Below, piece after piece: positions 1 to 64,000 of a DNA stretch of 64,000 nt; positions within the stretch are counted from its first letter, which is position 1; each line of letters starts with the position of its first letter. The notes beneath the pieces are model-generated. The model was given only the letters and a program-made list of their open reading frames with translations, was not told the origin of the DNA and made no database searches. Made by a program: the position numbers and the translations under genes. Where the stretch lies: positions 32,001 through 96,000 of the forward strand of contig CAWJTV010000040.1 in NCBI GenBank assembly GCA_963845755.1, read 5' to 3'. The stretch comes from an uncultured Planctomycetota bacterium. Lineage in GTDB: Bacteria; Planctomycetota; Planctomycetia; Isosphaerales; Isosphaeraceae.

Positions 1-1
1 T

Positions 2-325
2 TCAATCGGCTCCGCTCGCGATCCAGCTTGAAGCCGTCCCCCGAAGCTGGCAGCCATCCCGGGTTCGGCACGCAACGCGGAACTGGGGCCGGCTCCCGCC
101 GACCACGGCATAACTCAATGGTTCGCGGTCTTGGAACTGCGGCGGCCGTTGCAGAAATTTACCGAGACGAGAAGGTGGCGGCGAGAGCCCACGTTTTTCG
201 GCGAATTCGTGCAGAGCGATGTTGACGGCGACAGGGACGGGCAGACGAGAGTCTTGTGCAACCCGGCGAACCCAACTGACCCAACACGCGGTCCCGTAAA
301 CCGACAAGAATTGGCTTTTCGACAT
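2..325 (-). CDS. Small hypothetical protein
   Basis: ATG at 325 preceded by GGAGG; ORF MSKSQFLSVYG... stops at position 2. Confidence 0.4.
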   Translation of the reverse strand: MSKSQFLSVYGTACWVSWVRRVAQDSRLPVPVAVNIALHEFAEKRGLSPPPSRLGKFLQRPPQFQDREPLSYAVVGGSRPQFRVACRTRDGCQLRGTASSWIASGAD

Positions 326-779
326 GGCCTCCCTCGGAGGAGGGTGCGGAGGAAACTGGGATAGGAATTGCAAGCGGACAGACTTTCGAGTTTTCGTCTA
401 GTATACGGACGAACATGGGCGGTGTCAAGAAAAAACCCGGTTTTTTGAAGAAATATTTCAACGATACCCAACCGAAGCTCTGGAAAGGATTTGAGGCGGG
501 CGTTATCCTGCTCAAGGGGTCCGGAAAGGATGCGAACAGATCGAGCGTACCTCCGCCTACACCAGGGGCCGTCGTAGGTTATGAAGTGGACTAAGGGTTA
601 GCACTACGGGATTCCGTTTTCAGAAGGGCATCCGACTGGGCTGGGAAACAAGACTCATCCTGAGCCGCTGCGTAGTGGGCATGTCCTTCGTGGTCCAGGG
701 CGCTCGCATCGGATTCGGGAGTCGGGGAATCGCCAACCAGTTCAGCATCCCGGGAACCTGGATCTCATGGAGATCGACG

Positions 780-1478
780 ATGCGTACAAGATTTGTCATG
801 ATTGCCATGCTCATCGTAGTCGTGGCTTGCCAATCAGCGTGGCCTCAACAGAAGAAGCCGAAGTCGCCCCCAAAGGCGACGGGCAAACGCGCCGCTTCAC
901 AGGCTGGAGGCCCACGCGCCGCTCTTCCTGATGCGGCTCAAGACCGAGAACGAGCGATCTTCAAGGAATGGGCCAAGGCGATCCGCGAGTCTGTCGATGC
1001 TTCCAAGAAGATCAACAAGAAGCAGGCCCAGCGAGATGCTTGGGCGGTAAAGACTGCAAAGGCGAAAGAGGACAAAATCAGAACCAGGTATCGGCTCAGC
1101 TCTTATCAACTCTTCCTGATCATCAAGCGGGGCGTAGCAGAGAAGTGGCCAACCGACAAGCCAGAGGACCTGGCCATCGTCGAGCCGATCGTGGCCCATC
1201 GTCAAGCCGTTTTGGATTCGACCATCTTCGAGGAAGAATTGAACGCATGGGTTGCGGCCCATACTCCGTCCACGGCCGGGAGGATGACTGGGCTCGTTGA
1301 GTTTAGCAACGATCTTCTGAGCAGCGGAGCCAGGGCTGCTGAACTCCGTAAGAATGCTCCCGTGAACCTGTGCGGCTTCAAGTTGCCTGACGAGACCGTG
1401 TGTCCACGCAAAGTAGTCGGACCCGCAGGCCGCCGATGTTACGAGCATCGGGACCCGGAGAAGGACGCGACGAAATAG
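780..1478 (+). CDS. Secreted hypothetical protein with a C-terminal Cys/His motif
   Basis: Signal-peptide-like N-terminus MRTRFVMIAMLIVVVACQSAWP; GGAGA upstream; C-terminal C-x9-C...C-x2-H. Confidence 0.6.
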   Translation: MRTRFVMIAMLIVVVACQSAWPQQKKPKSPPKATGKRAASQAGGPRAALPDAAQDRERAIFKEWAKAIRESVDASKKINKKQAQRDAWAVKTAKAKEDKIRTRYRLSSYQLFLIIKRGVAEKWPTDKPEDLAIVEPIVAHRQAVLDSTIFEEELNAWVAAHTPSTAGRMTGLVEFSNDLLSSGARAAELRKNAPVNLCGFKLPDETVCPRKVVGPAGRRCYEHRDPEKDATK

Positions 1479-1593
1479 GGAATCAACTCGGTGCCGCCAT
1501 TGTCGCCGGCCACTCCTCCTAGACCCCCAATGGACACTGAGTTCCGAGCCGGAATACACCCGCGACGCGGTCAGCGGATCCGCGGCCAGGGTC

Positions 1594-2070
1594 TCAAGGG
1601 CTTGGTGTCGGCGATGCCGCTTTCCGGCCCGGCGGTACCGCTCCCGAGTATCCGGCCGTCCCCGAGGTGGGTGCCAAACTCGGATGGCTAGCAGGAACAC
1701 ACGGCAGAAGCGATGCCGGTTTGATCCCCAGGACACGTTCGACTTCTTCGAGACCGGAGCGTCGAATCCGCGAAGGTTCCCAATCTCCTACCGGCTTGAC
1801 TGTCAGAAGTCGGCCTTCTCGCGTGAGGATTCCATCAGCCGTCAACTGGCGGATCGTGGCTTGATGTCGCTCCGAGCCCCAAAGGTTTGCCGCTATCGCT
1901 CTTGGCGATTCTGCCCAGCCGGTCACCAGTAGGATGACCGACATCTCGGCTTCACTGAAGTCGCCCGCCAGGATCGCCGCCCGACACGTGGGACATGTCG
2001 CATACTCCCGGCCGTGAATCTCAATATCGCGAAGGCGCGATTCCGTCACCTGACGGATTTGCGGATCCAC
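1594..2070 (-). CDS. Hypothetical protein with CxxC (start uncertain)
   Basis: C-terminal part of ORF 1594..2661 (REYATCPTC...) reads as globular; GTG with GAGGA upstream. Confidence 0.35.
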   Translation of the reverse strand: MDPQIRQVTESRLRDIEIHGREYATCPTCRAAILAGDFSEAEMSVILLVTGWAESPRAIAANLWGSERHQATIRQLTADGILTREGRLLTVKPVGDWEPSRIRRSGLEEVERVLGIKPASLLPCVPASHPSLAPTSGTAGYSGAVPPGRKAASPTPSP

Positions 2071-2171
2071 GACCCGGACGTCCTCGACCTGCCCGGCGTG
2101 GTCCCATCGGGCTGTTCGACATCGGCCCCAAACTCGGGATGCCCGACCTCGGCGTCGCGGCGTGCGGGAAC

Positions 2172-3962
2172 CTAAAGGTCGGGACCTCCCATCAGCGCGG
2201 CACGACGCGCCTCCCGGATGATCCGCTTCGCCTCGGCCGCGACCCCTTCGATCGGCGGCCCCTCTGACTTCGGCATGTCGGCCGCGGTCCAGTAGTGCAT
2301 CGGCCGTGTCTGTGACGGCGGAGGCCCCGACCCGATCGGCCTCGGAGCCTTGGCGAGTTGCTCCCCGATCCAATCCGGGATCCCCTCCTCCGCGAACCCC
2401 CGAGCGACCTGGATCAAGAACCCGATGGGCTTCCTGGGGCGGAAGTCGTCGTCCTCGCACTTCGCGATGGCGGCGAGGAGGCAGTCGGCCCTCCCCCTGA
2501 CGTGACCGAGGATCTCTTCGGCCTCCCGTCTCATCTTCTTCCCGACGTCTTCGCCGAAGACGATCCCGGCCCGATCGATCGCCGACTGCATCGAGGGGGG
2601 GACCGAGGGGGGGAGATTTTCTCTTTACTGGGAGATTCTTCTTTGCTGAGTATTCTCCCATAAGAGGGGGAGTGTGAGGGGGAGATCGCAGCCGTAGCTT
2701 CCACCCGAGGAGAGAGTGGCAACGGCGCTCCCCGCCGCATCGGACTCGGAGTTCCGACCGAGACGGCTTCGATCGCCGTCATCCGGTGTGGATCCCGGGG
2801 TTGCTGCTCGGAACGCGGCTGACCACCTCGGAGCGACGGCTTCTTAGCATTGCGGCTAGCGATTCGCCGCGCCAGTTCCCCCTGGCTGTCGTGGACGGTC
2901 CGTCGACGAGCCGGGCGACGTTCCATCTCGGATTCGTCGATAAGCGGGGCGCCTCGCCTGGGCGATGGAAGCGCCTCGGATTCGGCCGCGACAAGTCTTT
3001 CGATAACGCTACGATCGTCATTGACCAGACGACCAGGCGCCCATCCCGAAGGATCGGTAAGGTGCCAACGTTCAGCGGGATCTTGCATGACGAGCCCATC
3101 GCTTTGGAGCCGACCAACCGCGAGGACCAAGCTGTGAGGGTCAAAGGTCGGCAGGAGGGCGCGGATTTCCCGTGAGTCTCGGGGACCGCTGGTGAGCAGG
3201 AGGACCACGGCTTTCATGTAGCGATCTAGCTTGGCGTAGGCAATGGCTGCACCGACGGAGAGTTCGACCACCTCGAGATCCTCATCATCGAAAACCGCCT
3301 CGGACGCGTCCAGGGCCGTTCCCGCGGCCGAGTCGGCATGTTTCTCGTCCGCGCCGTCCTGGGCGTCCATGTTGCGATCCTTGGACGTTTTCTGAACCTC
3401 GGAATCATGAAGACCAACCATCGCCCCGTTCTCGGTCTCATTGAGCGATCGGCTTTCGCCATCCCCTCGCGCGGGATCTTGGAAAGAACATCGATCGATG
3501 GAGGATGAGTTAATCTTCTTTTCTTCATCTTCTTTGGGGGGCAAGAGAGCCCCCTGTGCACGTATCGTTTTTACCCCCTCTGCATGCTCGTCGCAGGGGT
3601 ATTCTCGCCCCTCCTCCACTGGGTGCAGAGGGGGTGTTTTTGTCCCCTCTCCACCCTGGGCCATCCACGGGAAACTCGCAACGCCACCCCGTGCGATTTT
3701 CCGGTCTGTCGGGATCGGGTTTCGGCACTCGGTGGCGTTCGACCAGACCGCATTTGTCGAGCCGCTTGGCCACAGCCTTCATCTGGTCGGGGTGGCGGCC
3801 GATCATCTCGGCGATGGTCTCGTTACTCGCCCAACACCAGTCGTCGCCGGCGCGGTGGTACCGGAGTAGTGCAGACAGCGCGGCGTAATCGAGGGGTGTG
3901 ATGTGGCGATCTCGCATGTAGTCGAGTGCGATTTGGGGTGGTCGGTCAAATTGATAGCCAAC
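2172..3962 (-). CDS. Phage/plasmid-type HTH replication-initiator-like protein, split over three frames (one frameshifted gene or two genes)
   Basis: N-terminal wHTH 'WCWASNETIAEMIG...KRLDKCGLVER'; continues in ORFs 2531..3664 and 2172..2591. Confidence 0.5.
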
Positions 3963-4143
3963 CTCGTTCCCCCTGGATTTCGGCGCGTATTGGCCTTGAC
4001 CACGGACATCCCCTGTGATACCATTGTTCACGAGTTCAAGCCTTTCTCCTCTTGTTTTTCGGCACGACAATGCCGATCGAAAACACACCGAAGAACCACG
4101 AAGACCTCCTCTGGTGCCACCCGGTGGAGGTCTTTTAGTTTCG

Positions 4144-4458
4144 TCACCACTGAATCGAAGACGATGCCTGCGAACCACGAGCGCCATGTTGACTAGGGCT
4201 GGGTCGATTCGGCCGGTTTCCCGGCGGGACTACACCGCGGCTTTCGCACCACTCCCGGCCTGGCGGTCCGAGGTGGGCGATCGCCCTGTCCAGGTCACTG
4301 AGCCGTTCGACGTGGCGGACGAGCCATTCCACGGAGATGGTCGCCCGCTCGCCATGCTCTGATGACATCGCCGCCCACGCCGCAGCCCGCGCCTCCTCGA
4401 TCACCTCGCCCACGGCGCGGCGGATATCCGGCAACCGGATGCCCGAGAGGTTGTTCAC
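4144..4458 (-). CDS. Hypothetical protein
   Basis: 104-aa ORF directly downstream of the HTH gene on the same strand. Confidence 0.45.
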   Translation of the reverse strand: MNNLSGIRLPDIRRAVGEVIEEARAAAWAAMSSEHGERATISVEWLVRHVERLSDLDRAIAHLGPPGREWCESRGVVPPGNRPNRPSPSQHGARGSQASSSIQW

Positions 4459-4461
4459 CGC

Positions 4462-4662
4462 TCAAGCCTCCATCCCGACAGTCTGGGCCCTGCGCCGGGT
4501 CGATTGCTCGACGATCTCCTTCAACTCGGCAACGTTGACTTGAGGTCGACCGCCAGGAAGCTGGCGAACCGACACCAGACCCTGCTTGATCAACCGCGAC
4601 AACATCGCCGCGGAGATCCCGCATTCGTTGCGAGCCTTCCGGGGACTCATCCATACATTCAT
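4462..4662 (-). CDS. Excisionase/MerR-like HTH protein
   Basis: 66 aa 'WMSPRKARNECGISAAMLSRLIKQG'; GGAGG upstream. Confidence 0.65.
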   Translation of the reverse strand: MNVWMSPRKARNECGISAAMLSRLIKQGLVSVRQLPGGRPQVNVAELKEIVEQSTRRRAQTVGMEA

Positions 4663-5007
4663 CGGGACGATCCTCCACTAAAGTTCCAGTCATCTCGATG
4701 CGTTGAAAGCGAAAGTACACCTATCATCGTCCCCAAAAGATTCATCCGTGTCAAGATGGCGGAATACGTGAAAAATCAACATAGTCTACCCCAAAAATAC
4801 CCTAATCGCCCGAGTTTCGGATTGATGGCGACATCGCGTTAGATACAGCGTGGACGCGGGGGGGCCGGGATCTTCTGGGCGACGCTTTGCCCACGTGATT
4901 TTCTTGAAACTCGCGTTGCGGTGTGATGCGGATATGGGGTGAAATGTGCGGACTGAGGAAACCCAACATCTCAGTACACCACAAAGATGAACGCGAATTC
5001 CTCTACG

Positions 5008-5307
5008 ATGAATGCACTCCTGACCATCCCAGAAGCGGCCACGCGGCTCGGCCTGAGCGCGTACACGGTCCGGGAAATGTGCAACCCGCGCAACCCCAAG
5101 CTCGCCCATTTTCGGGTCGGGCCGCGCCGTGGCCGGATCATGATCGCGGCGGAGGAGTGTGACCGCTATCTTCGGGAGTGCCAGATTGTGCGGGGTCGTC
5201 CGGATGCGGAGTTGGCGAAGAAGCCGAAGCCGGCGGCGCAGCCGTATCGGCCACAGGGGATCTTACCGAGGACGCGGCCTGGGCTAGCTCGGCACGACGC
5301 AAGTTGA
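5008..5307 (+). CDS. Excisionase (HTH_17-like)
   Basis: 'LLTIPEAATRLGLSAYTVREMC...HFRVG'; convergent with and overlapping the integrase 3' end. Confidence 0.75.
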   Translation: MNALLTIPEAATRLGLSAYTVREMCNPRNPKLAHFRVGPRRGRIMIAAEECDRYLRECQIVRGRPDAELAKKPKPAAQPYRPQGILPRTRPGLARHDAS

Positions 5308-6262
5308 CGTGGCCGTAATGGGCGTCGACCATGGCCGTGCTCGCATGCCCGGCCAGTTCGGCGACGACGGAATTGGGCAACCTGAGCTTCGCGTCCGTCA
5401 CCCACCCATGCCGCAAGCTCTCCGCGGTGCATTCCGGGCCCAGGCCAAGGCGGCTACGGACCCGTTGCATCGCCTGGGCCAGTGCATTCCGCGTCCAGGG
5501 CCGGCCCCGCGTATTCCGGAAGATCGGGCCATCCGGGTTCGCCGAGGCCAACCTGGCGACGATCTCGGCCACCACGGGGGTCAGATAGATGACCCGCGGC
5601 TTCCGGGTCTTGCGCGTGGTCTTGCCGGCCATGACGATGGTGTCGCCGACCACGTGTACGGCCTCGATTCTGGCCACTTCCGACGGCCTGCATCCCGTCT
5701 CGTACATGGTCGCCAAGTAGTCTCGAAGCGGGCCGTCGATAGAGCCGAGGACGCGGCGCTGGTCCTCTGGGCCCAGGATCGCCTCGCGACGGCGAATCCC
5801 CGGCTTGTCGAGCGCGGCGAGCGGGTCGGACTCGAGATAACCCTGGCGATGCCCCCAACGAAAGGCCCGCTTGACCGCCGTAATCGCCCCGTGGCGCGTC
5901 GATTGTCCCCATCCTTGGCCATCGACCCATTCGGAGACGTGGAACGGCCTGATGGTGTTGGCGATGGTCTCGTAGCCCGCCCAGTTGACGAACGCCTGGA
6001 GATGACGTTGATACCACTCGGCCGTGAGCGCCGAGCGATGGTCCCGGGTCCACGTCCACAGCCGGTCGCACAGCTCTCCCACCGAGATCGACCTGGTGGG
6101 AGTCGCTTGCCCCTTGGCCTTGGCCGCCAGGAGCGCATGGAGGGCCCGGGTAGCCTCAGCCCGGTTCCGCTTCCCCTTGGCGAGGGTATGGAGCTGCCCG
6201 TCGATCTTGGTGACCCAGGCATCGCGGTCTTCGCGATACCGGACCTTGTTGGGACGGCCCAT
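5138..6262 (-). CDS. Tyrosine recombinase/integrase
   Basis: Catalytic motifs TGCRPSE, SLRH, LAGH, HYGH. Confidence 0.92.
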   Translation of the reverse strand: MGRPNKVRYREDRDAWVTKIDGQLHTLAKGKRNRAEATRALHALLAAKAKGQATPTRSISVGELCDRLWTWTRDHRSALTAEWYQRHLQAFVNWAGYETIANTIRPFHVSEWVDGQGWGQSTRHGAITAVKRAFRWGHRQGYLESDPLAALDKPGIRRREAILGPEDQRRVLGSIDGPLRDYLATMYETGCRPSEVARIEAVHVVGDTIVMAGKTTRKTRKPRVIYLTPVVAEIVARLASANPDGPIFRNTRGRPWTRNALAQAMQRVRSRLGLGPECTAESLRHGWVTDAKLRLPNSVVAELAGHASTAMVDAHYGHVNLRRAELAQAASSVRSPVADTAAPPASASSPTPHPDDPAQSGTPEDSGHTPPPRS

Positions 6263-6376
6263 TCGACGACTCCTGCGGGCCAGATGCCCATCGAATTAGG
6301 CGACCATAAGGCGACCGGAGGCTCTCTGGGCTTTTCCTAAGTCTTTGGCGGGATTACGTTTAGGAGATGGGCAATG

Positions 6377-6419
6377 CCGGATTTTCAGTCCTGTGCTCTA
6401 CCAACTGAGCTATCTGCCC
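6377..6419 (-). pseudogene. 5' half of tRNA-Phe(GAA) at an att junction
   Basis: GGGCAGA-TA-GCTC-AGTTGGTA-GAGC-A-CAGGA-CTGAAAA-TCCGG, then no T-arm. Confidence 0.85.
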
Positions 6420-6441
6420 GCGGCATGCATGTACGAATGTC

Positions 6442-6470
6442 AGGATAACGTGGCGAAGTCGGGTTGTCAA
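6442..6470 (-). promoter_or_regulatory. Sigma70-type promoter of the tRNA-Phe
   Basis: TTGACA-N17-TATCCT about 22 nt upstream of the tRNA 5' end. Confidence 0.75.
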
Positions 6471-6654
6471 CCAGGTCTTGGCCAGGGCGCAGGGCGTCTG
6501 ATGGAGATCGATCGGTCGGTCGGGCAGGCGGAGGGAATCGAGACGTCCCGCCGTCTCTGAAGTTCTCATCGGAGGTCGCGGCGTCTTAAAGTGGTCCGGG
6601 AGGGTCTTACGATCTGATAATGCGATGCCACCGTCCTTGTTCTCGAGCCGGATC

Positions 6655-7717
6655 ATGTCCGCGGTTTCCTCGATGCCCGAGATTTACGACAGGGCCACCT
6701 GGGAACAGGAGGGGCGTCCTGCTGTGTTAAGCCTGCCGCTGGTCCGCCTGCTGCAACTGGTGATGATCCTCCAGAACGGGCGATTCCCCAATGCGCGGCG
6801 ACTGGCAGAGGTCTGTGCGGTCAGTCGTCGCACGATCTACCGCGACCTGGCAACCCTGGAGGCCGCCGGCATCCCGGTCGTCTACCGCGCCGATCGGCAG
6901 GGGTACCAACTGGCCGGCCCGGGCTTCCTCCAACCCGCCCCATTGAACGATCAGGAGGCCCTCTCTCTGCTTCTGTTGAGTCGTTGGTGCCACTTCGATC
7001 ATCCATTCGCCTCGCTGAAGCCGATCCAGAACGGGGTTGACAAGGTGATTCAGGCTCTGCCGGAAGGGTTGCGCGAGCGGATCACGCTCGGCGGCGAGTT
7101 GATCACCAGCGGGAGTGATCCGTCATCCCTGGATCGAACCCCGGAGCGAAGACCGGTCTACGATGCCATCTGGCAGGCCCTGACCCGGCGCCGACAGATG
7201 CGGCTGTGGTATCGCGAAGACGCCGCCGATTCCCTGCTCACGACCAAGGTCGGCCTCTACCAGATCACCCACCTCGATTCCTGCTGGTCCATCGTGGGGC
7301 GGTTGACGCTCCATCGGGAGGTTCGTCTCTTCCGAATCCCCTGGATACATCGGGTGGAAGTGACCGATGAGCCTTACGCGATCCCACCGCGATTTCGTCT
7401 GGATCGCTGGTTATCCCGGCCGAGCGGCGAACGCCCCTGCGAGACCCCGCGCGATGTCCAACTGCGGTTCAACGCGCGGATTGCCCCGGTCGTCCAGGAT
7501 CGCCATGGCCGGACCGGGCAGAAACTCTGCCCGCGCCTCGAGCGGTGAGGTCGACCTCTTCCTGACCGTCCCGCTGCGAGAGGAGTTCGTCCTCTGGATC
7601 CTCGGGTTCGGCGAGCAGGTCGAGGTCCTCAAACCCGCGGAGCTCGAGAGAAGCCGTGAAACTCAGGGCCGAACGGATCGCGCGAATCCATGCGGATCCT
7701 CTCGGCTGATCGGGTGA
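6655..7717 (+). CDS. HTH-WYL-WCX transcriptional regulator (YafY/PafC-like), frameshifted near 7540
   Basis: HTH_11 'LAEVCAVSRRTIYRDLATLE'; WYL-like 'VRLFRIPWI'; WCX 'WILGFGEQVEVLKPAEL' in the next frame. Confidence 0.85.
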
Positions 7718-7944
7718 CCTGGCACCGAACCCACCAGTCCAATCTCCCGCGACGAACCCACCCGCAATGGGTCGTTGGAATGCTCCAACGGATGGTTGAC
7801 TCGGAAGAAAGAAGCCCAACGGCGCAAATACCCGTTAGTCTGTGGACCGACGTTGTCTGACAGAAGGTAGACCTTATGGCGGTACTCGTGAATCGACCTC
7901 GACCGCCGGTCATATTGTTGACAGAAGGTCAATGCCATGATGAC

Positions 7945-8015
7945 ATCTGCCAGGCTGAGCACCCAGGCCCGCAGGTTCTCTGTGTTCTCGACCCGGTGTC
8001 GCGGCCGTCCCATCG
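7945..8015 (-). pseudogene. Short remnant of a Cas4-like nuclease gene
   Basis: RHRVENTENLRAWVLSLA, homologous to RHRIDNTEELRAWVLGLA at ~60926-60980. Confidence 0.55.
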
Positions 8016-8075
8016 CCGATTCAGGGCTTGACCGCAATCTTGTATAGCGCCCAGCCCTCGGCGGTCGGTCGGAAC

Positions 8076-8777
8076 TCATAGAGACCCGCCGTGATCCGAT
8101 ACCGGCGCGTGGCCGACCGATCCGCCATCGTCGTAGGTGATGGTCGCGTCGGGGGCCACGGCCAGGTCCTGGCGCGAGCCGGCGGGGGCCTGATGGGTGA
8201 TGCCATCGATGGCGAAAGTGACGCCGGCCCCCGCCGGCTCCACATTGACGATCGTGATCGAGACCGTCGGGGCGGCTGCCATCGGGCCCGGGGTCCGGGC
8301 ATACGACTGGGGGTTGGGAACTTGCGTCGGGCTGGCGGCCTGAGCGATAGCGGCGCGCGACACGTCATCGGTCCGGATCGGGTAGAAGCAGGGATATTCG
8401 CGCGAGTTCCACCGGATCAACCATTCGTCGATCACGATGCGATACTTGACGTTGTCGATCCGACGGACGTCGCAGTCCACGGCGGCTATGTCGCCCCGCT
8501 CGGCATCGCGCCTGAGCTTCGCCTGAAGACACTGGAGGCGGTGCTCGGCCAGCGCCTGGTTCACCATGTCATAGTGAACCCCGGTGACCAGGGTGTTCAA
8601 CAAGCATCCGGATTCTCGGGGCGGGCCCGGGTCAACGCCGACTTGCGCGTCGGCGGGCCTTGACGAGAGCAGGACGACCACAACGGCCGCCCCAGCGATC
8701 GAGCCTCGGCATTGAAGCCTGGACATGCATCCCTCCGCCATCGAGTCCCTTCGAGATCTCCGACAGGAGTCTACCAC
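8076..8777 (-). CDS. Secreted hypothetical protein (start and 3' end uncertain)
   Basis: Signal-like 'SIAGAAVVVVLLSSRPADA'; probable frameshift near the C-terminus. Confidence 0.5.
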   Translation of the reverse strand: MVDSCRRSRRDSMAEGCMSRLQCRGSIAGAAVVVVLLSSRPADAQVGVDPGPPRESGCLLNTLVTGVHYDMVNQALAEHRLQCLQAKLRRDAERGDIAAVDCDVRRIDNVKYRIVIDEWLIRWNSREYPCFYPIRTDDVSRAAIAQAASPTQVPNPQSYARTPGPMAAAPTVSITIVNVEPAGAGVTFAIDGITHQAPAGSRQDLAVAPDATITYDDGGSVGHAPVSDHGGSL

Positions 8778-9184
8778 ACGAATTGGGTGGCATCCCGGAC
8801 GATACCGATTTCGGCTGGACCGGCGACCGGCCCGGGATTATCGTCCATGCCCATGACGGGATTTCTGCTTACAACGAATCGAGGCAACAGGATTTGAACC
8901 CCGCGTGGCCCTCTACCTGCTGCCCTATCCCGCTTCGGTCGGATCGACCGAAGTCATTCTCCCCGATTGACCCAGGTCTCTTTCAAGCGCCATTTTGCTC
9001 TGGCAACGCCTTATGCCCATGTGCCCGTACGTTATTCTGGACCGAGCAATTTCAAGAGCCATGTTTCGCACGGGACATCGGCTCATCCACCAGCGCGGCC
9101 CAGACCTCGTTCGATGCCAATCCACGAGCGGGAACTCGAAGACGACGAGGAAAACCCAGGCTGAACCATACCGGAAACCCACCC

Positions 9185-9601
9185 ATGCGACTCCCCCGGA
9201 TGACGACGCGGCGGTGGATGGTCGTGGTGCTGGTTGTGGGGCTGACATCGGGCGCTGTCGTCGTCGGTATCCGGCTCAAGCGACGACAGAGCGAGTTGCT
9301 GGCAAGTGCCGAGTTTCACGCCGAGCTTGAGTCGTTGTGCAGGCTCCAGGAGGCCAACGCCAGAGCTTTCTTCGAGGAACAAACCGTATTCATCAGCGAA
9401 TTGGAGAAGGAGCCCCGCGGCGGATTCTTTGGCGAATCGCTCTTGAAGAAAGCAAAAGCGCTGGAAGCAGAGATGCGAAAAACCTCGGCGAACCTGCCAC
9501 AGCAGATCGCCTACCACGCGGAACTGACCCACAAGTACCGGCACGCCGCCCGCTATCCCTGGCTCTCGGTCGAGCCGGATCCGCCGGAGCCGAGAAGATG
9601 A
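9185..9601 (+). CDS. Planctomycete membrane-anchored paralog-family protein (C-terminal YPWLSVEPDPPEP)
   Basis: N-terminal 'RMTTRRWM' plus TM helix; C-terminal motif recurs at ~25130-25190. Confidence 0.7.
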   Translation: MRLPRMTTRRWMVVVLVVGLTSGAVVVGIRLKRRQSELLASAEFHAELESLCRLQEANARAFFEEQTVFISELEKEPRGGFFGESLLKKAKALEAEMRKTSANLPQQIAYHAELTHKYRHAARYPWLSVEPDPPEPRR

Positions 9602-9717
9602 AAGACGATCGACCGCCACCGCGATTCCGGATTAGGCTCATGACGATCCTGCTCGTCGTCGCGATCCTGGCGTTGCTCCTGGAGGTGGCGATCCAGCAGT
9701 GCAGATCCGGCGGCTGA
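9598..9717 (+). pseudogene. Short or truncated 'RFRIRLM'-type membrane peptide
   Basis: ATGA overlap with the upstream gene; 39 aa, TM only. Confidence 0.4.
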
Positions 9718-9988
9718 GGCGCTCGATCGATGCATACGCGAAACAACAGGACCAAATGGCCACGATCATACGCGAACTGCGAGACGCGATCGAGCGGCAC
9801 AGGTAGCGAGGCCCATTCAGGCCCATGGATGGGATCGGGGCGGACGGAGGGCGACGACGGACTGGCGAGCGGGGTTCGGGACGCGTGGAATGGGACAGGG
9901 TCTTGCCATCGCCGAATTAATCCGTAGGATCGGAAGGACTGCCCCTTTGGGAAGTCGCGGATCGCTGAGAATCGAGCACGAAGGGGCA

Positions 9989-10017
9989 TTGACGGGGTGA
10001 ACAGAAAGCGATAAACT
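9989..10017 (+). promoter_or_regulatory. Sigma70-type promoter of tRNA-Ile
   Basis: TTGACG-N17-TAAACT. Confidence 0.7.
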
Positions 10018-10055
10018 CAAGCCTGGCATCAGGTTTGGGCTGAATTGGTCTCGCA

Positions 10056-10129
10056 GGGCGCATAGCTCAGGTGGCTAGAGCGCACCCCTGATAAGGGTGA
10101 GGTCCGAGGTTCGAATCCTCGTGCGCCCA
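10056..10129 (+). tRNA. tRNA-Ile(GAT), no encoded CCA
   Basis: Full cloverleaf: GGGCGCA...CACCC-CTGATAA-GGGTG...GGTTCGAATCC...TGCGCCCA. Confidence 0.97.
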
Positions 10130-10266
10130 TTATCCCTTGCGGATCAAGGGGTTACGTCCCACGCCGACACGTCATGTGTACCTGCCGAATGGACGGCAGT
10201 GCGGCTCAATCCTTGTGGCCAAACGGGAGGATCCTCCCGTTTTCGGCCTCAAAGGGGTGTCGCACA

Positions 10267-11339
10267 ATGCCGAAACTCGTCAATCGTCCGCCCAAGTATG
10301 CTTACCACGCTGCCTCTGGACGCGCGCGCGTCCGATACCGGGGGCAGGAGATCCTCCTATCCGGTCGGCACGGCTCCCAGGAGAGCCTCGAGGCGTATGC
10401 CCGGTTCGTCGCCAGCATCGCGAACAACCAGGCTCCTGTGGCGATCCCAGAACCCTCCCCGGCCATCCTCTCGATCGCGGAGCTGTGTGAGCGGTTCTGG
10501 CTTCATGCCCAGGTCTACTATCGCCGTCCTGATGGCACTCCGACCGGAGAAGCCGACGTCTGCAAGGCCGCACTCCGGCCCGTACTGCACCTGTTCGGCC
10601 GTAACCTCGTCTCCGAGTTCTCGCCCCAGAGTTTGAAGCTCGTCAGGCAGGAGATGATCCGCCTCGACTGGTGCCGGAATCACGTCAACGCGGCGATCCG
10701 CCGGGTTCGTCGTTGCTTCCGGTGGGGCGTCGAGGAGGGGCTGGTACCTCACGGCGTCTCAGGCGCCATCGCGGCCGTGTCGGCGCTCAAGAAGGGCCGT
10801 ACCGAGTGCCGGGAGAAGGCTTTGTCCGGCCCGGTCGCAGAAGAACACATCACGGCCGTCATGCCCCACGTCTCGAAGCTCGTCGGCGGCCTGGTCCAGG
10901 TCATGCGACTTTCAGGCATGCGGCCCGGCGAGGCGATGGCGATGACTGTCGAGGAGATCGACCGCTCCGATCCAGCATGTTGGCTCTACCGGCCCGGCCA
11001 GCACAAGACCAGCCATCGCGGCAAGTCGAGGGTCATCTACCTCGGACCGAGGTGCCAAGAGATTCTGGCGCCCGGATCCTGAAGGCCGCAAAGTGCGTCC
11101 GCGTGTTCCCAATGACGAAGGGGGGCCTCAAGTGCGGGATCGATAGGGGGTGTGACGGGGCCGGAGTCCCGCGGTTCGCGCCGAACCAACTGCGGCATTC
11201 CCACGCGACCGCGGTCCGGAAGCAATTCGGCGTCGAGGCCAGCCAGGTAATGCTTGGCCATTCTCACATCAACACGACTGAAATCTACGCCGAAGTGAAC
11301 GCGGATCGCGGGCGGGAGGTGGCCAGGGCGGTCTGGTGA
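10267..11339 (+). CDS. Tyrosine integrase, frameshifted near 11070
   Basis: SGMRPGE, then PNQLRH, MLGH and TTEIY in the next frame. Confidence 0.9.
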
Positions 11340-11549
11340 TGCGACCCGGCTCAAGCCGAGGAAACAATCACTCCAGGCAGTTTGCCGCCTAAGCCCATCG
11401 ATCCGGACTACTGGATCGCCTCTAAGCCTCGGCCTCAGTGTGGTAATATCGATGCGATCCCTGGCTGATCACCAGGGTAGCCGGCCGGATCTGCCTCGCG
11501 ATCCTAACCCCGCGGGCGATCCGGTCCGGCATTTTTCGGGGGTCAGGAA

Positions 11550-12615
11550 ATGCCTGCTTCGCCATTACCTCGTGACCACGAGATGCTTCGGAGTATTGCT
11601 GAGGATGTCTCCTTGGTCGCAACTGCGATTCAAAGCAAGCGCGAAGCGGTCTGGAAGATGCGGCGATTCGAGGATCGTCATCCGGAATGTAGGGAGAGTT
11701 ACGCTTCTCTATGGGGAAAAATCGAACAGGAGATCAAACTCCAACCGAGTCGCGGTCCGGCTCTTCTAAGGGAAGCGGGTGAATATGTAAAATGTTTCCA
11801 AAGCCTCGAAGAAGACCCTTTTGGGCCACCGCCATCGTCTTGGATACGGATACGGCCATACCTCGATCTGCCCAATGACGCCGAGGGCAAAAGAGAGCAA
11901 ATAAGATCCTCGGGGGGCTCTCTCTAATTTCCTTGCAGGCTGTATTCGGGCTGTTCTTGATCTCCAGAGAGCAGTGTTGGAAAGACTGGCCGAATCACCT
12001 TCCGGCGGAACGGATCAGGGACAAGCGAACGGGCCAAGCAAGCCAGAAAAAAAATCCAAGAGACCGCCTGATCGCCCACGCAAGCCCGACACTCTCGCCA
12101 CCTCGACCGTTACTCCGTCCCATCTCTCAAGTTCTAGCGGCGATCTGGATGCCGACGAGGACACAGACAGTCGAGTTGCGGCAATCCTCCGTGAGAAGCC
12201 GCGCACCAAATCGCCAGTAATCGCCGACATACTCAAACTGTCCGAAAAGACCATCCGGAAAACGGCAGCCTGGCGAGCCAACCGGAAGTTTCTGAATAAA
12301 CAGAAAGCAACAAGGACGGAAGGCGACAGACGACTAACCCGGCGGATGCTAGCCTCGATCCCCTCCGGGTCTGACGACCCCGCCGAAATCATCGCCGAAC
12401 AAGAAGAGAAAGACGACACACTGACCGTCGAGCCCATCGACGTGTTGCGACGTCGATACCTGGAAGGGGCTGACGCTAGCCAGAAAGCTCGGTTTTACCG
12501 AATGAACGAAGTGGACCAAGAATACGAGCTTACTGCTTGGAAAATAACTGGCGATCGCCTGGCGGAGTCAGCGCCACCCACCCTGCCCCCCCGGGGAGCG
12601 TTTGGGAGCGTCTGA
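11550..12615 (+). CDS. Hypothetical protein(s) with a C-terminal HTH-like segment; possibly one frameshifted gene
   Basis: ORFs 11550..11927 and 11974..12615 ('IADILKLSEKTIRK'). Confidence 0.4.
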
Positions 12616-12694
12616 CGTAGGTGAGGCCGCTATCGAGTACAGCCAATAGGGTATGGCGTACCGAGTAGAGGGCCGCCCATGTCGGGAGTGACCC

Positions 12695-12940
12695 GTGGGG
12701 ACCCATAGAGAGGTTGCCTTGACTCTCGGGGCGATCGCCCGAGAGCTGGGCGAGCCCATCCATCGCGTTGAATACGCAATACGGACCCGAAGCATCAAGC
12801 CTGTGTCCGTGGCAGGCCACATCCGAGTCTTCGGCGACGACGTGATCGAGCGTGTCGCAGGCATCCTGTGTCAGATCGATCAGCAGAAGCTTCACTCCAG
12901 CCGTCGGCCTATGAGTCCGGGGGTGGCGTGTGGCGCTTAA
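12695..12940 (+). CDS. Small MerR/Xis-like DNA-binding protein
   Basis: 'LTLGAIARELGEPIHRVEYAIRTR...RVF'. Confidence 0.65.
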   Translation: MGTHREVALTLGAIARELGEPIHRVEYAIRTRSIKPVSVAGHIRVFGDDVIERVAGILCQIDQQKLHSSRRPMSPGVACGA

Positions 12941-13280
12941 TTCAGCCTTCTCTCGATCAGCGACTTATCTTCGTCCTGCCCAGGCGGTGCGCCATTGGCC
13001 GCACGACGGACGTCCGCCACATCCTGCCAAGTTCGTCCGATCCATCGTCCGGGGAACAGCATCGCGTGCCCGGCCCGGGGAACGGATCAGACTACGCGCG
13101 ATCCGCGATTCCCAGGGCTGGCTAACCACTGCGGAGTGGATCGAGGAGTTCTTGACGAGTCTGACCACGGATCGGCTCGGCGAGCAGGCGACGAATCCGC
13201 TGGTTGAGGAACGCGCCGAACAGGCCACACAGCGGCTTGTTGCGGCGGGTTGGTGGTGCGCAGCGAAACCGCCGGGGTGA
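12930..13280 (+). CDS. DUF1580-like (Xis-type) protein
   Basis: 'PHPAKFVR...RG...IRLRAIR...WLTTAEWIEEFL' pattern. Confidence 0.65.
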   Translation: MALNSAFSRSATYLRPAQAVRHWPHDGRPPHPAKFVRSIVRGTASRARPGERIRLRAIRDSQGWLTTAEWIEEFLTSLTTDRLGEQATNPLVEERAEQATQRLVAAGWWCAAKPPG

Positions 13281-13332
13281 CGACCCGGCGGAACGCGATA
13301 TCGTTCGACTGTAACCCAAAAGCGAAAGGCCG

Positions 13333-13548
13333 ATGAATCCTATCCTGAGAAGTGCTCAAGAGCAACCCCCGCCGATCGAAGATCCCGAGCCGGTCACCTG
13401 TACTGTCTGTGGGCGGGTTGCCCGTTATCGCGGTCAACGCAATCGGACCGAACTGTTTTCGTGCGAGAGCGACGGATGCGTCGTCACGATCTTCGAAGTT
13501 CATGACCCCTCCCTGGTGTCGCCCATGAGGCGGGGAGGCGGAGCATGA
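13333..13548 (+). CDS. Small zinc-ribbon protein
   Basis: CxxC...CxxxxC; overlaps the next start codon. Confidence 0.5.
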   Translation: MNPILRSAQEQPPPIEDPEPVTCTVCGRVARYRGQRNRTELFSCESDGCVVTIFEVHDPSLVSPMRRGGGA

Positions 13549-14940
13549 GCGTGGCCTCCCCATCGAAAGACAGACTTGTCCGACTTTCGCTCGACGCGAT
13601 CAAACCCGCTCCCGAAAACGAGCTGGTCTACCGGCCTGTGCGTACGGACGATCCCGAGATCAGAAACCTGGCGATCAGCATCCGGGATCACGGGCTCCAG
13701 GAGCCCATCGTCATCTCGCAGGACCACTTCATCCTGAGCGGACACCGGAGGCATGCCGCATGCCGCCTCGCGGGCCTGACCGAGATCCCGTGTCGCGTAG
13801 CGGAGATCAGCCGCTACGACCCCGAGTTCGAGACGATGCTGGTCGAGTTCAATCGTCAGCGCGTCAAGGACTTCGCCGAGATCGTGCGAGAGAAGGTTGT
13901 CACGCACAATCCTGACGATGCTTACCGGGCACTCAAGGCGCACCGAGAGGAGATGTCTGCCGTTAGTGGCGATTGCCTCAAGATCGATGGGACGAAGGAA
14001 CGCAAGCGGATCAGCAGCGCAAAAACGGCCCATGCTGGACGCCGCGATCAAGGTCATCGGCGCCCAGCAAAAATACTGGCCGCTCTCGGATCGGTCGATC
14101 CATTACAACCTGCTGAACTCTCCGCCGCTACGCCATGCCGGCAAGGCTGATTCCCACTATCGGAACAATATCGATTGTTACAAGGACCTGTGTGACCTGT
14201 TGACAAGGGCTCGACTTACGGGAGAGATCCCGTTCGCGGCCATCGCGGACCCAACGCGCCCCGTCGTGATATGGGATGTGTTTGCCGAGGTCGGCGGTTT
14301 CATCCACCGTGATTTGCAGCGTTTCCTCGGCGGATACCACCGGAATCTGCAACAGAGCCAGCCTGTACATATCGAAATCGTGGGCGAGAAGAACACGATC
14401 GCGGGCTCCATCAAGGGTATAGCGGCAGAGTATTGCATCCCCTACACGCTGGGACGTGGATACTCATCATTGGACCCACGGCACCGCCTCTACCAGCGAT
14501 TCAAGAAGAGCGGGAAGCATAAGCTGGTCCTCTTGATCCTGTCCGACTTCGATCCGGAGGGGGAGGATATTGCCCATTCGTTCGCGCGATCGATGCGGGA
14601 TGATTTCGGGGTGCAGAGCGTCCACGCCAAGAAGGTCTGCCTGACCCACGAGCAGGTCTTGGAGCGAAACATCCCCAAGACCTTCGACATCAAGAAGAGC
14701 ACCTCTCGTTATCGCAAGTTCGCGGCGAGGTATGGGGACCGCGCCCACGAGTTGGAGGCACTGTCGCCTCAAGAGAGGGCGCGTCTGCTGGAGGAGGCGA
14801 TCCTCGAGGTGATGGACGTTGAGGCATCCAACGCCGAGGTTGACGCCGAGGCGGAAGACGCGGCGAAGCTCCAGGGACTTCGGGAGGCAGTCGGTCCGCT
14901 CCTGATGAGTGTCCTCTCCGGCGAGGGAGGTCTCCGGTGA
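13545..14940 (+). CDS. ParB-N domain fused to a Toprim-like domain, frameshifted near 14025
   Basis: 'SIRDHGLQEPIV...ILSGHRRHAA'; then 'IVGEK...GRGYSS...SDFDPEG...ELEAL'. Confidence 0.8.
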
Positions 14941-17587
14941 GCACCACCCAAACCGGACCAGACGGCATCCTCAAGGGACCTGGCCCCGCCCTGCGACGCA
15001 CGGTCGAGGCGCAAGCGAGAGAGGCCACACCCGGGCAGGCTCTCTCCAGATTGAAGTCGGCGACCTAGTCACCTGGACCGACCTCGACGGACGCGAGTGG
15101 CCTCCGAGGCGTGTTCGGGAAATCTACCCAGATCAGGGCTATTGCGTGATCGAAGGCTCCGATACGGGGTTGCCGATCGAGCAATGCGTGCTCGACATCC
15201 ACCTGGCGACCGCACTCAAGGCGCTTGCCGTAGAGCTCTCCCCGGCGCTGCCTACCGAAGATGGGCTCAAGAAGCCGGATGGACCCTGGAAGCGCTACCA
15301 GACCACTCCGGCGACCGAGGCCGAGGTCAGGAGTTGGTATCGATCCCGCCGAACCGGCAACGGGCTCGTCACGGGATATGGCAACCTGGAGTGCCTGGAG
15401 TTCGACGACCACCTAATCTATGAGCGATTCCGGGAGGCCGCGAACAAACTTGGCTTCGGTGACTTGATCACCCGGATCGAGACCGGATATTCCGAGGCGA
15501 CCCCGGGCGGCGGGATTCACTGGCTATATCGATGCGAGACGCTGGACGGCAACACCAAGTTGGCAGAGCGTCCGAACCCGACCGAGAAGGATCCGGACGG
15601 ACGCAAGCCCCTGATCGAGACACGCGGTATCGGCGGGTTCGTCGTGACGGCGCCGAGCAACGGCAAGGTGCACCCCAGCGGCGGGGCCTACAAGTTTCTC
15701 TCAGGCGGACTCGACTCCATCGCCACGATCTCGTCGGAGGAACGAGAGGCTCTCTTCCTGCTAGCCAGGACGTTTGACGAGATTCCGGATCCGGTGGAGG
15801 CGGAGCCGTCGCCGTGGGCGATGCAGGTCCCGCACAGCCATCCCACCCAGGGCGTTTCTCCGCTCGACGACTTCAAGGCTCGCGCGAGGCTGGCGGACAT
15901 TATCGAGCCGTTCGGGTGGCAGAAGGTCTTCACGAGTGGCGGGGTCGAATACTGCGCAGGCCCGACAAGGATCGAGGGTGGAGCGCCGACGTGGGGCAAA
16001 ACCAAGGGTTTTCGCGTCTTCACGTCATCGACGCCCCTCGAGGCCAAGAGCCTGTCGCTGCCGTATGTGTACTGCAAACTGAAGCACAACGGCGATTGGA
16101 AGGCATGCGTCAAGGACCTAGCACAACAGGGTTTCGGGACGTGGATCGACGATCAGGGCGAAGAAAAGCAGAATCCCGCCCCCTCGAGCTCGAGACGCAA
16201 CGGTCAGCATCAAGCCGGCAGCAAGGCGCAGGCGACGCCAGGCTCTAACCCGAAGCCGAGTCCCAACGGGACCGGACAAACGCTTGTCGTTTTGACAGAA
16301 CCCGACATCGAGGACGTCGAGATACTCGATCACTGGCCGCGGATCGACCCGAAAGCCTTCCATGGATTCGCGGGTGAGCTGGTCGCGATGGTCGAGCCGC
16401 ATACCGAGGCGGACCCGGTCGCGATCCTGATGCAATTCCTCGTGGGGTTCGGCAATGCGATCGGGCGGGAAGCTCACTTTTCTGTCGGGGCGACCCGCCA
16501 CTACCTCAATCTGTTCATCGCTTTGATCGGGGCAACGGCAGTCGGACGCAAGGGAACCTCGTGGGACATCATCTCGTGGTTCCTAGCCCTGGCGGATCTC
16601 GTCTGGGCGGCAGACAGGATTCAGGGCGGACTCGTGAGCGGCGAAGGGCTCATCTACCATGTCCGCGATGCCGTTTGGGAAGAACGAGAGACCAAGGACA
16701 AGAAAACCGGGACCACGACCAAGGATTTGGTATGCACGGACGCAGGGGTGGCGGACAAGCGGCTCCTCGTGGTCGAGACGGAAATGGGCCGAATGTTGAA
16801 AGCGATGAACCGCGAAACCAATACCCTCAGCGACGTCATCCGACAAGCATGGGATACTGGTCAGCTTCGGACTCTCGGTAAGCATGCCCCGGCAAAGGCG
16901 ACCAACGCCCATGTCTCCCTGGTCTGCCATGCGACCCAAGCTGACATCCGAAAGCACCTGACCGAGACGGATTCCGCCAACGGCTTCGCGAATCGTTTCT
17001 GGTGGATAAGCTCGCGCCGCTCCAAGGTCCTACCAGACGGCGGGGATCTGGGGGCGATCGAGTGGACGCCCATGCAAGAACGACTGATTCGAATAGTCGA
17101 GTTCGCCAGAGAGCCGAAGCGGCGGATGACCCGCGACACCAGGGCGTCCAAAGCCTGGCACGCGATCTACGAGGAATTGTCGTCTGGACGACCCGGGTTG
17201 GTCGGCAAGATCCTCAGCCGGGCCGAGGCGCAGGTCATGCGGGCGGCGTGCCTCTATGCACTGCTCGACATGGCCGATCAGGTCAGGATTCTCCATCTCG
17301 AGGCCGCGGTTGCGGCGTGGGAATTCAACGAAGCATCGACCCGATTGATCTTCGGAGAAGGAATGGGCGATCCCGACGCCGAGAAGCTCTTGAAGGGGCT
17401 GAAGGAGAATCCCCAGGGGCTAACCCGATCCCAGATCAACGCCGACATTTTTAAGCGTAACAAGAAGGCGAGCGAACTCGGGGCGCTCTTGTCTGACATG
17501 CTCACCCAAGGTCTCATCCATCGAAAAACCGACCAGAGCACAGGGGGTCGAGCGGCGGAGCGGTGGTACTTCGGGAGGGGCGTGTGA
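14909..17587 (+). CDS. Bifunctional primase-polymerase plus DUF3987-like helicase (start uncertain)
   Basis: Prim-pol motifs LEFD, TPGGGIH, ETRGIGGFVVTAPS; C-terminal 'GATAVGRKGTS', 'SGEGLI', 'NGFANRF'. Confidence 0.85.
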   Translation: MSSPAREVSGEHHPNRTRRHPQGTWPRPATHGRGASERGHTRAGSLQIEVGDLVTWTDLDGREWPPRRVREIYPDQGYCVIEGSDTGLPIEQCVLDIHLATALKALAVELSPALPTEDGLKKPDGPWKRYQTTPATEAEVRSWYRSRRTGNGLVTGYGNLECLEFDDHLIYERFREAANKLGFGDLITRIETGYSEATPGGGIHWLYRCETLDGNTKLAERPNPTEKDPDGRKPLIETRGIGGFVVTAPSNGKVHPSGGAYKFLSGGLDSIATISSEEREALFLLARTFDEIPDPVEAEPSPWAMQVPHSHPTQGVSPLDDFKARARLADIIEPFGWQKVFTSGGVEYCAGPTRIEGGAPTWGKTKGFRVFTSSTPLEAKSLSLPYVYCKLKHNGDWKACVKDLAQQGFGTWIDDQGEEKQNPAPSSSRRNGQHQAGSKAQATPGSNPKPSPNGTGQTLVVLTEPDIEDVEILDHWPRIDPKAFHGFAGELVAMVEPHTEADPVAILMQFLVGFGNAIGREAHFSVGATRHYLNLFIALIGATAVGRKGTSWDIISWFLALADLVWAADRIQGGLVSGEGLIYHVRDAVWEERETKDKKTGTTTKDLVCTDAGVADKRLLVVETEMGRMLKAMNRETNTLSDVIRQAWDTGQLRTLGKHAPAKATNAHVSLVCHATQADIRKHLTETDSANGFANRFWWISSRRSKVLPDGGDLGAIEWTPMQERLIRIVEFAREPKRRMTRDTRASKAWHAIYEELSSGRPGLVGKILSRAEAQVMRAACLYALLDMADQVRILHLEAAVAAWEFNEASTRLIFGEGMGDPDAEKLLKGLKENPQGLTRSQINADIFKRNKKASELGALLSDMLTQGLIHRKTDQSTGGRAAERWYFGRGV

Positions 17588-17840
17588 TGGGTTACGAAAG
17601 AAGTCTTCATCGTACGAAAAAAGTCCCCTCAGGCATGGTGTCTGCCCAGACTTCTTTCGTACGCCACGAAGTAAGTGGGACCGATCATCGAGATGGCGTC
17701 GTTTTCGATCACCAGGACGGCAGCGCGCTGCGGGTTGCGGAGGGTGTGGCGCGATGGGCGCGTACACCAGCACCACTCGGCACGTTGCGAAAAGCGCGGA
17801 GTCCATTCGAACCTGGAGTTGAGCGTGGCAAAGCCCGGAA

Positions 17841-18160
17841 CGGACGAGCCGGCCAGGCGTTCGCGCTTGTTGAGTCCGGCGTGGTGGCCGGGGCCACCGC
17901 CAATTCCTCGCTGCGAACCGTCACGGGCCGCAAACAGGATGACCAGGCCGCCGAGACGAAGCCCCCCGCAGGAAGCTGCTCGCGGATTCTGGATCAGAGC
18001 CTGGAGCCAACGCGAGCCCGCCCTTCAAGGAACCGGCCGCTCGAGTGACCCAGCACGGTGGCTGGGTTGGCTCAAGGGTGGGCTGGACGATCCCCACCAC
18101 TCACGCCGAAACCACTCTCATCGCGTCGAACACCCGATCCGGACGTTGGCGTACCGCGAT
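17841..18160 (-). ncRNA. Candidate structured RNA downstream of istB (copy 1)
   Basis: Conserved with 31580-31902, with compensatory stem changes. Confidence 0.55.
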
Positions 18161-18164
18161 TTGG

Positions 18165-18935
18165 TCACTCGTCGGTCGAATCGGGATCTTTGTCTTTCAT
18201 GCGATAACTGTCTCCTTGAATCACGATCCCCTCCCCGTGATGCATCAGCCGGTCGATCAAGGCCGTGGCCAGGGTGTTGTCCACATCGAAGAGTTTGCCC
18301 CATTCCCGGAACGGTCGATTCGTGGTGATCACGATCGATCCCACTTCATAACGGGCGGCGACAACCTGGAACAACAAATCGGCCCCACGCTTGTCGATGG
18401 GCAGATAGCCCAGCTCATCAAGGAGGAGAAGACTGGGACGGACATAACTTCGGAGCGTTTTGCCCAGCGACCCATTGAGCTGGGCCGCGGTCAGATGATT
18501 GATCATGTCCACCACACGCGTATGGCGAACCGAATGGCCACGCTCAACGGCTGTGTAACCCAGTGCCGTGAGAAGATGGGACTTGCCCGTTCCGGTCGGC
18601 CCAATCAGAACGGCACAGCCGTGCTGCTCGATGAAGTCGCAGTCGAACAAGCGCACGATCGCGGCCTTGGGGATTCGCTTGGGGAACCTGAAGTCGTATT
18701 CAGCCAGGGTCTTTGGCTTGGGAAGCCGCGCCTCACGCAGCCGACGCTCCAGAGCTCGTTGCTCACGGGCGGCCTGTTCAGCCCCGATCAGGATCGCCAG
18801 AACTTCCAAGAAGGAGCTCCCTTTGCGAGCGGCTTCGTCGAGGACGTCGCGGTAGCTCTTGGCGATCTCTCACAGCTTCAATTCGGCCAGGTCGCGGTCG
18901 AGCCGTGCCTGGAGATTATCCTCACGCCGTGCCAT
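18165..18935 (-). CDS. istB: IS21 helper ATPase IstB (in-frame TGA near 18870)
   Basis: GPTGTGKS, LLLLDELGYLP, ALIDRLMHH. Confidence 0.9.
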
Positions 18936-20432
18936 CAGAGTCCTCGTCGCTGGTGTTACAGAAGCGGTCGTAAATGCCGGGATCCGTCGGTTCCAAATCG
19001 ATCTCGTCAATCAATTCGCGCCGTTTGGGAGTCGGCAGTGTGGGTGTGGGAAGCTGCCGGCGCCGCCGCTCCGCCAGGAGAAGGTTCTCGACGTAGGCCG
19101 CGTCATAGGCCGCCAGCTCCAGGGCCCGGGCGATGGCCGAGACCACCTCGGCCGTGCCGTAGACGCGCGCCAGACCCAGCAAGCGTCGCAGATGGACCCC
19201 CGTCTGCACCGGCTGGCGGTTCAGGCCGAGGTGGAACTGCCGAGCCTCGGGGCCGAGGGCATCAAAGGCCTGTTCCAGCGCCGAGCTCGGCGACCGCCGG
19301 CCCATACTCAGTGCCGCGGTGCGGTGCTCGGGCAGCACGATCAGTTGCCGGCGCCCGTAGCAGCGGGAATGCCGGGCCACGACTTGGCCCTGGTGCACGA
19401 TGCCGACTTCCTGACCGTCGGCGCGAATCGTGACCGTCTGCCGCGCCAGGTGCGGCGGCACCGAGTAACGGTTCGCATCGAACTTGACCCGCGCATGGGG
19501 ACTGGCAACCGCCAGCACGATCTCGGCGGTGTCAAACGGGATCGTGGGAAGTGCGCGGAGCCGCGATCGCTCGTGATGAAACCGGTCTACCGGGCGTTCT
19601 CGAGTCGTCTCATGAATCCGGACGTTGGCAATCTCGTCGCGCCACCGGGGTGCCAGCGCGAGGTAGTCCTCGAAGCGGACGAGCTCGTCGCTGCGACCGG
19701 CCAGGGCGTTTCGTTTCACGTAGCGCACGCCCCCTTCGACAATCCCCTGGGATTCCGGATCGCGCCGTTGGCAGGCGATCGGCTGCAAGTAGTAGTGGCC
19801 GCAGAGCGCCAGGAACTCGGGATGGAAGCAGGCCGCGCGGCCGGAGCCATTGATCACGGCCGCTTTCAAGTTGTCGAAGATGATGGCACGGGGACTGCCA
19901 CCAAAGAACTCCAGGGCGTGCACCAGGCCGCGATAGAATTCCGCCTTGCGCTGCGAGAGGGTGAATTCGATGTAGGTCATCCGGCTGTAGCAGAGGACGG
20001 CCACCAAGACCGAGACCTTGCGGGTCGTGGTCCCGAGTTGGACGTGGCCGCATTCGCCCCAGTCGACCTGCATGGCCTGAGCCGGTTCGTAGTGGACTTC
20101 TTGATAGACGCGACCGCGCGGGGCGAAGGGACCGCACGTAGCGGCGGACGGTAATCACGCTGCCGGTGTAGCCATTGGGACCGCGAGCGATCTCCTCGTG
20201 GACGCGCACCGCCGACAGCTCGGGATACTGGGCCAGCAGGGCGTCGATCTTGGACTTGTAGGGGTCCAAGGAACTGACACGGCAGGGGTCGCGGTGAGTG
20301 GGAGGCTGCTGCAACTGGAGGCGCTCGAGCGACCGTGCGGCAGGAACAGTGAAGTCGCCCGGCGATGGCCCGAGCGGAGAGGTTCTCGATCTCGGCCAGG
20401 CGACGAATCTCGGCCCACAAGGCCACCTTCAT
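18922..20432 (-). CDS. istA: IS21 transposase IstA, frameshifted
   Basis: QVDWG, FDNLK, GIVE motifs; N-terminal HTH. Confidence 0.9.
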
Positions 20433-20842
20433 GGCTGACTCCTTTCCTTGTCAAGAGGTGTCGACGCGATAGCCTGGCGCAGGATATCGCCCAGTTGCAT
20501 CAGCCCGCCGCCGGGCTCGGATCTGCGGCGTTGACAGCGCGGAGGCAAGGAAAGGACCTGGGTTAACGGCGGTTCGTAGGCGATCAGGTCGTAGGCCAAA
20601 AGCTCGTCACGGGCCTGGAGCAAGCTGGGCAGGGGGATGCGCAACCGAGCGGCCAGGGTGCCATCGCTGTAGAAGGACAGGCCGTTGACATCGGCCACGG
20701 CTGACAGAAAGAAGTACAACAGCACGGCCTCGCGTGAGAGCTGGTCCATGTGCTCGCGCACGAAGCGACCGTCGAGCCAGGACCAACCGGTTGCGGGAGG
20801 CCGCCGCAGTCGGTGGGGAACCAGAATGCGCTTGGGTATCAT
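20429..20842 (-). CDS. IS-borne winged-helix accessory protein (orf2)
   Basis: 'LLYFFLSAVADVNGLSFYSDGTLAARL...ARDELL'; homolog at 28906-29315; ATGA-coupled to istA. Confidence 0.75.
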   Translation of the reverse strand: MIPKRILVPHRLRRPPATGWSWLDGRFVREHMDQLSREAVLLYFFLSAVADVNGLSFYSDGTLAARLRIPLPSLLQARDELLAYDLIAYEPPLTQVLSLPPRCQRRRSEPGGGLMQLGDILRQAIASTPLDKERSQP

Positions 20843-20939
20843 GCTGGGGCTCCTGGGGGTGAACAACAGGATGCCCAGGCTAAAGCAGTCTGCCGGTACC
20901 ACGCGATAATTGACGACCGGCGCCTTGGGGGAAGGGTCG

Positions 20940-21517
20940 TCATAGCGGCGGTGACCGGGGTGGCCGATCGGTGGTGTCTTGCTGACACCGGGATCGATTG
21001 CGGTGTGCGGCCTGGTATTCGATGGCGCGCTTGTTCCGGCCATCCAAGGTGCCGCGAGCGAGCCACTTACGTTCGCGGTCCCGGACGTTGCGAACGGCCT
21101 GACGGCAGGCGGTGCCGCAGTAGCGAGCCGGGTTGCGCGATGAGTTCACCGGGGGTTGGTAGCAGCCAGGCCGATCGCAGAAGGGGTGGGGGAAAAATTT
21201 TCTGCTGCGTGACCACGCGCAGGCGCAACGTCCGGGTTCTCAATAGCTTTGGGCGTGGCTTTGGCTTGCTGGCGGCGCTGTTTCTCGGCCTGGGCATGCT
21301 GGGCTTTGGCGCGGGCGTCTTGGCGGCGTTTTGCCTGGCGGCGAGCCGCTTGCCAACGGCGGACTTCCCGCAGGCATTCCGGGTCCTGGCAGTAGCGCTG
21401 GTTCCAGCATCGCGGCTGGTACTTGCGTCGGCAACCTTTGCGCAGGCAGATCCGTGGGCGCGGTCGGCGGCCTCTGGGCAGACGGCGGTATCGTTTCGTA
21501 ACGTGAGGAGTGCCCAC
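20940..21517 (-). CDS. IS-borne double C4 zinc-finger protein (orf1), predicted -1 frameshift at 21200-21194
   Basis: CLRKGC...YCQDPEC in frame 0, then CDRPGC...YCGTAC in the -1 frame after A-AAT-TTT. Confidence 0.65.
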
Positions 21518-21622
21518 GGGAGCGGCTACTCTCGAGGGAAAAGCTCGGGGAGAATGTTGATCGCGTTCTCCTCGAGCGCTATTCCAACGCAGACCCGACG
21601 CTGACATGCCAGTATATCGTCT

Positions 21623-21777
21623 TCTCGAGAACAAGGACGGCAAGACAAACGGTCAGAAGTGCCGCGCTGGGAACCAGACGAAGGCGCTGCCGTTGAAGCG
21701 ATCGCCCTCTCGAGAACGAGAACGGAGAGACAAACGGTCAGAAGTGCCGCGCTGGGAACCAGACGAAGGCGCTGCCG
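21623..21777. repeat. Tandem duplication (period 85 bp, exact 50-bp core) in the IS end
   Basis: AGACAAACGGTCAGAAGTGCCGCGCTGGGAACCAGACGAAGGCGCTGCCG at 21643 and 21728. Confidence 0.9.
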
Positions 21778-21819
21778 GTCCAATGATCGAAAGCGCTGCC
21801 GAATCAAAGATCGGTCCCA

Positions 21820-22050
21820 CCGGATTGGCTTCCGCCTTCGAGATGGTGACCAGACGGCTGTTGACGCCGGTCCCGCTGGCCTTGAAGGCGTCGGGTGGTA
21901 GCTGCTCCGATTCTCCTCCGACCTCATCGAGCCAGTCGCGGAATCCCTGGTCAGCCCAACGGAAGAACGGCCCCTCGCTCATGATGGCGACCAGCCGGCC
22001 GCCCGGCTTGAGCATCCCGTAGGCGTGCTGGACCTGGGCTACGTCTGCGG
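21820..22050 (-). pseudogene. C-terminal fragment of a mobile-element DNA methyltransferase
   Basis: 'HAYGMLKPGGRLVAIMSEG...FRDWL...LPPDAFKASGTGV'. Confidence 0.7.
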
Positions 22051-22052
22051 AA

Positions 22053-22520
22053 GTACCCGTTCACACCCTGGTCAACAGTTGTAAGATACCTGGTTTTCAG
22101 GCATCAGGAAATATCAATGCTAGTCTATGTGACATTCGGCATCGAAACCGCCGATTACCCCGTCGGAACGCGATGACTCGTTCCCACGCTCCGCGTGGGA
22201 ATGCCGTCTGCGACGCTCGGCGTCGTCCTCTTCGAAGTCAGGCCTCCGAGAATCCTTGGGACCGACGCGATGATGAGCCAGAAGTTGAGCGCCATCTCCG
22301 AGAACCCGCTGGAGCGGGGCTCCCCTTCGATCCGACGCCTGGGAGATCCTCCGACGCCCGCAACCCTGCCGAGACGGAGTCCTGGGTTTCGGTGACAACC
22401 GACGGGTCACTGGAAATCCAAGACGAAGACGACGCGGAGCGTCGCAGACGGCATTCCCACGCCGAGCGTGGGAACGAGTGATAATCTCGGAAAATTGTCA
22501 ACCGAGGTGTGAACGCGTAC
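22053..22520. mobile_element. MITE with IS66-type terminal repeats
   Basis: GTACCCGTTCACACC...GGTGTGAACGCGTAC; first 11 bp equal the IS66 end at 63030; no TSD. Confidence 0.65.
22176..22479. repeat. REP doublet (52-bp inverted repeats) enclosing a decayed RAYT transposase 3' fragment
   Basis: ACTCGTTCCCACGCTCCGCGTGGGAATG... at 22176-22227 inverted at 22428-22479; interior reads MMSQKL..ENPLERG / SSDARN. Confidence 0.75.
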
Positions 22521-22628
22521 ACCGGTTAAACGAGCGCAACAAAGTCTGCAAATGCAGATCTGATCAACTTTCCTGGAAAGGCCAGTCTTGATTAGAACCC
22601 GGCCACCGGACTTGCTCATGAGGCGGCC

Positions 22629-23033
22629 CTAGATACTGAGACCCAGATAATCACAAAGGAGGTCCCGATTGCACAAGTGGTTGGCGACCCAGTCCAGTTG
22701 ACTGTCGGTGAGGCCGTGGCGTCGGGCAACCTGCCGAAAGCGCCGGTTGATTTCAGCGTGCGCAAGGTCCAGGTCCCGCCTTTTGCGACCAAAACCATAA
22801 CCGGAAAAGACCTCTGGTCCCTCATCCCAGATATCCAGGGCTGCCCGCCACGCAACGTCCGTGGGTATCGAGGCGGGTATCTTCGGAAAGGCGACTCGGG
22901 GCCGAAGCTTCTGACCCTCGGGCTTCGCGACGGACTTCGAGTGCTTTGGTTCCCCGGCCGGGGGATCTGAACCGCGCACCGAGTGCCGAGTCTGGCACGG
23001 CAACAAAGCCAAGAGCACCATCACGTGATACAT
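22629..23033 (-). CDS. Secreted hypothetical protein
   Basis: 134-aa ORF with a hydrophobic N-terminus. Confidence 0.45.
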   Translation of the reverse strand: MYHVMVLLALLPCQTRHSVRGSDPPAGEPKHSKSVAKPEGQKLRPRVAFPKIPASIPTDVAWRAALDIWDEGPEVFSGYGFGRKRRDLDLAHAEINRRFRQVARRHGLTDSQLDWVANHLCNRDLLCDYLGLSI

Positions 23034-23462
23034 GGCTACTTGTCACAGTTGCATGTCAAGAAATCTGCCCTTACGCTTCCATGCCCGCTGATTCGACGTT
23101 GGCAATGTGCCACAGGATTCTAAACACGGTGCCGGGACTGCTGGGCAGTCTCATTCTTCCCGAAAACATACGAGAGTACCCAGCCAAGTGGCAGGGGGAG
23201 ATAGGCGGGTTTCTCGGGTCTCCATGTTCCGTCGAGCCGCACCGTGAGTTTTGATCGCTCTCCCGAGAACCCTATCCGATGCACCGCTATGAGGAACCTG
23301 GGTGCGATGGAAGCATCGGGCTCGGACAGACGTGAGAAGCCAACTAGGCAGCTTCATAGAGCACCTCCTTTCACGCAAGAGTGAGGTGATGCCACGCCGC
23401 CAATCATCTATTCGATACCCGGGGACGAGTACTAAGAAATAGGCCCGCGGTTAAACGGCCGG

Positions 23463-23560
23463 ATGAAAATCGCCACCTACAACGTCAACTGAATCGGAGC
23501 GAGGCTGCCGGTGCTCCAGAAGTGCCTCGCGTCCTCGAAGCCGGATGTCGCCTGCCTTCA
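23463..23560 (+). pseudogene. xth: 5' fragment of exodeoxyribonuclease III
   Basis: MKIATYNVN*IGARL...KPDVACLQ with a premature stop, then truncated. Confidence 0.7.
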
Positions 23561-23887
23561 ATGTCTCACTTTGGGATCTAAAATCCCGCGCCTCCCAGGC
23601 GACCACTTCCAGTACGTCGAAGTGAGCTTGGCCGGTCGCACCGGCTGAGGATTTCGGTGGTCATCGAGCGGGCGAAGGAGCTTGCATCTTGGCCTTCTCC
23701 GGGTCCCATATCAGTCGGACTTCGAGCCGACTGTCGAACCCACCCGCTTCCAGCCGGTGGTCTTTCAGTTCCATCCGTGTCCCACCGCTTGTAGCACAGA
23801 CTTCCGAGGATATCATTGGTTAGCCTCAGCAGTCGCTACGTTGGGTGTCCCCCGTATTTTAGTTGGCACAAAGCGAGGAGCGAATGG

Positions 23888-24751
23888 ATGGCATTCAAGA
23901 CGAACTGCATCGCCGTTCTCGTCGCCTGTCTCGGCGTGTCTTCCGCGTTCGCTCAGGAGACAACGCCACGATTCAAGGTAATCGCTTTCTATACCGGGAA
24001 GGCCGATGCTGCGCACATTAGCTTCGTGAAGGAAGCGAAGTCGTGGTTTGCCCGGATGGCCGCCGAGCACCACTTCTCGTTCGAGTCCACGCAAAACTGG
24101 GACGACCTGAACCGGGGGTTTCTCGCGTCGTACCAGGTGGTCGTGTTTCTGGACACGCGACCGGACTCGCCACGCCAGCGCGAAGCGTTCCAGGAATACA
24201 TGAAGAACGGCGGCGCCTGGATGGGCTTTCACTTCTCCGCTTTCGCGCTCACTCCTTCGAAATACCCGCAGAACTGGGACTGGTATCACAACGAGTTCCT
24301 GGGCTCCGGCATGTACGTCGGGAACACATGGAGACCCACCTCGGCGATCCTGCGGGTGGAGGACACCCAGCATCCCGCGACCGTCGGATTGCCGGCCACT
24401 TTCCAGAGTGCCCCCAACGAATGGTACAAGTGGTCCAAGGATCTGAGAACTAGCCCGAATATCCGGATCCTGGCCTCGATCGATCCGGCCAGCTTCCCCC
24501 TGGGCACCGGGCCGAAGAAGCACGAGATCTGGCATGACGGATACTATCCCGTGGTCTGGACGAACCAGAAATACCGTATGATCTACTTCAACATGGGCCA
24601 TAACGACATGGACTATGAAACCAAACCCAGCAAGGAGTTGTCCTCCTCGTTCGCCAACGAAGTGCAAGACCGAATGATTCTCAATGCGCTGGAATGGCTG
24701 GGCACGGGGGAGAAGCCCCGAAGTCCCGGCGGCAAGCAGCCCGGCAAGTGA
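23888..24751 (+). CDS. Secreted ThuA-like domain protein
   Basis: Signal peptide; 'AFQEYMKNGGAWMGFH', 'NEWY', 'YFNMGH'. Confidence 0.85.
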   Translation: MAFKTNCIAVLVACLGVSSAFAQETTPRFKVIAFYTGKADAAHISFVKEAKSWFARMAAEHHFSFESTQNWDDLNRGFLASYQVVVFLDTRPDSPRQREAFQEYMKNGGAWMGFHFSAFALTPSKYPQNWDWYHNEFLGSGMYVGNTWRPTSAILRVEDTQHPATVGLPATFQSAPNEWYKWSKDLRTSPNIRILASIDPASFPLGTGPKKHEIWHDGYYPVVWTNQKYRMIYFNMGHNDMDYETKPSKELSSSFANEVQDRMILNALEWLGTGEKPRSPGGKQPGK

Positions 24752-24939
24752 AGCACACGTAAGGTGTGTAATATCCCGTCCTATCTCCGCAGTGCCCCGG
24801 AACGTCATCCCCACGATCATAACGAAGGTCAACCACGAGAAGACTGCCACGATTCGTGGGATCGAACGCAAGGTCATCGCGAGAGATTCTCGGGCCGTCC
24901 AGCTTTCGGCAGACGCATTCAAGACAACCGGGGGGGCAC

Positions 24940-25193
24940 TCAGGTTTTCACTAGAGCATCGGCGCCGGGAGGTCGCGTCGCTCGCGGCTTATCACGTGTC
25001 CAAGGCGAGGGCCGGTGCGATCATTCGCCCGGGCAGCGTCGGCGCGAAGGTGACCTACGTCGATCCCGATGGGAAAGTCATGACAATGGACGACGTGGGG
25101 GTGGCTACCTGGCACGAGGCGCTCGCGGAGAAATACCGTCCTGCCGCCCACTACCCCTGACCCCCGGTCGAGCCGGACCCGCCGGAACCGTGA
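24940..25193 (+). pseudogene. Remnant of the YPW..EPDPPEP paralog family
   Basis: 'WHEALAEKYRPAAHYP*PPVEPDPPEP' with a stop where the paralog has Trp. Confidence 0.6.
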
Positions 25194-25246
25194 ACGGCGA
25201 TCTTGGGTTGAGACCTTCCAGCCAAACGTCGTCGAGATCCCGACCA

Positions 25247-25525
25247 ATGGAACAGCAACGTCCCCGCTGGCGATTCCGCATCAGCACGCTGATGTTCCTC
25301 GTCATCAGCCTGGCCCTGGCTCTCGCCTTGGTCATCGAGCGTCGGCGGATGGAGCGGGAGTTGTATCGAGCCCGAGCGGAAGTCGCGGTGACCCGAGCAG
25401 AGACCGCGGCGTCCCGAGAGGAATCTGCGAGGTTGATTGCGAAATTACAGAAGGCCCTGGATGCGTCCCGGGAGGCTCTGGCGAAGGCCCAACGAACAAA
25501 GGCCCAGTCCGAAGCAGAAAAATGA
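25247..25525 (+). CDS. Small 'RFRISTLM' TM plus coiled-coil protein
   Basis: N-terminal motif, TM helix, coiled coil. Confidence 0.65.
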   Translation: MEQQRPRWRFRISTLMFLVISLALALALVIERRRMERELYRARAEVAVTRAETAASREESARLIAKLQKALDASREALAKAQRTKAQSEAEK

Positions 25526-25579
25526 GCATCCCGAGGCGGCTATGGCGCCGCTGGCGTGGCGATCGACCCGAGGGCCGGC

Positions 25580-27270
25580 TCATCCATCGACCGAGGCCGG
25601 CGACACGCCAGGAGACGAGACGGCTCCCCCTTCCGAGGCCCGCAGGTCTCTGAGTAAGCGATCAAAGGCTTTCTGATAGGCGTCGTGATCCTTCCAACCA
25701 TTGAAATCGCCGATGTGCCGAGTCCGTTTGATGTGCGTGGCCCAGGCGACCGGGGTTTCCAGGATCGCATCGTCGAGCCGGATCGGGAAGAGGATCGTCC
25801 GGTTCTCCCGGTGTTCCCGCTCCAAGGCCGTTTCAACTTCGGTCTCGACCCAATTGCTCGCGATGGAGTGTTCCGAGAGAACGAGCATGAGCTTGTCGTG
25901 GACCCGGATTGCCTGATCGATCTGATGGCGGAACTTGTCACCGATCTTGAGATCCTCGTGGTCGAGCCAACAGCGTACACCCTTGGCCTGGAGATCCGCA
26001 TGGAGGCGTTCGGCGAAGTCCCGGTTCTTGGAGCTGTAACTGATGAAGCACGAATAGAACTGAATCGGACTCATCGAGCTAATCAGGCTGGGGGCGTAGG
26101 CAATGAGTACATTAGGTAGGCCACAGCCTCGCAGGAATGCATCGGGGATATTTCCTTTGGAGCGAACGAGAGTATCGGTACTTATCGAGCTAGCCTGGAT
26201 TCCCATGGAGGCAAAAACGGGGTAGGCTACGACGCAATCCATAAACGAAGCAAAATTCGTCGAAGTGGGTTTTCCCCTGGATTTCAAGTGGTTCTGGCTT
26301 GAAACGGCTCATCGAAACGCCTCTCTCGATGTTAGGTGATCCGTAAACTGAAAAAAGAGCATCCACGGTGTCAACTCAATGCATCCACTGTGGTGAATTC
26401 GATAGATTTGTCGCAAGAACCCCTTGTTTTCCAGGAGGAAGTGAGATTCGATCGACGAACATATCATCCATGGTGATCAAGTTAACTTAGTGGGAGACCC
26501 ACCTTTAACTCTTGGAGGAGCATAACCAGTTCCGAGGCGAAAAGCTGAGTATCGCGGGCTTTTTTCCAATCATGCGGCAACAAATGTTAGCCCAATCTGC
26601 CTCCATGGGAATCCAGGCTAGGAGCCATGTGGTCGATTGAATCGAGACCGTTGACTTCGGATAGATCCACATTTGCGATGATTGTATCATTGAAGATGGA
26701 CTTCGTGAGAAAAGCTCGATGCAGACTGGCTGAGAGGATACTTGCACCAGTGAGATCGGCCGCGCTCAAGTTCGCTCCATCAAGCTTGGCCCATCGAAGG
26801 TTCGCAAACTTGAGACTAGCCCCGCTGAGGTTGGCCTCGCGCAGATTCGCCCCACTGAGATCGGCTCCGCTGAGATCCGCCTTGGCGAGATCACTCATCG
26901 AAAGCTGCGCCCGGCTGAGATTGGTCTCACTGAGATCAGCCCCTCTTATATCTGCGTTGGAGAGTATAGTCTCGAAAAGGATGGCATCCAGAAATGTGCC
27001 GTCGCTGAGGTTGGCTCTGCTGAGAGTGGCTCCGCTGAGGTTAGCTCGAATCAGATCTACATTTCGGAGATCGGCTCCGCGGAGATCGACATTTCGGAGA
27101 TTGGATTCGCTGAGACTTGCGTCGTGGAAATCGACTTTCGTAAGCTTGGCATCACGAAGACACGCGCGGTCGAGGAGTGGTATCTCTTCACCAGATTCAC
27201 GACGTTGATTCCATTCGGCGATTCCTTCCGGTCCGCCTTTGAGCAATCTAAGCGCCTCATCGCGATCCAT
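25580..27270 (-). pseudogene. Pentapeptide-repeat plus TIR domain protein interrupted by a MITE
   Basis: ADLS/ANLS repeats; TIR 'CFISYSS...SNWVETE'; removing 26193-26620 restores HMAPSSISTDT. Confidence 0.88.
26193..26618. mobile_element. 426-bp MITE, TA duplication in a CTAG target (IS630/IS5-like targeting)
   Basis: Perfect 21-bp TIR GCCTGGATTCCCATGGAGGCA; AT-rich interior without a transposase. Confidence 0.9.
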
Positions 27271-28230
27271 GGCCCTGCTCCCCCCTTGATGCAAGTCTCG
27301 GATCAAGCGGACAATTAAGACTCTATCTGAGGGGGGAACCGGACGTCCATGACCGAGCGGGTCCTCAACGGCGATAAGACCCGGGGATTGCCGCGCGGGA
27401 CGAACTCGCGGATAATTTCCATTCTTCCAGCCCTTGATTTCCTGCCTGGAAACAGCCCGCAATGCACCCCCGCCGCGCCTTCCGTGCCCTTCTGATGCTG
27501 ACCCTCGTCTCTCTGATGACCGCCGCGGCCGCCTCCCCGGCATGGGCCTGGGGGAGGTTGGGTCATCGCGTGATTGCCAGGCTGGCCGAACATCACCTGA
27601 CCGATCGGGCGAAGCAAGAGATCAAGGCCCTGCTGGAGCCGGGAGAGTTGCTGGCCGACTGCTCGACGTGGGCCGACGAGGTCCGGGGGAGGATGAGGAA
27701 GTCTGCCCCTTGGCACTACATCGACATCCCTTTAGATGAGCTTAAGTACGATGACAAGTGGGCCGCGGACGACTCCCGCCATGGTTCCATTGTCCCGAAG
27801 ATCCGGGAGTTCCTGAACGTCCTTGGGAACCCGGACGCCCCGGTCGCGGAACGCCGCCCTGCGCTCCGTTTCGTCGTGCATCTGGTCGAGGACCTCCACC
27901 AGCCTTGCCACGTCGGGGACAACCACGACCGCGGCGGGAACGATACCCAAGTCCGTTGGTTCTCCCGCGGGTCCAACATGCACCGGGTGTGGGACACCTG
28001 ATACCGATCGGGAAATCAGAGCCATCTTCGATCGTCTGGAGGGAGCCACCCGAGCTGTCGTCGATCCTGGCCTCTCCTTCTGAAGCGCATGTCTCAGACC
28101 GTTTCATCTTTTGTCTTGTTCTCAACAAGGCGATAGACTCACAAATCAGCGTCTCCTTCGCCTTTTGATCACGCTCGAGGAGGATGGTAGGGCATCCTCC
28201 TCGAGCTTTCCCTTGGGAGCAGTACCTCCC

Positions 28231-28810
28231 GTGGGCGCCGGTCAGGGTACGCCAAAGCACGGCACTTCGGCCAGAGGGCGCCGACTGCGCCCGCGGATTT
28301 GTTTCCGCAAGGGGTGTGGACGCAAGTATCAGCCCCGCCGCTGGAACCAGCGCCACTGCCAGGACCCGCAATGTCAGCGGGAGGTCCACCGCTGGCAGGC
28401 AGTGCGCCGGCAAGCCCGACATCGCCAGCACGCCCAGGCCAGAGCCCAGCATGCCCAGGCGGAAAAAGTGCGCCGTCAGCGAGCGAAGTCTGCGTCCCAG
28501 ACCATTGAGAGCTCAGAAGTTACGCCGGCGCGTGGTCACGCAGCAGAAGATTTTTTTCTCCGCCGTTATGCGATCGGCCGGGCTGCCATGAGCACCCCGT
28601 GAGCTCGCCCCGCAACCCCGCCCGCTACTGCGGCCCTGCCTGCCGGCAGGCCGTTCGCAATGTCCAGGACCGGGAACGCAAGTGGCTTTCCCGCGGCACC
28701 TCGGATGGGCGGAAGAAGCGCGCGATCGAGTACCAGGCCGCACGAAGCGCCGCATCGTTCGATCAGGCCATCTCACCAACTCGGCACCATCGCGACCACC
28801 TCCCCAATGA
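28231..28810 (+). CDS. IS-borne double zinc-finger orf1, predicted -1 frameshift at 28551-28557 (3' end approximate)
   Basis: CFRKGC...HCQDPQC, then T-TTT-TTT, then CDRPGC...YCGPAC. Confidence 0.65.
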
Positions 28811-28905
28811 CGGTCCTCCCCAGGCGGCGCCGGTCGTCACTTATCGCGTGGCCATCCGCCGCGCTGGTTTGCTGGAGCCGGTGGTTTTCCCTCAGGAGTT
28901 CCAGC

Positions 28906-29315
28906 ATGCCTGCGACACCCATCCTCGTCCCCGCGACTGCGGCGTCCCCCCCAGACCGGTTGGTCCTGGGTTGACCGTCGCTTCGTGCGCGAGCACGCCT
29001 GCGCACCTCTCCCGCGACGCCGTGCTGCTGTACTTCACCCTCTGTGCCGTGGCCGACAAGCACGGGTTGTCGTTCTATGGCGACGCCACCATGGCCGCCA
29101 TGGTGCGGATGAACTTGCCGGCCCTGATGGCCGCCCGTGAGGAATTGCTCGCCCGCGATCTCATCGCCCATGAGACGCGTTTCACTCAGGTGCTCTCCCT
29201 GCCGCCAGCCGGCCAACGCCGCGGTGAGTCCGGCGGAGGACTGATGTCTCTGGGCGAGATCTTGCGCCAGGCCGCCGCACTCCCTCAGCTCGACGACGAA
29301 AGGAGCCTGCCATGA
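28906..29315 (+). CDS. IS-borne winged-helix orf2 (indels)
   Basis: 'LLYFTLCAVADKHGLSFYGD...AREELL'. Confidence 0.7.
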
Positions 29316-30821
29316 ACGTCGGTTTGTGGGCGGAGATCCGCCGCCTGGCCGAGATCGACAAGCTCTCCACCCGGGCCATTGCGCGACGACTCCACTGCGC
29401 CCGGCGGACCGTGACCGCGGCCCTCCAGCGGGATCATCCCTCGGCGCCCCCCCGCGCACGCCGCGCCAGTCTTTTGGACCCGTACAAGGCCAAGATCAAC
29501 GCCTTGGTGGAAAAGTGTCCCGAACTCTCGGCGGTGCGAATCCGCGAGGAGATCGCCCGCGGGCCCGACGGTTATACCGGCAGTACGATCCTCGTGCGTC
29601 GCTATCTCCGGACCATCCGCCCGGCTCGCGGACGGATCTACCAGGAGGTCCATTACGAGCCGGCCCAGGCCATGCAGGTGGACTGGGGCGAGTGCGGTCA
29701 CGTCCAACTCGGGACCACGACCCGCAAGGTCTCGGTCTTCGTGGCCGTGCTCTGCTACAGCCGCCTGATGTTCATCGAGTTCACGCTGTCGCATGCAAGG
29801 CCGAGTTCTATCGCGGCGTGGTGCACGCCCTGGAGTTCTTCGGCGGCAGTCCCCGCGCCCTGATCGTCGACAACTTGAAAGCCGCCGTCCTCAACGGCTC
29901 GGGCCGCACCGCCTGTTTCCATCCCGAGTTCCTGGCGCTGTGCGGTCACTTCTGCCTGCAGCCGATCGCTTGCGAACGACGCGACCCGGAATCCAAAGGG
30001 ATCGTCGAGGGGGCCGTGCGCTACGTCAAGCACAACGCCTTGGCCGGCCGTGGGGCGGAGCTGACGGGCTTCGAGGACTACCTGGCTCTGGCACCACTGT
30101 GGCGTGACCAGGTGGCCAACGTGCGGCTCCATGAGACGACCAAAGAGCGGCCGGTCGATCGCTTCCTGCGTGAGCGCCCGCGGCTGCGCCCGTTGCCGGC
30201 GATCCCGTTGGACACCGACGAGGTCGTGGCCGCGGTCGTCAGTCCCCATGCGCGGGTCGAGTTCGACGGCAACCGCTATTCGACACCGCCGAAGTTCGCT
30301 CGCCGGGCGGTCACGATCCGCGCCGACCGCGACGCGGTCCGCGTCCTCCACGAGGGTCAGGTGCTGACCCAGCATGTCCGTTGCTACCAGCGGGGACAGT
30401 TGATGGTCCGGCCGGACCATCGCACTGCCCGCTGGCCCTGGGCCGTCGGGCTCGGAGCACCGCGCTGGAACAGACGTTTGACGCGTTGGGGCCCGAGGCA
30501 CGCCAGTTCCACCTCGGCCTGCGGCGTCAGCCGATCAAGACCGGCGTTCACCTGCGTCGCTTACTCGGCCTGGCCCAACTCTACGGGGCCACCGAACTGC
30601 TCTCAGCCATCGCGGAGGCCCTGGAACTGGCGATCTACGATGCTGCGGCGGTCGAGAACCTCCTGTTGGCCCAACGGCGACGGCGGCAACTCCCGACCCC
30701 CACGTTGCCCACGCCCCGGCGGCGCGAATTGATCGATGAGATCGAACTGGAACCGGCCGATCCCAGCTTCTACGATCGCTTCTGCACTCACACCGCGGAG
30801 GACGCTCATGGCACGACGTGA
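29312..30821 (+). CDS. istA: IS21 transposase IstA, frameshifted
   Basis: QVDWG, VDNLK, KGIVE. Confidence 0.9.
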
Positions 30822-31577
30822 GGACAATCTCCAGACCCGATTGGACCGCGATCTGGCCGAATTGAAGTTGCCCGAGATCGCCAAAGCCTACCGCGAAGTG
30901 CTGGATGACGCCGGCGCAAGGGGAGCTCGATGCTGGAAGTCCTGGCGACTCTGATCGGCCTGGAGCAAGCCGCCCGTCAGCAACGCGCCCTCCAGCGGCG
31001 GCTGTGCGAGGCCCGGCTGCCCAAGTTGAAAACCCTGGCCGAATATGATTTCACCTTTCCCAAGCGGATTCCCAAGGCAACGATCCTGCGGTTGTTCGAC
31101 TGCGACTTCATCCCCCGCCATGGCTTCGCCGTGCTGATCGGCCCGACCGGAACCGGAAAGTCGCATCTCCTCACGGCGTTGGGTTACACGGCGGCCGAGC
31201 GCGGCTACTCGGTCCGCCATACACGGGTCGTGGACATGATCAATCATCTCACCACGGCCCAGATCAACGGTCTGCTGGGCAAGGTGCTGAAGACCTACGT
31301 CCGTCCCAGTCTGCTCCTGCTCGATGAGCTGGGCTATCTGCCCATCGACAAGCGCGGGGCCGATCTGTTGTTCCAGGTGGTCGCGGCCCGTTATGAATCC
31401 GGATCGATCGTCCTATCGACGAATCGACCCTTCCGGGAATGGGGCGCCCTGTTCGACGTGGACAACACCCTGGCCACGGCCTTGATCGACCGGCTGATGC
31501 ATCACGGGGAGGCACTGGTGATTCAAGGAGATAGCTATCGGATGAGAGACAAAGATTCTGATTCGACCAGCGCGTGA
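30808..31577 (+). CDS. istB: IS21 ATPase IstB, frameshift near 30915
   Basis: GPTGTGKS, DELGYLP, IDRLMHH. Confidence 0.9.
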
Positions 31578-31579
31578 AT

Positions 31580-31902
31580 CAGCGCGGCGCGTCCACGTCC
31601 GGAGCGGGTATTCCCCGCGAAGTGAGCATCCTTTGGCGTTAGTGACCGGGATGTCCAGCCCACCCTTGAGCCAGCCCGGCGATCCTGCCGGGCTGTTGGT
31701 TCAAGCGGCCGGTTCCTTGAACAGCGGGCTCGCGTCGGCCCCAGGCCCTGGTCCAGGATCCGCCAGCAGCTCCAAGTAGGGGCTTCGTCTTGGCGACCTG
31801 GTCATCCTGTGGTGGCCCGCGGCGGTCCACGGCGAGTGAATTGGCGGTGGTCCCGTCCCCAACGTCGGACTCACGGAGCAGGAACGCCTGGCCGGTCCGT
31901 CC
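31580..31902 (+). ncRNA. Candidate structured RNA downstream of istB (copy 2)
   Basis: Covarying hairpins relative to copy 1. Confidence 0.55.
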
Positions 31903-32362
31903 GCGTCTCGCGACGTCACGACACAGATTGAGACCGACCTCACTCCTCGCATTTGACCGCGTGCCGAGCGGCGTGGCCGCATGCGCCGATCGTCTTGGAC
32001 CTCACTCGAGCGCCCCTTGTGGCTCCGTCTTCACGATCAAAAGTGGCTCTCATTTCCAGATCGGTCCCAACACCGGCATCATCGAACGGGCGAGCCAGGA
32101 TGGGGCCCGGTGGCTCGACGACCTGGTCGCGATGGACACGCCAGAAGCCCGCCAGAAGGCTAAGGGCGACTCCGTCGAGGAGTGGGTGACCGCGAGCCTG
32201 CTGGCGGCCCGGGATGCCTACCAGGACCCGGCGACGGGGCAGAGGATGAAGTCGGGGGCCAAACTGGGGGATGCGTACTACGAGCGGAGCCTGCCCGTGG
32301 CGAAGCGGCGGCTTCTTGAGGCGGGGGTGAGGCTGGCGTGGGTGCTCAACGAGGGCCTCGCG

Positions 32363-33148
32363 TCAGATTGACGGGGATCTCATGTTGTTCGAGAACCCTC
32401 TTCTTTGGATGACGACCCCACTTATCAAGCCCAGTAGAAGGAGGATGGACGACGATGGCTCCGGAACTCCGGAGGTGTAGATCGTGGCCCGGGGAAGGTT
32501 CACTCTGGTGCCAGACGTTAACGTCATCAGATCGGATTTAACCGGTTGATTGGCCGAGAAGAAACCAAAGATATAACCGGTTTGTCCTTGGCCAATCGGA
32601 GTCCCCTGTTTACCGTCTGCGCTGGCGTACGTGACCAAGACGCGGTTATTTGAATCGTCTAAGAAGACGGAAAACGGTTTGACCTGGCCTACTGTCGTAA
32701 AGCCACCGATCGCAGAGGCCCCGCTAAAGCCACTGATGAAGATCGAGGTGTCAAGCTGCCCATTGATCTCGGCTGGTTTTGAATCGATGAACGGAACGAA
32801 CGCGTTGATGACGTTCGCACCACTCGGCGCCGTAATCTGATAGAGGTATAAGTTGATGCCTGAGTTGTTGCCTTGTCCCATGAACACCTGTGAGCCGACA
32901 GTGCCTTTTGATCCATCATCGAACATAAAAGTGCTCGTCATGTACGCGGTGATTGGCTCTTCCAACACGAAGGCACTTGCGAGCTGCTCCTGAGTCACTT
33001 GAGTATTCGACAGAAACCCCGCTATGGCATGAGACGGTGCTGCGAACCAAAGTGCGACGATCACGCCAAGCGCCGATCGAGACTTCGCCCCGAGCGCTTT
33101 CCGAGGATGCTGATTCACCGTCAAAGCGACGCGAATCCACGGCCTCAT
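32363..33148 (-). CDS. PEP-CTERM sorting domain protein
   Basis: Signal peptide; C-terminal VPEPSS-TM-RR; GGAGG RBS. Confidence 0.85.
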   Translation of the reverse strand: MRPWIRVALTVNQHPRKALGAKSRSALGVIVALWFAAPSHAIAGFLSNTQVTQEQLASAFVLEEPITAYMTSTFMFDDGSKGTVGSQVFMGQGNNSGINLYLYQITAPSGANVINAFVPFIDSKPAEINGQLDTSIFISGFSGASAIGGFTTVGQVKPFSVFLDDSNNRVLVTYASADGKQGTPIGQGQTGYIFGFFSANQPVKSDLMTLTSGTRVNLPRATIYTSGVPEPSSSILLLLGLISGVVIQRRGFSNNMRSPSI

Positions 33149-33290
33149 GGTGCACCTCCTCCGGATTTGCTCAATTTGAAAGGACTTCCGCATTGGCTCG
33201 GTGTCATCGCGAAGTCCGGTTTCGATTCGCATCGCCGTTCATAGTAGTCCTGACTCTGGCGAATACAAGGGCGCGGTCGCCGAAACGCCT

Positions 33291-33507
33291 TCACGCTTCC
33301 CACGGCTACGCATTATCCTCGACACGCCCGTCCAGATGCCGGATCATCCGACCCCACGACCGGCTGGTATGGCCCGAGGGGAACGGTTCAGCCTGAATCT
33401 CATCGACGTCGTACCGGCCCGGCTGCCGACTCCGGACGATCTCCCGTTCACCATAAAGGGTGCCGGTGTTATCGATGCCTTCGCCACGGTGGCTGACCCG
33501 GAACATG
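33291..33507 (-). pseudogene. Small hypothetical protein, probable premature stop
   Basis: MFRVSH...PGRYDVDEI...PFPSGHTSRSWG...; GGAG upstream. Confidence 0.45.
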
Positions 33508-33696
33508 CTGGCTCCGCCTGGTGAGGGATGGCGAGGTCGGCCGATATAAGACTCGGCCGCCTCGGCTGGGCGTGTTAACCGGCCCTGTAGAGCGGTTCTT
33601 CGACATGAGCGCACTGTGCAGATCCGCAACGAGGGGGCCAGGCCGAGCGTCCTGAGTCGGTACTGGAATTCTGAAGAAGCGAGCGCGAAGGCCGAA

Positions 33697-33736
33697 GGGC
33701 CGTCCTGCTGGGGTGATATCCGGCGGGGCGGCCTTC
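33697..33736 (-). terminator. GC-rich hairpin downstream of the spherulin gene
   Basis: GGCCGTCCTGCTGG...CCGGCGGGGCGGCC stem-loop. Confidence 0.35.
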
Positions 33737-33766
33737 ATGCGTTTGTCCAGCGAGGATGGCCACCGA

Positions 33767-34606
33767 CTAGAGGAGGTCGTTGATGATCTCGATCAGAATC
33801 ACCTCGATATCCCAGTAACTCGGGAGTCCGCCGTACGGATTGGGCAGCGTGCCATCCGTGATGTAGATGTAGCCCGCATTCTGGGAAAGTGCCTTGACCA
33901 CCGACCGGAGGAGGTCGAGTTCGGTCGGATCGGCGTAGACGATGTTGGCGATCTGAGACGGACTGTAACTTAGCCACCAGGGCGTCAGACCGGTATAGGG
34001 GCCTTTCTTGGGGAAGTCCTCGTAGCTGGGGCCGGTCGGGTCGGAATTGGCATAAGGCCCCTCGAAGATGACCAGCGTATCCGCCGCGGTGATGTACGAC
34101 TCGGAGAAGGGTTCCCCGGGGTTGCCGACGACGTGCAAGTCGATGCCCGCTTCGGCAGCTATCGCTTTGATGGACTGGTAGAGCCCCACGTAGTCCAGCG
34201 AGCCATCCTCGTTGCCCATCTCGTCGAGAAAGATCCCATTGACGCCGTACCAGGCCACATAATTGGAGACGTCGTTGAGGATGTCTCCCGCATCCCGCGC
34301 ACCATAGCCGGTCGCGACGTAGCCGATGACCTTGCCGCCAGCGGCCTGGAGGTTCTGGACGGCGGTGACATAATCGCTGTTCACGGCGGGTCCGGGGCCG
34401 CTGTCCGGGTTCATGATCGCCTCGATGGGGATAGAGGCGGCGGTCGTGTTCAGGTCGTCCCAGGGGGAACCCAGATACGACGGATAGAAATAGGCCGGGA
34501 CCAGGGCGACGACTTCGTCGGCCCGCACCATCGTCTCGGGAACAGGACCGAATATCCCAAAGGTCGCCGTCAGGGCGAGTGCGCACACGAGCTTGACAAG
34601 CCTCAT
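33767..34606 (-). CDS. Spherulation-specific family 4 (GH135-like) protein
   Basis: VPAYFYP, NPDSGPG, VIGYVATGY, GIFLDE, VIFE, NPYGGLPSYW. Confidence 0.88.
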   Translation of the reverse strand: MRLVKLVCALALTATFGIFGPVPETMVRADEVVALVPAYFYPSYLGSPWDDLNTTAASIPIEAIMNPDSGPGPAVNSDYVTAVQNLQAAGGKVIGYVATGYGARDAGDILNDVSNYVAWYGVNGIFLDEMGNEDGSLDYVGLYQSIKAIAAEAGIDLHVVGNPGEPFSESYITAADTLVIFEGPYANSDPTGPSYEDFPKKGPYTGLTPWWLSYSPSQIANIVYADPTELDLLRSVVKALSQNAGYIYITDGTLPNPYGGLPSYWDIEVILIEIINDLL

Positions 34607-34660
34607 CGTCTTCCTCCAACATCGGGGGTTCGTCCGGTTCATCAGGACACGGGATGAATT

Positions 34661-34900
34661 CTAACCAGCGTTCTCAGGGCCGCACAAGTCTAGGTAGACC
34701 CACTCGACCTCGTTGGCCTCCGGATCGTTGACGTACAGCGACCGCCAGTGGACCGAGGCGTGCTCCGCGGTGGCTAGCTGCCCGCTTCGGTGAGATCGAC
34801 CGAAGCACCTCTCCGAGAGGTGACCGTGGTCGGCGATCATCGGTCTGAAGGGCGTTTCCTCGAAGCCAGTGCGTCTTTGCAAACAGAAGGCGGCACACCT
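34661..34900 (-). pseudogene. VOC/glyoxalase C-terminal remnant
   Basis: 'WRSLYVNDPEANEVEW'. Confidence 0.5.
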
Positions 34901-35336
34901 GAACCAACACCCATAGCCGAGCGCTCGTGGCTGTCCGTTTGCCATCCCGAGGCCGAGTCGCGCGAAGCGTGGTGCGCAATTTGGGGCAACATCGTTGAGG
35001 GTCGACACCAACTGATATTCCGTGATCAACGAGGGTCTGAGCGAGATCAACGGTGCGTTCCCCGTTCCGCCGCCCAGAGAGAGCAGGGAACGGAACGACA
35101 ATCCGGAGTCGAGAGAAGGGGCCACCGGTACTTCGGCCGTGTGCAAACCACGGCTTCCATCGATTATCGTGATCGGACGTCAGTCAATTATCTTGAGCAC
35201 TCTCACCGGGCACCCTTGATGCCATCAGCGTCGTCGTCGCCTTCGCCTTGGCGGCTGACCCGGAACATGGTGGCCTCCTATCGTGATTCGTGCCGGCAAC
35301 GAGAAACCTCTCTCGGGTGCTAATCACGTCTTGGCC

Positions 35337-35984
35337 TCACGTGCCGCCCTCGTCAACGACTTGGGCTCGCTCCTGCGTCGAGTGTGGCAACGACCCGGCG
35401 TCACTTCCACCCCTCTCCCGCCTCGCGAGGAACCACGTGGCGACCATCCCTCCCAGCAGTCCGGACATCTGGGCGAACAGACAGTGGCCGACTCGCTGGA
35501 ATTCGTCGTAGCGGAGTCCCGCATACTTGCTTGCGGTCAGTTGGGATTGTATGGACCGAAGATTATTCGTCATGGTCGCCACGACGGGGTCGTATTTGAA
35601 CTTCGGCGTCGCCTGTCTCAGCCTGGCCAACTCAGTCTCGAGTTCCTGTTTTTCAAGCCGCAAAGCTCCGGCGTTCGATTCGAACAATAGGTCGCGGAGC
35701 TGGCCTATCCAATGCGTCGTGACGAGCTGTTGCCGGAACGGATCGCCGACCCACGGGCCGACGGACAGAGACAGATACCCACCGCCAAAGACGGCGAACC
35801 CCAGCCACCACGCCCGCTCCCGGCCTCGCATCAGGCTCGCCCCAAGGACCGCAACTCCGACGGCGGACAGGGCGGTCAGGAGCATCATCCCGGCCCAGTC
35901 CTCATTCGCGTTACGGAGAGCCGCCAGACCGACGGCGGCGAGGACGATGAATGCCATCAGGGTGCGGATGGAGAAGCGGCGCAT
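35337..35984 (-). CDS. Multi-TM planctomycete 'RFSIRTLM' family protein
   Basis: GGAGG RBS; 'WWLGFAVFGGGY', 'FQRVGHCL'. Confidence 0.75.
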   Translation of the reverse strand: MRRFSIRTLMAFIVLAAVGLAALRNANEDWAGMMLLTALSAVGVAVLGASLMRGRERAWWLGFAVFGGGYLSLSVGPWVGDPFRQQLVTTHWIGQLRDLLFESNAGALRLEKQELETELARLRQATPKFKYDPVVATMTNNLRSIQSQLTASKYAGLRYDEFQRVGHCLFAQMSGLLGGMVATWFLARRERGGSDAGSLPHSTQERAQVVDEGGT

Positions 35985-36111
35985 ACTGCCTCCTCGCGAT
36001 GGTCCGATTCCTTCGGGCGATTCCCCGCCGTATGATTTTGGGTGCCGAGGCCGGTCTCCTTGACAACATGGCCGCCTCGACTCACGGAGTTAAACGGCTT
36101 TCAGGCGATCA

Positions 36112-36465
36112 TCACTTGTATCCGTATCTTGCACAAGCCGCCTGGATGCGTTCCTCGTGGACCGCTTCATCGATCATGCGTCCGGTGGCCCAAACGTCAA
36201 GCCGTTCGAGGCGTGGTTTGATGGCGTTGTATTGCTCGTCATCGACGTAGGCTTCGCCGAATGCCCTATCTAGTCCCTCCGTCAGTGCAACGACAGCAGC
36301 CGCCGTTCCGCCGTGCCACGCGATCAAGGCGCGGAGGACCTGTTCGGCCGGCTGGCCGGGTTCCGGCAGCGGTGGCAGCCCCGGGTCGGCGACGGGGCCG
36401 AAGCGAACTGGCGAGACCAACAAGGCAGGTGTGGCGGTCAACAGCGTTCGGCGAGTCATGGTCAT
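36112..36465 (-). CDS. Hypothetical protein with a Tat-like signal
   Basis: MTMTRRTLL; AGGAAGG upstream. Confidence 0.5.
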   Translation of the reverse strand: MTMTRRTLLTATPALLVSPVRFGPVADPGLPPLPEPGQPAEQVLRALIAWHGGTAAAVVALTEGLDRAFGEAYVDDEQYNAIKPRLERLDVWATGRMIDEAVHEERIQAACARYGYK

Positions 36466-36602
36466 GGTGGCCTTCCTGTGGATGACTACTGTCTCCTACA
36501 CGATGGATCTGGCGTCCGGTCCAGCCGACACTCTCGGCTTCCCGTTGCTAGACCTGTGCCAGTTTGACGGGCACGCAAGATGAGGGCAACGGCGGAGCCA
36601 CC

Positions 36603-37626
36603 TCACCGTAAGCGCCGGGACGTCCAGGGGCCGATGCCGAGGAACAAGAGCAGGAGGCGGACGAACCCACAGCCGAGGGTCAGCATGAGGAGCAGGCCGA
36701 GGGCGAGCAGCGCCAGGGGCAGGACGGAAGTGAAGACGGCCAGGAGCAGGCTGGCGACCCAGACGAAGAGCCAGATCCGGACGAACCAGCCGATCAGGTC
36801 GAAAACCCTGAGCCGGGCGATAGTCGAGCGGAGGCCGTCGGCGGCGGAGGCCAGATCGTCGAAGATCGAAATGGCGGAGGGTCCCCAGGGTCGGCCGGGA
36901 ATGGGCTGGGGGGGCACGGAGGCGGCAGCAACGGCCTGGCGGGTCCGCTGGATGGTGCTCTCGGCGCCGATCGGGTCGGACGCCAGGCGGGACTCGGCCT
37001 CGGAAAAGGCGGCCTCGGCCGACTCAATCTCGGCGTGGTGGGGGTCGTCGGGCAAGAGCACGCCGGTCCCCCGGTCGACGGCGCCGCGCAGTCGCGCCAG
37101 CTCTTGGCGACCCGACTTCAAGGCGGCTCGGGCGGCGCTCGTGGGCGATGTTGAGCCGGTCGAGCTGCTCCTTGCACGAGCCGGCCAGGGCATGCAGCCG
37201 GTCGAGGTCGCCGGACTTCAACAGCGCTCCGGCGTCGCGCGCCGCCTGGGTGGTCAAGCCCGAGTCAGCCTGGAGCCTACCCTGGGCCGTCTTCCAGATG
37301 TCCATCACGCGGAGCCAGCGCTCCCAGAGGGCGTCCAGGTCGGAGCTGACCCCCTGATAGAGCGACAGCGTGGCACCCGCCATCGGCTCGGTGAAGTCGG
37401 GGTCTGTCGTGGGGAGCTCACTCTGACGCTTGCGCAGGGCGTCGAGCTGGTCCATCAGCGCGACGGCACGCTCGCGGAACCCCTTGAACTGCGCATCGAC
37501 GATCTCCTGCACACGCCGCTTGCGGACGTAGAGCCAGGCCAAGGCGGCGATGCCGGCCAGCGCCATGCCTACCATGAGGGCGACTGGCAACGTGTGCGTC
37601 TCGGCTTCGGCGGGGTGTGGGACCAA
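36603..37626 (-). pseudogene. 5'-truncated, frameshifted membrane/coiled-coil protein
   Basis: ORFs 37024..37626 and 36603..37193 read as one protein. Confidence 0.5.
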
Positions 37627-37912
37627 GCTTCCGGACTTCGACCTGCGCAGTTAGGAGCCATGCGGCGTCCAGCCCGATCGCCGCGTCCAGCTCGAACGGG
37701 TGTGTCATGGAAGGATCGACCAGTTAGGAGAAGAACTTACGTCCCGCCAGCATAGTCAGTTCGAGCGATCGGCTCAAGCCAACTTGATTGGAAGTCGGCG
37801 TATGACACCTGAGCCGTATCCTATGAGTTCCGGTCGGGCATGGCTGTGTCCGCGGTGCTCGGTCGGGCGTATCCCGGATGGCCGGGGCTCGGAGGCAAGC
37901 TCGATTCCCAGT

Positions 37913-39109
37913 TCAGAAACACATCTTGCCGTGCACGTCGCAGATGTCGTACGCCTGGGCGTTGTCGGCATAGATCGGCGCTAGAGGTAACGTAGCCGCG
38001 CTCCGCAGCGCGAATCGACCATGCTTCTGATTGATCGTCCGCTTCAATTCGGTCGCGGCGTCCTCGCCGTCCCGATCGAACAATCCCAGTTGCCGCGGCA
38101 CGTCCGGCGTCAGATCATCGGCGAACAAATGCATCCGAGAGGCGAGTGTGCGGGGCAACCAGGCCCTCCGAAGGCAGGGCCGGTACGTTTCCAGCAGGGC
38201 GTCAAATCGGTTGGTCGGCACCTGCAAGGTCGCTCGTCCTTCGCCCGCGCGGCCGTCTCGATATCCCACCCAGACCGCTCTGCGGCCGGTCAGCACCCGG
38301 TGGTAGACCAACTCCTCGATCAGCCGCTCGAGATTGCGCACCAGCCACGCCCAGAGCACGGAGGGGACATCGGTCGGCTCGCCGAAGCTTCCGCCGCGGG
38401 AGAGGACCTTGTGCGGCATCCGTTGCGTTCGGATCGGGAGAACCGGATCGCCGTTGAGTTCCCACCACAACGCCTCGCCGCTGGCGGTCAGGATCTGCCG
38501 GATTAACCGCCGGTCGGCCTGGGCGAGATCGAGGCATGTGCGAATACCCCACGGGATCAGCCGCTTTTCCCGCCGTCCGGAAATGCCCGTGACGTCCGTA
38601 ACCGGGTGGGCGGCCAGCAACGACTCCTCGGTGCCTCGGTCCAAAATCGCCATCGCCCCGAATGGCTTGGCGGCGTCGGAGATCAGCTTGGCCAGCGTGC
38701 GCGTGCGGGCGATCCCGACTGTCACCGGGACATGGACGCGCCCCATGATCTCGTCACGAATCGTCACCGCGAAGGACTGGAAATCATCGGCCGGGGCGAC
38801 CGAGGCGTCGAAGAAGAATTCGTCGATGCTGTAATACTCGACCCTCGGCGAGAGTTCGCGGACGGCCTCGAGCATCATCCGCGAGAGCACCTCATACCAT
38901 CGGAAATCCCGCTTGACGTAGAGGCCGTCGGGGCAGAGCCGCTGCGCGTCCCAGATGGGCATGCCCGTTTTCACGCCCAGGGCCTTCATCTCGTAGGACT
39001 TGGCGATGACGCACGCGCCCTGATTCCCCAGCACCCCGACCGGCATGTCCGCCAGGTGCGGCGTAGCGGACCCGTTCCGCAGAGACGTAGAACGCATCGG
39101 CGTCAAATG
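37913..39109 (-). pseudogene. Y-family (DinB/UmuC-like) DNA polymerase lacking its first few codons
   Basis: DAFYVS, AKSYE..GV, YSIDE, VGIARTRTLAK..S..KP. Confidence 0.85.
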
Positions 39110-40063
39110 GTCAGCGAACGGAATCTTGCCCGGAATACCCAGCGGAGTTACCGTGACGCCTTGCAACTCTTGCTCCCGGCTATCGCCCGGCGTGCACACA
39201 AACCGATCGATCGCCTGGCGGTCACCGACATGTCGGCCGACTGCGTCCGACAGTTTCTGAACGAGTTGGAGGAGAAGCGGGGATGCGCCATCGCCACGCG
39301 CAACCAGCGCTTGGCCGCCATCCACGCGCTGGCCCGGTTCATCGGGTTGCATGCGCCGGAATGGGTCGCATGGTGCGGACAAGTCCGGTCAGTGCCGTTC
39401 AAGAAAGGCCCGCGGGCGCTGGTCACGTACTTGGAAAAGCCGGAGATGGATGCGCTGCTGGCGGCACCTGACATGACGACCGCCCAGGGCCGTCGGGATC
39501 ATGCTTTGCTCCTGTTCTTGTATAACGCTGGTGCCCGGGCCGATGAGGCGGCCCAGGTTCGGATCAGCGACCTGACGTTGCCTCAAGTCCCTGACCGCGA
39601 GCTGGCCTCGGTCTTGATCCGGGGCAAAGGCAACAAGGCCCGCCGGTGCCCGCTGTGGGCGAGGACGGTGCGCGGACTGGCTGCGCTGGTGCAAGGGCAT
39701 GATAAGAACGAACATATGCAACTTAATCTGTTCGGCCGTCCCATCACACGATTTGGGATCCATACGCTGGTGGAACGTTGTGTTGCCCGGGCGGCGAAGG
39801 ACGTGCCATCCCTAACCGCCAAGCGAGTCAGTCCGCACACGATACGCCACACGACGGCGACCCACCTGCTGCGCGCGGGCGTGGACATCAACACGATCCG
39901 GGCCTGGCTGGGGCACGTATCGCTGGCGACGACCAACGTCTATGCGGAAGTGGATTTGGAGATGAAGGCGCCGGCGTTGGCCGGCTTTGAGGTGGGAGAT
40001 CCTGGCCTGGGCAAGCCCTGGCGGGAGGATGCGGGCTTGATGGGATTCCTCCGCAATCTCTAA
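39107..40063 (+). CDS. Tyrosine recombinase, RIT third-gene (RitC)-like, N-truncated
   Basis: NTQRSYRD, ATRNQRLAAIH, GARADE, HTIRHT, WLGH, TTNVY. Confidence 0.85.
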   Translation: MVSERNLARNTQRSYRDALQLLLPAIARRAHKPIDRLAVTDMSADCVRQFLNELEEKRGCAIATRNQRLAAIHALARFIGLHAPEWVAWCGQVRSVPFKKGPRALVTYLEKPEMDALLAAPDMTTAQGRRDHALLLFLYNAGARADEAAQVRISDLTLPQVPDRELASVLIRGKGNKARRCPLWARTVRGLAALVQGHDKNEHMQLNLFGRPITRFGIHTLVERCVARAAKDVPSLTAKRVSPHTIRHTTATHLLRAGVDINTIRAWLGHVSLATTNVYAEVDLEMKAPALAGFEVGDPGLGKPWREDAGLMGFLRNL

Positions 40064-40163
40064 CGGCCGGCTTCACGCGGCTGGCAGGTTCATGACGACC
40101 TCCCCGCCCATGCTCGAGCCGACCTCTACGTCTGCCCGGCAACTGTCGTAGCACTGCTTGGCC
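40058..40163 (-). other. attC-like imperfect hairpin downstream of the nuclease-transposase fusion gene
   Basis: Minus strand GGCCAA(G)C...GCTACGAC...GTGAAGC...GTTAGAG. Confidence 0.45.
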
Positions 40164-41555
40164 GCTTTGGTGGCGATCGTCCTGCCCACTGATTAGGCGC
40201 GACTTCCCGACGTCCCAGCCTTCGTGTCCTGATTTTCTGTCTTGTCGGGGGACGTGGAGGACCCCGACACAGCCGTTTCCGTGCCAGTTTCAGACTTCGT
40301 GCTCTTCTGTTGCTTCTGCCGGTTATACCGCCGAGGGAAACCCTTCGGATAGATTTCGAGGGGTGGCGTACGCCTCTTCTTCCGCTCTAGCTGGCAAAAC
40401 GTCTCGACATCGTCCTCGCGCGAGAGGAGGACCTTCAGGAAACTGACGCCTCGGTACTTGCAGGTCTGGTAGATACTCAGCAGCACGAGGTGGTCCGACA
40501 GCCCCTCTTCGATCATCTGGCCGTCGTAAAGCTCGCGAAAGAGGGCGAACGCCTTGATCGCGTGCTCCGCAGCGTTGTTGTTCCAGGGGATGTTGTCGTG
40601 GTCCAGAAAGGTGAAGAGCCCGCCCTCGTTCTCGAGGAGCCGCCTCTGGTAGCCCTCCGCCAGCTCGGAGCGGTAGACGCGGGGGGCCAGGTCGCGGTAG
40701 AAGTGGGCGACCTCGGCCTTGTGCCTTTACAGGTAGCGTTTTTTCAGCCCGTGCTTGTCGATCGTGTCCACAATGGCCCGCAACAACTTGGCGAACTCCG
40801 CTGCCAGTCCCTTGAACTCGTCATCGTAGGGGTTGCCCTTCAGGTCATTGTTGATGTCACGGATCATGTGGATGAGGCACTTCTGCTGTGCGCACGGCAG
40901 CGAGTCGTAGCCGGAGTAGAAATCGGAGACCATCACCCCCTTGAACTCCTTGAGAAGTTCGTGGACGAAGGCCGTTTCCCGGTTGGGCCTGTACATGTAA
41001 AGAACGTCCTCCAGGTTCGCCAGGACCCACGCATATCCCTTGCCTTTCTTCAGGTTGGCGTGGGTCTCGTCGATGTGGAGCAGCCCGCCCCCGACAATCC
41101 TCGCGAGGATCTGATTGAAGGTCGTCCGGTAGCGGTCCGCCATGACCGCCTTTATATCCATTAGTTCCCAGAGACTGACTTTCAGGCCGAAGCAGTCCTC
41201 GAACATTGTCCCGAGTTGCCGAAGGCTAACGCGGTCAACGATGTGCTGGTAAACGGCCCAGCTCTTTAGCCCGTGGAAGTGCTTGTCTCGCCTCTTGTAC
41301 CGCTCGGGCAGAAACCCCTTCCGACAATCCTCGCACTGGTGGCGGAGAGCGGTGCAGCGGACGACCTGCCTGCGGATGCCACCCGGTGTAAACTTGAGGT
41401 CGTAGGCGAGCTTGACACTTTTCTTCTTGCCGACCCGGATGATCCGGTTCCCGTTGCAGAATGGGCACGAATCGCTCGTGATCTCGACTTCCCTATTCAC
41501 GGGCAGATTCGACCGCTTCTTCTGCTTGCGTTGGCTCAGACAGGCCCGCCTGACC

Positions 41556-42843
41556 CAGGGCTAGCGCGTAACTGTGGCTAGATTGGGCAACCTGGGTCAT
41601 GTTTTCTTTTTGTGATCCTTTGTCTATCATTCTCGATGGCGCTCCCTTTGCGACTACCCACGGAGGATGGACCATGGCGGAAGTTCGGCGGATCGGTCTG
41701 GACGAGGTCGCACGGCACTTCGAGGAGTTGGAGGACCCGCGCTCCTCGGTCAATCGCAAGCATCCCCTGGTCAGCGTGGTCATCATCGCCGTGATGGCGG
41801 TCCTGGCCGGCGCCAACGGACCCACCGCGATCGCCAAATGGGCCGCCCTCAAGGAGGAGTTCCTCGTGGCAAACCTGGACTTGCCCGATGGGGTCCCGCG
41901 CAAGGATGTCTTCCGTCGCGTTCTGATGGCCCTGCGGCCGGGGGCCTTCCAGGCCTGTTTTGTGAGCTGGCTGGAGTCGCTGCGCACCGAGGCGGCCGCG
42001 GCGACCGGCGTGGAGCAGCCCGTCCTCGCGGTTGACGGCAAGACGGCGCGGCGGAGCCACGATCGCCAGAACGGCCTGGGCGCGTTGCATTCGGTCAGCA
42101 TCTGGGCCAGCGAGTTCGGCCTGACGCTGGGGCAGGTGGCCTGCGCCGAGAAGTCCCACGAGATCACGGCGATCCCCGAGGTCCTGCGGCTGGTGGACAT
42201 CAGGGGGGCGATCATCACCATCGACGCGATCGGGGCCCAGAAGGCGATCGCGGCGGAGATCATCGACGGCGAGGGGGACTACGTCCTGGCGCTGAAAGGG
42301 AACCAGGAGACGCTCCATCAGGCGGTCATCGATCACATCCACGAACAACTCGAGGGCGAGTTGGAGGGGGCCCAAGAGCAGGTAACGACCGAGAAGGGCC
42401 ATGGGCGCCAGGAGACGCGTACGTATCTCCAACTCCCGGCCCCCGAGGGCCTGCCGGGGTTCGGGCTCTGGAAGGCGCTGAAGACGATCGCGGTGGTGAC
42501 CTCGCTGTGCGTCCGCGACGGGAAACAGAGCGTCGAGGTCCGGTACTACATCAGCAGCCTGACCATGGACGTGAAGCGGCTGGCGAGGGCTGTCCGGGGC
42601 CACTGGGGTATCGAGAATAGCTGCCATTGGGTGCTCGACGTGACCTATCGCGAGGACGAGTCGCGGATCCGCGAGGAGGCGCTGCGGGAGAACTTCGCCT
42701 GGCTCAACCGCTTCACGTTGTCGCTCTTGAAACAGCATCCCGACCGCACCAGCCTCGCCATGAAACGTCGTAGTTGTGGCTGGAACGAAAACTACTTGCT
42801 GCAAGTCCTTACCGGATCTACATGTTAGTATGCGCTGGCCCTG
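41556..42843 (+). mobile_element. ISAs1-family IS (1288 bp), 10-bp TSD CCGCCTGACC
   Basis: TIRs CAGGGCTAGCGCGTA / CAGGGCCAGCGCATA; TSD at 41546-41555 and 42844-42853. Confidence 0.95.
41674..42828 (+). CDS. ISAs1 transposase (intact)
   Basis: DPR, AVDGK, ITIDA, LKGNQ, HGRQE, RGHWGIEN..HWVLDV. Confidence 0.95.
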   Translation: MAEVRRIGLDEVARHFEELEDPRSSVNRKHPLVSVVIIAVMAVLAGANGPTAIAKWAALKEEFLVANLDLPDGVPRKDVFRRVLMALRPGAFQACFVSWLESLRTEAAAATGVEQPVLAVDGKTARRSHDRQNGLGALHSVSIWASEFGLTLGQVACAEKSHEITAIPEVLRLVDIRGAIITIDAIGAQKAIAAEIIDGEGDYVLALKGNQETLHQAVIDHIHEQLEGELEGAQEQVTTEKGHGRQETRTYLQLPAPEGLPGFGLWKALKTIAVVTSLCVRDGKQSVEVRYYISSLTMDVKRLARAVRGHWGIENSCHWVLDVTYREDESRIREEALRENFAWLNRFTLSLLKQHPDRTSLAMKRRSCGWNENYLLQVLTGSTC

Positions 42844-43732
42844 CCGCCTGACCGCCCTGCTGGTGCGGACGAAGACCTTGTCGCGTTGGTAGTCGAAGTA
42901 AGCACAGCGGTTGACGTGGTCGAAGTCCTGGAGTGCGAACTTGGGACGGCACCACTGGTGGCAACGTGACGGGGCGACATCGTCCGCCCACACAACGGCC
43001 GGAGAAGACGAGGTAGATGTCGCCTCTGCACCCCGGATTCGTCCGGCGTCGGCGAGAGCCTTGACGAACTCCGTCACCTGCTTCAGGGCGGTACAGTCCT
43101 CGGCGTTGTAGATATGGAGCTTCTCCTTCCAGACTGCTTTCCGACTTTCCTGCCAGCGCGCCCGCCACACCAGGCTCTGCAAGCCTGAGGCATCTTCGTC
43201 CGACCATGTGCAGCCCAGGTATCGGCCCACGTCCTTGAGTCCGTTGGAGAAGGCGGGAAAGTACACATTGGAGTGGATGGCGGACAGGACGTTCACGGCG
43301 TTGGCGAGCAGGCGGTCCACGAGCTTCGTCCGCTTCACGACCTTCCTCATCCGTTGCAGCAATCTCCTCTCGTAGTTGCCGTAATGAAACAAGACAAAGT
43401 CCTCGCGGCCGTCCAGCAGGTCCAGGAAACCGTCGAATACCTCCACCTCCTGGTCCGGGCCATCCGCCCAGAAGGAGTGCATCTTCTGGCCGGCGCCCTC
43501 GACCACGAGGACGCCCAACAAGTAGGCGAAACGACCATCCTCGACGCCCTCGGCGTCGAAGAACACCTGCACCTGCTTGTATGGGATGTCGGGCGTGCCA
43601 TAGACGTGGACCTTCTTCTCGCGGATGGCCAGTGCCTGCAAGGCAGCGTAGTGGGGATAGCTTGTTCGCTTGACTCGCTTGCCTCTTTTCCGGGGGCGGA
43701 AGGTGCAGGATAGCTGCATCAGGGTGAAGATC

Positions 43733-45014
43733 TGGCCTGCTCCCCATTTCTTGGTCCAGTGATAATGGGAATCACCTGTTCGTTGATTCAGTAGACGAGG
43801 GATCGGGCGGGTCTTCATCGATAGGCACATACCTCACACAAGTGGCCGCGAATTCGGCCGGTGTCTGATATCCCAGGGAACTGTGCGGGCGTTCGGTATT
43901 GTACTCCTCCATCCAGAGCGCCCAACGCCCTGGCCTGCGGTTCGCTCTCGAATTCCTCGCGGTTCAGGAACTCGTCACGGACCTTGCTATGAAACGACTC
44001 CGCATAACCGTTCTGCCAGGGGCTCCCCGGCGCCACGGGCCAGGTCCCGGAGCCGGTGTCCTCCAGCCACGACCGCACCACCTCGGCAACGAACTCCGGC
44101 CCGTTGTCGCTTCGCATCCGGCACGGCGGGCCGCCGCGACCGGCCGCGACTTCGGCCAGGATGACCCGGATGTCCTCGGCCGTCATACCCCGGCGCGGCT
44201 CCAAGGCCAAGCATTCTCGAGTATATTCATCAACAATACTCAGCCATTTGAGACTTCGACCGTCACTGGTACGGTCGAAGATAAAGTCCCATGTCCATAC
44301 GTCGTTTTTCCCGCGCGGGCCGGAGGTGGCAGGCATTCTCGTCCTGCCCATGAGCCCGGCGCGGCTTGGGATTGGCCCGCGGTTGGGCCACTTTCAGCCC
44401 CAGCTCGCGATAGAGTCGACGCACGGCCTTCTTGTTGACCGTCCAGCCCTCGCGATCCAGCAAGGCCCAGATCCGCCGGTAGCCGAACCGCGGTCGGGCC
44501 CCGGCCAGTTCCTCGATGCGTCGAGCCAGCGCCACCTGCTCATCGCGAACGACCGGCGCGTAGCGAAGGCCGGACCGGGCCAGGTCCAGCGCCCGCGACG
44601 CGCGGCGTTGAGATACGTGGAATTCTTCACATAATTCTTTGACGATCATGCGGCGTCTGGGGGCAGTCATGGCTTTTTTTTCAAGGCCTCCTGGAGCATG
44701 CGGCGGTCCAGCGCCAGCTCGGCGACCAGGAGCTTGAGGCGATCGATTTCGGCTTCGAGTTCTGAAATGTGAAATTGTTCACGCGATATAGGTTCCTCCT
44801 GGAGAGCCTTCCAGCGGTAGTAGGTCGTCGGTCCGATGCCGGCCTTGCGGCAGGCCTGGTGGAGGGTCAAGCCGGCGTCGAGGTCGGCTTGGAAGTCTCG
44901 AAGGATGGATGCAATCTGGTCCGGACTCGGTCGTTTTCGCATGGGTCGCTCCCTGGCTCTGTGCCAGTTGTACGATCCCCATTAAGACTGGACCAGGTTT
45001 TGGGGGGCAGGCCA
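43733..45014 (-). mobile_element. IS3-family IS (1282 bp), 3-bp TSD ATC
   Basis: TIRs TGGCCTGC...GCAGGCCA; orfA/orfB with an A9 slippery run. Confidence 0.93.
43815..44942 (-). CDS. IS3 OrfA/OrfB transposase (programmed shift at ~44675 plus extra indels)
   Basis: OrfA HTH 44667..44942; OrfB 'FGYRR', 'WTWDF', 'SDNGPEF', 'QNGYAESF'. Confidence 0.9.
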
Positions 45015-45965
45015 ATCCCTTTGCGGTTGTACCTCTTCAACTCCTTCTCGCCCACGCCCGCGAGCAGGCTGATGTCGTCCGCCTTCTCCGCCTGCGTGCG
45101 GCATCGTTGCCGGAACTCGCAGAGGTGACAATGCTTGTTGAGCGTCAGTTTCGGTAGCTCGCCGCCTGCCCGGAGTTGCTTGACCTCGTCCAACACCTGC
45201 TCCGCCTGCCGGTAGAGCTTCGCGTCCAGGCAGACCTTGCCCAGGCGGCCATCGAGGCCACGGGTGACCAGCCCCACGACGGGCCGCACCCCCTGCACGC
45301 GGGCGAGGATCAGTCCAAGCACGGCAAGCAGCAGTTTCCGGGGCTGGCCGATCTTGTCCCCATGGTTGTGCAGGACAGGCAGGTAGTGGTGTTCGCCTAG
45401 CTTCGAGATCCCGTCCGCCCGTTTGAGGGCGTCGAGGCGGATCGACATGCCGTCGTCCTCAAGTGTGGCGTCCGCCAGCACCGGTGCTCCCTGCTGCAAC
45501 GTTGCGGCCGTGATGGCGTTCCCTCGGTAGGCGTTGCCCCGCCCAAAGCGGGTGACGAGCTGAGCGAGGGACACTTCCCGCGACGCTTGGCTGGCCGCCT
45601 CGGTCATTAGCTCGTAGTCCGACCTGATGCCGGTCTCACCGACGAGCTTCAGGTGCCCCCTGGTCTTGCAGTTCACATACCCTTCCATGATCTCGTTGGT
45701 GATCTTCATGGCTGCGTCCCTCCACGGATGCTCCTCTCCGGCAGGGCGTGACGACGCCCGTCGCCTTCGATCGTGCTGGAGATTGCCTGTTGGCCTGAAA
45801 GATGGCAGCTTCCGGGTGCCGCTGTTTCGTCGGCCGGGCGAATGGATAGTCATTATAGGCCGAGGGCCACCCCCTGACGATGCGGTGGTTGGCGATGGGC
45901 GGACCATGGTTCGTGGCTGGCCAACGACGGAGTCGAGGGTCGGCCTTCCGCAGGATCGCCTCGGG

Positions 45966-46048
45966 TTATGTGGCGTTCGAGGTTGATGTTGCCCGTGTGA
46001 GAGGCGGGGGAGAGGTCGGGCGCAACATAATGAACTCCACAACATAAT
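45966..46048. repeat. RIT-type right-end motifs
   Basis: TTATGTGGCG ... GCAACATAAT ... ACAACATAAT. Confidence 0.5.
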
Positions 46049-46118
46049 TGTAATAATATGGTCAGCCACATTACTACAAGGTCATGACGGGCTCGGATCG
46101 CATGCCGGTGCTGATCGA

Positions 46119-46642
46119 TCAGCGGATTTGAGGCGACAGCCGCCGGTCAGCCTGCATCCGGGCCGACGTGCGTAATGAGGGCGCGTCGAAGAGGGCCATC
46201 TCCTCGGGCGTCGGAGCCTGGAAGATGTCGGACCATCGGGACAGCGCATCGTCTTCGATCGGCGGATTCTCCATGCCCCGGCGTTGAATCCGGTCGAAGA
46301 GGAGGTCCAGGGGCGCGGAGAGATAATGCAACTCTACGGAGGCGCCGAGCGCCCGTGCCCCGAGTCGCAAGGCATCGCGCTCAGCCCTTCCCCATGTGCC
46401 CCATTCGATGATCACAGTGAGACCGAGGGTAAGAAGCCGCTGGCCGAATCCCCATTGCAGCGCCTCGATCTTCGCGCGACGCTCTTCGTCATAGAGGTCG
46501 AGCGACAGCGCCTCCAACCAATCGTCGGGGGAGAGCCGGACCGCGGCAGGCTGCCTTCCAGCGCCTTCGCCAGCGTGGTCTTTCCCGAACCCGGCAAGCC
46601 GCAAACGATGATCAGTCTCGGCCCGGCGGCGTTACTTTCCAT
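46119..46642 (-). CDS. AAA_33/kinase-like P-loop protein, frameshifted
   Basis: CGLPGSGKTT, SPDDW, VIIEWGTWGRAER. Confidence 0.8.
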
Positions 46643-46654
46643 GCGCGTGCGGCG

Positions 46655-46948
46655 TCAATTGCCCTCTGCCGCCTCCGCGAACTCGTCGTGCCGGCGGAAC
46701 AGGAAGGCGACGCGTTCGCCGCGCCGTTCGAGCTCGTAGGGATAGAGCGTGTCGAACGGTCCGTCCTTATCGAGGCGGCCGCGCATGACGTGATTCCATT
46801 CGACGAGCGTGGGCATCATCGCGAAGAGCCGATCCTCCTCCTGTCCCGGCATCCGGACGAGGTGGCAGAACCGCTTGATCTCGTCGATCTTCAGCACCAG
46901 GCCGTCATGCGGACCGCGGTAGAATTCGGCGCGTGTGCCCGGCATGGG
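46655..46948 (-). CDS. Hypothetical protein
   Basis: AAAGGA RBS; 'FYRGPHDG'. Confidence 0.55.
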   Translation of the reverse strand, partial: PMPGTRAEFYRGPHDGLVLKIDEIKRFCHLVRMPGQEEDRLFAMMPTLVEWNHVMRGRLDKDGPFDTLYPYELERRGERVAFLFRRHDEFAEAAEGN

Positions 46949-47061
46949 CATTCCTTTCGCATGCAAGGATGGATCTGATCCGTAGCCTGGGTGCCTCCTA
47001 TGCTATTTTACCATCCCGGCACCATCTGGCCAGCCGAACAGATATGGGTTAAGATTGCTGC

Positions 47062-47687
47062 ATGCGTTGCTTCCTGGCCGTCTTCCTGGTCGCGCTCTCC
47101 ATACCCGCCTTTGGGATGACGCCGCGCGCGTCGTCGGCATCTCCGACGGCGACACGATCACGGTCCTCACCGCGGCGAAGAAGCAGGTCAAGGTCCGGCT
47201 CTGGGGGATCGACGCGCCGGAGACCGGGCAGGACTTCGGCAGCCGCGCCAAGCAGGGTGCCGCCAGCCTCGCGTTCGGCAAGCAGGTCACCATCCGCGTC
47301 CGCGATACCGACGGCTACGGTCGCACCGTGGCCGAGGTGATCCTGCCGGACGGCCGCTCGATGAACCGCGAGATGGTCGGGCAAGGGATGGCCTGCTGGT
47401 ACAAGCAATACGCCCCGCGCGACGCCGATCTTGCCCGGCTCGAGGCCGAGGCGAAGGCAGCGAGGATCGGGCTATGGAGCCAGCCGAATCCCGTCCCGCC
47501 ATGGTACTGGTGGCATGGCGAGGGCGTTCCTGAGACGGCGGACGTTAAGGGGAACCGACGAAGCCGTGTCTCTCACAAGCCGAGCTGCCGGGCCGCAGCG
47601 GTAAGGAGCGAGAAGAATAGGGTGACCTTCGCCAGCGAGGCGGACGCGGAGAAGGCCGGGTATCGGAAGGCAGGGGATTGTCGGTAG
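47062..47687 (+). CDS. Secreted thermonuclease (SNase) with a C-terminal Ada metal-binding-like domain, frameshifted near 47115
   Basis: DGDT, VRLWGIDAPE, DGYGRTVAEV, IGLWS; 'HKPSC...AEKAGYRKAGDC'. Confidence 0.88.
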
Positions 47688-47711
47688 GACGCGCGATCCC
47701 TGAAATTGAAT

Positions 47712-47786
47712 TGGCGCAGGGGATGGGATTCGAACCCATGTCTCCGGGGTTCTAGCCCGGTGAGTTGACCGCTACTCTACCCCTGC
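47712..47786 (-). tRNA. Non-canonical 75-nt tRNA, anticodon AGA, short variable loop, encoded CCA
   Basis: GCAGGGG-TA-GAGT-AGCGGTCA-ACTC-A-CCGGG-CTAGAAC-CCCGG-AGAC-ATGGG-TTCGAAT-CCCAT-CCCCTGC-G-CCA, all stems perfect. Confidence 0.85.
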
Positions 47787-47817
47787 GCCACCATCGTACG
47801 GCAGTTACGAACAGCGG

Positions 47818-47925
47818 TCACGGCTTCTTGGGCGAAGTGGCAGACTTCACCGGAACGGCCTTCGGAGCCGCAGCCTTCTTGGGCTTCTTCTTTTCCTTGG
47901 TCTGCGAATGGTTGCCTTTGCCCAT
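47818..47925 (-). CDS. 35-aa Lys-rich small protein
   Basis: MGKGNHSQTKEKKKPKKAAAPKAVPVKSATSPKKP; AAGG upstream. Confidence 0.6.
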   Translation of the reverse strand: MGKGNHSQTKEKKKPKKAAAPKAVPVKSATSPKKP

Positions 47926-48059
47926 CGTCGTCGCCTTGATTTGGGGACTAGGTGGATATCACAAGAGTGTCCGTCCGGTGAAGTGCATCTACAAAGCGGC
48001 GTGACTCCCCGCGATGATAGTGCTGTCGGGGCCAGTGGTCCCGTCAGGGAGATCACGCC

Positions 48060-48425
48060 GTGTCTCGAAGCCGAACCATCGATCTACGATGGAATGCCCT
48101 CCTCAACGATTTCCGCAGGAGCGGTCTGACTCAAGCCGAGTTCTGCCGCCTTCGCCAAATCTCGCTTCACTCCTTCCGAAAGCATCTCTACCAGCCCGCC
48201 CCGGCCGATCGCACTCCCAGCGACGATCGTCCTTTCGCCAGTGCCGACCGCCATTTCCTCCCGGTCACTATCCTTCCCGATCCCATCCCGCCGAGCGCCG
48301 CCTCGGGACCCCACCTCGAACTCATCCTCTCCAACGGACGTCGGATCGCCGTCGCCCCCGGATTCGACCCCCTGACCCTCCGCCATCTCATCGCGGTCGT
48401 GGAGGGACGCCCATGTTCGGACTGA
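48060..48425 (+). CDS. tnpA: IS66 accessory protein TnpA
   Basis: 'W...FRRSGLTQAEFC...FLPV...LELIL..GRRIAV..GFD'. Confidence 0.8.
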   Translation: MSRSRTIDLRWNALLNDFRRSGLTQAEFCRLRQISLHSFRKHLYQPAPADRTPSDDRPFASADRHFLPVTILPDPIPPSAASGPHLELILSNGRRIAVAPGFDPLTLRHLIAVVEGRPCSD

Positions 48426-48747
48426 GCGCCGCGGTCCGCGTCTATCTCGCCAAACAGCCGGCCGACATGCGCAAGAGCTTTGACGGCCTGGCCGCCCTGG
48501 CATCAGGCAGCCTGGCGCTAGATCCCCTCTCCGGTCATCTCTTCGTCTTCGTCAACAAGCGCCGCGACCGCATCAAGATCCTGTACTGGGATCGCGATGG
48601 CCTGGCCGTCTGGGCCAAGAAGTACGAGTAAGACTGCCCCCATCCTCTCGACTTTACAGGAATCGTCGGACACCCCCATAATCGCGCTGGCCGGCCTGAT
48701 GCGGCTGGCGGAATGGATCGAAGCTCAACACCCCGTGATCCAAGGAG

Positions 48748-48945
48748 GTGCCCCATGTCGCGAGACGCCGGACTCGTTGCTCCCCCCCGCGCACGTCGGT
48801 CGTTCGGCCGTCGGTGCTGGACCAACTCTGGAGCCGACTGACGGACGAGCAGCGTCAACGAACGCTGCTCACCCTCAGCGACATCGTGACTCGACAACTC
48901 GGCGCGCCTCGCACCGCTCAGGAGGTGCGCGATGAAATCTCGTGA
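48748..48945 (+). CDS. Small ORF upstream of the recombinase
   Basis: AAGGAGG RBS region; 'LWSRL..EQRQRTL..LS'; overlaps the recombinase start. Confidence 0.55.
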   Translation: MPHVARRRTRCSPPRTSVVRPSVLDQLWSRLTDEQRQRTLLTLSDIVTRQLGAPRTAQEVRDEIS

Positions 48946-51112
48946 TGCACGGGCCGTCAATCGCACGGACAGATCAATCGACGAGACTCCATCGACCTCC
49001 ACCTTCGGCCAGAGGTCGAGCTCGAAGATTGGCGATCGGCATCTCGATCGACTCGCGATCGTGTACGTGCGGCAGTTGACGCCGCAGCAAGTCCTCGAGA
49101 ACCGCGAGTCTCGCGAACGGCAGTATGCTCTGGCGCAGTTCGCGCAACGGCTCGGTTGGCCCGCAGAGCGGGTGGTGATCATCGACGAGGATCAGGGCCA
49201 CGGCGGCAAGTTGACCGACCATCGCACGGGCTTCCAGCGGTTGATGACGGAAGTGAGCTTGAACCACGTGGGGATCGTGCTGGGGTTGGAGCTTAGCAGG
49301 GTGTCGCGGTCGAATACCGAATGGCATCGTCTTATCGACGTCTGCGGCATCTTTCGCACCCTGCTATGCGATCAAGATGGCGTCTACGATGCCTTGGACA
49401 GTAACGATCGTCTCCTCCTTGGCATGAAAATCGCAATGAGCGAATACGAATTGATTACTATGTACAATCGTTTGCTTCGAGGCAGTCGGAACAAAGCGGA
49501 GCGCGGCGAGCTGTTCCTGGCCGTTCCGCTGGGATACCTCAAGACGGCCACGGGCGAGATCATTCAAGAGCCTGACGAGCAGCGCGTGGAATGATTCAGT
49601 TGGTGTTCGAGAAGTTCGAGGAACTCGGTTCCGCCTACGCGGTCTTCCGTTACCTGGTCGTGAACAACCTGCAACTGGGATTTCGCCGTCATCGCGGTGG
49701 GCGCATTGGGGAGCTGGAGTGGAAGCCAGCCTCTCCCAGTCGAGTCCTGTCGATCTTGCGACACCCCATCTATGCGGGGGCATACGCTTATGGCCTACAT
49801 TGCGCGGGGACGAAGAATCCCACGACGGGTCGAGCCGAAGGCGGCAAGTGGTTCGTGCCGCCCGAGGAGTTGGCCGTGTTCCTGCCGGATCGGCTCCCAG
49901 CGTACATTAGCTGGGATCGCTATCTCGCGAATCAGGAACGCCTCAAACAGAATCGATCGCTCCACGACACGCGGGGCGTGCCCAAACGCGGCGAGGCCTT
50001 GCTGCCCGGCCTGGTCGTCTGTGGGAAATGCGGCCGCCACATGACGACGCGATACAAGGCCGACAAGAAGCCCGGCTATCACTGCGGCGAGTATTGGCGG
50101 CTGGCCCTGGACGAGCCGTGCGGGTGCATCTCGGCAAAGACGCTGGACGACCTGGTCGCGAAGGAAGTGCTCCGCGCGTTGGAGCCCGCTGCGCTGGACC
50201 TGAGCCTACGCGCGATCGAGAACGCCGAGCGAGAGCGCAAGCGCCTCCACGACCATTGGCGTCAGACTCTGGAACGTGCACGCCAGGAGGTCGAGAGGGC
50301 CGAGCGGCAGTATCAGGCCGTGGAGCCCGAGAACCGACTCGTGGCGCGGACACTCGAGCGCGGTGGGAGGACTGCGCTGAAGAAGCAGCGTCAAACGGAG
50401 GAGGATTACCATCGGTTCCTGACGAGACTGCCGGCGACGCTGAACGACGCCGATCGCCAACGGATTCGATCGCTCTCCGAGAGCGTCGCCGCGCTCTGGC
50501 ACGCACCAGGCACGTCGGCGATGGATCGCAAGCAGATCGGTGCGCTGCGCGGTGGAGCGGGTCATTGTCGTGGCCGACAAGGCGACTGAGCTCAACGAGG
50601 TAACGATCGTTTGGCTCGGCGGCATGACAACCCAACAGCAGGTCGCGAGGCCAGTCGGCAGGTATGAGCAATTGAAGGATTTTCGACGCCTCACGGAACG
50701 AATCAAGCAACTCCATCGAGAAGGACTTCACCTGTCGCAGATCGCCGCGCGGCTCAATGCCGAGGGCTTCGTCCCGCCGCGCCGTCGCGGCGTGTTCACG
50801 GCGGGAACGATCGGGGCGTTGGTCCGTGAACTTGGGCTGGTCGGAGAACTGTTCCGCGACGACCTCGTCGGCCAGGACGAGTGGTGGATCCCCGACTTGG
50901 CCGGGAAACTCGGCGTCATCGCCCAGAAGGTCCATTATTGGATCAAGCAGGGTTGGGTCCATTCGCGGCGTACGCCTTCGGGAAAGCATCTGATCGTGTG
51001 GGCCGACAAGGACGAGGTTCGTCGCCTGCGACAACTGGCCAGACGAAAGAACTCCTGGATCGCCGCCCGGCACCCTGAGTTGGTCGTTCCCAAGGACCGT
51101 CCCGACCGGTAG
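48932..51112 (+). CDS. Large serine recombinase (resolvase, recombinase, Zn ribbon, coiled coil, HTH), frameshifted; catalytic Ser reads as Leu
   Basis: VYVRQLT, LELSRVSR, ILRHPIYAGAY, GLVVCGKCGRHM. Confidence 0.88.
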
Positions 51113-51428
51113 CAAGAGAGGCCGCCGATTTGTGGCGGCAGTAGCCCAACGTCTCAGGATTTGTGTAACGCCACAAGAACGAGGGTCCTGTGATGCCAGC
51201 ATCAAGAGGCTCGAACGCGGCACCTTCCGCATCCCGGACGCGGCGGCCGATCGCGTCGAGATGACCACCGCCGAACTCGCCGCCCTCCTGGCCGGCATCG
51301 ATCTGGACAAGGCCCGACGGCGCGTCCGCTACTCGCGGCCCGCCACTCCCCTTCGAAATTCGGAGAATAATCTACCGACAGGAGCATAATGCGCCAACAA
51401 TCGAGCACCCGTCAACGTAGTATAGGGT

Positions 51429-53005
51429 ATGATCACCCTCGCGGACCCACTCCCGGACGACCTGGAGGCGGCCCATCAGCTCATCCGTGAGCTGCTCAAG
51501 TCGCTCGCCCAGCAGGTCCATCTCAACGAGAAGCTCCAGCACCAGCTCGAGCAGCTCCTCCGCCAGCGCGTACGGTCCCAAAGGGGAGCGGATCGACCCG
51601 GCCCAGCTCTTGCTCTTCGCCCGGGAGATCCTGGAGCAGGCCGAGGCGGCGCCGACACCCGCCCCGACCCCGGAGCCGGCCCCGGCCCCGACGCCCGCTC
51701 CGAGTGCGGCCCAGAAGAAGGGCCACGGACGCAAGCCGTTGCCGGCGAGCCTGCCCCGAGTGCCGGTCTTGCACGACGTCCCGCCCGAACAACGCACTTG
51801 CCCCGACTGCGGCGCCGAGCGCACCTGCATCGGCCGGGAAGTCCGCGAGCAACTCGAATTCATCCCCGCCCGCCTGGTCATCCTCGAACCCATCCGCCCC
51901 AAGTACGCTTGCCAGGACTGCCAGGCCAACGTCGTGATCGCCGACGTGCTCCCCGAGCCGATCGACAAGGGCCTGCCAGGCCCGGGGCTGCTGGCTTACG
52001 TCGCCGTCAGCAAATATGCCGATCACTTGCCGCTCTATCGCCTCGAGGGAATCCTCGATCGCTCGGGCGTCGAGTTGTCGCGGTTGACGATGTGCGACTG
52101 GATGGCCACGATCGCCGATCTGCTCAAGCCGATCGTCGATCTGATGCTGAAGAAGATCCTCAGCTCCAGGGTCGTCCAGAACGACGACACGACGGTGCCG
52201 GTGCAGGACCACGACGGCAAGGGGATCAAGACCGGCCGGCTCTGGGTCTCCGTCGGCGACCGCGGCCATCCTTACGTGGTCTATCGCTACACGCCGGACC
52301 GCAGCGCCACCGGGCCCCGGGAGATCTTCAAGGACTTCCAGGGTTATCTCCAGGCCGACGCCTATTCGGCCTACGACGGCCTGTACAAGTCGGGCGAGAT
52401 TATCGAGGTCGGCTGCATGATGCACGCGCGACGGAAGTTCTACGAGGCGCGGACCGTTCGACCCGCAACGGTCCCATCAGGCGCTGGCATGGATCAGCCT
52501 GCTCTACGACGTCGAACGCGACGCCAAGAAGCGCGAGACCGCGGACTACGAGGCCTTCGTCGCGTTCCGGCACGAACTGCGAAACGAGCGATCGCGTTCG
52601 ATCTTCGACAAGTTTCACGCCTGGCTGGAAGCCGAGCAGCCCAAGGTTCTGCCCAAGAGTCCGATCGGCGAAGCGATCCAGTATGCCTTGAACCATTGGG
52701 AGGCCCTGAAGCGTCCGTTGGAGGCCGGGTTCCTCGAACTGGACAACGGTGCGTGCGCGTGCGCGTTCAAGCCCGTGGCGCTGGGACGGAAGAACTGGTT
52801 ATTCGCGGGGAGCGACCAGGGAGGCCAGACGGCGGCCGTGTTGATGAGCTTGTGCACGACCTGCAAGAATCTGGGGATCGACCCCCAGGCTTACCTCCGC
52901 GATGGGCTCGATCGGATCAGCACGCACCCGGCGAAGCGGATCGACGAACTGCTGCCGGACCGCTGGCAGGAGTTGCACCAGGCCGGCGCCGACGGGACTG
53001 AGTGA
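51429..53005 (+). CDS. tnpC: IS66 transposase TnpC, frameshifted
   Basis: HGRKPLP, CPDC, KYADHLPLYR, DDT, QADAY, CMMHARRKF, LGRKNWLF. Confidence 0.92.
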
Positions 53006-53218
53006 CCGCACCCGAGCCCCGCGCTCCTCGTCACCCCGGACGAGCGCGGGGCGATTGCGCGCGCCCCTCAAGGTTTGTCCCGCCCCAAGTTCGTCTCGGC
53101 CCGGCGCGAGCGCGGGATGATCGCGTGCGCCGAGCACAGTGAAAGAATCAAGACGGTGCCCCGAACATCATCTCACGCCCGTGAACCGCTTTGAAGATGT
53201 GGTTCACCGGACGCACTC

Positions 53219-53530
53219 CAGCAAGGGGCCCAGTTCCGCAGCCTGACCGACGGAATCGACACCACGACCCCGGCGGGTCGGTTCTTCTTCCACGTGATGG
53301 CGTCGCTGGCCCAGATGGAACGGGAGCTGATGACCGAACGCACCCGGGCCGGGCTGGACGCGGCACGCCGGCGGGGGCGGGTCGGCGGCCGCAAGCGAAG
53401 GATGACACCAGGGAAGGTCGAGTCGGCCCGCAAGCTCTTAAAGGGAGGGATGGCGCCTTGGGACGTGGCCCAGAATCTCGGTGTCTCGATCCCGACGCTT
53501 TATCGATGGGTCCCCGCCACAACTCGTTGA
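53219..53530 (+). pseudogene. 5'-truncated resolvase/invertase
   Basis: FRSLTDGIDTTTPAGR...ERTRAGL..AR.RGR.GGR plus HTH; cut at the IS66 end. Confidence 0.85.
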
Positions 53531-53579
53531 GCGTCGTCCAGGCACTCGATTCTCGTGGTCCGTTCGTTCCCGAGCGATC

Positions 53580-56234
53580 CTAGCCCAACCCGTAGAGGAG
53601 ATATGGGGCCCAGAAAATCTCGTGGTCGAACCGACCGTCGGCGGACTGCCGCAGAGCTTTGACCGCCTCCTTCAGCGACACCGCAAATGCATTCGGCTCG
53701 CGGTTTGATGCGTCGAATACGTTCCGCCTCAGAGCCGCCGCGTAGTGCGAGGCAAACTCGGCAGCGGCCGCGTCGGCCAGCCACCACATCGCGCCAGACA
53801 TTCGCCGGCACCCGCGGACGGCGAGGGCCGCGAAGAACCCCTCTGCTTGACGGTCGGCATCCTCTGATTTCAATTGGGCGAGGAGGCAACAAGAGGCGTG
53901 AAACAGCCAGCACCCCCGGAAGTCATACTTGTCCGCCACGATCCGGGCGGCGGTCAACGGGGCGTCGCACAGGAAAAGCCCCGGGCTGTCGATCTGGCCC
54001 ACTCCCTCGAGCTCGTCCAGTGCCGTACCGCCATGGCAGGCGGCCCATACAACGGTCGCGTCAGACAGGGCCGTCCGCATGTTGTCTCGACTGGCGTAGC
54101 GGCCGAGGTCCGACGGGTCGGAGGTCAGGTCGCCGAATACCTGCCACCGATTCGCCCCGCTGGCGGCGACCACGTTTCCAACTTCCTCGGCAACGCCAGA
54201 GATGTCATCCCCGAAACGGTACTCTCCGCTTATGCCGGTCGGGTTGGCGAACAACGCTCCCCGTAGGGGCACCGGCCCCTCAAAACGGGTAGATTGACGA
54301 TCCTCGATCTGTTCAAGCGTGTGCAGCGTCCGTAGGGACAGGCCGTACCGTACCGACCCGACGGCGTCGAGGAGTGGTCGTCTGCTCAAACGGACCCAGG
54401 CCGCGTGCAACGGGAGTTGATAGAGCTGCACGTCCGGTAGGAGCACCAAGTGGAGTGTCTCCCACTTTCCGGGGTCTGGCTCGATGTGGTCGAGCAGCTG
54501 GTCGAGCTGCATGACCCGACCTAGCTCCACCATGAGACTGGCGGGGGGACGAGGGTAATCGTCGGTCGGGCCAGACCGCGGCGGCCACTCACAGACCAGG
54601 GGCTCGAGCTCCGTGACGGGGTTGTCGGTGCCGTACCCAGTCAGCCGGTCGAGTTGCTCGCGGAGGTTGTCGGCCGAAGTGCCAAGGGTAACGAGCGGCT
54701 CGGGCAAATCCTGTTCTGTCGTATCCGTACTCCCGACGGCGGGGGCGACACCGACGACGGATAATGCCTGCGACCACTGCTTGGTGAGGCGATTGATTTC
54801 GTGCCAGACGCCTTCGATCACGAAGTATCCGTTGGGGGCAAGTAACTCCGTTGGCTGGCCATCCGGCCCGCGACGGACCGGGACGACGTACAGGTCGTAA
54901 TTGACGAAGTCGAACAGGACGTAGACGGTGTTCGGGTAGCCGGCCGGGGAGGCCGACAACCATGCGGTGAGTTCGTCGGACAGGAGCGGACCGACCACCG
55001 GCCGTTCGGCAGGTTTGGGGTCGTCGGGGAGTTCGACGACGCAGACGGGCAGCCGGCCCGACTCATCCGTGCAACGCCGCCCTCGTCTGATCCCCGACAG
55101 GCTTCCGATAGGGCGGGATACTCGGATGGCCCATTCCTCTTCGTCCGCAACCCACGTTCCGACAGACGGAGGAGAGGGTTGGTGGGCGTGGCGGTGGAGG
55201 GCCTCACGGACCCAGAACGCTTTGTTGCCGTCCAGGAACTCGGTGCCGACGAGTTGGCTGTGATCTTTCCACGACAACTCCCCGTTCTCGTACCGTCTGC
55301 CTTGCGAACGAAGGCCTTCCTCAAATATGCCACTGTGATCGCGCAGCTTCGCCACAATATGATGGGGTGAGCTGCACTCGTCCGTTAACCACCACGCGAG
55401 TTCGAGCTGTGCCAGACGGTAGTACTTCACCGCCGTGCCGTACTGCTTCATGTTCGAATAAACAAAACCTATCCCTCTATATGCAAAACATTTCAATTCG
55501 CTTAGTGAGTCATCCATTCGATCGACCATTTCAGCGGCCTGACGCAAGTGCGGCTCGGCCTCCAAGGGCGAGCCGGTCGTGGCCAATAATTGAGCGTGTT
55601 GAAAATAGGCATGGAATCTGGTGCGTGCGAGCAACTCTGGGACGTCACGCGACTCGTCCGAGGTGACCGACCCAGTAGCAGTCCTCAACCCGTCTGCCAG
55701 GTCGGCTGCTCGCGTCAGGTACGGCTCGGCTTCCTTGGTGCGTTGATGCCTGAGAAGGAAGTAACCGTAGTTTTCGAAGGCGCGGCACCGGATGATTGGA
55801 CCCACTGCTTCGCTGGTGGGATCCATCTTTTCGCTGAGCTGAGCAGCCTGATACAGATACTGCCCGGCCTCCGATACGCGATCGGCTTCCTCGCACTTGT
55901 GGCCGAGCTTAACGAGAAAATCGACGCGTTTGTAGTCGTATCTGATCCTCTGAACCAACGCCGCCATGTCCTCGATGACGTCCCCTGTCGTGACCACAAC
56001 GCCCTCGACACCCACCATCATCTCGCTGTCGATTATGACAATAGATTGAGATTGGTTATCGTCTGCTTGAAGTACGCCAATAGCTGGAGTGTTGCTTGCG
56101 TGGACTTTGAGACTGGATCGAATGTCGGGTAGTTGTGGATCTTCCTTGGCCTCCTGCACCTGGTCAAGGGGGGCAATCCGCACGACTTCCGAGGGGTGCT
56201 TACGGGCCGACGGCTTCCTCCGCTTCCTGGCCAT
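53580..56234 (-). CDS. TPR-like repeats plus CHAT (caspase-like) domain protein
   Basis: LLPDVQLYQLPLHA, ACHG, HASCC, GAMWWLAD, FWAPYLLYG; N-terminal helical repeats. Confidence 0.85.
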   Translation of the reverse strand: MARKRRKPSARKHPSEVVRIAPLDQVQEAKEDPQLPDIRSSLKVHASNTPAIGVLQADDNQSQSIVIIDSEMMVGVEGVVVTTGDVIEDMAALVQRIRYDYKRVDFLVKLGHKCEEADRVSEAGQYLYQAAQLSEKMDPTSEAVGPIIRCRAFENYGYFLLRHQRTKEAEPYLTRAADLADGLRTATGSVTSDESRDVPELLARTRFHAYFQHAQLLATTGSPLEAEPHLRQAAEMVDRMDDSLSELKCFAYRGIGFVYSNMKQYGTAVKYYRLAQLELAWWLTDECSSPHHIVAKLRDHSGIFEEGLRSQGRRYENGELSWKDHSQLVGTEFLDGNKAFWVREALHRHAHQPSPPSVGTWVADEEEWAIRVSRPIGSLSGIRRGRRCTDESGRLPVCVVELPDDPKPAERPVVGPLLSDELTAWLSASPAGYPNTVYVLFDFVNYDLYVVPVRRGPDGQPTELLAPNGYFVIEGVWHEINRLTKQWSQALSVVGVAPAVGSTDTTEQDLPEPLVTLGTSADNLREQLDRLTGYGTDNPVTELEPLVCEWPPRSGPTDDYPRPPASLMVELGRVMQLDQLLDHIEPDPGKWETLHLVLLPDVQLYQLPLHAAWVRLSRRPLLDAVGSVRYGLSLRTLHTLEQIEDRQSTRFEGPVPLRGALFANPTGISGEYRFGDDISGVAEEVGNVVAASGANRWQVFGDLTSDPSDLGRYASRDNMRTALSDATVVWAACHGGTALDELEGVGQIDSPGLFLCDAPLTAARIVADKYDFRGCWLFHASCCLLAQLKSEDADRQAEGFFAALAVRGCRRMSGAMWWLADAAAAEFASHYAAALRRNVFDASNREPNAFAVSLKEAVKALRQSADGRFDHEIFWAPYLLYGLG

Positions 56235-56727
56235 GAGGTCTCACCCTTTCTTGAGGACGCGCCCCTACCTTGGAGGCCATTTCGGCGGAGTATCCCAACG
56301 CCTTGACGAACTCGACGACCGCCCGTTCCCGAGCGTCTGCGGGGAACAGAGACGCCAGTTCGCGCAACATCTGAGGCAACACCTTGTCCGGAGAGAGGGT
56401 CGCTTTGTACGCCACTTTCTGGGCGGCCCGCGAGGAGCCGAGCGACGACCGGACTCCGGCTCTCACAAGCGGGGTCGGCTTCCCGCCGTCAAACTGCATT
56501 TCGCGGAATACCCCTTTGGCCACCCCGTTCCGTAGGGTTGTGGCCACGGTCGTCAGCGCGGGCTCTGGGAGTCCGAGTTCCCGCCGGCGGGCGGCGACCT
56601 TATCCCTCACCTCGGACAGGTAGGCGGCCTCGCGGCCCTCGGCGGTGAGGCTCCAAAGACCTTGCAGGACTTCCACTTCGGCGAACGTGGGGGTGACGAC
56701 CGTCGGCTTATCCACGCGAGACCTCAA
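56200..56727 (-). CDS. BlaI/MecI/CopY-like winged-helix regulator
   Basis: 'AEVEVLQGLW...TTVATTLRN..KG...YKA'. Confidence 0.6.
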   Translation of the reverse strand: MRSRVDKPTVVTPTFAEVEVLQGLWSLTAEGREAAYLSEVRDKVAARRRELGLPEPALTTVATTLRNGVAKGVFREMQFDGGKPTPLVRAGVRSSLGSSRAAQKVAYKATLSPDKVLPQMLRELASLFPADARERAVVEFVKALGYSAEMASKVGARPQERVRPHGQEAEEAVGP

Positions 56728-56747
56728 AAAAACTGGCGGGTACTTGA

Positions 56748-56764
56748 TAACTAATCTCTAGTTA
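56748..56764. promoter_or_regulatory. Putative operator palindrome in the divergent promoter region
   Basis: TAACTA-N5-TAGTTA within an AT-rich segment. Confidence 0.4.
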
Positions 56765-57065
56765 CCGTAGTATAAGTCAGTCACAGAACCCATAGTAACG
56801 ACAGGGAGCAGCGAAGTCCAGTAGAAGAAGTCCCCGAAGCTCGGCAAGGGATGCGAACTGGTTTCCGTCCGTCTTGCTTGAAAGGTTGAATCCCCGGGGA
56901 GTAGCTGCCCCGTTCCTGTTCAAGCGGAACCCGAAACCATCGGGAGGATCGCCGTGCGCGCCTCCAAGGCCCGGAGCCAACACCCGTGACTCCCGCCGCA
57001 AAGCAACGACCCTCAACCCGGATCTCCCGCACCACCACGTTCAACACCTTGAGAAGGAGCCCTCG

Positions 57066-59001
57066 ATGCCTCGACAACGAAAGCATGCGTACCAGATCGA
57101 GAAGTTGAATCAACTGGAAAACCGCGCCCTCATGACGGCCCGGATCGCCGCGTCCGTCATCCCCGAGACCTCCCCCTGGAATGTCCGGAAGCCGATCATC
57201 GCGGTCCTCGACGGACCCACCGGCTCTGAACACGCGGCCGATGTCGTCAATGTCATTCAACGACGCATTTATGCGTCCGGCCTGTCGCCGGGGAATGTCA
57301 CCATCATGCAACTGGTGGTCGAGGACCCCGCTGGCCGTGTCATTCCCGCCGAACTCATCCAGGCCGTGGCTTCCGCGAAGGCGAACGGGGCCACGGTCGC
57401 GAACCTGAGCTTTCGCTTGGATTCGCTGCGTCCCGAGGATTGGGACGCCCTGGCCGCCGCAGCCGGGGATCTCCCGCTGGTCGTTGCCTCAGGAAATGAT
57501 GGACAGTCCTCGACGTTGGCCGTGTCGCTGAAGGCGAAGGGCTTTAATGCCCTTGTCGTCGGCGCTTCTGACGGGCATGGTCGCCGCTCCTCGTTCAGCG
57601 ACTACGGACCGGGCATCATCTTCGCACCGGGGCAGCGGCTCCGCGTGAATGACCCCGTCTTCGGCCGTGGTCTGGTGAGCGGGACATCGTTCGCGGCGGC
57701 TAACAAGTCGGCGGAGATGGCTGTCATCGCCGCGAGACATCCCGAGTTGAGTCCGGACCAGGCCGCTGACCGAGTGCGCCGCTCCGATGCCACGGTCTGG
57801 GGCCCCGAGGAGGGATTTTCCAAGGACTCGCTCCATCGCCGCGCGGCTGTCGCCAATACAATCGGGGGCAGTCCTGGCACCTTGGCTGGTGCGAAGAGTG
57901 ACCAGCTTAGTTGGCTCAGCCACGCCATCGGCGGCATCACCAACACCTTCAAGGGGGTCTTCAACAAGCTTGCAGACACCCTCAAGAAGATCGACAGTGG
58001 AATCGGGGACCTTTTCCAAAACCTGATTCCGTCGAAACAAAGTATCAAGCGCGTTCTGAATGCACTCGTGCATGGAAATCTATTGGATCTCCTCCCGACC
58101 GTGGAGGCTCTCGGATTCCACATCAGCAGTGACAACTACGGCGAAGTCGTCAATGACCTTGCCCGTAAGTATGGTCGCGGCAACGTCTATGTCGCCTCCC
58201 AGGACTTCGTCCGGTGGTTAGGCCCCCCGACGATGATCAGAGACGGCTTGGCGATTGGCGCTACCGGAGGGGTCGGTCTTGCATTGACAATTGACGACGT
58301 GAAAGCTCACGTCGAGCAAGAGTGGCCACCCCTTCGCAACTGGCTGATCAAGCGGGGCATTGACAATGTTCGACTCCGTCTTGAACTCGATCGTCTCGGG
58401 CTCCTCCGAGGATAACCCCTACTTCGCGATCAAGTGGCCTCACTTCTCGGTCCGCTACAAGGCCAGTTACGTCTTCGGCGCCATCAGACCAACAGTGACC
58501 CTCACACACTACGGTTTCGCCGTGGTCTTCAAGAGTCCCGGGTCGTCCAGCCAGTCATCCAACCCCCCGAGTGCGCCTCCCACGGCAAGCGGCAACCAGC
58601 CTCCTGCAACGTCCCCCCCGGGCGGCAGCAACCCGACCCCGGTATCGCCTCCCCCGCCTAGCGACCCCGGGCCTCCCGCTAACATCACCATCGCCAAGGT
58701 TGAAGGGAAATTCCCAGATTACGTCGCCATCACAAACTCTGGTGAGAACCTCGATCTCGAGAATTTCATCCTCAAGGAGGGCAACAACTCATTCACGTTT
58801 CCGGCCATCACCATTGGGGCTGGCCACACCATCCGGGTGTACTTCGTGAGTGACAATGACTCTTACCGCCTCGGCCAGGCCGAGACCGCCAAGGGGCCAG
58901 AGGACCTCCTCTACCAAGGTTGGGGAATAAGTTCTGGGGAGGTTGTCGACTTTTTGGATCGACAGGGGAATGTCCTTAGCCAAGTTCAGGCCACGGACTG
59001 A
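57066..59001 (+). CDS. Secreted S8 subtilase with a Pro-rich linker and C-terminal lamin-tail-like domain, frameshifted near 58370
   Basis: LENRALM leader; AVLD, EHA, ASGND, SGTSFAA; 'DYVAITNSG..LDL..F.L...FTFP..TI.AG'. Confidence 0.75.
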
Positions 59002-59219
59002 CGACTGGTCACACCCGGGACGAGTAGGAGGCGACTCTCTCCATGGCCCCGGGTCTGAAGCTCTGGGGCGAACCAACTATCTGATGAGGCGGCGAGGCGC
59101 CTGGGAGGAGCTGATCCTCTCAGGCGTCGCTTGTTTGCTGAGCACCCGCTCACGTCCGCTCCGCCAGCCTGCTGAACGACCGTCACGGTGAAGATCGTTG
59201 TTTTTTTCTCCGTTGCTAT

Positions 59220-59270
59220 CGGAACCCCGTATCTTTTGTCCTGGTCTTCACTGAGGAAACTAACCGGCAT
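59220..59270 (-). pseudogene. First codons of a Tn3-family transposase
   Basis: MPVSFLSEDQDKRYG, divergent from the resolvase across an AT-rich res-like gap. Confidence 0.55.
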
Positions 59271-59409
59271 ACGGTCCACCGCGTCGCAAAAGTTGTAAGT
59301 TGTGCGACGCCAGCATGCTGGACGGAAACGCTTCACTTTTCTCGTTGCAAATCATAGGAGCAGAATGCTATGGTTTCGCAACATCATTTGCAACAGCTTT
59401 TTACCACTT

Positions 59410-59985
59410 ATGTATATTGGGTACGCCAGAGTATCGACTGAGGATCAAAACCTGGACATTCAGGTCAACGCCCTCAAGCAGGCCGGTTGTAGAATTATCT
59501 TCCAGGAAAAACTCTCCGGAGCGCACCGCCAACGCCCCGAACTCGCCAAGCTGCTGGAGCAACTCCGCGAAGGAGATGCGGTCGTGATCTGGAAACTTGA
59601 CCGGCTTGCCCGCTCGACCCGCGACTTGCTCGATATCGCCGATGCCACCGCCAAGGCTGGTGCTGGACTCAAATCGCTCTCCGAGCCCTGGGCGGATACC
59701 ACGTCGCCCGCCGGGCGGATGGTGCTGACTGTCTTTGCCGGCATCGCGGAATTCGAGCGCGAACTGATCCGGGAACGCACCGGAACCGGCAGGACGGCCG
59801 CTATGAAACGGGGAGTGCGTTTCGGGCGGCCCGCCAGCCTGAGTGGGGAGCAGGCCATGCTGGCAAAGCGGCTTATTGACGAAGGCAAATCTGCCAAGGA
59901 AGTCGCCAAGACATTCGGCGTTAATCGCTCAACTGTTTATAGAACAATGGCATCTGTGGGATGCCTAAACGGTGCGATTCGCTGA
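59410..59985 (+). CDS. tnpR: Tn3-type resolvase (small serine recombinase)
   Basis: IGYARVSTEDQ, KLDRLARS, FGRP, C-terminal HTH. Confidence 0.93.
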   Translation: MYIGYARVSTEDQNLDIQVNALKQAGCRIIFQEKLSGAHRQRPELAKLLEQLREGDAVVIWKLDRLARSTRDLLDIADATAKAGAGLKSLSEPWADTTSPAGRMVLTVFAGIAEFERELIRERTGTGRTAAMKRGVRFGRPASLSGEQAMLAKRLIDEGKSAKEVAKTFGVNRSTVYRTMASVGCLNGAIR

Positions 59986-60023
59986 GTCATAATAGATAAC
60001 ATTTCTCAAGAAGGAAAAACACT

Positions 60024-60500
60024 ATGGCCTATCGTACGGTTCCTGAGTTTTCAAGACTTCCGCTGATTCCTTTGTCACAAGCAACTGTGGATGCGTATGA
60101 GGAGATCACCGAAAAATTTTACCATGTCGATGAGGCCGGTATAGCAGGCTTATTAAATATCTTACCGGCTCAAGAACATCTCGAGAGATTAATGAGTGGT
60201 GAGGCTTATACCGGAACATCAGATCCAAACGAGGCCATGAAGGGCATCCTCTATGGCGCTTCACAACATGAAGCTGAAGAAGCTGGCATCTCAGTGCAAA
60301 CAGCCAAACAGATTAAGCACTTGCTAGCATCAAGTACGCTTTTTGATCGTATCCGCAAGAGTTTCAGTTTGGCAGACCCCACACAGAAAGAAGCTTTTTT
60401 GAAAATTATGCCGACGAATTGTCACTCAGAACTTACCAGTGCTGATACCGAGTTGTTTGGTTCTCCTGATGAAAAGGGCAAGAACGCTCTGCAAAAATGA
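60024..60500 (+). CDS. Low-GC hypothetical protein
   Basis: AAGGA RBS; 158-aa ORF. Confidence 0.55.
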   Translation: MAYRTVPEFSRLPLIPLSQATVDAYEEITEKFYHVDEAGIAGLLNILPAQEHLERLMSGEAYTGTSDPNEAMKGILYGASQHEAEEAGISVQTAKQIKHLLASSTLFDRIRKSFSLADPTQKEAFLKIMPTNCHSELTSADTELFGSPDEKGKNALQK

Positions 60501-60685
60501 ATGCTATCATGGCGCATATATCAAGCGACCCTCAAGTATCCGACAAGCTGCAACGCATATGTGAGGCGGTCTATACGATGGCTACTGCCGACACGCCTCT
60601 TACCTATACGGAAGCACTGGCAAGAGTCAGTAAAACTACCCACATTCCGCCTGCGCGTGGGGGCAAAGAGCAATTGGGAGCATAA
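60497..60685 (+). CDS. Low-GC small hypothetical protein
   Basis: ATGA-coupled to the previous gene. Confidence 0.45.
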   Translation: MNAIMAHISSDPQVSDKLQRICEAVYTMATADTPLTYTEALARVSKTTHIPPARGGKEQLGA

Positions 60686-60782
60686 TGGGGCAATCAACTA
60701 CCGTGCGATCTCAACGAAGGAACAACAGCTATTGATCGATGCGCCCCTTCACCGCTTATGTCGGTTTTCTGTTCCGTTACTG

Positions 60783-61094
60783 CCCATACCCCTCATTGAG
60801 GAATGGAAGTCCGCCCGGACGCTCAGGCCGTGGCACCGGGCACAGATGGGCTGCTACTTCCTGCTCGTCGAGGAGGAACTGCGGATTCGTCCGTCGCATG
60901 GCTTCATCGTTCTGGGCGACGACACGCGGCACCGCATTGACAATACCGAGGAACTGCGGGCCTGGGTGCTCGGCCTGGCCGGGCAGATTCGGGCAGCGCG
61001 CGCGGCTGTCGGCGTCCCGATCCCGGTCGAGCCGAAACCGGGGCAGTGCCGGCCGTGCGGGATGCGTGGCCATTGCAGGCAGGCAATGGCATGA
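60783..61094 (+). pseudogene. C-terminal half of a solo Cas4-like PD-(D/E)XK nuclease
   Basis: EEWKS, QMGCY, CRPC-x5-C; GC rises abruptly at ~60800. Confidence 0.75.
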
Positions 61095-61112
61095 GATTAT
61101 TTATAACATCAT

Positions 61113-61829
61113 TTAGGCATCGATTCCGGCGGTTTCAACGGTAGTAGCTTCAGCCAAAGTATCCAAATGGTCTATGAGTTCCACGCCGTTGATCAGTTTG
61201 AGGCGATAAGGAATGTGTGGCTTGATGAAGGGGTCGTCCTTAATCATCGGTGCGAAGTCCGAAGTGGTCGTAACTATTCCCTGAGTCGCATTATGATCTG
61301 ATAGAAGAACTCCAATGAGAGCGCGCACATCGTTGGCCGGAACGAGATGGCCAGGACCATAGGCTTTTACTTGATCGATGATGCGAACCGACCAGTATCC
61401 CCGCTTTACTGCGATGACATCCCTGCCATAGTCGCCGCTACGTGGCGTCAGGATCACCTCGTCGAAACCTGCTCTCTCATAAGCTCCGGCGATTAGTTCC
61501 TCCCACTTGCGGGGATCAAGTTGATAGATGATCGAAGGGTCACGTTTTATCCAACGTGCTATCTCGAACCATGCAGGTGCAACACTCTCGATAAATGCCC
61601 CTTCGTGCGTTTTCTTTCCAAAGGTTACGGCTGCCTGAAGGAGTAAGCCATGATTGAAAATGGCAGATGCAGATACGGAATCCGAAACGTTTATGCTGTC
61701 AGCGACAAATACGTGAAACGTTCGTTCCATTGATCCGCAAGTTGGACATGGTGAGCGCTGCTCGATCGGCAGATCCGCCGATTCGTTCAGAATCGCTCCA
61801 CACCGCGTACAACTTACTGACCTTGCCAT
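61113..61829 (-). CDS. Zn-ribbon plus Mrr-type restriction endonuclease
   Basis: CTRC/CPTC; PRKWEELIA, SGDYGRD, DQVKAY, VTTTSDF, LING. Confidence 0.88.
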   Translation of the reverse strand: MARSVSCTRCGAILNESADLPIEQRSPCPTCGSMERTFHVFVADSINVSDSVSASAIFNHGLLLQAAVTFGKKTHEGAFIESVAPAWFEIARWIKRDPSIIYQLDPRKWEELIAGAYERAGFDEVILTPRSGDYGRDVIAVKRGYWSVRIIDQVKAYGPGHLVPANDVRALIGVLLSDHNATQGIVTTTSDFAPMIKDDPFIKPHIPYRLKLINGVELIDHLDTLAEATTVETAGIDA

Positions 61830-61959
61830 TGGATTCTCTCATGGTAACTGAGCCAGCGTAATAGCCGACCGTTCAAGCGGTTTGATTCTACGAAACCGGG
61901 TTCATAGTGGCAAGATGTTCACAAGCGGTAGGAATACCTCGTCCGACAGAGGAGGTCCC

Positions 61960-62958
61960 TCACAATTGGGAGGCAAGGCATTCGACAAGGTCGGCGAGAC
62001 GATTAACCGCGCTATCCTTGATGATGAGCTTCTGTCCGACCCGGTAGGTCGTGTCCTGGGTCTTGTCGATGTATTCCTGGTCCACGATGCCCTCGCGATG
62101 CGCCAGGAGGTGCCGCTGCTGAAAGAAAACCTTGAGGGCGGCAAGGGACGGAGAGTCCAGGAAGTCCTCATAGCCCTTGCCTGTGGCCGATCGCCAGAGC
62201 GTGCTCGACTCACCGATGTTTTGAAAGAGATTTTTTCGGACGGTGAAGGTGCCGGCGTTCGGCAGGGAATGAAATCTCGCCTCGGCGTAACGCTGAAAAG
62301 AAGCGACGAGCTTGACCAGGCCGTTCTCCAGGATGTGGCGGGCGGTGTTTGCCGCCACATCATCGTCGGCACCGGCCTTCACGGCGGCCATGATGGCAGC
62401 AAGGGAGGCGACGGAGGCGCGCACCGTCTCAACAGCGGCAGCAAAGGTGGTTTTCGCCGAGTTGTGGCCACAGGCGGGGCAGAAGAAAGCGGCGCCGAGC
62501 GAGCTGTAGCGGCAGCCGCAAGACTCGCATGTGAAATGCTGGCGGAGGCAATCCGCAGCGTTTGGAGGTATGACGATAACCGGATGGCCTGGCTGATATG
62601 ACATAGAGAGCTGGATGAAGCCGCCGCGCGGTTGCATGGCGTTGAACCGCTGGCTGTCCTCGGTCAAAGCCGTCCGGACGGTTCTCTCAAGGTAAGCGAG
62701 GCCGGTCTGGCGGATATACCGCCACTGTCCGGGAGTGTTCCACTCGGAGGCTTTGGCCTCGTGGCGGCAGAGGGGGCAATAGGCACCTTCATCCCGGACT
62801 TTATGCTCCCAGTCGTCGAAGAGGACCTTGAATTCAGCCTGGCACTCTTCTGACGGGCAAAGCCGGTCGAGTTGGCCGTCGTCGTCCAGCGGGATTTTGA
62901 TTGGCACAGGGACTCCGCCTTCGAGCCGGTTCAATTCTCGCAGCAGCTTGTCGAACAT
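61960..62958 (-). CDS. Zinc-finger plus HEPN-like protein
   Basis: Four CxxC-type pairs; C-terminal R-x4-H 'RHLLAH'. Confidence 0.65.
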   Translation of the reverse strand: MFDKLLRELNRLEGGVPVPIKIPLDDDGQLDRLCPSEECQAEFKVLFDDWEHKVRDEGAYCPLCRHEAKASEWNTPGQWRYIRQTGLAYLERTVRTALTEDSQRFNAMQPRGGFIQLSMSYQPGHPVIVIPPNAADCLRQHFTCESCGCRYSSLGAAFFCPACGHNSAKTTFAAAVETVRASVASLAAIMAAVKAGADDDVAANTARHILENGLVKLVASFQRYAEARFHSLPNAGTFTVRKNLFQNIGESSTLWRSATGKGYEDFLDSPSLAALKVFFQQRHLLAHREGIVDQEYIDKTQDTTYRVGQKLIIKDSAVNRLADLVECLASQL

Positions 62959-63029
62959 ACGTGTTATGCTCCGCTGACCTTAGCGTCATGCACCTTGGGT
63001 GGACGCATGTTTCCATCATACCGGGCGTC

Positions 63030-64000
63030 GTACCCGTTCATGGGGCGTGATAGCTGGAATTAGGCGGCCTCGATCTTTGGTGGAGTCACCGGGACGAGGG
63101 AGGGGATCGATTGGTTGCTCCGAGCCGCTTCAAAGCACGATGTCAGGTAGCCCAGCACGTCTCGTCCCTGCTGCCGGCACGTGGCCACCACGGTCAACAT
63201 CCGCTCGACGAACCGGCTCCCCTCGCGCTGTCGGTCCCCCCGCTGATCCGCCGCCAGATCACGGCGTGCCGCTCGGCGCCTCCGCCGCATTGTTGTCGGG
63301 AGGCACCCCCTCGACCCGCGCGAAGGTCCACAAGCTCCCCTCCACGCGCAGGATCTCGGCGCACATCCCGCGCGTCCGCGGACATCCGCACCGCGCACCG
63401 TCGTCCAGCGCCGCTTTGACCTCGCGCCTCACCCGGGTCATCGTCGCGCGGAATCGCCCCCGATCCACCCGCTCGGCCTCGAGGCGATGCCACCAGCGGT
63501 ACAACCGATCCGACAGCCTCAACAGTCGTCGGCCGATCGGTTCGGCCGCCCCGCCGCGGTCGATCATCGCCTGGAAATCGCGGCGGAGATGGCTCCAGCA
63601 GATCTGCCGGCCGGCCGCGGCGATCCAGTCGTAGGAACTGCAACGGTCGGTCACCGCGATCGAGCCGTCGTGCGTCCCCAGGACCGCTCGGGCCACCTTG
63701 GCGGTGCGGTTGCGGGCGATGGTGAAGACGGTGAACATCGCGGTCACCGCCGCCCAAAGCCAGGCCTTGCGCCGCTCCTCCCGCCAGGAGGTCTCGTCGG
63801 CATGGATCACCTCCGCCGTGTGGACGGCGACGGCCAGCTCGTTATAGGGGGCCTCCAGCACGGCGGCCGATTGTCGCTCCAGCTTGGAGATCATCCCGGT
63901 GGAGATCGACAGCCCCAACAGATCGCCGGCGAGTTGCTGGATCTGCCGCTTGCTGAGGCGGTAGGCGCCGGCCAGGGTCGCCAGCACGGCCTGAGTGTAC
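63030..64000 (-). mobile_element. IS66-family element (partial, transposase frameshifted)
   Basis: TIR GTACCCGTTCA at 63030; HADET, VTDR, QICWSHLRRDF, DNNAAE. Confidence 0.9.

Follow-up and report, generated by a model that had tools for sequence, protein, structure and literature searches.

A predicted large RNA overlapping istB in an Isosphaeraceae lineage of IS21-family elements and retained by its mini-elements

An IS21 lineage of the Isosphaeraceae probably specifies a clade-specific, large RNA of approximately 700 nt, whose predicted fold comprises two rod-like structures, the first of which (rod 1) lies within the coding sequence of istB and the second (rod 2) in the noncoding region downstream of it. 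The fold is very probably real and under selection, as judged from comparison of homologous sequences, and both rods recur in mini-elements that have lost the genes of the full element. The window analyzed here is a 64,000-nucleotide stretch of an uncultured planctomycete (GCA_963845755.1, contig CAWJTV010000040.1, positions 32,001 to 96,000), whose genome comprises 14.3 Mb with a G+C content of 64%.

The IS21-family elements of the window

The window harbors two elements, each an IS21 element carrying two additional genes, orf1 and orf2, upstream of istA and istB (Table 1). Both belong to the IS21 family, as all of the family features that were assessed are present. The ends are 50 bp in length with CA termini and two GATC-N9-GAGCCA units each, and target duplications of 5 to 6 bp flank 9 of 10 full elements. 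The IstA fragment of copy 1 matches NF033546 with 163.6 bits (cut-off, 160), a copy 2 fragment scoring 111.9 in an assembly in which these genes are frameshifted, while the product of istB, located directly downstream of istA, matches PF01695 (E 1.4e-65) and NF038214 (234 bits; cut-off, 200).

Copy 2 is inserted in an S1/P1 nuclease gene and is flanked by the 5-bp target duplication ACACC (27994-27998 and 32070-32074); its twin on contig C39 is 99.4% identical and occupies an unrelated site with a 6-bp duplication. Near-identical twins of both copies occur at other places in the genome (C24 and C39). An early in-frame TGA in istB of copy 1 (18870-18872, minus strand) probably represents a real inactivation, since it is common to the C40 and C24 copies, and the many other frameshifts, which differ between twin copies, may be assembly errors. 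The left end of copy 1 contains a tandem duplication of approximately 85 bp (21616-21777), and several such left-end units are also found in the derivatives L009, L020, and L041. Elsewhere in the window, a MITE-like repeat of 433 bp (26189-26622) has about 20 near-identical copies in the genome, and a truncated tRNA represented by its 5′ part alone (6368-6419, minus strand) is possibly the scar of an integrated element.

Table 1. Features of the two IS21-family elements and of the predicted RNA (window coordinates)
Feature	Position	Strand	Description
IS21-family element, copy 2	27999-32069	+	4071 bp, TG...CA ends
Left end	27999-28048	+	50 bp, two GATC-N9-GAGCCA repeats (L1/L2)
Predicted inward promoter	28111-28139	+	TTGTCT-17-TAGACT, read by eye from alignment
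Leader	28173-28230	+	Terminator-like hairpin (28173-28206), then hairpin covering the Orf1 ribosome-binding site
Orf1, Cys/Arg-rich	28231-28810	+	Two frames; GTG start and end coordinate predicted
Orf2, predicted winged-helix protein	28906-29315	+	Frameshifted in copy 2; intact in copy 1 (20429-20842)
istA, DDE transposase	29312-30821	+	Frameshifted in this assembly
istB, AAA+ helper	30808-31577	+	1-nt deletion near 30914 (C39 copy as reference)
Predicted large RNA	31300-32000	+	About 700 nt; placement of ends predicted
Rod 1	31335-31499	+	Long imperfect hairpin over the last third of istB
AAGGAG	31525-31530	+	Unpaired linker; Shine-Dalgarno-like
Rod 2 (core)	31648-31853	+	Three-way junction
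3′ elements	31917-31968	+	Conserved, little or no covariation
Right end	32020-32069	-	50 bp, two repeats (R1/R2)
IS21 element, copy 1	17676-21819	-	4144 bp, 76% identical to copy 2
Copy 1 rods	Rod 1, about 18243-18407; rod 2 core, 17894-18081	-	Equivalents of the copy 2 rods

Promoter-like hexamers and two hairpins upstream of orf1 (28111-28233) are predicted to constitute an attenuator-like leader. The -10-like hexamer of the inward promoter is kept in all 10 aligned full elements, and both hairpins are kept in six lineages, the terminator hairpin with covariation; a strict sigma70 consensus scan of the window element returned no promoter and did not list 28111-28139.

In Orf1 (about 21510-20940, minus strand, in copy 1), a T-run (28551-28557) links two parts with zinc-finger-like motifs, each part combining a CxxxxC...CxxxC motif with an Arg-rich stretch. 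This two-frame arrangement is common to at least the full elements displayed in the alignment, and it is probable that Orf1 is made via programmed frameshifting at the T-run. No Pfam or NCBIfam family was matched above cut-off, the relatives of Orf1 being unnamed Atlas clusters; two-part open reading frames similar to Orf1 precede orf2 in the distant elements L086, L089, and L091. Orf2, which is represented by 1138 related clusters, yielded an AlphaFold model with a pLDDT of 85.6, for which the best Foldseek row, the RepA_N-type initiator 4pta, was nonsignificant (E 6e-3; none at E≤0.001). Neither the sequences of solved structures nor Pfam, the latter above cut-off, returned a match to Orf2.

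A conserved and covarying fold downstream of istB

The original prediction had proposed, from the two window copies, that a noncoding segment downstream of istB (31580-31902) encodes a structured RNA on the istAB strand. Conservation of the segment is confirmed (78% identity over 325 nt), its counterpart in copy 1 being located at C40:49841-50158 (window 17841-18158). The view that the sequence then diverges as far as the terminal inverted repeat (TIR) requires correction, as conserved motifs and a bulged hairpin (31943-31968) run on to about 31986, and only at about 31990-32010 is the intervening sequence highly variable (conservation, 0.51). In this lineage, the noncoding 3′ region amounts to 490 nt.

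Homologues were collected from related genomes, among which 11 of 61 contained a match, and from metagenomes, where 47 of 120 pattern matches were true homologues; 10 pattern matches in viral contigs included none. Removal of sequences with >93% identity reduced 101 near-full copies to 66 nonredundant sequences with a mean identity of 64%, which form three clades, all with the same core fold. Within rod 2, a helix (31660-64/31846-50) closes a variable side hairpin (31665-31705) and a long rod (31708-31845) which includes invariant bulged helices (31742-31756/31798-31809). A possible further closing helix (31572-76/31917-21) spans the istB stop codon.

Five stems had been drawn from the two copies, of which two hold and three were mispaired. 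All 58 sequences whose ends could be parsed fold into the side hairpin (GCCCGGC/GCCGGGC; 29 to 44 nt in length) through 10 or more pairs. AGCTCC/GGGGCT shows compensatory events and, at five of its six positions, is paired in 61 to 66 of 66 sequences. Only 31 of 65 sequences form the closing pair CCTG/CAGG. For GCGGGC/GCCCGC, which pairs in 39 to 61 of 65 to 66 sequences, an alternative partner at 31825-31830 is available (51/63 to 62/66), and for GGCCGG/CTGGCC, which pairs in 40 to 65 of 66 sequences with zero compensatory events, the partner at 31841-31845 is paired in 63 to 65 of 66.

Covariation in a deeper alignment was apparent in tests of the whole structure and not in any single pair. 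An all-pairs G-test with a tree null (R-scape-like, own implementation) returned no pair that was individually significant by the R-scape standard (best E, 0.3), its top pairs representing clade signal. The consensus structure displayed 53.7 compensatory events versus 7.5 ± 2.7 expected (slid controls, 5 to 13) and 107 same-branch double changes versus 57 ± 7 (slid controls, 56 to 73). Because this structure had been derived from the same alignment, the test was repeated with pairs taken from the two window copies alone, using as the null rate-matched pairs likewise capable of pairing in these two copies; such hold-out pairs accumulated 35.75 compensatory events on the 66-sequence tree versus 6.7 ± 2.5, with a maximum of 17.6 in 2000 draws. 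Window-derived pairs were kept in 75 to 76% of cells in clades B and C, compared to 66 to 67 ± 4%, a value inside the null maximum. A separate 50-row alignment paired in 88.3% of cells, with 162 cells changed on both sides versus 68 ± 9 in shuffled and 29 to 48 in slid controls. Single sequences folded modestly better than their shuffles (z of -1.66 and -2.82 for the two copies and -1.1 for 31310-32005); the case for a structured RNA rests on comparison, not on folding energy.

The segment preserves no protein, in agreement with the earlier reading: 25 sequences were without codon periodicity, with a synonymous fraction of 0.22 to 0.38 across all six frames, and a hidden protein on either strand is ruled out by the absence of a conserved reading frame among them. 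The reported preference of G-U pairs for the istAB strand was likewise recovered, with 23 changes to G-U versus 9 to A-C at 27 strand-neutral Watson-Crick pairs.

Extension of the structure into istB

There is good support for a structured RNA encoded by the element on the istAB strand. The unit starts inside istB and has about double the length originally outlined. Because the istB-derived part is retained by mini-elements, covaries in rod 1, and is constrained at silent sites, the predicted RNA likely spans about 31300 to about 32000, the 5′ end having been placed from mini-element junctions and promoter position and the 3′ end from the loss of conservation.

In the old mini-element family described below, rod 1 is noncoding and better paired, with 11.7 compensatory events versus 3.6 ± 1.6 (19 mini-elements) and 111 G-U versus 33 A-C combinations. 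The window istB sequences keep 76% and 81% of the rod 1 pairs, compared to 61 to 62 ± 6%. When 16 istB sequences were folded independently, 17 of the resulting pairs coincided with those of rod 1. The evidence for rod 1 is considered moderate.

Divergence at four-fold sites was 0.167 in the rod 1 part of istB versus 0.408 upstream (187 clade pairs, non-independent), while the corresponding values for distant istB genes, which served as a control, were 0.432 and 0.414 (178 pairs, also non-independent). By region of the element, it was 0.18 in the rod 1 part versus 0.42 in orf2, 5′ istA, and 5′ istB. The silent-site constraint at rod 1 appears, on these comparisons, to be restricted to this clade; folding relative to synonymous shuffles gave a mean z of -1.72 for 17 clade sequences and -0.41 for 22 distant ones. 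Recombination with mini-elements could homogenize the rod 1 region, yet neighboring windows stay saturated. In a gap-filtered alignment, 8 of 19 mini-elements have ATG-TGA after the AAGGAG motif of the linker.

Two soil RNA libraries from one study (share, 0.04), the only RNA data in which the region was found, contain contigs of a relative with mini-element-type upstream sequence, one of 621 nt (depth, 45.6) corresponding to about 31383-32002 and one of 680 nt corresponding to about 31321-31999 (window-equivalent); contigs are blind to strand, ends, and level. These contigs fit a discrete RNA and were not counted as evidence, since the runs had been found with the same stretch and repeats break contigs.

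Mini-elements retain the ends, a promoter-like motif, and both rods

Many homologues of the 3′ region are located in non-autonomous elements. Mini-elements with both ends (n = 21) range from 917 to 1528 bp, and in 20 of these the start of the right part falls at 31304-31331 (window-equivalent), which is within istB by some 250 bases; as mini-elements were found through rod 2, its retention is built in, whereas that of the istB part is not. Among 50 copies with enough upstream sequence, all classed by eye, 18 were of the full type, 27 were derivatives (19 of the old family and 8 young ones with a recognizable istB stub), and 5 were without rod 1, such that 27 of 32 non-autonomous copies start just upstream of rod 1. 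Five different junction types were distinguished among the derivatives, between about 31280 and 31321. The sequence GTCCCA within istB (31304-31309) is identical to the final six bases of the right end; this TIR-like sequence adjoins two of the five junction types, the other three being located elsewhere. Mosaic copies indicate recombination.

In the old family, the istB part has decayed to a noncoding paralogue of the same length. Just upstream of it, 18 of 19 old mini-elements carry a motif of the TTG-N3-N16/18-TATGCT type that is predicted to represent a conserved sigma70-like promoter. Eleven additional stretches, at least one of which is an insertion already represented among the earlier copies, yielded this motif in 8 cases, compared to a chance expectation of 0.5% per 140 nt. 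Some young derivatives have lost the terminator, the istB stub being fused to the promoter region of the left end. That mini-elements have moved is evident from 5- to 7-bp target duplications at six sites; most of the old ones lack a target duplication, and they keep promoter and both rods at 50 to 80% identity.

Forty-seven ends, distributed over 5 genomes, were identified by a search blind to the RNA. Both rods are present in each of the 12 inverted end pairs within 7 kb, none of which is shorter than 1081 bp, and follow-up of the unpaired ends produced five ends without a recognizable partner and one element lacking rod 2. The latter (L345 2684-5982; G008 C16) spans 3.3 kb, lacks a target duplication, and contains cargo DNA and a portion of rod 1 in addition to both ends.

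Further copies illustrate the variety of these derivatives. An old-family relic in the window itself (8995-9115, plus strand), which matches the family profile at E 1.4e-11, comprises the promoter and the beginning of rod 1. A 3.6-kb unit (L001 5177-8783; G000 C4, with a twin on C3), 97% identical on the two contigs, comprises an old-family mini-element and, with open reading frames named by eye, an ECF sigma factor, a probable anti-sigma factor, and a signal peptidase, and finishes with a second right end carrying rod 2 only; it is possibly a composite element. In G012 (L051, L071, L340, and L347), an old-family mini-element lies within the left end of a young one with a 5-bp duplication, and the nested 2.2-kb unit is present at four places.

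Distribution of the RNA and of the four-gene arrangement

Orf2 precedes istA in 72 of 80 GTDB loci. The RNA profile matched 0 of 80 and 0 of 22 distant loci with an Orf2-type gene (102 loci), and the 3′ regions of distant relatives are mostly short (52 to 119 nt after istB in 10 of 16 with confident ends); such four-gene elements therefore do not generally need the RNA. The RNA and Orf2 as a linked pair are ruled out, since Orf2-type elements are widespread without the RNA. The same 3′ slot in distant relatives is short or holds unrelated cargo with opposite-strand open reading frames, and the longer 3′ regions (4 checked) were not folded better than shuffles.

Strong DNA matches are confined to the family of the host among 301 genomes of its class, and the nearest other istB in 401 genomes of the phylum is 55% identical, with a short 3′ region; from this distribution, the RNA appears to be a lineage-specific gain. 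Phage records contained no match, and among the 15 of 108 plasmid matches listed, only the istB region was matched. The orf1-orf2 arrangement upstream of istA-istB marks a widespread and apparently unnamed IS21 subgroup (L098-L177 and L077-L097) in Verrucomicrobiota, Planctomycetota, Acidobacteriota, Proteobacteria, and others, in which Orf2 is sometimes encoded after istB (L079 and L095).

Comparison with known RNAs of mobile elements

The original prediction offered a guide, a scaffold, a regulator, or a ribozyme as possible roles, of which a scaffold and a protein-binding regulator, both considered below, are carried forward. A target guide is ruled out, copies that are 99% alike being located at unrelated sites. 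The 5- to 7-bp target duplications show no consensus by eye, and three variable windows produced chance-level genome matches only. Antisense action on the mRNA or leader of the element is also rejected, the longest helix found in all six lineages being 9 bp compared to 8 to 10 bp for block-shuffled sequences, and identity runs between the RNA and upstream element DNA were absent or at chance level. As regards a ribozyme, the suggested cmscan analysis matched no Rfam family to the segment; at gathering score, Rfam 15 reported tRNAs alone in the window (best E in 31300-32100, 0.37), and six homologous loci yielded none apart from a tRNA and one chance row. A clade-specific basic tail or patch on IstA is likewise ruled out, as outgroups also possess a basic tail.

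Bridge or seek RNAs, encoded by IS110 and IS1111 elements, contain two large stem-loop domains and base-pair with target and donor. A structured RNA of an insertion sequence is shared with the present case, but the enzyme here is a DDE transposase whose copies are at unrelated sites, and the element does not combine a DEDD recombinase with the lack of long TIRs. The omega RNAs of TnpB/IscB (IS200/IS605) are scaffolds which overlap the 3′ end of the coding sequence at the right end of the element. The present RNA resembles them in architecture only, likewise lying close to the right end and covering a coding sequence at its 3′ end. Its conserved part stops about 80 nt before the end of the element, and no RNA-guided nuclease gene (TnpB/IscB) is present among the element open reading frames scanned.

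With IS21 and IS5376, the present elements share the istA-istB operon, TG...CA ends with two internal repeats, as described in the available parts of PMC10122671 and PMC11208146 for the family, 5- to 7-bp duplications, and unrelated targets. To these are added two upstream genes, the attenuator-like leader, a 490-nt 3′ noncoding region, a fold overlapping istB, and mini-elements carrying the RNA cassette. The word RNA appears 5 and 4 times, respectively, in these two papers, of which the same portions describe no IS21-encoded RNA and report that short ends alone suffice for in vitro integration by IstA and IstB of IS5376. The main text of open-access literature yielded no description of such an IS21 RNA.

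The nearest working analogue, according to the accessible sections of PMC8450116 and PMC12288879, is Ssr9 of the Pseudomonas putida IS110-family element ISPpu9, an RNA whose gene lies downstream of the transposase and whose stand-alone modules are mobilized by the enzyme of the element. As given in those sections, Ssr9 pairs with an antisense RNA, Asr9, whereas no conserved pairing with element mRNA is apparent here; moreover, the enzyme family differs and the present RNA overlaps the helper gene. Mobile or repeat candidates of the MRSC-65-2 type, for which part of PMC11109978 reports covarying stems, multiple copies, proximity to transposases, and an undecided RNA or DNA form, also merit comparison. 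MRSC-65-2 is a single long stem, unlike the two rods described here, and IS21 and planctomycetes are not mentioned in that paper.

Discussion

In view of the observed conservation, noncoding nature, covariation, strand bias, silent-site constraint of istB, and composition of the mini-elements, we tentatively propose, with well under even confidence, that the folded RNA is a cis-acting scaffold for transposition which mini-elements exploit. Such a role presupposes that the region is transcribed between approximately the ends proposed above, that the RNA binds protein, and that transposition needs it. The RNA would hold the proteins of the element near the right end while being transcribed and still attached to the polymerase. 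In full elements the istAB message would end in this RNA, which would be synthesized solely upon read-through of the leader terminator, a requirement which would couple expression to movement such that only transcribed copies move. Mini-elements, which in about 1 to 1.5 kb combine only the two ends with the RNA region and a promoter-like signal, would make the RNA themselves, constitutively, and borrow the proteins of full elements. The simplest explanation for the presence of the promoter and both rods in gene-less elements would be selection operating at the transposition level.

Several observations speak against a scaffold. No pair is individually significant, and clades B and C fall within the null maximum. 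Distant four-gene relatives lack the RNA, and IS5376 integrates in vitro with short ends alone (PMC10122671 and PMC11208146, in the parts available). IstA has no clade-specific basic patch in its tail, most old mini-elements lack a target duplication, and L345 has both ends but no rod 2. Two of the five junction types could reflect a deletion hot spot at the GTCCCA of 31304-31309.

A rather unlikely alternative is that the RNA acts in trans as a decoy which titrates an element protein, such as IstB or Orf1, a possible anti-terminator, and that promoter-driven mini-elements persist by holding full elements in check. The retention of promoter and rods by old mini-elements at the identities given above, mostly without target duplications, would be expected of such a damper, for which the leader terminator and covered ribosome-binding site offer a regulatory step to act on, and precedent exists in Ssr9 of ISPpu9, a 3′ RNA that has been proposed to reduce the expression of the transposase (PMC8450116, in part). 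The silent-site constraint inside istB of full elements and the repeated origin of young derivatives with the same 5′ boundary would be left unexplained, and conserved antisense pairing does not exceed chance (longest, 9 bp; shuffles, 8 to 10).

Of similarly doubtful standing is a passenger RNA, selfish or useful to the host and dispensable for transposition, for example, a decoy for ribosomes, CsrA, or a nuclease. The short or cargo-filled 3′ slot of distant relatives, with no folding signal in the 4 checked, is compatible with this, as are the Shine-Dalgarno-like AGGAG kept in the linker and the ssr9 modules, which are mobilized alone and are not needed for transposition (PMC12288879, in part). 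Captured cargo is, however, difficult to reconcile with an RNA of which half is built from istB coding sequence, and every one of the copies collected carries element-derived sequence.

It is improbable that the structure is a cis element of the istAB message, serving stability, Rho protection, or control of istB translation, which a deletion hot spot has passively kept in mini-elements. Its position at the 3′ end of the operon, its overlap with istB, the GTCCCA at two junction types, and the moderate evidence for rod 1 fit such an element, but gene-less old mini-elements keep the promoter and both rods, compensatory changes continue after rod 1 has lost its reading frame, and three junction types lie away from GTCCCA.

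More improbable still is a single-stranded DNA fold in a copy-out or replication intermediate, read by the RepA_N-like Orf2 or by IstA. As G-T wobble also stabilizes DNA hairpins, the strand bias does not separate RNA from DNA, and the nearest, nonsignificant fold match of Orf2 is a plasmid initiator domain; against this stand the conserved promoter motif immediately 5′ of the structure in mini-elements and the presence of Orf2 in many elements without the structure. The absence of any function, with G+C-rich subterminal sequence inherited and homogenized by recombination among copies, would accord with the weak single-sequence z-scores, the lack of a significant pair, and the mosaic copies but is disfavored as very improbable by the hold-out covariation, by bulged helices that stay invariant at a mean identity of 64% next to windows that are saturated (31990-32010; 0.51), and by the conserved promoter and clade-specific silent-site constraint.

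Returning to the cis-acting scaffold, a further reading is put forward, again with well under even confidence. The lineage might represent an RNA-dependent DDE/AAA+ transposon, in which a 700-nt scaffold, half of it drawn from the istB frame, would license transposition of its own template. Promoter-plus-RNA mini-elements would parasitize such a system through constitutive production of the scaffold, as a DNA-transposon counterpart of SINE-like hijacking.

IS21 is the minimal model for systems that combine a transposase with an ATPase and are related to Tn7, Mu, and CRISPR-associated transposons, and it has been treated as a protein-and-DNA system only. Even as a mere passenger, the RNA would constitute a large family without an Rfam match. 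If this lineage has indeed acquired a large structured RNA, it would show a transposon RNA arising from coding sequence, that of the ATPase gene, and subsequently being freed from coding in mini-elements, and it might reveal an RNA step in cis-preference or in the control of transposition, a role which the natural 1-kb mini-elements make directly testable.
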